Source: Octopus vulgaris
Lineage: Eukaryota
Direction of reading: 5' to 3'
DNA: 64,000 nucleotides
Assembly: GCA_951406725.2 (NCBI GenBank)
Contig: OX597818.1
Location: 8,928,001 to 8,992,000 of the forward strand
Shown here: positions 1 through 64,000 of the stretch, piece after piece
Position numbering within the stretch: the first letter of the stretch is position 1
Layout: each line of letters begins with the position of its first letter
Notes under the pieces: generated by a model
What the model was told of the DNA's origin: nothing
Database searches by the model: none
The model's input: only the letters and a program-made list of their open reading frames with translations
Translations under genes and position numbers: made by a program

Positions 1-899
1 ACCATACTAAAACAAATTTATTCCTCTCTAATTGTCCATTCTTAGGGAAAACCCACCATTTAAATCACCTATCTGGTCTCTGTAATCTCGGTACGCAGAG
101 TGACACGTTCAGTTACAATTAATTGTGTTCCTTTCTACAAATCCAACGCAAGTGAATCGAACAGATCAGAAAATTTGAGGTCTGGGCAGCAGTCAACTTT
201 AAAATGTGAACAGCCTGTACTACCTTTATTTACTTGACTACAGGATACGATGTAAAGAGCGCCATGCACTTAAAGGATACGATGTAAAGGGTCCCATGCA
301 CTTCCGCATTAACAGATACAGAAAATCCAGGCAGCATCCAGTCACTCGCTCACTTTAAGGAGAGGGACACTCCATGGAAATCCTCAAGAAATTTGGCTGT
401 TCTGCAGCAGTTGGTTTATAAACACATACTAGTCTCAAGGCACGCCCTTCGCATCTATTGACATTCAGGGCAAAGAATTTACCTCTGTGTACAAAATGAT
501 ATTCCGCATTTGAAAATCTAGAGCCTTCTGATCAAAGGAGCAGCGCTGCCTTATATTCTCGGTCGACATGGAGATAAGGATACAGTAATCCTTCGCCATA
601 TTGCAGTTTATTATTTAAGCTTACGTCGAGTCCTCCGTGATAGTGTTTTGCATTTATAATAAAATATAATTTATAATAAAGAAATTATAAAAATAATAAA
701 GACAAATATACAGTACAATACTGTCTCTACTTTGTGGATCTTCACATATAGCGAGGGTTTTTGGAACGTAATCACCTCAATAGTCGAGGGATTACTATAT
801 AAGTATACTTCATATCCACCAAAATTGTATATACTGTATAAGTATATTTCGTATCCACTACAAATGGTCATGACCTTTTGTGGATTGGAAACTATGGTC

Positions 900-3800
900 T
901 AGCTCATGGCCACCACATTTATATATTTAGTGTTATAAAGTGTTTGAGTATGTTTCTCTCCTTCTAAGATGATCCTGGCTATGTACTTAAGGCTTTAAGT
1001 ATATCTTCAATGTGGTGTAAGAGCTGTGTTAGACAGTCCCTGCCACAGCGAAAGCCATGCTGATTTGCATTTAGGTGTTTGTGGATCTCCAGGAAGTCAG
1101 CTATCCTTGATCTTAACACTATTTCAAACACTTTAATGATGTGGGGGGTGAGTGAGATTGGGCGATAGTTGACTGCGAGGGATCTGTTTCCCTGTTTGAA
1201 AACCAGGATGACAGACTGGGATAGAAGCTGTTTCGGTATATAACCTGAATCTAACGAATTTCTCTAGAGGTTGGTCAGAGGGACTGTAAGTTTGTGTCTA
1301 CATTCCTTCAGGAGACAAGCGGGGAATCTATCAGGACCTACAGCAGAATAGTATTTGACCTCATTTATTGCTGCTATGATGTCAGAGGCAGTGAAGGTTA
1401 TGTCTGAGATTTTATGTTGGGAATCAACTTCGTTCGCTTCTCTTACGTCACTATCAGTGGTATCACTATAGACAGAGCAGTATTGTTTCTGCAGTATTTC
1501 TGCATATTTCTTTAGCATTGTGTTGGGGAATCCCGTTATCATCGATCAATGGCCCACTGGGTTAGACAGCTGTTCTATGATTATTTGCATAAGAATAGAA
1601 CACTTTTGGGTTCTGTTTGATGTTTTTGATTACTCACTGTTCCTCCAGATCTCTTTGATTTTCAATGGCGGTTTTCATGTTGTTGAACGTGGATGTTGTA
1701 TGTGGGAATATTTTAATTGGTTGATTTTTTTATTGAGTCTTTTGATGCGCCTGATGAGTGTTTCTTTTTTCTTTTTAGTGAGCAGGTTTCTGTTTGTGTT
1801 AGGGGATATCGTAGGAGCGTGTTTTGAGCATGTATAGGTGACAATGTTCTCAAAGTGTTGCCATGCGGTCTCAATTTTAGTGGAACTGAGAGTAAAAGAC
1901 CAGTCGATGAAAGACAGATCCTTTCTGATTGCTCCCCAGTCCGCTTTGTGGAAGTTTATGTTGTCAAATGAGTGCCATGGAGTGAGAATGGCTGGTTTGG
2001 TTTTATATATGCCGGGAATTAAAATTGCAGAGTACCATGTCGTGGTCTGAGAGGAGAGTTTTTTCAACAGAAATACTGTGAACGAAGCTAGAGTGGTTGG
2101 TTAATATTAAATCCAAGATTGTTTTATCCTGTTTTCTTGGTTCGAGCACTAGCTGAGTCAGGAAGAATTTATCCATTAGATTAAAGATTAATTCTGCTGC
2201 TGCTTTATCTGATGTAGAGCATTTGCCTAACTTCAGAGTATTTGTGGGCCAGTTTATATGAGGGAGGTTAAAATCACCCATCACTAGTCTGTGCGATCTG
2301 CACGGACGATGGTGAAATCTTTTATTTTCACATCGGCATCCATATGTGTGTTGTTTCAGTAAGGATAAAGAAAGAGAAGCAATGTGCCGTTTCGGCAAGC
2401 CAACTCTCTATATATGGGATCTTCCATTTTTGGGCAATGATTGATGCCACGTACATTTAACAGGAATGTCGAGGTAAGGGTAGTTTGATGTTTGCATTGT
2501 TCTAAGTTATGTTTTATGTTGTTCAGTGGTAGCAATGAGGGTAGTTTTTGTATGGAGCTGTTTGTGTATGATTTTCTAGTTGGTAGTGGGTGTGTTTTCC
2601 TTGTGATTTGCATAAATGGTTGCTGATAGCTCATTGGATCTCTTCGCTTAGGTCGGCCTTCATATTTTCTAGGTAAGTCAGTAAAAAAGAGTTGCCTCTT
2701 TGGTTTGCCACTTGGTCAGAGGATATATAGTTCATGTTTATGTTATTTGGTCTTATGGTTTTTTCATGGTTCTGTCTTCGTTGTTTGATTGTCGGAGATG
2801 AAATGTAGTTGTATTTTGTTTTTGTTGTTGTCGGTGGTCTCCTTTGTTACTGTTTATATTTATTTTGCGATCGTTTTGTGCCCTTTAGATGGTGGCGGTT
2901 GCTTTCTGGGTTCAACCACATCCTTAGTGACACAGAAGTTTGGCACAGTTTAGGATGGAAGAAGGTGCATCCATTGCCTTTTGTGCATCCATATTTGGGA
3001 TCAGGGCCATGGACTCTGTATTTAGGATAGGGTACTACTAGCGAACAGTGGTCCCGGTGCGCGCATACGCGCGCATCCGCAGTAGCTAGTCATAAGTAGT
3101 CGATCCTACAACTTTTTAACCCTCTCTCTAAACCTAACCCTAACCCTAACCTTAGTTTGTTTATAAAAATAATTTATTTATTTAGTTTTAAAAATTATTT
3201 ACTTTGCGTTTTATTTACTTTGTTCGAAAAATATCATTTAATTTTCTCTGATATGTATTCAGCCTTGAAATACAACCACGCGCAAGTCATTGTAGGATCG
3301 ACTACTTAAGACTAGCTAACGCGGATGCGCGTGCGCGTGCACCGGGACCACTGTTCGATAGTAGTACCTAGGATAGTATTTGGGGTGGAGGTGAGAGCAC
3401 TTTTTCCAGTTATACCATATGGACAGGTGCGCTTAACAAGTCTACGACATAAGGTAGGATGGAAAAAACCACAGCGTCGCTTGTTGTTGGTGCCGCTGGA
3501 TCCAAATCTACAGTTGCCTTGAGAATGATAACGACAAGGTTTTTGACGTGGGCATATTAGAGGTTTTTCTATTCTGGCAGGCTCGTTGGTCAGTGGTCCT
3601 ATTGTAGTAGCAGTAGCAGACTGTTGTTGTTGTTGTTGTTGCTGTAGCAGCAGTGAAACTTGACTTGCAACATTAGGGGTGGGTGGAATCAGGTCAGATA
3701 GTGGTGCCAAACAAGGTGCTTCCAATGTAGTAGCAGTAGCAGGCTGTTGTTGTTGTGATAGTGAGTCCTGGCTTGCCTAGGTAGTGTTGGGTAAAATTAG

Positions 3801-4570
3801 GTCAGATAGCGATATCAAAGAGGATGTTGTTTGTTGCTGGCTAGCGGGTTGTTTAAGTGACCCCTGACCTGTTGGAATTGGGTCATTTGATGCACTACAT
3901 CCATTGACTTCTAGTGTATGGCTTCTAGTGTTGCCATGTACGTGTGTAAAATATGAAATGATCATGTGATTTCTTTTATTTTGTTTTCGATCTGTTATAC
4001 AGATTGTTTTGCTAATTTTTCAGCGATTTTACCGTAGACATTAGCTTTTAGACAATCATTATGGTGAGTGTACCAAACGTTTATCAGTGCACTGATTTCG
4101 TTTTCTACCCAGTGGTGTTTTAGAATATTATTGGCCATATTCAGTGGGACAGTATTATACACTGTACGACAGTTATTGATGACTTGATGTATAATAGTGA
4201 ATGCACTGTTGAAAAGTTTGTGTTGATATATTCGGAAACGCGTGGCTATATCTGTGTGTGTGTGTGTGGGGGGGAGAGTTAAGTGTATTTAATATAAATC
4301 AGAATGAGCGGTGTGTTTAATACAAATCAAGAGAAAGGAATTGTACTCACGGGAATAGTTTTAGAACTAGTCTTGGGTTTAGTTTTGGTTTATATTTAGT
4401 TCTCCAGATTGTATATAAATTTGTGTAAATTTATCCTCCGATGATAGTAAAGTAGTAGAATAGTAGAATTCAAGAGTTCTGGGACTAAAACAAGGAAAGT
4501 TACTGTTGGCTTGAGTTGAAATATGCTTATTTGGCTACTGACTGGCCGGAGCTATGAAAAGAACATCGCG
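900..4570 (-). mobile_element. Degenerate APE-type LINE (CR1/L2-like) with CCCH zinc-finger ORF1 and fragmented ORF2 (AP endonuclease + RT start), internally deleted
   Basis: Minus-strand ORF fragments carry APE motifs GDFNLP, TILDLILTN and SDHD (2003..2398) and the RT N-terminus GPDRFPACLLKEC..L..PL (1264..1542), followed by NYRPISLT near 1150-1200. ORF 3312..3725 has CRYHSQGNCRFG...CGFFHP (CCCH). Boundaries approximate. Confidence 0.8.
3031..3368. mobile_element. 338-bp MITE with ~80-bp TIRs and 8-bp TSD (Merlin-like: GG termini), inserted in LINE ORF1
   Basis: TIRs 3031-3111 and 3290-3368 begin GGTACTACTA. TAGGATAG is duplicated at 3023-3030 and 3369-3376. Superfamily assignment is inferred from GG ends plus the 8-bp TSD. 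Confidence 0.9.
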
Positions 4571-4984
4571 TCACGACGAATGCTACGTTTAAATACATCA
4601 TAAGTTTTATAGGCGTAACATTAACTATTGTGATAGATGTAAGGCCAGGCACTCAGAGATGTACGAACTAGACTGGATTATAATACTTTTACAACATTTA
4701 GAGACTATATATCAAGAGTACATTTTGCAAAAGTGAAATGTTAGTTCATTCCATACTCATGTTTTTAAGGCAGTGAATATTCTTCAATATATCTATTGTT
4801 ATATGAGTCAAAATAAACATGAATCTATATAAGATAAATAAACATATACATATCTAAAGTTGTGAGTCAAGTTGTGTAGCTCGATATCGTATTAAATAAA
4901 CATTTAGTGGAACTTTCTAAACTATTTTGAATATTTCACAATGTTTATCAATCTGAAATGGTTTCTAGAATATTTAAGAGAATG

Positions 4985-4992
4985 TATATATG

Positions 4993-5042
<50 letters not shown>

Positions 5043-5256
5043 GATTAGGTACTACATATATGTTTGTATGTATGCATATATTTTTATTATCTCTATATAT
5101 ATATATATATATATACATGTATACATAACATTGCACAATATCATATATCATTGCATAATATAGATTACGCCCACTGGGATGTAACAATGTATACTTAGAT
5201 TAATATATGTGTATGTGTGTATACAAACTATGATTTATATACGTATATATCCACTT

Positions 5257-5341
<85 letters not shown>

Positions 5342-5385
5342 CATACATGTACAAGACTGTACATTAAACAAGTCTCTCTCTCTTC

Positions 5386-5456
<71 letters not shown>

Positions 5457-5555
5457 GTCATATGCATGGAAATATAGATATAAATGTGTCACTATATATG
5501 CAAGTATGTGTACTATGTCTACTAGCGCGCGTGACTCTGTGTGTGTGTGTGTGCA
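4985..5555. repeat. Compound (TA)n/(TC)n/(TG)n microsatellite field
   Basis: Long TA runs near 4995-5038 and 5261-5340, with TC and TG runs at 5373-5455. Confidence 0.95.
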
Positions 5556-6289
5556 ATCATCAAATTTATTCATCTGAAAACACATTTAGATATATATATG
5601 AAGAAAAGCGGTAAATCCTCAATCGTCTGGGGATTAAAATTTCTTATTCTACCTAAGATTTATTCACTCGGTCAACTCGATAAATTAAACATTACAAAAA
5701 AATGTTATTGCTGAATTTCCTCTTGAAAAAGAAATATTTTGATACTTGAAAGACATTCCGTTCAATTCAATCATTGTGAAAGCTTTAATCAGTCATTATA
5801 GTGAATGTGTGTGTACATGTGATCATACATATATTTGTAAGTACATTTGCATTAATATGTTTCTAACTTTAAAAGTGTATTACTTGTTTCCGTGTGCTTC
5901 TGTGTGTGTGTGTATGTGTGCGTTTGTTTGTGCCTGCGTGTCTGCGAATTTGTGTTGGAGGCCGAAGTTTTAACTGTTTATGTACTTACTAACATCAGCT
6001 CGTGCAAATTTCATCAACAACGATGCATTACCTGCAGCTATGCTACAACTATAAATGCTTTTAGACACGCATGCAGAACCACGCGCATGCACACACGTAT
6101 ATACACACAAATCACACACAAGCACACCACATACATACACAGATTTAAGCGAACAAATGTAATAACTTATATATTACAGTCCTTCAAAATTCTTTGGTAG
6201 CTACACGTATTTCTATATACCCGAATACATATATACATACAAGTATACGTACTTACATTTATGCACACAAATACACGTATAAATATTTT

Positions 6290-6840
6290 AAGCTCATTAC
6301 CACTTGTCCCCAATGGATCATCTGGTGATGAAAGGTCTTTCAACACGGTCACGTCATGAACCTGTATCCAGACCAGGCCGTCGTCTGCCGCGTCTTACTT
6401 CCACTCTCTCTCAATAATCCCTGAGAGGAACCTCATTTTATACACACACTGCATTCTGGTTTCCACAAGCTATTTCCTCTCAGATCCCTTTCTCGGCATG
6501 CATAGAGTTTGGCTTTAACATCTTTAACCATCTTAAATCTTTTCTATCTCTTAGGTTATTTTGTCCTCTCTTATACATTATTTCATCATTCGTAATATGG
6601 CTGCACGAAATAATTATGTGAATGTCAACAGACTTGTAGATGTTTGTTCTGGAATTATCCACTTCCCACAAACATAAGCCATCGTTGACAACAGCGACTA
6701 ACATATATGCTTTCCTTGATAGCGTAGATGTTCCATAAATGTTTCAAGCATATGAAGACAACGGTTATTTGCTCAATAGCTTCTCGACGTTAGTTCTCGT
6801 ATTGACACCATGGGAGATATTAATTTTCAGGTACATTTCT
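6290..6840 (-). mobile_element. Highly degenerate RTE-like LINE 3' fragment
   Basis: Minus-strand translation gives IISCSHITNDEI (cf. ISWxxHxTNEEV) and a downstream RRGRRRP-like segment, typical of RTE ORF C-termini. Confidence 0.4.
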
Positions 6841-7526
6841 TCCTTTCTTTCCCTGTTTCTCTGTTTATTTCTCTCCCCCACTCTCCATCTCTCTCTGGTG
6901 TAACTTTCTTTAACTACTCACGCACACACACACACACACACAAATATCAAGCGGTCAAGCATCAATAATTGAAAATACCACTCACGGTCGAAAATACGTA
7001 ATCTGGTAGTCTTGGCGCTGGAGATAGCGGGAATTTATCTCCTGCTGGCTATATAAACAACAGCACATTTTGCACCACAAAGCCAACATATGTAAAATGT
7101 TTTCAGAACGTCTCTCTGCAGTAAGTATTTCGTTGCAAAATAAATATTTATATGATGGTATAAGGAAACGAAACAGTATATTAGAATTTACAAGATTTCA
7201 AACAACTTTATACGAGGTGTTGAAAGTGTTGTCCTTCATTTTCAATACATAAGTCGACCATTCTACAAATGTTTTGAAATACAACTTGGATGAAAAAATA
7301 TACACTGTGGAGAGACTTTTCGAAAACCTGTTTTCCATTTGTTTCTCTTGTCGTTTGCGTATTGAACACATTTGTTTTGGTAGTTCACGTTGTATACTGT
7401 TGGTGACGTCCTCTACCCATATATGCTAGAGAATTTCTATTTTGGATGTTTTTAGGGTGCTCAGTTGTGCTCGTGATTTAGTGTTTGCTTCTTCCATGGG
7501 TATGAGTAAATATCTCATTTATTTCT

Positions 7527-7595
7527 TTGCCACATTTATCACTGACGAAGGGAGGGTTCTTACGAACTAATCCTGAAATGGGTCCCATGTGGTAA
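7527..7595 (+). ncRNA. Degenerate type I hammerhead ribozyme motif (Penelope pLTR-like)
   Basis: CTGACGA at 7542-7548, stem II GGGA/TCCT with inner GGTTC/GAACT, GAAA 7575-7578, GTC 7582-7584. Distal stem I TTGCCACAT/ATGTGGTAA pairs, but proximal stem I and stem III are damaged. Confidence 0.5.
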
Positions 7596-7778
7596 TAATG
7601 GAATTTTTTAGAAATTTATGTCGACCTTTTTCGAGTAGCTATTGGCATATTTGGCATTAGAATTATTTTCGTTTGCCCTTATTTATAAGTTGTTAATAAA
7701 TTTAACTTTTAAAAGTATTTTTTAATATGTTGGCCATTGATAAAATTTTTTTTTCGAAAAAAAATTATCCTACATTAA

Positions 7779-7810
<32 letters not shown>

Positions 7811-7858
7811 GAATAAATAAATAAATAAATGGAGTTGAACGAAGATGTTAACAAAATT

Positions 7859-7951
7859 CCTTTACTCTCGACATATGTTTCGAAGACAACATGGTTTTAT
7901 TCCAAAGGAATAAACGGTGTAAGATGCAATCTTCTCATCAGGAAAGAAAGG
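7859..7951 (-). ncRNA. Type I hammerhead ribozyme with minimal palindromic stem III
   Basis: Minus strand reads CCUUUCUUUC-CUGAUGA-GAAGAU...GUCUUC-GAAAC-AUAU-GUC-GAGAGUAAAGG. The core is intact, the cleavage triplet is GUC, and stem I has 10 bp with one bulged U. Confidence 0.85.
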
Positions 7952-8324
7952 AAGCCCCTCTCAACAACAAGACAAAATAATAACTACGATGACTGCCTAC
8001 ATGGTAAACAAAACGTTAATAAGTGTTTAAAAATACCGTTAGTAGAATTGACGTCAAAGTTAGATAGTAGGAAGAGAGGGGTTACAGGAATAATAAGTAG
8101 GAAACAAATAGAGAGGGAGGGGTATGTTGATTAATAGATTGTTCAAAGGCTTAGGAAAGAATTTTTCTATTGAAATGGAGTGCACGTTAAACTAATTGTT
8201 CAAACTATAATGACTATCGAAATCATTTATATGAGTAAAAAGTATGTTTCTACCAGTGTTTACATTTGTATGATTTCTCTATAAGTGTGTTTACAAGGGG
8301 ATCCTTAGAGAAGATAATATGGAA

Positions 8325-8409
8325 TCCTGATGAGAAGATTGCATCGTACACCGTTTATTCCTTTGGAATAAAACCATGTTGTCTTCGAAACATATGTAGA
8401 GAGTAAAGG
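8325..8409 (+). ncRNA. Second hammerhead copy (GUA triplet, 5' strand of stem I truncated)
   Basis: CTGATGA at 8327-8333, the same stem II, then GAAACATATGTA. Only 2 bp of stem I can form. Confidence 0.6.
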
Positions 8410-8608
8410 AATTTTGTTAACCTCTTCGTTCAACTCCACTTATTTATTTATTCATATATAACATACACATTTCTGCACATGAACTCGGAGTGCCTACCTT
8501 TGGATAGGTCGCTTCAACCGTGTTTCTGACGTGAATTTTCTACCCTGGTATCGGTTCATCGAACTTTTCATGTTGAAGGTAAACATAGGATAATTCATTC
8601 ACCTATCG

Positions 8609-8644
<36 letters not shown>

Positions 8645-9090
8645 ACACTGGGTGCGTAAGACATTTGATGACATACCTTTTTGGTAATTGCTGCATGTTT
8701 TGCTAACACTGTGTCATCTTTGTTTCAGAAAACAATAATGGCAGACCCTCCGTTTTCTCAAGAAAGGAAGGGGCATGCAGTTATTGTAGTTATAAGGACT
8801 GAGCATAGTCATTTAGAAATATCTCGATTTTTAAAAGTTCCCAGATATTTCGTCTACAAAGTTTATAAGGAGCTAGAGACTGAAGAAGGAAACGTATCAC
8901 CAGTATCATAACATAAAACGCATTCTAAACGCTCTGAAATCATCAGAACACCTGAATTTATCCAGCAATTTATCCACCATTGATTACGATCCCAGAAAGT
9001 CCATGACGTCAATTACAAAAGATCACCATGTGTCAGAAATGTTGTCCACGAAGACATTAGATATAAGTCTTATATGACGAGGAAAGGTAA
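8645..9090 (+). mobile_element. Tc1/mariner-superfamily (maT/DD37D-like) transposon 5' fragment
   Basis: ORF 8681..8911 is HTH-like (HSHLEISRFLKVPRYFVYKVYKEL) and continues through a stop and frameshifts as IRTPEFIQQ..DPRKSMTSI..VHEDIRYKSY. Confidence 0.7.
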
Positions 9091-9119
9091 ATTTGTGTGC
9101 TTTCAATCTTAGAATAAAA

Positions 9120-9335
9120 ATGGCAGCGAGCTAATATAATCGTTTACACGCCGTACAAAATGCTTTGCGGTATTTCGTGCATTTTGCATTCTCAGTTCAA
9201 ATGCTATCAAGGTCGACTTCGCCTTTCATCCTTTTGGAGCCGATAAAAAAAATACCAGTGAAGTACTGTGATCAGTATAATCGACTTAACGCCTTCCTAT
9301 GAACTTTTTGGCCTTGTACCAAAATTTTAAACCAA
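9120..9335 (+). mobile_element. Degenerate tRNA-derived SINE with Meta-like central domain
   Basis: GGTCGACTTCGCCTTTCATCCTTTTGGAGCCGATAAAA..TACCAG; homologous to 16291-16524. Confidence 0.7.
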
Positions 9336-10559
9336 TACTTCAGACGGAAAAGAAAGAATGATTCGAAAATAAAATATGTCTTTAGATTCACGTGAATATA
9401 CGTCCCTTTCTCGAGTTATCATTACAAACTCCTAAAACTGGATTAATTGTATTCCATGTCAGCGGGGATTGTTAAGTATTGAATGATGAAGCAAAAAACA
9501 GACCACAATCACTTTGAACCATGTCTTTGTTTTTTTTTTTTTTTGTTGTTCTGAGTTACTCTTTGGGTATTAAATTCGAAATGTTTTGAAATGAAAATGA
9601 AATAAGTAATATAAATTTGTTTTATTAAAAGCTGTCAGCGCAATGTATTTTCTGTTCTGTAGATCGAGCAAGCTACATAAGTGACCACTTTATGCAAGTT
9701 TCGAGAATCCGGCTAGCTACTTTTAAATTCTTAAAAGAAAAACTGCTCTAAGAAAAGATAACTATTCGTTAGCCATCTATGAATACTAAATTTTAACTAG
9801 GAAGTTATAAAAATGTGTTATTGACTTTTTTGCTTCACATAAGCATGGGAATTCTATACACCATTTCAAGTAGAATACATTCGACTATTTGCCGACAGCC
9901 AATGGTAAATGATATTTATTTCTGCTTCCTTTGTTTCCAATATTTCTTTCGTTTTATCTTTATATTTGAAAAAGATTATTTAAATTGAGTTTTATAAGTA
10001 AAAATAAATGAACGTTGTTTAATGGCAACTCATAACATCACAGCGTCCAAATTATTACCCAACGTCATATAACACCATGTTTGAGGAGAACTATCAAACC
10101 AGTGTTGCACATAAATGCAAAAATACATGTACGCAGGTAATGTCCTAACACCTGGTGGATATTTACAAATGTAAGCTCATGCAACTCTAGTTGACTACAC
10201 TAGTTTACAACAAAAATGTTCTGGACATCACTTGCATCACATACATTCATATTTTGCACTGTTCACAATGAACGATAAACTGTCCCGACCGATGTGAACT
10301 AGGACAATTATATTCTAACCAATAGATATATCAGCAAAGATTAAAATTAGAGGCCAAGCACAAAAAAATATTAAATTAAGCGAAAGAAAAACTCATAAAC
10401 GGGAGGTGGGGGTGAATAGAAATATTATTGCTAAAAAAAAGACACTTCCAAAGAAAAACTTAAGAGGGGAGATGTTGTAGGAAATTAGTAATAATCGTAC
10501 ACCCACCCGCGTGATGAATGGAATAACCTAGTCATTATTAGTAAAGAGAAGTACGTGAA

Positions 10560-11957
10560 GTAACGGAGTACTTTGTAGGTGGTAGAGGGGCAAGTCAATG
10601 CCGTCCAATAACGTTGTGGGACGTTGGAGAGAGTCCGGTTAAGATGCTAGAAATCTGGTTTGGTCCGGATCTCCAAGTAGAGAGGAATTGGAGCATCTCC
10701 TTTTTCGCTTTTTGTGGAGAGGTGTACCACTTGTAAGGCGCTCTATCTGTTGCCAAAAGCCGTTAAAGGGTGAGCTAGGAATGCCGTGGCTGAAGATGCG
10801 CAAGTTTGCACTAAATCTTAGGCACCTTTGGCTCTACTAGGATAGAGAACAGGTGTGATCACCGCTCGTGAAATTTTTCTTACCACAACTTCGGGAGTTA
10901 GGTCTTTGAATCAAGCGGAAACCCAGACTGATTGATTGGCTGCTAGAATGCCGACAAGCGCTTACGCTACTCTCCCGAGCGGGCAATATCGGCAGCTGAC
11001 CTCTATAGCGGGTCGATAGAGTTCATGTCAGGGGGAGACTCTAAGCTTCGATAGAAATCAGTTAATCAACTTTCTAGAAAGAACTTTCGGGTAGGAGTCT
11101 CTGGATAATTACCAGAAATCCCTGACCTGGTTGGGTTATCGATCCGCCTTACCTATTCGAGAGAGGTCGTCAAGGCACGGTTGTGCCATCTCACTGACCT
11201 GTTTGGGTGCGAGCGGGACAGTGAAACTCTCCTGCACGCCTTCGTACAGTGTAAGGAAAATAGGGAATTGATAACCTATATCGAGCAGCTGTTATCAACG
11301 ACAGAAAGAGTACAGCTATCAGTTGAATCTATTTTTAAGATTGTGCCGCTCTCCTCCCTGAACAGGTAAAGAGGATTTGTTTCCTCTGCGTAGTGGCCAT
11401 ACTGAAAGAGACAGTGTGGATAACACGAGTGAAAGGGATCGCGACACGTTCATTCATCTCCTAACAAGGATTGGTTAGTTATTTTAACTACCACATCCAA
11501 ATAAAATCCGGCTTGAGAGGAGATACCTGTCGCATAGAACGTTTGATAAAAGATGGACGACAGTGGTAAGAATGTTGCGGATGAATGGAAATGGCTAAGT
11601 GCAGCCATCCGGCGATAAAAGGGAATGCGGCGGATAACGGCGGTGAGTCAAATAACCCGGTGATGTAAATAATAGGAATTTTTAATTATTTATTCTTTTA
11701 TTCTTATTCTTTTATTTGTTTCAGTTATTTGACTACTGCCATGCTGGAGCACCGCCTTTAGTCGAGCAAATCAACTCCAGGACTTATTCTTTGTAAGCCT
11801 AGTACTTATTTTATCGGTCTTTCTTGCCGAACCGCTAAGTGACGGGGACGTAAACACACCACCATCGGTTGTCAAGCGATGTTGGGGAGACAAACACAGA
11901 CACACAAACAAATACATATACCTATGTACACACACATACACACACACACACACACAC

Positions 11958-11990
<33 letters not shown>

Positions 11991-12255
11991 GACGGTCTTC
12001 CTTCAGTTTCCGTCTATCAAATCCACTCACAAGGCTTTGGTCGGCCCGAGGCTATAGTAGAAGACACTTTCCCAAAGTGTCACGCAGTGGGACTGAACCG
12101 GGAACCATGTGATAGGTAAGGAAACTACTTACCACACAGCCACTCCTGCGCCTCTGTAACTTTGAAAATTGTAATCATTTCATTGTAGTCACTCTGTGTA
12201 CGTACACTTGTCCGTCATTGTAACGTCGCTTCTGTGGGGACATTAAAAGAAATCG
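10560..12255 (+). mobile_element. Degenerate L1/Tx1-clade LINE 3' portion, interrupted by a SINE
   Basis: Translation LFRFLWRGVPLVRRSICCQKPLKGELGMPWL (~10700-10795) and zf-RVT-like CERDSETLLHAFVQC (ORF 11181..11369). A 3'UTR-like tail appears to resume after the SINE and ends AAAAGAAAT at ~12253. Confidence 0.7.
11695..12152 (-). mobile_element. tRNA-derived SINE, family A (internal TA/TG microsatellite)
   Basis: Head GGCGCAGGAGTGGCTGTGTGGTAAG with B-box-like GGTTCAGTCCC; tail GGCGGTGCTCCAGCATGGC...CTGAAACAA. Near-identical to copies at 52192 and 53335. Confidence 0.9.
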
Positions 12256-12974
12256 TACGAAGTAGGTGGTCATAGATGAATGTAGCCTTGCTGATTTTAC
12301 TAAGAATACTGTATGCCGAAGCGGGCGTTATAACAAAACAATATTATAACAAAGAGCGAACTTGTTCTAAAGATAGCGGATGGAATTTGTTGATACACAA
12401 ACATGAGAGAGTGAAGTTAATTTGAAAAATACGACTTTCTAAACTGGCACCAGCACCGCGACATCGTAAATATGACGTAGGATGATAAAACATAGATATT
12501 CCAAATGGAATATTTGATGTTGGAATTTCAACAAAATTCAATATCCACAGAAATTTTAATACCATGACTACTAAGCTGAAAAATGCACTGAGAGATATCT
12601 TACAGCCATCTCTCTGCAAATCATATTTCCTTAGCCATTTTGCTGAGAGATATGTTCGAAATTTCATTGCAATTTTTTTTTTAAATTGAAATTATCATAT
12701 TTTGCCAATTTTAAATGTAAACGTTCACGTATTTTTAGGATCCTAAATTTGCTTCTTGTAAAGTTATGTAAGTAATAAAGGACTCTAATTATCAAGGAAG
12801 AATACTGTTATGCTTATTCAGTAGTAACCAAAGAAAAAATAAAACACTAGCTGCATTAAGTGCCAAAGTGCCCCTCTAAATGAAATTACAACTACATACA
12901 GAGAGAAAATGAGATTTAGGAGTAGTACATCGAGGTGTGCTGGTGTACATGTACACAAATGTTTATATGTATGT

Positions 12975-13001
12975 ATGCCTGTCTCTCTCTCTATATATAT
13001 T

Positions 13002-13065
<64 letters not shown>

Positions 13066-13145
13066 GAGAGAGAGAGAGAGAGAGAAAGAAAGAAAGATAG
13101 ATATATAGATAGATAGACAGACAGACAGTTAGAGAGAGGAAAAGA
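12975..13145. repeat. Compound TG/TA/GA/GATA microsatellite
   Basis: Directly visible simple repeats. Confidence 0.95.
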
Positions 13146-14798
13146 AGATAAGAAACATTCATCTGCTTCTATGTCTGTGTTAGAAACGTCTATTCATAGA
13201 GAAATGCTATTTAACAAAACTTAAAACAGAATTTGTCGTATTCTGAACAGAAAGTCAGGGAAATTTCTATTTTATATAGACACATCAATGAATGAGTGAG
13301 TGTTAGTATTCATTGAGTAGTTTGAATATCAGCTTATGTGTTTTGTTAGTGTAAAATCATTTAAAAATCTGAAATTTATTTCATTGATTCGCATTGAAAG
13401 CGAGAGCGAGATTATGTAAATCTTACGTTTAAAGATGATAAATGAAAATAATTATTTCCCAACATTTACGAGAAGATTTTTGCCTATGTCACGAGACAAT
13501 TTTCTAACTGAAGTACCTTGTACAAATTGGTTCAAAATGTTTCAGAGAAATTCAGTATAGATTGTACTTGATCAAACTCAAAATACCGTATCCGAAATTC
13601 AAAGGATCAACTTTGTCACAGCCTATCTGACCGATTCTACTTTAAGAATATATATACCTGTAGAATACTCAGTCTCTTGTATAAAGGCTGAAGACAAGTA
13701 CTAATTTCCTAATATACTATAGGTGTAACTTTACATATGCAAGTAAGAAACACCTATAATATTATTCTGAAAACATCCGTCAATGTTTCAAATACTACTT
13801 TTTTATGTTCTACTAAAGACGTGAGGGTGATGCCAGACCTACATATTTGCTTATCAACACAAAAATACATTCGGCCGTCACATCAGGTCAATGCAAAAGA
13901 TACGAAAACGGGTTGCACACAAGAGAATTACCAGTATTCGATTATGCCGGTATATAAGAATTTTTGTGATTTGAAATCAGCACATATAATGCCGGAGTAA
14001 ATAAAAGGAATACTGTCTGACGTTTTAGTGTTCCAGTAAAATCACCTCTGTGAGTGTTTGTATGTGCTGCATTTCTGTTATTCGCAACTTGCAATAAAAT
14101 TCTTTCGTTTCTGCGATTAATGTGGTTGGGTTTGTTGTTGATGTGCCTTGAAAAATTCTCTATTGTTTAGTGGATTTCTGGTACTGCTTGAACGACTGTA
14201 CACTTCTGCAAACACGAAGCTGACAGCCCAAAGATATTATCTATTCAACCTGAAAGACTAAAAACATGATTTATTCAGTTACTTTTAAGTAATATATTTT
14301 TTTAGTTTCATACGAAGTACATGTGGTGGGTGGTAAATTATATTAAGTTTACTTCACGTCGTCTGTTTTTCTTCATTTCTTTTTAGAATTTAATTTTTCA
14401 TTTTATTATTTGTTTTGTTAAAATAAAAAAAATAGCAAATATATTGTACAAAAGCCGGAAAGCAATCTAGAATAAAGACTAATATCTATTAAAAGAAAAA
14501 GGTAAAAACCAGAGAAAAGAAAACCATTTGTTTCAATGTTTTGTTTGCTTTAGTTTGGTTTATGTATTTATGTATATATGAATGTATAGGTAAGATTCTT
14601 CGAGTATGCATACTCTGTATGTGTTTGCATGTGCGATTGTATGTGCATGAGTATAAGTACTATAAAAATATAGATACGCACACGTATATAAAAATACATA
14701 ATTTTATGGATATATATATTATAAATATATATATATATATATGATTGATTGATTCTAGTTTCAGCTCACGAGCTGTGGCCATGCTGGGGCACCGCCAT

Positions 14799-14829
<31 letters not shown>

Positions 14830-14989
14830 GTGTATCTGAGTGTATGTATATTAATATATATGCATTTAGCTTCATTTCTGTACAGATATGTATGAATATA
14901 CAAAATTATTTATATAAATCCATCTATGCTTGGCTATGCCTGTTTCTATCTTTAAATGAATGTATGTGCCTATGTATATATATATGTAT

Positions 14990-15023
<34 letters not shown>

Positions 15024-15504
15024 ATATATACACACAATATTATTTGAAAATCAAGTATGATCAACACATGCACAAGGTCACACCGGCATACACAGACACG
15101 CACAGAGTTGAACTGTATTTTTTTTCCTCTAAAAAATCTTCTTTATATTCCACACAGATCTTATAGTCTAAGCACAAACTTTACTTTCTATTTGAATATT
15201 TAATAATATACTGGTTTTTGTTGTTGTTTATTGGAACATTTCTCTTTCTGGAACTATCTCAACTTGGAATTCAAAGTAAATTATATACCGAAAATATATC
15301 TGCTGTTTTGGTATAGTGTTTTTGCGTCATCATTTTTCTTAGTTCATTATATAAGTGGTGCTGTAGTTATTTATTGTTTTCAAATTATATGTTAGCCATT
15401 ACCATGCCGATATATGACTTAAGTTTTAAAATCGGGCCCACAACTTTAAATCCAAACCTATCTTATTTTGAATATATATATATGTTTATTTTGCTTCTAT
15501 CTTT

Positions 15505-15790
15505 TATATTTTAACTGTTTCAGCCATTAGAGTGTAGCTATGCTGGGGCACCACCGTGAATGCTTAGTCAAACAAAATAGTACATGTGCTTATTTTTCAG
15601 ATCAAGTACTTTTCTTTTACATTGTTTCGTCGGACCGTTAAGTGAAGGGACATAAACAAACCAAAATCAGCTGTACAGTGATGTTGGAGGATAAAGAAAA
15701 ATACACGTAGATGTACATACACGTATAAGACGGGATCTCCCAAATTCCGTCTACCAAATACATTCACAAGCTTTTGGTCGATGCCACTGG
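15505..15790 (-). mobile_element. Degenerate family A SINE (3' half)
   Basis: TGTTTCAGCCATT..ATGCTGGGGCACCACC and TTCCGTCTACCAAATACATTCACAAG match the family A copies. Confidence 0.7.
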
Positions 15791-15942
15791 TATTTCCTAT
15801 TATAATAAGAGAAGCTTAATTTTATCATGTAGAAGAGCAAACAATTTCTTAGTGAGTTCAGGCAAAATACACAGGTTAACCCGTGAATGACAAATGTGTG
15901 TGCCGTTGCAAACAAATTGATGTACCCCAGAAGCACGATCAT

Positions 15943-17070
15943 CAGTGGCTACGGAGCTCAGGGCGAAAGGCAAAGAGCGAAGGCTTTATCTTGGCTGCTC
16001 AAGATCAGAGCTTATTGATCCGGAACTACCAAGTTAATGCGATGTAGACCAAAAGTGCCGATACTGCAACAATAAGATTGAAACATTGGACTTCCTAATC
16101 TCTGGGTGTAAGGTTTTAGGACCGGTTGAGTATAAATTGAGACATGATTGCGTTGGCCAAAATCTTCAGTGGATAATATGTTGGCTTTATAAGATCAAAA
16201 CTGCAGACATATGGTATATGCACAACACCGAGTCTGTAACTGAGGGAGAAAATGTAACGATTCTTTGGAATATTCCAGTATATACAGACCTATTTCTTTA
16301 TTACCCACAAGGGGCTAAACATAGAGGGGACAAACAAGGACAGACATAGGTATTAAAATCGATTACATCGACCCCAGTGCGTAACTGGTACTTATTTAAT
16401 CGACCCCAAAAGGATGAAAGGCAAAGTCGACCTCGGCGGAATTTGAACTTAGAACGTAACGGCAGACGAAATACGGCTACGCATTTCGCCCGGCGTGCTA
16501 ACATTTCTGACAGCTCGCCACCTTCAGACCGGAGAAGCAAAGCTAACAATCCAGATATTCTTGTGAAAAAACAAAACTGTAAAATGCGTATATTGATTGA
16601 CGTGAGCATACCTTGTGATCATGATATCTCGGCAGAAGAATTTCATAAGTTCAGAAAATATAAACATTTGATGATTTGGAATCGAAAGAAAGGTTTACAA
16701 TACTAGTGATTGTAGGAGCACTTGGAATGATCAAAAAAGGAATTGGAAATTATTTGAGGATGATCTGCGTCTTACCATTCATGCAGGAAGTGCAATAGAT
16801 TGTGTTAACTCGTAGGACACTCGTACTGAGAAGAGCATTTTTACTGTGAATATTTTTACCATTTCACCTTCCTTTTCCTTCTTTTCTTTCTTTCATTCTT
16901 TCTTTTCTGCTTCTTTCCTTTTTCCTCTCTGTCCGTCTTTTCTATCACATGTCTCTGTAAATGAACAATCTGGTGTATTTATTTTAATGGCCTTCCACTG
17001 TATACTATAACTTTTTTGCTCTAGGTTTTGGGAAGACACTAGGCAGGAAATGGAAACAAAATGGAAAGAA
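15943..17070 (+). mobile_element. R4/Dong-type non-LTR retrotransposon copy A (degenerate 3' fragment)
   Basis: QWLRSSG..EGFILAAQDQSL, CRYC..IETLDFLISGC, RHD, WNIPVYTD[SINE]RRSKANNPDILV, IDVSIP, KYKHL. Confidence 0.85.
16291..16524 (-). mobile_element. Full-length tRNA-derived SINE with Meta-like domain, 6-bp TSD
   Basis: Head GGTGGCGAGCTG..GTTCAAATTCC; core GTCGACTTTGCCTTTCATCCTTTTGGGGTCGAT..AAGTACCAG. CAGACC is duplicated at 16285-16290 and 16525-16530. Confidence 0.9.
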
Positions 17071-17077
17071 GATATTG

Positions 17078-17587
17078 ATGGCTTCTGACCATAACTGATT
17101 GGAGGTGTTTTCGTGTACATGTTTTTTTCTTGGTATAAATGATGGACTACAGAAAATAGTTTTGCTCAATACTACATATTTGACCATAACCAGTTGAGAA
17201 TACCATTTAGTGGCTGACGATAGGTGCATTTTTTTATCACAAGCGCGAGTAATGGGAAATATTCATAGCCATGTGTTGAGAGGAATTCTTTGGGGTTTGA
17301 ATAATTCACATCTGGGAACATGAGTAGTTCGTTCAACATCTTTAAACAAACCTTATTCAGGAACCTTTTGAGCGGAATAGGCTACTCGATCTGAAGAAAA
17401 TTGTAAATGGGCCACACTTGCACGAACGTGCTAATTCTCTTGACATGAGTTAAGCATGTCAGACACACATGGCTGTGAGGAATGTAACTGATGTACCCTT
17501 AACAGACAGGTAGTCATAATGATTGTACTGGGCTTCGTATATTTTACCATGGTTTCCTTATTGATGGCATGCACTGATCTCTCACTC
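17078..17587 (+). mobile_element. Non-coding AAT-tailed element, copy 1
   Basis: Colinear homolog of 29634-30174, ending CTCTCACTC directly before (AAT)n. No ORF or tRNA head recognised. Confidence 0.75.
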
Positions 17588-17654
17588 AATAATAATAATA
17601 ATAACAACAACAACAGTAGTAATGATAACAACAACAACAACAATAATGAGAATG

Positions 17655-17713
<59 letters not shown>
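17588..17713 (+). repeat. (AAT)n/(AAC)n microsatellite
   Basis: Directly visible. Confidence 0.97.
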
Positions 17714-17715
<2 letters not shown>

Positions 17716-18606
17716 AAAGATAAAGCACTATACTAGAAATTGTAAACGATGAAACTGAAAATAGGTGTGTAAAGAAAAGAATGCATAGTGAATTTCATAG
17801 GGATGTTGAAGATAAGACAGACAGAGAAAGAGTTGGCTGTGGATGACTAAAAGGGATTTAAAACCGGAAACGAAGGATCTAATCTGTACTGCCCAAGAGC
17901 AAGCACTATGAACAAACTACATAAAATGCAGAATAGACAATACAGCAGAAAGTGATAAGTGCAGAATCTGTCGACAAAACAGTGAAACCGTATGGCATAT
18001 TGCCAGCCAATGTACGCCACTAGCCCAGAAGGAATATAAGAGACGCCACGACAATATAGCCAGGCTTGTCCATTGGACACTCTGCAATAAGTATGGAAAT
18101 GACAGAGCAAAAAATTGGTACGGCAAGAAACCTGAAAGCATCGTCGAAAATAGAAATGCAAAGAACCTGTCGGATTTTAGGATACAGTGCGACCATGAGA
18201 TAGAGAATAGGAAGTCGGGCATAGATTTAATTGAGAAAGAAAACAAACTATGCTGGATCATAGATATAGCATGCCCAGCTGACAGCAAGGTATGCGATAA
18301 GGTAGAAAGAAAAGTCGAGAAATATGACAGGTAAGCTTGGGAAGTTAAGCAGTTGTGGTCGATGTAAAAGGTAGCAGTAATGTCAATAATTCTCAGAGCC
18401 CTGAGTAAAGTGAGCAAAAATCTCAAGAAGTTCGAGGAACAAATAGGGGCTGCAATAAGGGTGGAGCACTTGCAGAAAACAGCAGTGCTTGGAACCGCTC
18501 GAATACTCTGGAAGATACTTAAAAAATAAGAGGCGTTGCCTTAGTTCACTGGTAGTGAATAGCTGATACTGTAGTACATCTCCAGCGTTAGAAGCTGTAC
18601 AAAGGC
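17714..18606 (+). mobile_element. R4/Dong copy C (5'-truncated), flanked by AAT on both sides
   Basis: WLWMTKRDLKPET..LICTAQEQAL, CRICRQNSETVWHIASQC, RRHD, IIDIACPAD, KVEKYD. Short 3'UTR then (AAT)n. Confidence 0.9.
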
Positions 18607-18745
<139 letters not shown>

Positions 18746-18759
18746 ATGAAAATGAATGT

Positions 18760-21700
18760 TATCACTTTGGGTAGAGAAGTGTATGTTTAAAGTAACTGAG
18801 CAAATATTAGAAGATCAAGATAATGCTTTTTAGAGAAGAAAGTGGTTGACAGAATTGGAGGTAGAAGAGATCACATGGGGAGCGGTAAAGAAGGACCAGG
18901 CAGTAGGAAAGACAAACAACATAAGAGATACAGCTCAAACCAAAGTAGAACCTAAAGTAAAAAAATTATATCGCTCCCAATAAAGAAGGGACTACTGACG
19001 CCAGCAACTTATGGAATTTAAGCGCGTAAGATCAGAATATTTTAGAATTAGTCGCAGGAAGTAATAAGTAAAGAAGTAAGCAAAAGATTGCCAGTATTAA
19101 AAGGCACAAGCAAAAGGAAGCTGCTAGAAATGATTAGGAAACTAGATTCTATTATCAGTATGATCGATACTAAAAATATAGGAGATACTAACTTATTGAT
19201 CTATGCAGAAAGAGTAGTAGTTACTAGGAGATTTCTTATCTCACAGAGAAAGATTAAAAAAGAGAAAATGTGGAAAAGGAGTGTACAAAATAAAGTGAAG
19301 ACTTTAAGACAAGATCGGAGTAAAATAGAAAATTGGAAACTGAACAATTTAGGAAACACAAAATGCAAATCTTTCCTTGCAAAAAAGATAATTAATCAAA
19401 GACAAATGATTTGGGACAGTAATAGAAAAGTTGAAACAGCGTATCAGAGCATGAACAGGCTAGCTCTTCAGCTATCAGAAAAGAATAGATCAGTATCAAC
19501 AGAAAAGATTAGTTGAGACAAACAAGAGAAGATTTTACAACGAATTAATTAGTGGAAAACGAAGTACTCCAGATTAGAAGGCTAATGCAGAAGAAGCTAG
19601 AAATTTCTGGAGTAATATTTGGGATAAGCCATACAATTATTAGAGATGTAGTATAGTTAAAGAAAGTGAGGGAAGAAGTAGTGAGTTAGAAGTAGCCAGA
19701 TCTAAGATTATCTAGTGCATTAATGAGTAAAATGCTAGGGAAATGACGAAAACCCAGAACCAGATTTAGTTTTAAGTGTAATGGCTAAAGAAATTTAGTT
19801 GCTTACATAGGAGGATGTGGGAATAACTTCAGGATTTCATTAATGGTGGAATATTACTAGGCTGGATGACTAGAGGAAGGACAAAACTCATTATGAAAGA
19901 TAAGAGTAAGGGTAGTACAAATAGCAACTATAGACCAATCATTTGTATACTATTAGTGTGGAAGTCGTTAAGAGAAATGCTTTCAGAAAGCATTTACGAG
20001 CACCTTGACAACACGAATTTACCGTCTGAAGAGCAGAGAGGTTACAGGAAGAAGGCTAGTGGCACGCATGATCTATTATACATAGACAATGAAGTTCAAA
20101 ATGAAGTAAACGCTAGAAAGGAAAATCTAGCAATAGCATTAAAAGACATTGGCAGAAGGAGACTACAAGAAATGACTAGGAAATTAGATTCTGTTATCAG
20201 GAGGATACATACTAAAAATATAGAAGACATTAACTTATTGATATATGCATGAGGGGTAGTAGCCAGTAGAAGATTAGATATCTCACAGGGAATGATTAAA
20301 AAAGAGCAAATGTGAAAAATGAGAGTACAAAATAAAGTGAAGGCTTTAAGGCAAGGTCAGAGTAAAAGAGAAAACTGGAAACTGAAAAAGTTAGGAAAGT
20401 TAGAGTTGAAACAGCGTATCACAGCATTAGCAGGCTAGCTCTCTAGATAGCAGAAAAAATTGATCAGTATCAACAGAATAGATTATTTGAGACAAACCAG
20501 ATGAGATTTTATTACCAAACAAATATTGGAGTACATAGTACTGAAGATGAGAAACCTAATGCAGAGAACGCTAGAAAGTTCTGGAATGATATTTTGTATA
20601 AAGTAATCAATCATAATGGAGACGCAGTATACTTAAAGAAAGTGAGGGAAGAAGTGGTGAGTAAGAAGCAGTCAGATCTAAGATTAACTAGTGCATTGAT
20701 GAGTAAGATGTTGTGGAAATTCCGAACTGGAAGGATCCAAACCCAGATTCAGTTCAAGCGTGTTGGCAATAGAAATTCAGTAGTTTATATGGGAAGCTGA
20801 GGGGACGATTTGAGGATTCCATTAATGGTGGAATAATACCAAATTGAATGACTAGATGGGGGACAATACGCATTACAAAGGATAAGAGCAAGGGTACTAC
20901 AGCTAGCAACTATAGAACAATCACTTGCTTACTATTAGTGTGGAATATGTTAACAGGAATGCTTTCAGAAAGCCTTTACAAGCCCCTTCACAACCAGAAT
21001 TTACTACCAGAAGAACAGAAAGGTTGCAAGAAGAAGGCTTGAGGTATCCATGATCTATTATGTATAGACAAAGCAGTTCTAAATGAACAAAAAGCTAGAA
21101 AACAATTTAACAATATCATGGATAGATTATAGGAAGGCGTAAGACATGGATAAGTGAATGTTTGAGTATGTCCAGTATAGCAGAAAACATAAGAGAATAC
21201 ATTAGCTTTAGCATGAAGTAATGGAAATAGTTCTATACTCAGGTGACACACTCATAGGAAAAGTTAATATCAAAAGAGAAATTTTCCAGGGGGATTTGTT
21301 GTCCCCTTTAATATTTGTTTCATGTTTGATCTCCCTCAGTTTAGTATTAAGGAAGGAAAAAGCAGGGTATCAGTTCAGAAATAGTAATGGAAAATTAACC
21401 ATTTGCTCTACATGAATGATCTGAATCTTTTTAGTAAGAATGAAAAGAGATAGATTCTTTAATACAGACCGTACGACTCTTCAGCAAAGATATAGGCATG
21501 GCATTTGGCATATATAAGTATACAATAGTAGCCATGAGAAGTGGACAAGTAGTCAACAGCGAAGGCGTCTAATTACCAGATCAGCAGACATTAACATCAT
21601 TGAAAGGAGGACAGAGTTATAAGTATCTAGGAATATTAGAATCAAACAGAGGAGTAACTACAGAAATGTAAACGAAGATTCAGTAAGAGTACATCAGATG

Positions 21701-22860
21701 TTTGAAGAAGGTAATGAAGTCAAAGCTAAACGGTTCGAATCTAGTGAAAGATGTAAATCCTTGTGTAGTACCTTTATTTAGATACTCAGACAGAATATTA
21801 GGAAGAAACGAAATATAAATGGAAAACTCCACCTAAGGGCAGGAGTAAGAAGATTATACATACCTAGAAAGGAAGGTGGAAGTGGGTTAATAGCAGTGGA
21901 AGATTGCATGGGGTTCGCTAGAGTGGATATAGACTCCTATGTAGGTAATAGTGAAGAAAATTTATTAAAGGCTGCTAGAGTCACAGTGAGGCAGAGAAAC
22001 TAAAACACCAAAGGAACTTAAAATCAGAAAAAAGAACAGAAATTGTGCGATTTGCAGGAGAAGGCGTTGCATGATAGATTCCCAAAGATAGTTTCAGTTG
22101 TAGTGAGACATATTTAGGCCCGCAGAACGGAAATCTAAATAGGGAGACAGAAAGGTTTTTGGTAACTGCAAATATCAAACATTAAGGACTAATTGGATAA
22201 AAGCCAAAATAGATAACAACCAAGTAGACTCTCAATGTAGATTATGCAAATCAAAAGTGGAAAATGTTACTCATATAGTAAGTGAATGTACCATGCTGGC
22301 ACGGAAAGAATACAAGAAAAAACACGACAAACTAGGGAGAGCAATCCACTGGGAGCTTTGTAGGAAGCTAGTATTTGAACATACAAATAAATGGTATGAA
22401 CATGAACATAGGAAAGTTCTAGAAAGTAAGATGTACAAGATGTTGAGGGACCGGCAGAGTAATAGAAGCTACATGGCCTGATTTGGTAACAGTAGATAAA
22501 GGCAACAGAAAGTGCTAGATAATTGACTTTACAGTCCCAAATGATGAGAAAATTAATATGAGAAGTATACAAAAATAGTAAAGTACCAGGACCTGGCTAT
22601 TGAATTACTAAGACTAGGGAAAGGGCGAGTAAAATGTATCCCAGTGTTTAAAAATACATTCGGAACTATAACTAAAGATCTAAACAGATGGATAGAGGAA
22701 ATAGGGGTAAAACACAGTTTAGTACATCTGCAGAAAACAGTGTTATTAAGGACAGTTAGGAAACTTAGAAGTGTTTGTGGTATCTAAGTTTACTTGCTGA
22801 TTTTGTAGCCCAATGTTAGGATACTTTTCCTTTCCAACAGTGTAATCTATTGAGTTTATA
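18760..22860 (+). mobile_element. R4/Dong copy D, near full length, heavily degenerate, with ~1-kb internal tandem duplication
   Basis: NYRPIIC/NYRTITC, PSEEQRG/PEEQKGC, IFQGDLLSPL, YMND, CRLC..ENVTHIVSEC, KKHD. Segment ~19097-20137 recurs from ~20138. Confidence 0.9.
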
Positions 22861-23003
<143 letters not shown>

Positions 23004-23009
23004 CACTGA

Positions 23010-24365
23010 GCAACACTAGGTGTGGTTTCAAATTGTATAATATTATGCTAAACTATCTGTTTTATATAAAGAGTTCAGCAATGACATCAGGATAGATTTT
23101 GGCCTTGATAAGTGTGCTAGAGCAACTTTGTAAGAGACAAGCTCAGGCAAACAGCTTCCATTTGATTAGTTACTGACACAACCATGAAGGTGCTTGACTC
23201 GCAAAGAAAGTTACAGATACGTGGGAATAAATGAAGGAGATGGTATACAACATGCAATTATGAAGGAAAAATGAGAAAGGAGTATTACAGGAGAGTAAGA
23301 TTCGCACTAAAACTTGAACTCAATTCCAAAAATCGCATCAAAACCTTTATACCCTGGCACCAACAGTAGTCCAATAGAGTTTTTACATCATTAACTGGAA
23401 TCTTACTAAGCCTGGAAAGGATGACAAGCAAACTACTAACATCTAAGAACATGCACCTCCTAAAAGCAGATGTTGATCGCCTGTACCAACCATAAGTAAT
23501 GGGGGAATGAGAATTGTGCTGGTAGAACTGCGCTATAAGACTTCCTAAATAGCAATTAAGGTTTTATATTAGCAGCACAAGATTAAATCTTGCTTACCAA
23601 AATCTACCAGCCTAATTTTCTTCAAAACGATTCTGACACTAAATGCAGATTCTGCGATAAATTGGATGAATCAATAGACCATCTCCTCTCGGTTTGTCCC
23701 ATGTTGACACTAAACGAATGCAAAAATCGCCACTATAAGTTAGGACAGTATTTACATTGGAAAACATATAAACACTGCAAAATCAGCACTCCTGCTTACT
23801 GGTATGAACATCATCTTCATTCAGTCATTATCTTGAAGGTAAAAGTCTTATAATCCTTTAGGATTTTCCAGTCAACATCGACAGAACGATCCACGCTGAT
23901 CAACCAGACATTGTCGTTAAGGACGAGGAAAAAAATACTTGTAGACTAATAGATATAAGTATTCCCTTTGATACAAATATATCTGTAAAGGAATTTGACA
24001 AATTAAGTAAATACATGGACCTTACAATTGAAATACAAAAGATGTGGCATCTTAAAGTGAGAACTGTTCCTGATTTTGTGGGTGCTCTAGGTATAATGTG
24101 AAAGGAATGTCAGAAACATCTAGATAGCATCAAAGGAGAATCATGTCTCAGAGAAATCCAAAAGTTGGTACTTCCCACATCCTTAGATAAACCCTATCAA
24201 TTTAAATGTAATACGTTGTATTATACGTCGATATTTTGCTACTGCCCCTGCCATTTTCCCTTCCCAAACTTTCGATCATACTGTAACATCGCCTATCCTT
24301 CACTCGCCCTAGGACGCTGTGTGTGTCTCGGCAAGTGATTGTAACAAACATGCAGGTTAAAATTA

Positions 24366-24366
<1 letters not shown>
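23010..24366 (+). mobile_element. R4/Dong copy E (older, deleted relative of copy H)
   Basis: FGLDKCARAT, CRFCDKLDESIDHLLSVC, KEFDKLSKY. Nucleotide sequence and 3'UTR align with ~33810-35533. Confidence 0.9.
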
Positions 24367-24397
<31 letters not shown>

Positions 24398-24431
24398 CAA
24401 CAACAACAATAATAATAATAATAATATTATT

Positions 24432-24492
<61 letters not shown>
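24367..24492 (+). repeat. (AAT)n microsatellite
   Basis: Directly visible. Confidence 0.97.
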
Positions 24493-24493
<1 letters not shown>

Positions 24494-25149
24494 GTATTTT
24501 CTTTTCTGAGCATTCGAAAATGTAAACATTCTTCCCTTTGCAAAAATCTTAGTTATTTATTTATTTTTTCCAAATGGACATCTCAAGAATACTTAAAACC
24601 TTTAATATATTACCCAAACACGTAAACACGTAAACTTTTATTGCAACAACACAATTGAACTCAGAAATTAAAAAAAAAATCATCGAGTGAATATCAGAAA
24701 ATATGCGTGTGTGAATATACATATACATATGTGTATGGGTATATATAGCTGGATTGCTTTTCAAGATAACGCTGGTACTAGTAAACAGGTTTGACCTCTC
24801 CCTGACCCAAAATGTCATTTGCCCACCATCTGATGAATCTATTTATAGAACATGACCTGTTGACCGTGGCGATGGTGATGGTGATGGGAATAAGAATAAG
24901 AATAATAAGCTACTGCTGTGACTACACTGAAAACAATGTCATTGATGATGATGATGATGATGACGGTGATGATGATGATGATAATTCTTATTTATTTTTA
25001 TTTTTTATATATTTTTTCTCGTATTTTATTCTCATTTTTTCGAACTAATACAGGCAGAGTGAACCTTTCATAGGTTTAAAAAAATGAATGAATAAATAAA
25101 AAGATGAAGGGAAAACTATGCCCGGAGATAAAACTATCAACAAAAAAAA

Positions 25150-28100
25150 TACAGACGAATAGAGATCTGCTAGTCTTAAAAAGCTGCGCTACGAACAATG
25201 TTTACGTGCAGAGAATCCTAAACTGACAGATCCGTCTCTTAATGTAAGAGTCGAAGCTCGTCATGCTTCAATGCCAACAAAACAGCCTACAATCCGCGAT
25301 GGTCGACGAGCGGACTACAAAAGACCACGTACCCGAAAATTGAACCAAAGTCTGATTGAAAAATCAGCTACTGGATCAAATCTTCCCGACACACAGGAGC
25401 TGGACGTACCCCGCAACTGGAATATTCCAACAGATGGCCATCCATGTTTGTAACCAAACACTCAAAAGAAAAAGAAGGAAAAAATGGACTAGGGAAGATA
25501 ATAAAGAAGTTCTTCTACCATGCCATATATTTCCCCATAGATAAATCGAACACTATACAAACCTACATAAACTGGAGACAGAAACACCCTGAAGTAAGAC
25601 CCTACATAGACAGTAACAAACTTGCCAACGTCAGAAGAAACATTATAAAAAACAAATACTGACTGAAGTAGAGATTGATCAAATTAGACAAGCAGTAACG
25701 GATAGAATGAACGAAGCTGCAGCTAGAGAAGATAATACAGAGGAAATAATTATAGACCAGCTCAGAGCTAATAAAAACGAAGTAAGGATTGAAAGAGTTA
25801 GTATAAGTGATAGGCAAAGTGAAATACTCCCTGAACCAAATATAAACACTAAGACAGATGAACATCAAATAGATGAAGAAAGTCACACAAATATTGACCC
25901 AACAGAACTACATGAGCTAAAAAGTCAAATTATAATTGAATGGCTGAAAATTAAAGAAACCAGTATGGATGAACGTGATACACTCCCTAAAATCCGCAAC
26001 TCTAACCAAAACATGAAAATAATTGGTAAAACCCGGCTTGCACTTAAGGATATAATTTCACTAAAGGATATAATTTCAGCTAATGATGTTGATATCACAG
26101 ATCTCAACCACCTATACTATGCATCCGCGAAAATCTCAACGATCTTATGTGGGGAAAAGATTAGAAAACGGCAACATTTCCACAAAAAGCCTTCTTGGCA
26201 AGAGCGTTTGCAACAACATATTAAACTATTTAGATCTGACATTGAATATTTGAAAAACCTTAAGTTTCATAAGACTACCAAACCTACAAAAACCCAAAAA
26301 CTAATGAAAAAATATAATATGAAAACTATACTTGATATTGATGCCACCATAGAAACCATCAAGCAAAAGGTATCTGCTAAAGCTGCCCGCATAGCGAGGT
26401 ATGAAAAGCGTGTTAGTTCTTCAGGGACAACAACATGTTCAAAAATAACACCAAAAATTTTTACAGGAAGATAGGAAAAACAACAGTTACTGTAAAGTCT
26501 GTACCATCAAAAGAAGAAGTGTAGGGATTTTGGAATAAAATTTGGGCAGAAGAAAAAACACACAGCGGAAAGGCCATCTGGATTGATAGAATATCTAAAG
26601 AACTGGACTCCTTAGAAGAGCAAAAGTGGGAGGGTGTCAAGGTAGAAGATATAAGATCTGCTCTCAGGAGGTCAAACAAATGGAAGTCTCCAGGAAAGGA
26701 TAAAATCACTAACTTTTGGTTGAATGCCTTCCCAGAGAGCCATGAACTGCTAACAGAACTTTACAATGATGTTTTGCAACACCCTAGTAGGATGCCTCCT
26801 TGGCTAGTTAATGGGTTAACATTCCTGCTCCCAAAAAGTGAAGAAACAAATGAACCAAAAAACTATAGACCCATAACCTGCTTAACAACTATGTATAAAA
26901 CACTAACATCTGTCCTGACGGAATATACCTATAGTTTTTCGACAGACAGCAGCATATTGCCTAATGAACAGAAAGGATGTAAACGTGGATCCTACGGTTG
27001 TAAAGATCAACTACTCATCAATAAGATGATCTTAGAAGATTGTCACATACGACACAAAAACTTATCAATAGCCTGGATAGACTATAAAAAGGCTTTTGAT
27101 AGCCTACCACATAGCTGGATTAAGAAATGCCTAGAATTGTATAAGATAGCACCTGCTCTGCGAAAATTTTTGTCTGTAAGTATGAGATCATGGAGAACCA
27201 CACTAACTTTGAACAGTGACAATGAATCTCTAAATGTTGGTGATGTAAAAATTTCATGTGGCATTTTCCAGGGTGACTCACTATCATCGGTCCTCTTCTG
27301 TTTAGCCTTAATACCTCTCTCAAAACTGCTCAATGACGCGCAGTACGTGTATAAAATGTTTGATAAAAATATAAATCATCTCATTTACATGGATGATTTA
27401 AAGCTCTTTGCAAAAAATGACCAACAACTCAAGGGCTTACTAGCGATTGTCAAACAATTCAGTGATGACATCATAATGCAATTTGGCCTCGATAAGTGTG
27501 CAAAAGCTACCTTTATCAAAGGAAAAATGACAGAAACATCTAACGTTAACCTTGACCAGCAGAATGTCATAAAAGAATTAGACCCAGCAGAGAACTACAA
27601 GTATCTAGGGGCAATTGAAGGAGAAGGAATAAGGCATTCAGAGATGAAGGAAAGGATCAGGAGAGAATGTTATCGCAGAGTAAGAGCAATACTCAAGACA
27701 GAGCTGAATGCGAGAAACAGGATCGAAGCGATCAATGCATTAGCCATACCAGTTGTGACTTACAGTTTCAATATCGTTAACTGGTGAATTACTGAAATAT
27801 GTAATCTTGACAGAAAAATACGAAAACTGTTGACAATGCATAGAATGCACCACCCTAAGGCAGACACAGAACGACTTTATCTGCCAAGAAATGACGGAGG
27901 CCGTGGACTTTTACAACTGGCAATAACAATGAAGATTGCTACAATTGGCCTAGACACCTACCTGAAAAACTCTGAGGACTGGATGTTAAAACTTGTCTCA
28001 AAACATGAAAACAAGTAAGCATCATACTCAGTAACAAAACAGGCAAAGGAATATCTAAGTGAATTCCGAATACAACAAATTTCGGAATTAGAGATAGACG

Positions 28101-29143
28101 TACAAGAAACAGGCACAGAAAAAGCTAAGCGCATGAAAACCCGTGCTAAATCTGCGGCCTTAGATATTCTGAATGATAAATGGCAAGAAAAACCTCTCTA
28201 TAGCAAATACCCAAAGAGATCAAATAATGCAGATGTTGACAAAGCCCTGACCCATCAATGGCTAATGGCCTCTGGATTAAAATCTGAAACAGAGGGGTTT
28301 ATCATAGCAGCTCAAGATCATTGCCTACCAACAAGAAACTACCAGGCCAACATATTAAAGATCAGAAGCAGTCCAACGTGTCGTGTATGCCAGCAACATA
28401 ATGAAACCATTGACCATGTGGTCTCCAAGTGTAGTCTTCTAGCGCCTACAGAGTATCTCAACAGACACGATAGAGCTGCACAATATATTCACTGGGTAAT
28501 CTGCAAAAACCTGGATTTGCCCCATGAAAAAAACTGGTTGGAACACAAACCACCCCCAGTGCTTGAAAATGACCACATCTCACTCCTCTGGAACTTCACC
28601 ATTCAAACTGACAGAAAGATAGATGCAAATAGGCCAGACATCATATTGAAAGACTTCAAACAAAGAACACGCCTCCTCATTGATATGACTGTCCCAATCG
28701 ATATAAACGTATCTGTCAAGACCTACCAAAACCTGAGCAAATATAAAGATCTTGAAATAGAAATCAGCAAAATGTGGAAGCTGAAGACTAAAACAATACC
28801 TGTTGTCATAGGTGCCCTGGGAATGATAGCAAAAGGGGCTGATAGCTACCTAACTCAAATACCAGGAAACCCTAAAATGACAGAAATTCAAAAGATAGTG
28901 CTCATGGGAACTGCTCATATCCTACGCAAAATACTTTCTATGTAATCTCAAGGTTTAAAACAAACATAATTTTCAGTTAAAAAAAAAAAAAAATTTTTTT
29001 TTAGACATTCATTAGTACAACCCCCCCCCCAAATATATGGCACACTAGGCATAACAACAACATGAACTTCCAACCTGTTGTCTCTTGAGGTGTCTGGGTG
29101 AGACTTGGAGCCAACTTGTACAAATATAAAGCAAAAGTCAAAC

Positions 29144-29147
<4 letters not shown>
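25150..29147 (+). mobile_element. R4/Dong copy F, near full-length single ORF broken by a few stops/frameshifts
   Basis: ORFs 25707..26474, 26720..27787 (NYRPITC, WIDYKKAFDS, QGDSLS, YMDD) and 28133..28945 (CRVC..ETIDHVVSKC, RHD, RPD, D..VP.D, KY.DL). 5' end approximate. Confidence 0.95.
26720..27787 (+). pseudogene. Reverse transcriptase domain of Dong copy F
   Basis: RT motifs including YMDD; flanked by in-frame stops. Confidence 0.9.

Positions 29148-29228
<81 letters not shown>
29148..29228 (+). repeat. (AAT)n microsatellite
   Basis: Directly visible. Confidence 0.97.
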
Positions 29229-29229
<1 letters not shown>

Positions 29230-29558
29230 TCTCTAAAAGAAATGGAGAAACTCTCAAAATACAAAGACCTGGAAATAGAGGTAACTAGAATGTGGAACCT
29301 GAAAACAAACAATTCCTATCATAGTAGGTGCATTAGGCATGATAAAAAAATATTCAGACAAATACATAACAAAAACACCAGGACTTACAAACACATATAA
29401 CATAGAGAAAATTGCACTACTAGGCACTGCACACATCCTACACAGAATACTTTCCATACAATAACCATCAGAGCATCACAACAAATCACAGCACATACCC
29501 AAGGCACACAGAGCTGCGCTCGGTAGTGAAGTGAAAGCACGCTATAAAAATAAAACTA

Positions 29559-29561
<3 letters not shown>
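29229..29561 (+). mobile_element. R4/Dong copy G (333-bp extreme 3' fragment of a distinct family) between two AAT tracts
   Basis: KEMEKLSKYKDLEIEVTRMWNLKT..IVGALG..KIALLGTAHIL, with its own 3'UTR. Confidence 0.9.

Positions 29562-29633
<72 letters not shown>
29562..29633 (+). repeat. (AAT)n microsatellite
   Basis: Directly visible. Confidence 0.97.
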
Positions 29634-29637
<4 letters not shown>

Positions 29638-30174
29638 GCCCTGATGCATTACCAGGTAGTGGCTCTCATGGCTTCTGATCTTAACTGATTGGAAGTGTTA
29701 TCATGTACAATGTTTTGTCTTGGTATAAAAGATGGGCTACAGCAAATATTCTGCTCAATACCACAGATTTGCTTGTCAGTTGTTTGACCTTAACCAGTGG
29801 CTGACGATATGTGCATCTCTGATCACGAGCAGAAGTAGTGGGGGAGCATCATAGCCATGTGTTGAGAGGGATTCTTTGGGGTTTGAATAGTTCACCTCTG
29901 GAAATATGGGTGGTTCTTTCAACATCCTTAAACAACCCTTATTCAGGGACCGTTTGAGCGGGATAGGCTACTCAACCTGAAGAAAATTCTAACTGGGCCC
30001 CACCTGCAAGGTCATGTGCTGTTTATCTTGATATGAGATCCCCATGTCGCGCACATATGGTTGTGATGCATGTGCCTGGTGTACCTTTATCAGACGGGTA
30101 GTCATGATGGGTATATTGGGCTTCGTATATTTTACCCCAGTGTCACTTTGATGGCATGAACTGCTCTCTCACTC
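29634..30174 (+). mobile_element. Non-coding AAT-tailed element, copy 2 (flanked by AAT on both sides)
   Basis: Starts AAATGCCCTGATG directly after (AAT)n and ends CTCTCACTC + (AAT)5; homolog of 17078-17587. Confidence 0.8.
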
Positions 30175-30780
30175 AATAATAATAATAATATCATTATTAG
30201 AAGTAAAATATTTTGTTTCTATACTGAGAGTTATATACGTGTTTCAGCAATTATATTGTAAGGCAAGTTTCGTTTTGCTAGAAATGAGAACAATAGCCAG
30301 CCTACCAATGTTGAGTGTTCAGGAGGTATTAGTATTTTGTTCCCATATAGATTACGATGATCAGAATCAAAAATATTTACTAATGACAATGATAGAATGT
30401 GCGTGCAATATTTTGGTTTTCAAGCTGTCATGTATTATTTGTGTAAGATATGTGAGCAGCATGGCGGTTGAATGAAGTAGTTTGAATTTATGTTGCCAGT
30501 TCGAAAGGAGATTATGGGTTCGCAATGTCACGGATGAGGCTTTCTTGGATTTATGAGAGTGTGCATGTGATGTGCGGGGGTCATTCTGCTTCGGTCGGGT
30601 CATTGCTTGACTTTAGAATTGTTATACGTTTGACAAGTTTTCACATTCAGCAAAGACAATTACTGTTTTCTTGAACGAGAGATTGTCATTAAATACATTG
30701 GAATTTGTTCCGTGTTCCCTGATCAGAAAAGTGTTTTAAAGTTTTAGTTTGTTAAAAGGTAACTTAGTTCGTAGTATTAA

Positions 30781-31027
<247 letters not shown>

Positions 31028-31399
31028 GCTCGGGCTGAATAACAACATGGATGTTCCCTGGGAGCCTCTCTCCAAAAAACGAATTTAATCCAACAACATC
31101 GTTGCAATGGAAGAAAGGTTCCACAAAATATCTTTTCCAAATTTTCTTTTAAGGCAAAGTAACTAAAAAGTCCGAACTATTATTGCCATATATAGTATGG
31201 TTTTCTTTCTTTTATGCATAATATTTCCATGTGACATGCATAAGAAATAGAAGCGAACATCAGAGCTCTTGAAAGACAGTAAGTACATAAATTGATTAAT
31301 TAATTAATTATTTAGTATACATGCAACTGTTTATGCATACACGTACACATTTTAATTATAAAGCATAAATAATGATTACACGCGCTCACACGTACACAC

Positions 31400-34300
31400 A
31401 GAAAGAAAAACCACGTTACGCGGACGAAAACAAAGCAAAAACAAAGCGATTTTTCACGAACAAACGCAAAAAAGAGCAAATTGGTCACTGAATTTAGAAA
31501 GTCACTGAACAGTTATGCCCGGAAACATGTTTACCAAAAGAAATAGAGGCGAATTTCGATCTGTAAGTCTCATGCGAGTTCGATATGACCAATATATTAA
31601 TTCGGAGAATTCAGAAGTGGTGTCTTGTCAAAAAATTGACCCTGTACAAACAGCCCCTTCTTCTAACGTCACCGTCACAGAAGCGGCGTCTTGTCAAAAA
31701 GTTGACTCTGAAAAAATGGACCCCTCTGATGTCGCCGTCAATCATTTAATGAAAACAAGCCAAAAATCATGCCGGATCGGTCATCGCCCGGGACAACAAG
31801 GACCGCGTTACCCAGTAGGGAACCAGACTGGGGTCGAAAAGTTTGCTACTGGAAGAAACTCTCAAAAAGACGATCTACCAGGTGACCAGAACCAGAATAC
31901 TTCTAACTCTGGACTTGTAGTGACACCACCAAAAACACCACCTAAAGCAAAACGTATAAAATGGACCAGAGAGGACTATAGAGATGTGTTGAAAGCTTTT
32001 TATACAGCCCAACTAAACCCAAACTATAACCTCAGTGTACAAACATACATCTCATGGAGAAATTCAGTAGGCAATGACGTACGTAGATATATAGACGCAA
32101 ATAAATTAAGTAATGTACGCAGAGATATAATTAAAAACAAAAGACTAACTGATGCTGAAATTGACAAAATTAGGACACTAATAGCTCATGGTAGACCAAA
32201 AGAAAACAGCAACAATGTAGACGAAATAGGTAACAGTAGCACAGAAGCCAGTGTACAAGCGGCAAATCAACTTCCCAATGGGGAAGTTAAACAAATAATA
32301 GCGAAGACGAGAGATTTGAAAAAAGAGGAGAACGTAGACCTTCCTCAAGAAAACCAAAATAGATATGACATAGAATTAGAGGTGAATAATAGAGAAAAGA
32401 TTATGGAAGCAAAAGTGAACATTATGAGAGAACTCAGCAAGATTGAGCTCACTGACATGGTTAATAGAGAACCGCAACCAAAGTTTTCAAATGGCACAAG
32501 AAATAACAACACAATCATGACATATAACGTTGCCCTAGGACAGATCTTAAGAAATAAGGGGAATGATCTGACAACCTTAAATAATCTCATCTATTCCACT
32601 GCTAAAGTAGTAACTACCCAACTAGGTATTAAGATGACAAAGAAAAAGGCCAGGCATGTCAATGAACCTCCTAAGTGGAAAGTAGCGATACAAAAAGAGA
32701 TTGATTCTCTGCGGGCGGATGTTTCAGTTTTCGATGAGCTTGCTAGAGGAGTGAATATTAAGTCGAGAAAAGCTAGAAAAATCAAGCAAAAATATAAAAT
32801 CAAAGATCTCATAAACCTCCCTGCAACTAAGGAACTGTTGAAACAACGGATACAGTTGAAAGCCCAACGGCTTAGAAGGTATGACAAAAAAAACAAATTT
32901 TATCGACAAAATAAATTTTTTAAGATAGATGCAAAGAAATTTTATAGGGAAATTGGCAAAAATAAAATACACATAGAAGAACCACCTAAGATTGAGGAAG
33001 TGGAGGAGTTCTGGAAGAAGGTATGGAGCAACGAAAAAGAGTTTAATGCTGAGGCTGACTGGATAGAACGTGAGAAAGAGAGACTGGATGAACTTGAAGA
33101 ACAGAAATGGGAAGCAATAGGAATAGAGGAGCTAAGGTGTGTCCTTAGGAAGGCTCATAAATGGAAAACCCCAGGACTGGATCGGATCCCTAACTTCTGG
33201 CTGAATTGTTTGACAGAGGTACACGAAAATCTCGCTGCATCTCTGTCTGATGTCATTCAGAACCCAGAGCAAATACCTGCTTGGCTGACTGAAGGAACCA
33301 CCTACCTATTACCTAAAACCGAAGAGACAAAAAACCCAGAGAATTACTGGCCAATAACATGTCTCAACACCACCTACAAAATCCTCACATCCATAATAAC
33401 GGAGAGAATGTACGCTTTCATTGAACAAAACTCTATCCTTCCACAAGCTCAAAAAGGTTGTAAAAGAAACTCTTATGGGTGCAAAGACCAATTGCTCATA
33501 AACAGAATGATTGTAGAGAATTGCCGGAGCAAAAACAAAAACCTGAGTATGGCATGGATAGACTACAGGAAAGCGTATGACAGTGTCCCACATAAATGGA
33601 TACTCAAGGCCCTTGAGATATACAAGATCTCTCCTGTCGTCTCAAAATTTTTAGAGAATAGCATGACCATGTGGAACACACGTCTCTTTCTAAGCCATAG
33701 TAATGGGATGAGCCAGCATCAACATCAAACGAGGCATCTTTCAAGGTGACTCCCTCTCTCCATTACTTTTTAGCATGGCACTGATACCACTCTCAAACGA
33801 ATTGGATAGTACCAGATATGGGTACAAAGTTTTTAGTAAGTTAATAAACCACCTTTTCTATATGGACGACCTAAAGCTGTTTGCCAGGAATGACCAAGAG
33901 CTAGAAGGGCTGCTAACAACTGTTAAAGAGTTTAGCAATGATATCGGAATGGATTTTGGCCTTGATAAGTGTGCTAAAGCAACTTTTGTAAGAGGCAAGC
34001 TCAGGCAAACAGCTTCTGTTAAATTAGATACTGACACTACCATCAAGGAACTTGACCCACAAGAAAGTTACAAATACCTAGGAATCATCGAAGGAGATGG
34101 TATACATCATGCTACTATGAAAGAAAAAATAAGAAAGGAATACTATAGGAGAATAAGGCTTGTACTGCAGACTGAACTCAACTCCAAAAATTGCATTGAG
34201 GCCATTAACACCCTGGCGTTTCCAGTAGTCCAGTACAGTTTTAACATCATTAACTGGAACCTTACGGAACTCCAACGCTTGGACAGGAAGACAAGAAAAT

Positions 34301-35533
34301 TACTGACATCCAAGAGCATGCACCACCCTAAGGCAGATGTAGACCGCCTGTACCTACCTAGAAGCAGCGGGGGAGAGGAATGATGCAATTAGAGCTGTGC
34401 TATAAGACCTCTACTGTAGGAATGAACAGGTACCTATCTAGTACAAAGGACTGGATGCTGCGACTTGTGTTCGAACACGAAAGCAGCAAAAAGCTGCATT
34501 CTATTGTCAAGGATGCTTATAAGTTCGAAAGTGAACTAGACATTAACCTTGAATCAGATGAAGAGCCGGAAACCACTGCTACCAAGCAAGCAAAGCGAAT
34601 CAAACAGACTGCAAAAAAGAACGGGCAGAATCAAATTGAGAGGCGGTGGTGCCAGAAGCCCCTGCATGGACAATATATTATCCGAAGCCAAAATGCTGAT
34701 GTAGACCAAGCAACAACCCATCAGTGGCTGAAGAGTTCTGGATTGAAAGCAGAGACTGAAGGCTTCATACTGGCAGCACAAGATCAAAGCTTGTTTACCA
34801 GAAATTACCAGGCTAACGTTCTCCGAAACGGTACTGACCCTAAATGCAGATTCTGCGACACATTTGACGAAACAATAGACCATCTCGTTTCGGGATGTCC
34901 TCTGCTGACACCAAACGAATACAAAAATCGCCACGATAGGGTAGGACAGTATATACATTGGAAGATATGTAAACACTACAAATTCGACACTCCTGCTAAC
35001 TGGTATGAACACCATCCTCAGCCAGTTGTTGAAGGTAAAGATGTCACCATCCTCTGGGATCAAGGCTAATCGACCAGACATAATTGTTAAAGACAGGGAA
35101 GAAAATACCTGCAGACTAATAGAGATAAGCGTCCCCACTGATAAAAATGTATCTGTAAAGGAATTTGACAAACTTAGTAAATATAAGGACCTGGAAATCG
35201 AAATACAAAAGATGTGGAATCTTAAAACAAAAACTGTTCCTGTTATTGTAGGTGCCCTAGGTATGATAAAAAGTCAGAAACACCTAGACAATATCCCTGG
35301 AGAACCATGTCTCAAGGAAATCCAAAAGATTGTGCTAACAAGTACTGCCCACATCCTTAGAAAAACCCTATCAATGTAAATGTTTGTGTTTGTATTACAT
35401 GGAGATATTTCTCTACTTCCCCTCCCCAAGCTTTCAGCTATATTTCAACAACTCTTAACCTTCACTTGCCCTAGGGCGCTGGGTGTGCCCCGGCAAGTGA
35501 TTGCATCAAACATGCAGATTAAAAGTAAATGAC
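31400..35533 (+). mobile_element. R4/Dong copy H, youngest near-complete copy
   Basis: 744-aa ORF 31515..33749, then 33775..34383 (YMDD), 34380..35069 (CRFC..ETIDHLVSGC, RHD) and 35005..35379 (RPD, E..VP.D, KYKDL). About three frameshifting lesions. The 5'UTR start is uncertain and could extend to 31028. Confidence 0.95.
31515..35379 (+). pseudogene. RT-CCHC-RLE polyprotein of Dong copy H (frameshifted)
   Basis: Four overlapping or adjacent ORFs reconstruct one R4-clade ORF. Confidence 0.9.
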
Positions 35534-35623
<90 letters not shown>

Positions 35624-35630
35624 AAGAAGA
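35534..35630 (+). repeat. (AAT)n-(AAG)n microsatellite
   Basis: Directly visible. Confidence 0.97.
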
Positions 35631-36739
35631 ATACCATAGAACTTTCAATTCATTAAAATTTTTTATTATTTCTTCATTGTGGCGTGTTTATCTTTCTAAT
35701 CTGACGTTTATATGGCCTAGGTAACCCTGCTCATATAGAGCTATAACCGGAAGTAAACATATGATGACGATCGAGTTGTTTTTCGTGTAGCCGGAATACC
35801 GTATACCACATTACTGTATACACATATACCATTTTCGAAACAGTAGTTTGAAGAATAAAGATGACAGTTGCGACATTCATTTTCTATTCCAGTTTAAAAT
35901 TCTTACGACAAACAAAATGAACATAAATACACATAGACTAACATGCAGATTCATAATTGCTGTTTATCGTTGTCTTAAACGGTGGCCAGCTGTTACGACT
36001 CATCATCTGGGAGCAGTGTTGTAAGAAGGACAAACACTAACTATTCTTACCGTAAGTAACATTGAATGCATGTTTTTATTGTCGATTATTAGGATCACAA
36101 GAATTATATTTATATATACGAGGGATGCATAAAAAGTTTTGAGTTTTCAAGGCCTTTGAGTCTTGAAGTCTTGTACATTCATCAGAAGTTTTGTACCATG
36201 TTTTGTATTTTTTTTTTAGGCTTAAGACTTTTCATTCACCCCTCTTACATTTTCAGTTCACTTTTTCATTAAGGTATGATCAACAAAAAAATATACACCA
36301 TGTGGTCAGAGATGAATATTGTTTAGTGTACACAGTATATAGTTATAAGCTACTAATAGTTTCATACATTGAAAGCCAGGTTTTAACACGTGCCTAGTGT
36401 CTCCAAGTAATCACTGACTCTGGGCACATGGCCTATACAAGTTACAAACCAGGACAATATAACAAGGGAAACCACGAGAAAAAAATTCGAGAGGAAATTA
36501 TGTTCAAAAAGTGTTGTGGTGAAAAGAAACGAAAAAAGTAAGCTTAAAAAGGAAGATTTTCAGTTATGTCCCCTTGACCGTACAGTCGTAAGACTCGATG
36601 GTGTAGAATAAACGGAGGGGGTCTAAAGCCTGCGATACTATTGCTCAATTCTGAGAGGGTGGTGTTCTACAATACGCAAATAGAGAAAAAAACTCAATAA
36701 AACTCAGAACTATCTTTAGCCTTGAAAATCACTAAAGTA

Positions 36740-36986
36740 AAAATAAAAGTAGAGTTCCTTCCCGAATGCTATAGATTCCTAGGGGCGGTTGTACGGTTTC
36801 TATAGCGTATATATTCCCCACCTGGACAGGACACCTGTCCGTGGCAGGGTTACTTATTTTTGGCTGCTGAGTGGACTGGAGCAACGTGAATGTGTTTTGC
36901 TCAAGAACAAAAAGCTTCACCCAGTCCAGGATTCGAAACCAAAACTTATGAGTCCTAAACCCTAACTACTGAGCCATGCGCCTCCA
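36740..36986 (-). mobile_element. tRNA-derived SINE with V-SINE-like domain
   Basis: Head GGAGGCGCATGGCTCAGTAGTTAGG..GGTTTCGAATCC; AACCCTGCCACGGACAGGTGTCCTGTCCAGG..GCTATAGAAACCG. Confidence 0.7.
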
Positions 36987-37029
36987 CTGTAATTACTAAC
37001 CTTCATTTAATCCCTCACTCTTATAAACA

Positions 37030-37990
37030 GTACCATAAGCCCAACGAGAAACTTTCCCACGTAGACAAACAGCCTGTCACCTCCAAAGTGTGTAAAAACG
37101 TAATAGGTAATATAAATAATAGGTATCCATCCTCTCTTTTTCCGAAGAAATTTTTGATTTGGCACTACCTATAGCAAAGCCCTGGTTAACTGTGGCTTGA
37201 AAGTTAAGTTATGTTACAACCCTGCTGGTAATAATACGAATAATATATAATAGCATAAAAATAGTCATAGGAAAATTACTTGTCCTTCCCTTCTGCCTAT
37301 TTTAGAAAGAACGTAGGTATAAGATGCCCTGTTTCTCTTAGATAAGAATTTCTCAGAAAATCAAAACACTGAACGATTTTTAACAAACGCTGAAATAAAT
37401 TGTCTTATAGCTGCTTCCCCAATATGAGGTGCTTCATTACCTGCAAGCTCTACTAGAGGCCTATTCACAGTTTTAAGAGGAGCTTGCCAAATCGACCAGG
37501 AGTGTATGATAAACTCCATTATATATGAAGCAGAAATTACAACAACGCTACATGATAACCAAAAGGAGGATTACATCGGCGTATGCTGACCCCTTATATT
37601 CTCTCCGGCACATGGATGAAAGTAAAACCATTAAGTTGGCTAAGATAGTACGAGCTTTGAAGAACAACTCCACACCACATGCAATCCAGTGGAAAATTGT
37701 AGAAAATTCATATAATTATTAATGGATTAAAAAAATAATAATGCAAGTCATGTGTAACTGAAAGATCGCATATCAATTTTAGTTATAAGAATTCCACCGC
37801 ATTGCTGAGTTCCAGATCAGAAAGTTTCAGCAAATTCCAACATATGGACAGGTTTCTTCTGGCGAATAGAAGAACACCGCCCTGTACGGACTGAGCGACC
37901 GTACTGCAAATTTTAGAACTCTTCCGTTGAATTTTCACCATGTTGGATAACGACTGTACGGCTATTGGTGACATCATTCTACTTCTTCTT
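37030..37990 (+). mobile_element. Degenerate Penelope-like element (RT thumb + GIY-YIG endonuclease)
   Basis: KPNEKLSHV..; LSYSCFPNM; KEDYIG; KLAKIVRALKNNSTPHAIQWKIV; C..CVTE. Confidence 0.7.
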
Positions 37991-38207
37991 TTTTCTTATT
38001 GTTTAATTTATTTTTCTGTTCTTTTTTTTTTACCATTATAATTTTTAAACCCGTATTCATTTAGTTGTTTTCCTGTCATTTCTCTTACCCTGATTTGTAA
38101 CTTGCATAGGCTATGTAATCAGAACGTGAAGTTTACTTAGGGACACTAGACGTGTTTTAAAACCTGCCTAGATAATGTGTTCAGTATATAAAACAATTAG
38201 CTGCTCA

Positions 38208-38244
<37 letters not shown>

Positions 38245-38490
38245 GCGCAGGTATGGCTTTGCGGTGACACATTTTCTTCTCAACTCCTATAAATGGTTCC
38301 GAGTTCAGTCCTACACATACGTCTGCTGTCTTCCACTATAGCCTCGAGCCCACCAAAGCCTTATTAATGGATTTAGTAAACAAAAACTGAAGAAAGCTCG
38401 TCGTGCATTTATCTACATGCGTGGGCGTGTGTGTGTATGCGTGTGTGTATGTGTGTGTGTGTTTGTGTGTGTGTATGTGTGTGTAGGTCA
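38245..38490 (+). mobile_element. Degenerate family A SINE (5' part)
   Basis: GCGCAGGTATGGC..GAGTTCAGTCC..ACTATAGCCTCGAGCCCACCAAAGCC. Confidence 0.7.
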
Positions 38491-40679
38491 TCATCATGTC
38501 ATTAAAGTTAAGCATTTAATGCGACCGTCTGTAGGTTGACATTTGAAGCTATTGGAATGGATATATTATTTTCATACCTATAGTTTGTTTATATGTACAA
38601 GGATCAGTTACACATTGTTGTAGACCAATTTGTATCGTGAGGTTACATCACGGAAGGTCTGGAGAATATTCTGGTAAATTTTGTTACGCTCCATGTATCA
38701 TACATTAATAAGAGGAAATACAGTAGATAAATAGACAGCTGGATAAACGTCGGGATTAACACACAAGAAAAATTTACATTAGTCGAACTGATATTCGCGG
38801 TATATTGTATAAGAACAAAGTGATACTACATCTCGCGGAGCAATGTTCTAAAGTTTCCTGGAGAATTCAAGTGACTCAGATTGCCAGTTCATATAAATCT
38901 GGGTAGGACTTTTCACAACTTCACACAGCAAATTCACTGGAAATTTACATAATCTTTCTTTAATGTTCTCTGCCGTTGGTTGATAGACACTAGCCAAGGG
39001 TGATTGGGCAAGAATCATTTACGTGACTGCTCTCATCGGTCAAGGACTTGGACAGAATTTTAGAGCTATATATGATTCGGTTCAAATTTAGAGAAAGCCT
39101 CACTATATTCATATTTACATACATACAAATATATATGCATATGTAAATATATTTAAGCGGTGATTTGGTAAGCGGTGTCGTGTTTTGAAATTCTGTAAAA
39201 TAACGATAAAAATATTTTATAAGCTTAAACCTTTTAGGCAATCCCCGTGTATTGACTGAAGAAAATAGTCCAATAATGGGGCATCTAAGGCCAACTTTTA
39301 TCCGTCGAGGAACTTATATGCCCCAATATCAGACTATTTTCTTATGAAATATTATCATTATCATTTACAGAATTTATGTATATATGCATATATCCTGTAA
39401 TAATTTCTTCTCTTAGACCACTTTTTATTCTTATTTTTCCAACTAGCTCAAATTTGTGATGAGTGATCGCTAATATGTTTTCTCTACATGTAAATAGTTT
39501 TTCACTATAAGTTCAATCCATTATAATCCAGACGGAGAATATAACACACCGTCTCGATATTTTCTCACTAAAGCATTGTTTTGAGTGTAATAATATCATT
39601 CGCATAATACCTTCGTACATAAAGATCCTGTGTCTCAGTAAATGAGTGAGTTACAAGCAATTTTATTACAGTTACTTACCAAATGAATTTAGTAAGTTCT
39701 GACTCTAAAAGTATATATGGAATGTATGCAATCCAATTCTCGTAAGTAACATCACAGGGATGGATGTAGATGACGTACAAAGCTTTATATCAGGGATTAT
39801 TTGCAAAATAGTTAAAGTGGTTTACTCAGGTTTAATCTGTTTGAGTAGATACGTAAATATCTTCCAGTCATGACCATCCAGTCATTTTAGTATATCAGAT
39901 AATACACTGGAATTTATCCATCTTTAAGATAAGGAATGATAGGAAGCTACAGATAAGAAAAAGTAAACAAATATAGGTAGAAAGATAGAAAGAAACAGAA
40001 CAGCAATTATTCATTATCCACTCTATTATGATAATCGCCATCGGCATCGTCGTCATGATGGACGTCACAATTATAATCATAATAATGAGATTTGCTATCA
40101 TTAGCACCAACAGTATCATCGGCAAGCATTGATAATGGCACTCCTGCTACCCCAACCACTATGTCCGCCAATAACTCGTAATGTTACCATCTATAAACAT
40201 CACTAACTGCAATCAAACATATACCTTTATGTAGAACACAGCCAATGAGATGTACAACCACTATCATCATCACCTGTGATTATCAACCAATGCAGCACCG
40301 CCTCCTACAACATTACTAATATAACGTCCACAACTTGTAGTAAGGCAAGCATCAATATAGCCGACCATTATCAATAACTACCACATTTATCATGGCCTGC
40401 AATATCCCTAATGTATGGAATATTCCCATTCTGCTATAATAATTCAGGTAGGTTCTATCAAATAGCATTGGCACAATTCTAAGTTCGTCAACGTTTACAC
40501 ACTCGCAACAGGAAATTATATATTTTTACTACAAAACCAAAGGAATACAGTTTCTTCTCTCTCACCATCACCGTCAATTCTTGACTGTGTCTTTGCGGGA
40601 AAGCAAAGAGAAATGCCAGGCTAATTCATTCGACACACTGACGAGAGTAATTTTCTAATCATGATTACGCTCTCACACA

Positions 40680-40831
40680 CCACACAGCATATATATATAT
40701 ATATATATTACATACAAACTCAAAACACACAGATACTCACGCACACATACGAATATGTATGTGTGTATACATACATACATACATACATATATATATACAC
40801 ATACACACACACACAGACATGCGAACACACA

Positions 40832-40877
<46 letters not shown>

Positions 40878-41230
40878 CTCACACGCAGACACATACATAT
40901 ATATAACGCTTTAGCTATTTCTATAAAGCATTATTCAAGAGTCAACTAATTTATATAGATATATGTATGTATATATATGTGTGTATGTATACATATACAC
41001 ATGCAAACACACAAACACATACTTAACGCTTCTAGCTATTTATATAAAACATTAATCATGAGTCTAACATGTGTGTATGTCCGTGTGTGTGTATGGTGTG
41101 TGCATATATGCGCATATACACAACATATGTATACATACATATATACATACATATGTTTATATATACGTAATAAATGTCTCTCTTCTCTCTTTGTATATAT
41201 ATATATATATATATACATATATTTGTGTGA

Positions 41231-41278
<48 letters not shown>

Positions 41279-41393
41279 GTATGTAGATATATGTGTATAT
41301 ATATGTATATATATATACATATGTATGTAGATATATGTATAAATATATATATGTAGATATATATATATATACATATATATATTCGTATACATA

Positions 41394-41442
<49 letters not shown>

Positions 41443-41450
41443 CATATATG
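40680..41450. repeat. TA/CA-rich simple repeat field
   Basis: Directly visible. Confidence 0.95.
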
Positions 41451-42118
41451 CCTATCAATGTATCAATTGATCTGTTCATCTGCCTTTCTATCACTCTCTC
41501 AAGCCATATACCTCTCTAGATTGAAGTGAGCTTTGCTATCATTTACTTTCGGTTTTTCCCCTCTATTCGACAGAATGGCGGATTCAGTGAACTTTACCCG
41601 GATGTTCATGCAATGCTTTACATCACCATCAAAGATGTTATACATCCTACTTAAAAGTTGTCCATCTTTTGTAAAGATCACATAGCATAAATATTTGATG
41701 TGATTTACACGCCGAATTATGTACGGCGAGAACTATGGACAGTGATTAAAGATATTCAACCCAAAAGGATGGACATAGCAACTGCGAATAAAGATACACA
41801 ATATTAAACGTAGGAGTAAATTAAATACGGTGCCTGACCAAACTGCACATTACTGGCTGAAATATTCTCATTGCATTTCAGTGATAATTTACTTAAGTAA
41901 CGCCAATGTTTAGACACAGAACCGAGTATTACTGCAACTATACCAAGGAGCACATTTAATAAGACATGTAACAGCTCACGAACAAAAGCACATCTACACA
42001 AGCACCCATATTTATCTAGACATTTAAATGTATAAAACATAACTACATTCGTACATACCAACACACTTATATTCGTAGGTACATGCATACAAAGATTTAG
42101 ATAAATGCACACGCACAT

Positions 42119-42240
<122 letters not shown>

Positions 42241-42531
42241 AATGCATTTGCATTTGTGTACATTCATACGTACATACTTTTACACACACACAGGTAGTTA
42301 GATGTAAATATGTATGTATATGCATTGTGATCAATAAATCCACTTCGTAATCATGTGTTTCCATGTTCAATTCTATTATTCTCTACATTGAGCGAACATC
42401 TCGTATAGCTACGGGAATAATAATTTGGATTAAAATTTCTGGCACGAAATATAGCATGAATGATACCTAACACGTGCGTGCGCGCGCGCACACACACACA
42501 CACGTACACACAAGCGCGAGAATTAGCATAC

Positions 42532-42572
<41 letters not shown>

Positions 42573-42924
42573 AAGTATAATTATGAATATATAATTATAA
42601 TAAAGGGTGCTGAAGAGACATCGCCTGTACGCTAGAAATAGACGTCAAACGACAACAACCCACTTAAGTTATTGTTCCGTTGAACACTAGGCTGTATGCG
42701 AGGAAGATGGACTTATAAAAATATTTTGGACAACTCTATACCTTAAGATTGCAGGTTTTGCGATATTAACTTCACTTTATGATCTTTAGTAGAGTACACC
42801 GTTCGTAAATAAATGAGAAGTGCATATATATATCATAGATACACAGTCGTACAAATGCGGATATAAACATGCATTATCACATATAATATAAGTAAAAACC
42901 CCATCGTCCATTTCAGTCATATGG

Positions 42925-42961
<37 letters not shown>

Positions 42962-43089
42962 CGTGCGTGTGTGATAGTTTCTGCATGTATGTATGTTTGT
43001 ATGTTCTCTGTTGTTTTTAATTATTGAAATTCTTCCTCTACGGAAAGAGTTGATTTACAACTAAGACACAAAGTTTAATCGTTGTAATG

Positions 43090-43960
43090 TAGATAACAAA
43101 TACTTTTAGACTTGAGAAAAATTCTGGCATATTTTTATTTTACTGGTCAATTTACAGGTTGTATTAGTAATGTCAGAGTTATTTGGTTGATTTCTTTCTC
43201 TGAAAACTCTAGTTTATTCACAATGCGACTTCAGCATTCACTCACAAAAAAATCACAGCAATTATTTTTGGTATAACTGTGAATTTATAATCTGAATATC
43301 GAAACCGGAATTTTCGAAGCAGTTGCTCATAGTTGTTCTTTACCTCTTTGGTTTTCAAACTGCTATTCACATCAGCAGGATAGCATAGCTCTATGACGGT
43401 ACATCCTTTTACTGTTATGTTTACACTTCACGGATGTATTCATAGATATGTTCCCCCAGTATTTCTTGTGTAGATGCTTGTGTATGTATTCAGTAACTGG
43501 GGAATTCTATACATTTATTCCAGGACTTTTTTCCGAATGTCATCCTATACTGTTTTTTTTTTTTTTTTGTCAAAGTCATGTCGCAAAGGGATGTGGTACG
43601 AAGATGTCAGTTTTGGGTAGCTGCTTACATGTGATGTGTTCCACCGAAATATGACTTAATTTTTGGTTGCATCTTGGAGCTCCAAGGACTTCGTTGCCTC
43701 TTTCTTTTATTAGGTATTTTGTAGAAATTTCCTGTTGCCTTCGAAGTGTGATATGATGCAGATGTCAAAAATTCAATAGAGACAGCGCTTCATGACGATA
43801 TTGTACGTATGTATTGGTGAACGCAATTGAATCACCCTTAAATTCTAATCACCATCTGTGTATCATTCTGAATGCCTATATACCACTGGAAAGCAGGATG
43901 CTATGGTTTCTCTGTCAGAGTAAAAACCCTTCATAGATAAGTATCAAATACACAACATAT
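43090..43960 (-). mobile_element. Very degenerate RLE-type (R4-like) non-LTR retrotransposon 3' fragment, divergent family
   Basis: Minus strand: QQEISTKYLI, VEHIT..CPK-like, KYWGNISMNTSVKCKHN, ELCYPADVN..K.KE..NNYEQLLR...YSDYKFTVIP. Confidence 0.6.
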
Positions 43961-44254
43961 ATCGTGACAAGGCGAGCATCGTCACTGCAGTGACTCACGA
44001 GAAAGATAGACATATTTCACACTACTTCGAGCATGTCAATTTCCGTGCTTAGACAAAATTCGTCCTTCGATATATAGAAGACATAGAAAATAAGTTCACT
44101 GGCAAATGAGAGTCTTTGCCGTCAACCAAATACTTGAACGGAGTTCGACCAGCCTAAGATAAAAATTTCACTGGGTGTTTGTGTCTGTTTGTCTGTGTGT
44201 CTATGTAAGTGTGCATAAATGCAAAAACCTCTCCTGTCATTGTCCTGGCTCTCC

Positions 44255-44550
44255 GTTATTCCGGTTGATTCAATGGACAAAACAACCTACTCGTGAAATT
44301 AATATGTAAACGGCTGAACACCCCACAGATACGCAGAGTACCTTTAACGTAGTTCTTATGAATATTCAGCATGTCACACTGAATGACAAGGATGGCATCT
44401 TGAACTACCGTTACACCTCGATTTTGCCAAATGAATGGGCTGGAGCAAATTGAAATAAAGTGTTCTTCTCAGCGAAAAAAGGTGCCGCCCTGAATAGAAC
44501 TCACTACTTTACGATCGTGAGCTGAATTCCCTAAAAACCTCATCACGCAA
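44255..44550 (-). mobile_element. Degenerate SINE (Nin/Deu-like domain), relative of 54105-54425
   Basis: CTCGTGAAATTAAT..GGCTGAACACCCCACAGA..TTAACGTAGTTCT and a decayed tRNA head. Confidence 0.65.
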
Positions 44551-45871
44551 CTTTATTGATTAAAATAGTGCTTTTTTTAACCCCAGCTTACAATACAGTA
44601 AAATGACGTTTGCTCAAACAGTGAACGATTATACAACAGAAACAAGTATAGAGTTGACCTTAGGCAAATGACAATTAGTAAAATCTGTAGATATATCAAA
44701 CGGACTTTTTTTGCAAGCGAAGCATAGAAAGATGATTTACATAACTCAAGGACAAAATGATTGGCGCTGCCCGACAACTCAAGCTGCCATCTAACCATCT
44801 TCAGCCGATAGCCAAACTACGTGGACACAGGCATACCTTAACAGCTATATAAATATACAAGACTCTGATAAAGAAGAATAACAGTGCATTCCGTTATATT
44901 CGAAGGCGAATTTATGGACAATCTTGCTCGTGTTTGGATTTTTGACATGAGCTAACGGTCTCCCATGTAAAACCAATACAGCATAAAAATTGTGTCGCTG
45001 CAAGTGATCTCGGCAAAAAGAAAAGAATAGAATGTACATTACAAGCCATTTTCATAAAAACTGGAAAATTTTTCTGAATGACTCCCTGGTACGTTACTTT
45101 GTAGAAAGAAGAATTAGGAAAATCATAGTTATTCGAAGGGTTACGAACACTTAACATAAGGGCGTGTCTGTATTTGTGTAGATGGAGCCTTACTGTGTAA
45201 ATACACATACATAAATACATACGAATGTACATGCGCACGCATATACACTCGAATACATATACCTCTATAAATAAATATATATGTGATGGGTGTTAACTCG
45301 TTAGAGAAGCGTGACCATCGATGGCAATTCATCTCATTTCTGTTTTCCGTTGTTTTTCTTTTTTATTCCACTGACTATGGGACCTACTAGTGCTTTTGCA
45401 ATCAGCAAGAGATTTGCAGTCTTTGTTGTATGTGCGGAATTCATATGCATGAGTTGCAGTTGAGTGCTTAATCGGTGCAGCGCTTGATGTGAGTGTGTAC
45501 GTGTGTGTGTGTATCTGTGTGTATGTTTGTGTGAGTGTATGTGTCTGTGCCTGTATATGTGACTGTGTGTGTTTTCTGGTCTCCCTCTTATGACTTTAAA
45601 TAAATTGTACAGCGCACAGGGACTGTTCAATCGATTTTATCGATACCAGAGGTTACCTGGCTCAAGTCTTCTTATTATTTCATGACCAAAGTTGCCGAAC
45701 CAATGTTACAGAACATAAAAAGCAATATAAACAAATATCAGTCGCTGTTAAGTGATATAGTCGCGAACAAGAAGGAACACGAATTACGGAGACGCACTCA
45801 ATGTATATGCGTATATTTAAATGTGTATGTATATATGTGTATATCTAGTTATCAATTTTTCATTATATAAA

Positions 45872-46250
45872 AGGCACAGGCATGGCTATGTGGTAAGACA
45901 CTTACTTCCGAGTCACATTGTTCCTGGTTCAGTCCCGCTGTGTGGCACCTTGGACAAGTGTCCTCTTCTATAACCTCGGGCCAACCAAAGCCTTGTGACT
46001 TGATTTGATAGACGGCACCTTTTTTCGCTGAGAAGAACACTTTATATATCTGTGTGCGTGTGTCTTTCTGTCTGCATTTGTACATTTACTCACGTGTTGG
46101 TATGTTTGACTCTCCGTAGCGATTAAGAAGACCGATAGATTGAGTATCTGGCTGAAAATATAAGTACTGGGATCTATTTATTCCACTAAAAATTCAAGGT
46201 GGTGTCCTAGAATGACCGCAGTCTAATGGCTGAAACAAGTACATGATAAA
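45872..46250 (+). mobile_element. Family A SINE (diverged, full length)
   Basis: GGCACAGGCATGGCTATGTGGTAAG..GGTTCAGTCCCGCTG..GGCCAACCAAAGCCTTGTGA..GCTGAAACAAGTA. Confidence 0.85.
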
Positions 46251-47799
46251 ATATTTACAGATACATTTTCATATATTGTATTCCTTTATGCGCGCGCACG
46301 AATGTGTGTGTGTGAATTCTGAAGTTTCTGAGTCCATCTATCGTTGAGCTTAACTTTACCTTTCATCCTTCTGCGATCGATAATAGAATTTACGTTTACA
46401 TCCATACCCACACACCCGATGATTTAAATTTGTCTTAGATCAATTTGTCAAGCACATAATCAGATTAAGTTATTAGGTATACGTGTCTAGCGATACTGAT
46501 ACTTATCTCAGCTGATTGGTTGCTTTACTTCAAACAATCAAAAGTGTATATTAAGCCAAGTCTACGCAAATATATATATTGAGATTTAACTTTAACACAA
46601 GCACACAAATGCCCGGTCGCACAAAGACTTAGAAATGGTCCATGATGTTCATAAACAAATCTATTCGTAAATGATATTGAAAACATTAATTTCTTTCATA
46701 ATTAATCAGTGGTGAGAAGTTTTAGATACCATAACAACTACAAGATTTCCTTGGTAAACCGATAACAATTCGAGTTGTAGGCAAATGGAGAATATATCCC
46801 GCATGGAAATATTGCTGGTTAGTAAATGAGAAATTTAATGGATGCATAATACATAATAGACAGGTGTTTGAATGAATGGGATTTGCAAATCGCATTCATT
46901 TAGGAAGCTTAAAGGCATAGATGATGAATTGGAGGTAAATTAACAGCTCTTCAGATAATACTGAAGAGCTATATTACTTAATTAACTAAGAAAATTTAAT
47001 GTTTCACTTATCGAGCAATGGGGATACAGAAATAAGCAAAGACTTGTGGATACTGTATGTTATTGCATCTCTACATTAGGTGATACTTCACTTTATCGCT
47101 ACTGATATTGAGTTACCACAGTCAAGTGCACATCGCACAGTTGCATTGAAGTCGCGTAAGAAGTCGCTTGGAAAGGTGATCTCTTGTACCGCGCTTTCTA
47201 TAATGCAGACATGTTCAGAGTCATTATACACATGCTGATATGCAGTGGTTAATTTTATATCCCGATGTTTGAAGTTTGGTAATGTTCTGTTCTTGACATT
47301 TGTCTCATTTGTTTTACAGTATATGTGTAAATTCTGGAGTTAGCCATTATGGAGATAGAATGATAGAAATCGATTCAAATGCAACAGGCATTTCTCTTCT
47401 GCAGTGCTTTGCTGGAGATATGCATCTGTCTATTTCATCACAGTGGTTGTGGTTGATAACGGTATTGATGCAATTTAATTTTTATGTACCTGTTCAAATT
47501 TTTGTGGAGAGAGAAAATGAGATAGTCTTCTTATGGTGTCACTGTTACAAAGTTTAAGCAGGTAGTAAGTTTCCAATCTGGCTACACGAACAAATATTGC
47601 CTCATCTTTTCATTGCCGGTGAATTTACTAATTCGTTACTGTGTTTCGTGGAATGCAGCGCGGTATCAGTTCAGACTTTCTAATTTCTGAATTCTGACGC
47701 CATCAATCTCTACTTTGCTTTCAATCTTCTTTGACCAATTGACAGTTAAAGTCGGTGGATTGCCGAAATTATTAAAGTGTCGCATGTTATAAATTGCCT

Positions 47800-47983
47800 T
47801 GTTCTATATTTTAGAGATGAGAAATTTTGTACATTAATTACATTTATATTGGACGGATATGTGTGCTCATCCTGTTTGTTGTTACAACGTTTCGGCTGAT
47901 TTACTCTCCAGCCTTCATCAGATGTCCTGATAGAATTTTGAACCCAAAGCTGTGTTTTCATTCCTAAGGTATGTTTTTGCTGA

Positions 47984-47986
<3 letters not shown>
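47800..47986 (-). mobile_element. Penelope pLTR-like short repeat with hammerhead-like core
   Basis: Minus strand CTGATGA-A-GGCTG-loop-CAGCC-GAAAC-GTT-GTA (47921 to 47883); stem I not formed. Confidence 0.5.
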
Positions 47987-48061
<75 letters not shown>

Positions 48062-48088
48062 CATTATTATTATCATGATTATTATTAT
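47987..48088. repeat. (TTA)n microsatellite
   Basis: Directly visible. Confidence 0.97.
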
Positions 48089-49093
48089 TCATTCATTCAT
48101 TCAATAACATTAAGTGATATTTTTTAAGAAAGTACTACTACTTAAATGTGGAACAGAAATTGACTTAGGTTAAGATCTTTCAGTTTCACCATTTTAGTTG
48201 AATAGGTGATTTTGATTTGATTGAAGTGTGATTTAGTTGAAGCTATGATACCTCCTCGGTTTATTGCTCATGAGCTGTCTGCTGTTTCGGTGTAGTGTTC
48301 TAAATTTTTGTTGCGATTTACTGGGATACGCATGAGATCGCTATATTAAAAATCAAAGTATTAATGTGAATAAAGATGCTAATGCATACATGTAATGTTA
48401 TTTTACGTTTAGTTTCATTGAATTATTAGTTTTCAGATTTGAATCTAAGCATGCTGACAGAATTATTTTATATTCACAATAGATTTCTTTTGGCTCTATC
48501 TGTTTTATAATTTGTCCAGGCTCTGAGATACTGAATTATTCCTTTCTCTAGCAGTTTTTAGTGACCGGGGGAACGACAATGTCAACATTTATAGATATAG
48601 AATACGTCAAGTCAACAAGAAACCTTAACTGAAAATTTATGTCTCATAGAAATAGAAGTGAATTAAACATTTTATTTTCACTTCAATGCATGAGAAACGG
48701 CTGAATATGCATGATAATTCATCTATAGATACATATAATCAGAAGAAAGTTGCAGGGGTCAAATCTACAAACTTAAGGGCATGATAAATATTCGTTCCAG
48801 AAAGCTAGTCAGCTAAAACCAAAGAAACAATCCTAGCCAACAGCGATCTTCAAGCATCTTACTTTGTTAAACTGTACAATATATAAGACAATGTCGTACT
48901 AGATATATTATGTTTGAAGAAAAAGTAAAAGAAACATTGATTACACTCCTTTGTTTCCATTGTTCATATCTCATATCGAACTGGACTTCCCTAATGTTAC
49001 ACAACAAATAAAAGACTAGGAAATATGTGCCTCGAAACGTGTAAAAGTTGTAAGGAAACACTGATTGATATATATATATATATATATATATAT

Positions 49094-49181
49094 AGTCGAC
49101 TTTGGCGGAATTTTAGCTCAGAACGTAAAGTCGGAAGAAATACCGCTAAGCGTACTAAGGATTCTGCCACCTCACCGCCTT
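49094..49181 (-). mobile_element. 5' fragment of Meta-like SINE
   Basis: AGTCGACTTTGGCGGAATTT..CAGAACGTAA..GAAATAC..CTCACCGCCTT matches the head of 16291-16524. Confidence 0.65.
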
Positions 49182-49949
49182 AACACATAAATGAATACTA
49201 CATTCTCACATTTGTATTATTGGTTTTGAAAATTCACCTAAGAATAAGTTTGCGTTGTATAAAAATTATATATATTTAGTCTCGTTGTAATCTACATGAA
49301 TCATTCACTTTACAGAAGTAATGCGTTCTTGAAAATCTGACAGCAACGCGAAATCTAGCCATAACGCGAAATGTAAAATTAATTTTCGTATTAATTTTAA
49401 TAATACTAGGTCAAATTGCGTTCCTTCGTAGATTTTCGAAAAAAATAACACACAAGGAAATATCAAAGAACAAGCAACGCGATCGCCTTAGTACAGGAAT
49501 ATATCAATTTCTAAACATACACATTGCAATAATGATACATAAAAGCACGAAAAAAATGTTCAATAGTTATAACTTGGGGAATTAATAAGAATTGAAATAT
49601 GTTAAGTGTATGCTCCTACCATAAAAGATGTTGACAACTGTGTATGGGTGGTGAGGAAATGAACGTCACAGAGAGGATGAGAGACACTATTTCCCATTTA
49701 CTTCTCATAATCAAGTACATCAGCTTGAGGCGGGAAGAACTTATCCAAAATCATTTTGATGTTTATGACACATCTCTTTGTACAGCTCAGTATAGAAACT
49801 GAGATAATTGTAAACTTTTCTTCTACTTTTATACTACATTCCTGCTTAGGACCATTATCACCAAAACCTGCTGACCTCCCTCAAAAATGCCAAAAAAAAA
49901 TAATGAAATTTTGAAGCCAATTTAAGTGGTGTAGGTGGACTTCAATTGT

Positions 49950-51200
49950 CTTATCTGCATTCTTTGCTTGTTCTTTTTCTAACAGCATCAGCTCATTGTT
50001 AGATAAACTTGCTCGCTAAGACACTGGCAACTCAATCACATCCTCCTTTACGACTTCTTCAAATCCTACATCCTTAGCAAGTGTCACATTATCTTTCTGC
50101 ATTTGATTTCGATCTTCTGCTTGAGGAAAATTTGTAATGTCGCAGGAAGTCTTGCCATGTACATTTCCAAGCGCTATTCCAGGTTAAATGTTTCCCTTCA
50201 TGTCATGATTCAGATATACTATCTACAGCACACATTATGTTAAATTACGTATAGAAATCTACAACTGTAGGTTTAGCCACCTAGGAACTTGCTTTCATAA
50301 GTTGCTTGGTAGTTCTCATATAAGTTAGGTGTTATAATTTGATCCATTGGCTGCAACAACGAAATTGTGTTATATTCTATTATTAGAAAGGTCATTCAAG
50401 TTTGCTCGGTGGCTCAGTGCATTGTCTAAGAGAAACTATGTTTTGTTGGAAATATTGTTTCTAGCACTGTATCATTCTACGGCAGGTCGGAAAACGTTTA
50501 CAAACCGCTGATTGTGAAAAGGATCTTAGCCATCCATGTCTTCTTATTTGAACGCCAAATCAAAGGAAAATTAAATTTTATGTAACCATTGACAGCCTTT
50601 GCATTTTCGGAGTGATACACGTGTAAGGACTTTAATTTCATAGCATCAGCGGCATTTTCTTCCAAAAGTAGTGCTAAACGATTTCTGGAAGCTTTAAATC
50701 GTGGTGTTGAAAATCTTCTCGATAAATAAAAGTTCTATCAGACATGCACTTCCAGAAGAGTGCAAACTCATCAACATTAGATACTTTTGTTCAACTGCTC
50801 AGGATAATTAGTAACAACCGTTGTATCAGTACTCGCAGCTTCAGTCATTTTAATGTTGTGCGAATTCAGGCGCTTCTAAATCATTCAAACCGTGCTTTGC
50901 TACCCCAAAATGGTTTTTCATTAGAAGTTTCACTTTCCTCTTTCTGCAAGTCGTCATATAAATTTTGGCATTTTGTAATTGCTATCGTGTTTATCGGCAT
51001 ATTACGCCGATTATTATCCTTGATCTGTACGCTCAAAATTCTTTCTTACAGATCTATGGATAAATAAGGTCCAGACAGAGGTAACGGATTATGTTCTTGA
51101 GAGTTTGGCGTAACTTTTTCTCTGTTGTTAGTATTCATCTTACTGTAGACGTAGCAAGATTTAATGTTTGACAATATAACTTTGTTTTACTTTGCATAAA
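49950..51200 (-). mobile_element. pogo/Tigger transposase fossil
   Basis: Minus strand: NVDEFALFWKCMSDRTFI, KASRNRLALLL, LKSLHVYHSENAKA, WRSNKKTWMA, LLDNALSH, LQPMDQ (DDE_1-type motifs). Confidence 0.8.
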
Positions 51201-51889
51201 TCTTAAACTCAAAGCTAAAGAAGAAAAAAGTAGAGGCGATTAATTATCCACAACATATCTATTGTAAGAAAAATGGTCCAGGAAATCTGTCACAGTTATG
51301 AGATTGATAAGTTGGCTTACTTATTTTGATCCTATAATGAAAATGAGATAAGAAGGTGAATGACTGGTGAGAAAGTACTACACCATTAGAGTTAGATGAA
51401 AATTCGATAGACTTAACAGACAATTCGTTCCTTTCACTTCTGACTTTAAATGTACACAAATGCCCGCGTGCATACACATATACACAAACACTCACACACT
51501 TACAGTCACTAAAAGATTCATACACACTCATGCACGTAATCATCACACATTTGTTGGCGTAAATGCTAAAATCAGAGGCTTCATACCGAATATCGTGTAG
51601 GTTGCATTGGTTGACATGTTAGTGACGGCGGATGAGAATAGTGGTATTATTGCTCTCGCTAATTACATTGTGGTGGCTGCTTAGTCTGAAGTCAATCCTT
51701 ATAAACCTTAGATCAAAGATATTTTCTACTTTTAAAAGGCACTAGGATACCACACAAGGTTGTTTTCATTTATTTTCAGATGGGTTTGTTTATCTACTTC
51801 ATACTACATATTACTGTTGCTGTTGGTGCTTGTGTTCATGCTGATGACAAAAACACACAAACATAAGCATACATACATACATACATACA

Positions 51890-53150
51890 TCTACTACTAC
51901 ATATGTGGCAAATTATGTCTATGGGTGTGTTTAACTCCTCCTGCATCGCTTTATCGATTTTGATGAAACTTGAGACTTGAGTAGAACTCATGACGGGAAA
52001 TCTCATGGCATACTCAAATTGTTGAAAAAAAAATCGATAATAGAGCCCCTGGAAGGGATCTTTATATATCTAATATATTTCATTTTAACAGTCAATGCGC
52101 CCAGATTTTAACAGCGAAGAGAAATCACCCATTCATTTCCTAAATCGTGTTGTATAAATCAAATTGAGTATGCTTATTTCTTAGTATTTGAACTCTTTTA
52201 CTCTTTTACTTGTTTCAGTCATTTGACTGCGGCCATGCTGGAATACCTCATTTAATCGAGCAACTCGACCCCGGGACTTATTCTTTTGTAAGCCCAGTAC
52301 TTATTCTATCGGTCTCTTTTGCCGAACCGCTAAGTAACGGGGACATAAACACACCGGCATCGGTTGTCAAGCAATGCTAGGGGGACAAACACACTCACAC
52401 AAACACACACACACATATATATACATATATACGACGGGCTTCTTTCAGTTTCCGTCTACCAAATCCACTCACAAGGCTTTGGTTGGTCCGAGGCTATAGT
52501 AGAAGACACTTGCCCAAGGTGCCACGCAGTGGGACTGAATCCGGAACCATGTGGTTGGTAAACAAGCTACTTACCACACAGCCACTCCTGTTTGAGTTGT
52601 TTTCGCAATTTATCCAGTACAACACTTAAACAAGTAAATAATATTTTCCTAAACAATAGATCCACATATATTTCTTTTAGTGACTTATTCACGAATATAC
52701 CGACACTAGCGCCGCTGAGGGGAATGTAGAAAAGCCCTGTTCAGAGTAATTTGCTTTGAATTGTTATTATCGCACATCTAATTAGCCTGTTATTACGTAG
52801 CATGCTTCGCGATTTTAGTATACATACCTTATTAGTATTTTCTCCTAAGTTCTATATACTCTGAGAACGCATTAAATCCCTTTTTGGTGCTACTTAATTT
52901 GAATTCTTACTGTCGGGTAACTAATTTCTTGTTATTACATAACTGACTTCACAATTTGGGCATTCATAACTTATTGGAAATTTCTAAAAACAAGATCCTG
53001 TGTAAGACAATTCGGTATTTTCTGTAGATGTACAAAAACCGTTTTAAGAGCTACATACTTTGTATTGTTATTGGATTAGCGAAACAATTATGAAAACGGA
53101 ACCGAGGGATTAGCTCCGATTTCCCGGGAATTACCGGGTATGTCAGCTAG
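51890..53150 (+). mobile_element. Non-autonomous Helitron with nested SINE
   Basis: A|TCTACTACTAC 5' end; 3' hairpin CCCGG-GAATTA-CCGGG (53123-53138) followed by CTAG|T. Both flanks are (CATA)n. Confidence 0.7.
52192..52590 (-). mobile_element. Family A SINE (young)
   Basis: Near-identical to 53335-53752 and 11695-12152. Confidence 0.92.
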
Positions 53151-53334
53151 TTCATACATACATTCTGATACAGATATGCATACTTACATTCATACATATA
53201 TATCTGAATGTATGTACTATGTATGTATGTAAGTATTCATGATTATATATAAATATACTCACATTATTACGAACATTATATATACATGTGTGTATGTGTA
53301 TGCATGTATGTGTGTAACGAAATTATATTTTTTA

Positions 53335-53752
53335 ACTCTTTTACTCTTTTACTTGTTTCAGTCATTTGACTGCGGCCATGCTGGAGCACCGCCTTTTAGT
53401 CGAGCAAATCGACCCCGGGACATATTCTTTGTAAGCCCAGTACTTATTCTATCGGTCTCTTTTGCCGAACCGCTAAGTGTCGGGGACATAAACACACCAG
53501 CATCGGTTGTCAAGCAATGCTAGGGGGACAAACACAGACACACAAACACATACACACACACACACACACATATATATATACATATATACGACATGCTTCT
53601 TTCAGTTTCCGTCTACCAAATCCACTCACAAGGCATCGGTCGGCCCGGGGCTATAGCAGAAGAAACTCGCCCAAGATGCCACGCAGTGGGACTGAACCCT
53701 GAACCATGTGGTTGGTTAGCAAGCTACTTACCACACAGCCACTCCTACGCCT
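53335..53752 (-). mobile_element. Family A SINE (young, full length)
   Basis: Head GGCGTAGGAGTGGCTGTGTGGTAAG; tail GACTGAAACAAGTAAAAGAGTAAAAGAGT. Confidence 0.92.
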
Positions 53753-53979
53753 AACTGTTAACAATTTACAACTAAGTAGACGAGTTTGTTTAACAGCTAA
53801 ATTACAAACCGTATCCCGAAATTAATGATCATAATTTGTAATTTACATTAGTATGAAATCCTGTAACATTAGGTTGCTGTAACGCAGGGATGCCTGAACT
53901 TCAAACTTCAAAGTACAAGTCTAAAAATGAAGAGCGGTTACCAATGGAAACTGTTTTATCAATTTCGATATCTTTAAAT

Positions 53980-54645
53980 CAGTGGTTCTCAACTGGGCAC
54001 TGTATGGCTCCTGAAGCTCCATATAAGATTTTGGGGATAACAGAATTGTAAATCGGGGATCAGCAATATAATTTTAAGGACCCCTGAAAAAGATTTTGTT
54101 TGGTTATAAAGCTGGCACTCCATCGGTTACAACGACGAGCGTTCCAGTTGATTCGATCAAAGGAACAGCCTGCTCATGCAATTAATGTGCAAGTGGCTGA
54201 GCACTCCACAGACACGTGTAACCTTAATGTAGTTCTCAGGGAGATTCATTGTGACACAGAGTATGACAAGGCCGGCCCTTTGAAATATAGGTACTACTCA
54301 TTTTTGCCAGCTGAGAGAACTGAAATAAAGTGTCTTGCTCGAGGACAGTAGGCGTCGCCGGGAATTGAACTCACGACCTTATGATTGTAAACCGAATGCC
54401 TTAACCACTAGGCCACGCGCCTTCACTAGTTTATACGTACTGGTATGTATTGAAAGACACCGATTTCTTTCTCTAACATGTACATAGTTCAACCTACACA
54501 AGGTAATGTGTGAAAAACAAAATAGGAATTTTGAGAGACGTTACTATCAAGCTAGATATTAAGCATAGGATATCTATGGGAGTTCACCAGAATAAAATAG
54601 CAAACAAAGAGGGCATAAATAATAAAAAATGGTTGAAAAGCCCCG
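53980..54645. mobile_element. hAT-like non-autonomous DNA transposon with nested SINE
   Basis: Left end CAGTGGTTCTCAAC, right end GGTTGAAAAGCCCCG (degenerate TIR). TSD not clean. Confidence 0.55.
54105..54425 (-). mobile_element. tRNA-derived SINE with Nin/Deu-like domain
   Basis: Head GAAGGCGCGTGGCCTAGTGGTTAAGG..GAGTTCAATTCCCGG; body CTGTGGAGTGCTCAGCCACTTGCACATTAATT. Confidence 0.8.
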
Positions 54646-55298
54646 ATCTAAAGTAATATATATGATTTATATGCACTAATGATAGATATGAGCTGGTGGA
54701 AAATTGAGCATAATTATGTAGCGATGCAGCTAATGCATGTTTTTGTCTATCTCCTTCTTTCTCTTCTTTTTACATACAAGAAACACAGGTTACTCGAGCC
54801 AACGAAAACCTTTCTTAGTCATCGCTTATCCTGTTAGAGCTATCAGCGACATCTCTCTAACTGAAATCACACATAATAAACGAAGACAGTGGACAATGTA
54901 GAACTAGCTATTAGGCTTGAAAAAGACATAGTTGTCAAGAAAGGTACGAACTTGATCACAGTTCTCTGAGATTAATGCAGTCTCGGGGCTAAAAATCAAC
55001 AGTAGTCACAACTTCAACAGTGATACTAAAATCAGTCAAATTACCACATCTTACCTATTTAACATTCTGCCACTTTTAATGACACGGGGAAAATCAAGAA
55101 TATGACCACGCTTTAGAGTGTAAAATGGCAGGAAGTTAATATATTTCTATGATAGTTGGTCTATCCTTTTTTGAAATTTCCATTCTAACGTTAATTCTTT
55201 TTATTTGGTAATTGTCTTATTTTTAGCTAATCTCCACAACACTTCATCAACACACTAAATATAAAACATTCATTTCCTGATTTCTACATTTTACTCAC

Positions 55299-55325
55299 CT
55301 GTTTCTACTCATTCTTATTTTGCTC
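55299..55325 (-). other. Candidate 27-nt micro-exon of a minus-strand host gene
   Basis: Acceptor CTGTTTTTTTCTTCTTTTTGCCTCTTATAG, exon GAGCAAAATAAGAATGAGTAGAAACAG, donor GTGAGT. Only one frame is open and it contains ATG AGT AGA AAC. Confidence 0.45.
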
Positions 55326-57172
55326 CTATAAGAGGCAAAAAGAAGAAAAAAACAGGAGCCAAAGATACAGGAGTCTGCATATGTGGAACGTGTTATGGTG
55401 AATAATGTTTGTATGTGTGTCTTTATGCGTATGTTTATGTAACATAGCATTGATAGTAGCGTAGAAAGGCTCCAACGAAAGGCAAAAGCGCGCGCACGCA
55501 CACACAGATACACATACACACAGATGCAAATAAATGTATGTATATGTAAATATATGTGTTTGTATGTGTGTTGTGTTTGTATGCATTGGAATTACTTAAG
55601 GCATCTTCTATTTTGCTTTTTTTTATTCCTTTCTTTTAAAATACTACCTCTTGTAAATTACAGTCCAAACTAAATGTAAATTTCTTTCCTTCCTGACAAT
55701 TTTTACGTGTTTTTGATTTCTGATTTCAGTAGGCTTTTTCTTTTTTTTTTTTGCTATTTTATTCAAGATTCTCTTTAATGTGTCCCACCCCCTTGCTGTA
55801 TCGATTTCATTTAGGTTTTCTGGTATTTTATTTATTTCAGTGGTTTACTTGATGTTATTGGCGTGTCAGGTTTGAGTCTCGGTGACTCTTCCTTATCAAA
55901 TTACTTGCAACTCTTTAGAAATTTTCTAGAAACTAAACAACGAAACAGAAAACAGGTATATAAATATACATACAATATACATATAACATACATATAAAAT
56001 ACATATAAAAATGACTACTCTATTTTCCTCTGAATTTTTTTTAGTATGACTTCCATTACTATTGTTGTCTTTTTTTTCTTTATTCTGTTGTAATTCTTGT
56101 AATTGTTGTTGATGAGTCATGTTTTATTATTTAGAAATATATTCTAGAATATTTTAACGTTCAAAGTATTTTTCAGAGTTAGATTGTCTTTTTTTTTTTA
56201 CTTTTATGTTTACATCCATCTTCTTTTTTTATTATATAAAACTTAATATTATTTATATCCTGGAGGAAGAAAACTACTTACCTGACAACTCAGTCGAAGA
56301 AACTCTTAATTAACCATCACGAGATTACACCTAGCAAAACTTACCCCGCTGATAGATGAAAAGGAATGAAAAAATCGAGATGCTGGGAAATATTACAGGA
56401 ATCTCTTTTCTTTCTACTTTACTTTTAAAAGAGTTTCTTCTTTTTCTCTCTGTCGAGATCTTAAATGGTTAACATTAAAGATTTTGTTGAAAGTTCTATT
56501 ATTTTCAAGTTAGAATTAAATTTGTCTAAAGCAAGTTCACTTTTAGTTCACAAATATTTTAATTTTAGTTTATAAATTTGTATGTTTTCCATTTTCTTGT
56601 TTTCCATTTCAGTACTGTATAACTGTTAGATTGTAAATACACGTCACTCCGCTAAAGATCTCTACTTCTGTCTCAGATAGTTTTGAATTATAACCCTTTA
56701 GGAATCCGTACTTTTCCACCAGGCACTAAACACAAACTTGCGTTGATAAACAACGATAAACTGTATTTCTATTTACGCTTTCCATCAAACACGCTATTAC
56801 TGTGGTAAGACTTTTTTCTACATTGAACAAAAGATACAAAACCTACTTATAACGAGTTACCAAAATATATCACTGTCTTTTACTATCGTGTTATGTGCGC
56901 GCTCACACCCACCCACGCGCGCATGCATTTTATGTTGGGAATATACGAAGAGAGACATAGTGAGGGGAGAGACACGCAAAGAGGAGAGAGAGGAAGAGAG
57001 AAGGAAATATACCCTCTTAATTATTATTCTGAGAAATACTGTACATCGGGTCGTCCCTAAACATTTACATAGCATTTATTTTTCTTTGAGGAGAGGTTAA
57101 CACTCACTCCCAAGGAGATACAATGTATACAAACATATATACATATTACACACATACGTATATATATATATA

Positions 57173-57234
<62 letters not shown>

Positions 57235-57236
<2 letters not shown>

Positions 57237-57510
57237 CCCCCTCGGCCAAGGTTGTTTGTAGAAAGCCAGCAGTTGCTTATGCATACCAGCCTCTCCTCTC
57301 CACACTGCTGATGTTATCGAAGGGAAAGGCAAAGGCCGATACAGCTTGGCATCACTGATGTCGCAACTCATTTCTGCAGCTGAGTTAACTGGAGCAACGT
57401 GAAATATAGTGTCTTGCTGAAGAACACAACTCGCAGCCGGATCCGAGAATCGAACTCACAACGTCACGATAGTAAGCTCACTGCTTCAAAAACTGAGCCA
57501 TGCGCCTTCA
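57235..57510 (-). mobile_element. tRNA-derived SINE (CORE-like body)
   Basis: Head GAAGGCGCATGGCTCAG..GAGTTCGATTCTCGG; CTTCAGCAAGACACTATATTTCACGTTGCTCCAG. Confidence 0.75.
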
Positions 57511-58059
57511 CACACACACACACACATGCACACGCTTATGCACGCCGGCACGCACACACACATACACACACACATATGTATATGAATTATTAAAGTGGCT
57601 ATTCGCAATTTAAACCAAAGGGAAGAAGTACAAAAGTGACTAAGGATGCATGTGAACACCAGCATTGCTAGAACAATTCTAAGCCACGGTCACGCACTAG
57701 CTATTTTCTGATAGGGGAGGCAACCTCCGTACAGCAAGTGAGAGCGTTAGATCACCGGTGGTTTCAGATAGAATTGAGTAGTCACAATCTATAAGCAGAC
57801 GGCACAAGTGCAGTTTTAATTTCTGACTGACCACTTCAATAATTTAGAATAATCACTTTACCATTTTACCGAATCAGCCGCTGATACTTATGGTATTTTC
57901 TATAAACTGACAAGGCGAGTTAGCTTAATACTAAGCGACGGAGTAGTGTCACCGATGAGGATTAACCTAGCAGATGTTCTGACGCTCTTGTTTAATACAG
58001 TGAGGTTGTCTATCTTGTCAGTAAATAGATGGTGCCCTGCCATTGGTTAAGAGTTGTTT

Positions 58060-58097
<38 letters not shown>

Positions 58098-58288
58098 TAT
58101 ATCGTGTATAGCGTCATGCAGTGCATTACTGGTTATGTTATGTAAGGAGTTTTATTGTTAACAACAGTATTGTGTTGAGTATCGTAGCTCGCAAAATTGA
58201 CGATTCTTCAAAAATTCTGTTTGGAAGGAAATGTAACGACTTTGTTTCTCTTTTATAGTGTGTTTTTTTCTTTTTACTTATATATATA

Positions 58289-58949
58289 CCAGGGGAAGTC
58301 AAAAAGTATTTGCTCTTTCGTCATAACATATCTTTATTATTGTCATACTGCCTTCTATGCATGCGTGCTTTGAGATGGTACTATTGTTGTCACGTCATCG
58401 AAGTTTGAGCTTGATCACGCCATTTTTTTTTCTGGCTTTACAGTGTAAGCATGGCCGCTCCAGTAGCAATGTGCAACAAAGAACAAAGAACAGTGCTCCG
58501 ATTTCTCTGGTCGGAATCGTTGTCAGCTGCTGAAATTCATCGGCTGCTTTTAGCACAAAACCCGACTGTGCACTACCGCGCAGAAGTGTGTACGAGTAGA
58601 TCGAGTAGTTTAACAGTGCCCGGACAAGCGTGAGGCACGAAGGGGAAGTAGGATACCCGTCAACCTCCACCACTGACGAGAAGATTCAGCAAGCTCGAGA
58701 CATGGTAATGGTAAACTGGTTCACCATTACCACCTCTCGGATTACTGTTCTTTGTTCTTCTTCGGTGTACATTACTAGTGAACCGGCCATACTTACACTG
58801 TCGAGCCAGAAAAAATAGTGTGATTATGCTCAAACTACACTCATGTGACCACATTAGTACCAACTATAAGCACGCATATGCAGAAGGCAGCGTGACAATA
58901 GAAGAGATATATTATGGCGAAGAAGCAGATAATTTTTGACTTTCCCTCA
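58289..58949. mobile_element. mariner-derived fold-back element with ~215-bp inverted arms and TA flanks
   Basis: TA|CCAGGGGAAGTCAAAAA ... TTTTTGACTTTCCCTCA|TA. ORF 58451..58633 EQRTVLRFLWSESLSAAEIHRLL is a mariner N-terminal HTH. Confidence 0.85.
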
Positions 58950-59539
58950 TATATATGCATATGTGTGTGTGTGTGTGTGTGTGTGTGAGTGCACGTATGT
59001 ATGTGTGTGTGTATGTATGTATGTATGTATGTATGTGTGTATGTGTGCATGTATGTATGTATGTGTCAAATTTGACTAATTTGATTCTGCTCGCATATGA
59101 TAGTTGAAAGATCTCGATACGTCTGTTCTCCTGGATTATTTCCTAATATTTTTCCTTATTTTCTGGCATTTTACTCGGGGTCGGTCAGTAGAAATGCGCG
59201 TCACCTGAACTAACACATGACGGGCCTTCAAACGGGTGCATCCGTAAAAGTTTTTATGTTGACATAAATTTTCAGTATAATATGGTGGAGATACGGTGTC
59301 CCAAATTTATATTCCCTTGTAAATTTTTCATCAACATTCTCTAAAAACAGTACAGAACATTTTACTTAGTAATTGAACGAGCACGTGGAAGATAAAGTAG
59401 TCTGACAATAATCGTTAATTGTAAGGTCGTTTTCATTCGCTCAGGGAATAAGGCATTTGATTATCAGCAAACTATCCCCAAGAGGTGGAATTATGGAGTA
59501 TGATTATATCAAGACAATGATGTTTCACAACTAGTAGAA

Positions 59540-60740
59540 ACCATTCGATTTTCCAGTAATATTGGAGTCAGAAGTAAGAGATAGTATTTGAAGACTTAAA
59601 AGAAAGCAAAGCTACTAGAATAGATGATCTACCCGCAGAACTATGAAAAACAAACAATCTGATGACTAAATGTTATGCACTCTCTGCAATGAAATCTTTA
59701 TCGGTGGAGAATGGTCGTCGGGCTAGTTCACATCAGTTATTCTAATAAGATCAGAACACTCCTGAACCATCGAATTCACCATTTATCACACCATATCCCT
59801 AATCAGGCACAAAAACAAGATCAATCAAAAGGTATTGCTACAGAGGACAGAGAAGATCGTGGTGAACAGTTTGTTAATGTACAGATGCGATTTCGGAAGA
59901 AGGTCAGAACCAATGACCAGATATTCAATATAGAAATGATGGAAATAAGTGCGAAAATTCAGTGTTCATCTGTAGATTACATTTATTGGCTGCAAAAAAG
60001 CATTCCGCTCTGAAACAACGGATCAAAACTGTTGGTGTGAACGCTAAAGCTGTGACTTTGTTTAGTAATCACATCAAAATTCTGCAAGTTGCCATCAGAG
60101 CAGTGAAAGTACATTCAGGTTCTATATCGAAAAATTATTTCGTCAAGTTTCTCCTGCCTCAGCCATATGATTCAAGGAAGATATAATAACAGTTAGATAA
60201 GAATCATTATCAGTGGAAAGAATATCAACAGTTTATGATATGATATATCGCAATATCACAAGAGGCGCTACAGACACTACTGGGAAAGGTAAAATACGTA
60301 TCAATTGAATGCCAACTGGAAATGAGCAAAAAGGGAATGAAAGTCGCGGCAGTGACAATAAAACACCAGAGCAACTCAACATAAATTACTAAGGAGTTTC
60401 CTCAGAACAAGTTTCTAAGTTCACATATCAAGTTGCTTTCATAGAACAATGAAGAGGCGAGGACTTTGAAATAACAAAGCCATACAATCTGGGAAAATGG
60501 AGGTCCTAACAAATGCAATGCATGAAAGGCCCTGAAGACTCAAGTTTAACTTTTGTTGCACAGTGTAGACGTGAAAGCCGGAGCCTAAGTGCAAAGGACA
60601 CGGCCAAAGTAAAGCATTTGAAACAGCTGGCTACCGAAGTGTGCAGAGTATCAACTGATTAATCATCAATGAAAGGTGTCAGTCAGTACTTGAGGAAATG
60701 GGGAAGAAAATTTAGACAACACCCAAAAATAAGAAATGAA
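59540..60740 (+). mobile_element. Degenerate RTE-clade LINE RT fragment
   Basis: ILESEVR..SKATRIDDLPAEL; QMRFRKKVRTNDQIFNI; many stops and frameshifts. Confidence 0.7.
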
Positions 60741-61037
60741 GAGAAGGACTATACTTATTTATGATTATCTGTTTAGTTGAAATGTTACATCAATCAATAT
60801 GATGCGTTTTACAAATGAATATGTTATGTAAATCTATACAGGATTAAGTAACTGTTCCATTCATTGCCTCTTTAAATTGGCTGTAAGAGTAACACACACA
60901 TATATATATGTATATATATACAATATAAATGTCACATTCTCTACTATATACATGCATATATATATATATATATATTTAACTTTATTTATTAGGGAATAAA
61001 AATTTCGGCATCACAGGGGTTCAAATTATTCTCAATG

Positions 61038-64000
61038 AGTTAGTTAGTTAGTTAGTTAATTTGGCTCAAAAGCAAATAGCAAGGCCATGTAGGGGGACAT
61101 GGAGTTAAGTACAGGGTGGTGTTCATGTAAAGAGTTCAGGCCACTTGAGGTCCAGGGAGGCTTTGAACAAAGCAGTCGTCGGCATCTTCACCATCTCGTC
61201 TGGCAGCTTGTTCCACGGATCCGCAACCCGGACGGAGAAAGCTCCTCTCCTTCGATTGAGATGAAATCGTCGCAGGTAGAGCTTTTCGGAATGACCCCGC
61301 AGCCGACGCTCCGGAGCAGGAGTGAAGAACAGCTCTTTCGAGAGGTTACACTTCCCGCTTATGATGTTGTGGGCGAGAATGAGATCACCACGGCGGCGGC
61401 GTTTTTCAAGAGAATAAAGGTCGAGCGTCCTCAGCCTTTCTTCGTAGAACAAATTTTTGAGACCATGAACCAGGCGGGTAGCCAGCCTCTGGACTCTTTC
61501 GAGGTGCTGTATGTCTTTGAGGAGATAAGGAGAAGAGGCTTGAATCCCATACTCCAATATGGGTCTCACCAGCGTGACATAGAGTGGCAGGAATATGGCT
61601 GCTGTGAGCATTCCGAATGACCGTCGAATCAAAAACAGAATTCCGCGCGCTTTGTTGGCAGCATGGACGCACTGGGCCGAAGGCGAAAAGGAGGAATCCA
61701 CCAAGATACCCAGGTCCTTTACCTGATCGGTCCTCTCCAGCAGCAGACGACCCGGCTCGAAATCAAGTTGAGTTGCAGGAGTAGAGCCGACAGGCAGATG
61801 ACAGCACTTTGACACGTTCAGACACAGGTCCCAATCGTTAGACCACTTCCAAATTTGGTGGAGGCATCGACGAAGATCCTCTATACTACCGCGATGAGCG
61901 ACCAGTTTGATATCGTCGGCAAATAGAAGGGTGTGTTGCGTGAGGTCGTCGGGCAAGTCATTTATGAAGGCTAAGAACAACAAGGGCCCAAGCACTGAAC
62001 CTTGAGGCACGCCACTGCTCGCACTGGAGACGTCGGACCGCGAACCATTAACTTGAACTTGGAAGGAGCGATCTGAGAGGAAGGCACCAACCCATCGTAC
62101 AATATCCGGATGGAAACTATATGCTTGAAGCTTGACAAGTAGTAGGCGGTGGTTTACCGAGTCAAAAGCTTTGGCAAAGTCCAATAAAACGATGTCAACA
62201 GCATCACTATCATCGAGGATGCGCGTCACCAATTCTTCCATTACTAGTAAGTTGGTCAAGCATGATCTCTTCGGCACGAAGCCGTGTTGGGAATCAGTGA
62301 TCGAGGCTGTGCTTAGGAGGTGGAGCATCATACTTTTCTTAAGGATGGTTTCGAACATCTTGCTGATTATTGATGTAAGGGAAACCGGTCGGTAGTTAAG
62401 CGGGTCTTCGCGGCTCCCTTTCTTGAAAATTGGGCAGATTATCGCTGTTCTCCAGTCTGCAGGTATAACACCCGTCGCCAATGACATATTGAATAGTCGT
62501 GTTAAGGGCTCGCAGATGACCGGAGCCAACGCTTTGATAACCCGTGGGTGTATGCCGTCAGGGCCGTGACCCTTGTTGACATCGAGGCCTTGAATAACAC
62601 GTTTGACTTGGTCCCGCGTGATGATCAATCGAAGCATTGGAGGTACCGATCTATCAAATGGAGGGGGTTCACGACCATCATCTTGTTTGAAAATAGTTGA
62701 AAAAGCCTCGGCAAATAGTTGACTCTGTTGATAAGGGTCCTCAATCGATACGCCTGTTGAGTCTACCAACGTTGCAATCTGGTTGTTCAAGCGGGAATTC
62801 CGCTGGACATGGGCAAAGAATGTTTTTGGATTGCTACTGGCATTTGCCGCGATTTTGTATTCATAACTGAATCGTTCTTTCTTTTCAATTTTCACGGCTC
62901 GGTCTCGTTGAGTTTTGTACACCTCAAAAGCTGCAGTCGAATCCAGATTTTTGAATTCAGCCCAAGCAATATATCTGAGTCGACGTTCTCGTTTAACCTT
63001 CTTCGTCACCCAGGGCTTGTGTTTCTTCCTCTTGGGAAGTCCAACGGGAACTGCCTGGTCAGTCAAACAGATTACATATGCTTTGAGGGATGACCATAGT
63101 TCGTCAACTGAGGACAACGTCATCAGGGAACGCCAGTCCAGAAGCGCGGAAGCCTCGGTTAGAATTTCAAGATTAATTGCAGAGAAGACTCTACGTGGCA
63201 GCGAAGTAATCGTGGGCGTGGAAAAAGTTGTGTGCATGACGAACTTCAGGACCGCATGATCACTCTTGGCAAGAGGGGCGCACACAGATACGTCTGACAC
63301 TGATCTTGGATAGCGGGAGAATACCAGATCTAGCATAGATGGCTGCTGCCCAGACCGATGCCTTGTCGGATATTCAACATGTTGCGATAGAAAACAATCT
63401 TCAGCCACGTCAAGAAGGGCCTGGCCGAACCGGGAAGATGTTGTACAAATTGATGCGGGCCAATCGATCGTGGGAGCGTTGAAGTCGCCTAGTACCAAGC
63501 AGTCATGCGAAGCTGAAACGAATCTTATCGCCTCGAGTAGATGAGCATCGTCCTGGGGGTCGGCTAGAGGCGGCCTGTAGACAGCCAACACGGGCAGGCA
63601 AAACTCAGATAGGCTCAGCTTGCAATAGACGGCATCGAATTTGGTTGTAGGTTGAGCATTTGTGGGTAGAATACCGCAGGACGGTTTGTGCTCAGACTTA
63701 ACATACACAGCAACACCTCCACCTCGCCTTTTTCCTCTGTCACATCTGAAAAGGACGTAGCCCTGCAGGTGGATCTCTGAGTCCTTTACTGCTGGAGTCA
63801 GCCAAGTCTCGGTGATAGCTATCACATCAGGGGAGTCGCGTAGGGCCAGTGTAAATAGTTCACTGAACTTTGGGAATAAGGAGCACGAGTTGGTGTAGAC
63901 GATGCTGGGCTGTGAAGTCTGAGGGGCGGGAGTTGGGGAACAAGCAGAATAAAGGGCATCAGAGATAGCATCGTTGACGGGGGTATCAACTTCACTTCGA
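61038..64000 (-). mobile_element. Young CR1-clade LINE with intact ORF2, short 3'UTR and (TAAC)n tail; continues beyond the window
   Basis: Intact ORF, ~85-nt 3'UTR ending GCTTTTGAGCCAAATTAACTAACTAACTAAC, and visibly higher GC than the flanks. Confidence 0.95.
61123..63999 (-). CDS. LINE ORF2: AP endonuclease + reverse transcriptase
   Basis: 900 aa in the ORF track (ITETWL, GDFNAP, SDH, NYRPVSLT, DFAKAFD, VPQGSVLGP, FADD). The frame stays open upstream to the window edge (IVYTNSCSLFPK). Confidence 0.95.
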   Translation of the reverse strand, partial: RSEVDTPVNDAISDALYSACSPTPAPQTSQPSIVYTNSCSLFPKFSELFTLALRDSPDVIAITETWLTPAVKDSEIHLQGYVLFRCDRGKRRGGGVAVYVKSEHKPSCGILPTNAQPTTKFDAVYCKLSLSEFCLPVLAVYRPPLADPQDDAHLLEAIRFVSASHDCLVLGDFNAPTIDWPASICTTSSRFGQALLDVAEDCFLSQHVEYPTRHRSGQQPSMLDLVFSRYPRSVSDVSVCAPLAKSDHAVLKFVMHTTFSTPTITSLPRRVFSAINLEILTEASALLDWRSLMTLSSVDELWSSLKAYVICLTDQAVPVGLPKRKKHKPWVTKKVKRERRLRYIAWAEFKNLDSTAAFEVYKTQRDRAVKIEKKERFSYEYKIAANASSNPKTFFAHVQRNSRLNNQIATLVDSTGVSIEDPYQQSQLFAEAFSTIFKQDDGREPPPFDRSVPPMLRLIITRDQVKRVIQGLDVNKGHGPDGIHPRVIKALAPVICEPLTRLFNMSLATGVIPADWRTAIICPIFKKGSREDPLNYRPVSLTSIISKMFETILKKSMMLHLLSTASITDSQHGFVPKRSCLTNLLVMEELVTRILDDSDAVDIVLLDFAKAFDSVNHRLLLVKLQAYSFHPDIVRWVGAFLSDRSFQVQVNGSRSDVSSASSGVPQGSVLGPLLFLAFINDLPDDLTQHTLLFADDIKLVAHRGSIEDLRRCLHQIWKWSNDWDLCLNVSKCCHLPVGSTPATQLDFEPGRLLLERTDQVKDLGILVDSSFSPSAQCVHAANKARGILFLIRRSFGMLTAAIFLPLYVTLVRPILEYGIQASSPYLLKDIQHLERVQRLATRLVHGLKNLFYEERLRTLDLYSLEKRRRRGDLILAHNIISGKCNLSKELFFTPAPERRLRGHSEKLYLRRFHLNRRRGAFSVRVADPWNKLPDEMVKMPTTALFKASLDLKWPELFT

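Follow-up and report, generated by a model that had tools for sequence, protein, structure and literature searches.

EhSINE1 and EhSINE2 of Entamoeba are not known to have a tRNA head, and their partner EhLINE belongs to the R4 clade. They are 0.5-0.7-kb non-coding LINE passengers that have local sequence in common with the LINE and occupy loosely T-rich sites (PMC3716655, PMC3167599). Passengers of site-specific RLE retrotransposons are described as rare and as retaining their partner's ends (PMC3414825). The R2 SIDEs described there are short, non-coding, site-specific and target-primed, lack a Pol III head and have an RLE-type partner (PMC3414825); they are rare residents of rDNA that keep a recognisable 5' ribozyme and the partner's 3' end. 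Neither SINEU-3 of crocodilians nor Sadhu of Arabidopsis, both non-coding retroposons, has a Pol III promoter, and SINEU-3 is target-specific. SINEU has an snRNA head and lies beside a Mariner repeat, Sadhu is ~900 bp long, and no Dong partner or microsatellite target is described for SINEU-3 or Sadhu in that source (PMC4494074). Dong, of the R4 clade, encodes a protein of ~1,300 aa and is reported to target TAA repeats (PMC3812793).

The octopus element described here resembles these retroposons in being short, non-coding and free of a Pol III head. Unlike R2 SIDEs, it shows neither a 5' ribozyme nor a partner's 3' end, and it occupies a microsatellite target in more than 22,000 copies. Unlike EhSINEs, it has a defined repeat target, and no local sequence in common with a LINE was found. 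It is a headless non-autonomous retroposon that falls outside the canonical SINE class and, for the Dong families sampled, appears to fall outside the SIDE class. We consider it probable that it is a Dong-dependent, non-coding 558-nt passenger of (AAT)n arrays that forms an independent family. The literature searched yielded no Dong-dependent passenger targeted to a microsatellite; Repbase, Dfam and a Zenodo library (PMC13282606) may list its consensus. The available parts of octopus papers name Dong-R4 or SINE classes, not this element family (PMC13282606, PMC8967140, PMC9115989, PMC4758252, PMC5753468).

The window, the 64,000-nucleotide stretch of Octopus vulgaris DNA that was analysed, is a train of AAT arrays with same-strand pieces of several RT-encoding elements. 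It holds two copies of the element, with the following features:

29562..29633, + strand: (AAT)24 array, 5' side of the target
29634..30174, + strand: full-length retroposon copy with a 17-nt internal deletion, 94% identical to the consensus, consensus positions 1-558
29634..29737, + strand: head with fixed start, without B box, T4 run at 29713 and TATAAAAG at 29724
29738..29890, + strand: segment (consensus 105-274) common to a 490-bp MITE family, 96% consensus identity
30175..30189, + strand: (AAT)5, tail or 3' side of the target, in the phase seen at Dong ends
17078..17587, + strand: old 5'-truncated copy, consensus 35-558, 80% identity, abutting a Dong 3'UTR

A sequence-only reading of the window had described two diverged, colinear + strand copies with a common 3' end and without ORF, Pol III boxes or TIRs, and this description is confirmed. 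The copies are 79% identical over 512 columns, with a local score of 491 against a best shuffle score of 28 (n=200). Both end in CTCTCACTC followed by (AAT)5, and neither yielded an ORF, a B box, a tRNA gene or a TIR. Upstream of the 29634 copy stand 24 AAT units. The 17078 copy lacks its first 34 nt, and no AAT separates it from the preceding Dong 3'UTR; its best other matches are near-consensus copies at 80%. Judged by its sequence, it is a decayed, old member of the same 558-nt family. The 17-nt deletion of the 29634 copy (consensus 165-181, window 29798) recurs across subfamilies and lies between short direct repeats.

The consensus of 558 nt was built from the 30 best matches. An internal 24-mer with up to 2 mismatches has 22,523 matches in the genome (G000), a 22-mer from the 3' end has 7,757 exact matches and a 23-mer from the 5' end 5,894, and the reversed control gave 0 for each. 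The family therefore numbers at least 22,523 copies in G000, and its share of the genome is roughly estimated at ~10 Mb. Contigs from sequencing runs under four organism labels contain the element in bulk, and the richest of these runs may stem from the window's own sample. No long reading frame was found in the consensus, Pfam matched none of the 13 short frames in a near-consensus copy, and neither TIRs nor LTRs were detected in the element. Identity among copies ranges from ~80% to 99.6%; in the largest subfamily, 37 copies diverge by 1.1% from the subfamily consensus with CpG sites excluded. The family is real, abundant and recently active. Automatic annotation would probably leave it as an unclassified SINE.

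Consensus sequences derived separately for old, middle and young copies disagree at ~7 of 558 positions. Such constancy would suit a non-selfish origin, the copies being retrocopies of a conserved host non-coding RNA that ends in AAU repeats. This reading is very unlikely, since several subfamilies carry their own diagnostic changes, which points to many source copies. Rfam gave nothing better than E 4, and no source locus lacking AAT was seen among the 40 of 117 candidates scored.

The ends of the element were profiled in 150 3'-anchored copies, all within the first 40 Mb of contig C1. They comprise the first 90 of 100 matches listed and 60 of a second 100, from which 36 already in the first sample and 4 others were left out; the sample of 90 misses one subfamily with a changed 3' motif, and the set includes a few duplicate loci (L200/L205). 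The proposed AAT association is borne out: AAT follows the 3' end in 88/90 and 59/60 copies (147/150). On the 5' side, an AAT-type array adjoins the junction in 64/90 (58 by a stricter rule) and 49/60 (113/150), against a background rate of 1.1% (409/35,760 positions); 37/150 lack a clean 5' array. AAT also lies upstream of truncated copies (24/41 and 22/31; 46/72), which identifies the array as target sequence and not as a portion of the RNA. At 83/90 junctions, AAT follows in the same phase as at the ends of Dong.

Full-length copies also have one fixed start. It lies within 20 nt of consensus position 1 in 78/150 copies, and the other 72 are 5'-truncated. When copies are anchored at the 5' end instead, 26/30 reach the 3' end without interruption, 2 pick up again past a deletion and 2 break off. 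A fixed 3' end with variable 5' truncation is a mark of target-primed reverse transcription. The first tens of bases are tandemly duplicated in 14/164 near-full-length copies. As a side observation, 8/72 truncations fall at consensus 438-454 (window ~30054-30070), just 5' of the folded 3' domain, a clustering that is weak once many windows are allowed for. Separately, the head motif forms a tandem array at G000:C1:30148148-30149000 (11 exact matches, ~68-bp spacing).

These profiles bear on whether the element is merely the long 3'UTR of an ORF-bearing LINE known from truncated copies, a reading that we regard as extremely improbable. Its support is that the 17078 copy and 4/150 sampled copies touch Dong sequence without AAT. 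In those four truncated copies (L031, L057, L189, L367), a sense Dong ORF is fused to the element; the junctions lie at different points of different Dong families, and the fusions are deletions or template jumps. A further direct fusion of an element piece to Dong ORF sequence without AAT was noted at L166. The sequence-only reading had named longer copies extending into an RT/RLE ORF as the observation that would overturn it, and there are none in the 150. The 78 copies that start near one point do not continue into any shared sequence, whereas in the same kind of search with a fragment of Dong family F1, 11/11 other matches run into the ORF. The missing upstream continuation, set against this control, indicates that the element is almost certainly an independent retroposon. 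Genome-wide counts, end profiles and controls thus agree with the description of a non-coding, AAT-targeted retroposon without a tRNA head.

The RT-encoding neighbours of the two copies are as follows:

25115..29147, + strand: broken Dong-type element, family F2, with RT, zinc knuckle, C-terminal nuclease region and 3'UTR hairpin
29230..29561, + strand: upstream neighbour, a 5'-truncated Dong 3' fragment of family F1 that served as the positive control
31027..35533, + strand: young full-length Dong-type element, family F7, with 1344-aa open frames in its sister copies
17011..17050, + strand: 3'UTR hairpin of the Dong copy preceding the old copy, 27 bits, model R1

The neighbours have a single ORF with RVT_1, a weak zf-RVT and a C-terminal nuclease-like region, which we take to contain the RLE motif. 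A PDB search on the RLE assignment found no match, and a homologue search returned no Dong-named entry among the 120 matches listed; the name Dong is given on the basis of architecture and target. AAT flanks are present at the Dong-type copies. Family F7 (31027-35533; L092-L120) is very young, with many open frames of 1300-1350 aa and a fixed 5' start, and its first 15-30 nt are often tandemly duplicated. At L100 and G000:C31:3564141-3574495, F7 matches ~5 kb apart lie within open frames of 1772-2583 aa, which exceed the length of a single element.

Dong encodes its own protein and the element encodes none; the two are otherwise alike in TAA/AAT target, strand, junction phase, truncation and head duplication (the last also seen in Dong F7 and F1, at L099, L103, L113, L141 and L142). 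The agreement in target, strand, junction phase and 5'-end duplication makes Dong the likely mover of the element. Young Dong copies have open 1344-aa frames, and the youngest element subfamily is ~1.1% diverged. A Dong 3' end, from at least 6 families, lies directly upstream of 33/141 copies, and directly downstream of the 141 stand 24 sense and 4 antisense Dong sequences. Co-transduction with one upstream Dong was considered and rejected, given similar numbers of neighbours downstream (24) and upstream (33) and the many families involved.

Another AAT-favouring enzyme, APE-type Tx1/RTE or Penelope, is an improbable mover. Such a mover would fit the lack of a tail in common with Dong; AAT-ended repeats of the Penelope type are also frequent beside the arrays, and APE elements targeting other microsatellites are reported (PMC3812793, PMC4494074). 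However, 68/303 long frames at the 150 loci are Dong-like, and 3 of the 50 longest among the other 235 match an APE or RT family. Penelope-type AAT-tailed repeats, taken as a control, had no same-strand 5' AAT in 20/20 loci (by eye); they insert outside arrays and often as inverted pairs, and the element does neither.

From the target and the junctions, the earlier proposal that Dong machinery mobilises the element is likely, but none of the Dong families compared has a tail in common with it. Comparison with the 15 Dong 3'-end clusters sampled detected no shared sequence; the best p values, 0.01 and 0.025, came from single copies and are not significant over 15 tests. The stringent SINE/LINE criterion asks for a 3' tail sequence in common with the LINE, and none of these clusters supplies one. 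Three Dong 5' ends (F1, F7 and one more) gave no match to the element head, and Dong protein HMMs scored the six frames of the element like shuffles. An 'AHI' tripeptide before the 3' domain, reminiscent of the Dong C-terminus, was dismissed since its HMM scores equal those of shuffles. An octopus annotation lists 51 Dong-R4 consensus families (PMC13282606), so the partner may lie outside the 15 sampled clusters.

A possible resemblance to Dong lies in RNA shape. Eight Dong families have one 3'UTR hairpin in common despite unrelated sequence. Two stems are separated by a 3-nt bulge facing a single base and capped by a short loop, with invariant flanking pairs. In the alignment, whose structure was read from one of the rows scored, 87% of cells pair, against 32-47% in slid controls, and 13/15 pairs change on both sides. 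The hairpin is likely a protein-binding signal, as predicted from this pattern. The hairpins relevant to the element are:

30075..30120, + strand: stable hairpin with a GGGUA loop, its 3-nt bulge facing 1 nt; putative site of Dong-protein binding, z -3.96
30109..30137, + strand: UGGG-loop hairpin, mutually exclusive with the 30075-30120 hairpin, z +0.67
35461-35500, 29076-29115, 18531-18570, 24299-24338, 17011-17050 and 29490-29530: the six Dong hairpins of the window

The 30075-30120 hairpin, whose boundaries were chosen after an earlier scan, has a z of -3.96, with 0/200 shuffles as good, and -4.45 in a second copy. It has a TTA bulge and an NGGTA loop in common with Dong family F4. A near-consensus copy aligns end to end with a Dong-only model, at 5 bits and E 1.2, and neither window copy gave a Dong-model match to E 10. 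The six window Dong hairpins score 18-45 bits, their families being in the training set. The element hairpin has U-A where Dong keeps G-Y, and its loop-to-tail distance is 74 nt, versus 40-52 nt in the six window Dongs. Subfamily changes at 462, 470 and 500 in this hairpin keep pairing, which is expected by chance ~1 in 5 times. In the 17078 copy, neither hairpin still folds. Structural mimicry of the Dong hairpin is plausible. Recognition by Dong through this hairpin can be proposed tentatively from the modelled fold, with a probability that we put somewhat below even.

The sequence-only reading had placed the Dong-like signal in the hairpin whose loop starts UGGG. The TGGG motifs are indeed present at 30117 and 17529, but this hairpin is not stable: its z is +0.67, 147/200 shuffles fold equally well, and the stronger 30075-30120 hairpin takes up its 5' arm. 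In the near-consensus copy, it is absent from Dong-model matches to E 10. The UGGG hairpin is nearer to Dong loops in its distance from the tail, but as a Dong mimic it is probably the wrong one.

The shape of the 3' hairpin could also mean that Dong moves the element because the element is itself an internally deleted, SIDE-type derivative of an unsampled or extinct Dong, whose UTRs would supply head and tail. Dong UTRs differ strongly between families, 51 Dong-R4 families are annotated in octopus (PMC13282606) versus 15 3'-end clusters and three 5' ends sampled, and the hairpin has the Dong outline with the bulge and loop of F4. On the other hand, no longer element with either end occurs among the 150 3'-anchored and 30 5'-anchored copies, the element has no coding remnant, and the four Dong ORF fusions join different families at different points. 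On balance, we rate this derivation as unlikely but weightier than a foreign mover or a host RNA.

For a Dong-dependent passenger, a cycle can be proposed. An RNA from about AAUGCCC to the AAU repeats would be made, probably not by Pol III. A Dong protein would bind this RNA in trans; it would probably recognise the bulged 3' hairpin together with the AAU tail, and not a shared tail sequence. The enzyme would then nick the ATT strand of an array and prime reverse transcription there, which may account for the common junction phase. Early stops would give truncated copies, and restarts would give duplicated heads. A bolder version holds that the element is an AAT-homing parasite not descended from Dong, a shape-only mimic that used several Dong hosts and a promoter of undescribed type and outlived its hosts nearly unchanged. 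In this full form the idea is speculative and rather doubtful; if true, an RLE retrotransposon can be hijacked without common sequence. An RNA that reaches the Dong target in more than 22,000 copies without detectable common sequence is a natural test of the enzyme's RNA requirements, and it bears on the origin of SINE-like elements and on RNA-templated gene insertion with R2-type proteins.

How the RNA might arise was approached through the head. Compared with the Pol III box consensus sequences, the element has no counterpart of the B-box 11-mer at up to 2 mismatches, and T4 runs stand at consensus 80, 336 and 514, which together argue against Pol III transcription. ARAGORN reported 0 tRNA in 30 loci, where tRNA-like repeats also escaped it. 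In 0.8 Mb of loci, the element had no match to the tRNA SINEs nearby. The element is not a canonical SINE with a tRNA, 5S or 7SL head. An HDV-like ribozyme was not detected in the element, F1 or F7 with our own descriptor of the motif, which had no positive control, and Rfam found none in the element. Among retrozyme features, two CTGANGA words are present, with no proper stem II, no pile-up of ends and no Rfam match. One hammerhead-like set at consensus 170-290 (GUC, CUGACGA and a distant GAAAC) was rejected, having a 2-bp stem I and a poor stem II; many copies also lack the site through deletion, and copy ends do not accumulate at it. With no ribozyme found, the fixed start would suggest an internal Pol II promoter or a few source copies driven from upstream. 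Element words stood at 6-18% in six metatranscriptomes, with low-depth contigs from four, values that are uninformative on expression, and the insect and faeces labels of these runs carry no information on habitat.

Part of the retroposon also occurs in a 490-bp MITE with imperfect inverted ends of ~100-120 bp starting from CACTGTG and 3-bp TTA/TAA target duplications, which we presume to be PIF/Harbinger-like. It was traced through 317 exact motif matches (loci L287-L346, e.g. G000:C1:82662159-82665181). The MITE carries consensus 105-274 with 164/170 letters identical, and the segment is present in 30/30 (one partial) and 26/30 MITE loci in two samples. MITE copies are ~88.5% identical to their own consensus. 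Within the segment, the MITE version shows decay at both CpG sites, which makes it likely that the MITE took up a genomic retroposon copy. On these sequence grounds, the retroposon is likely older than the MITE, capture in the reverse direction being a possible alternative. Another repeat of the arrays, at L237-L256, is tRNA-like, ends in AAT, often stands in back-to-back pairs and adjoins a hammerhead-like word set.
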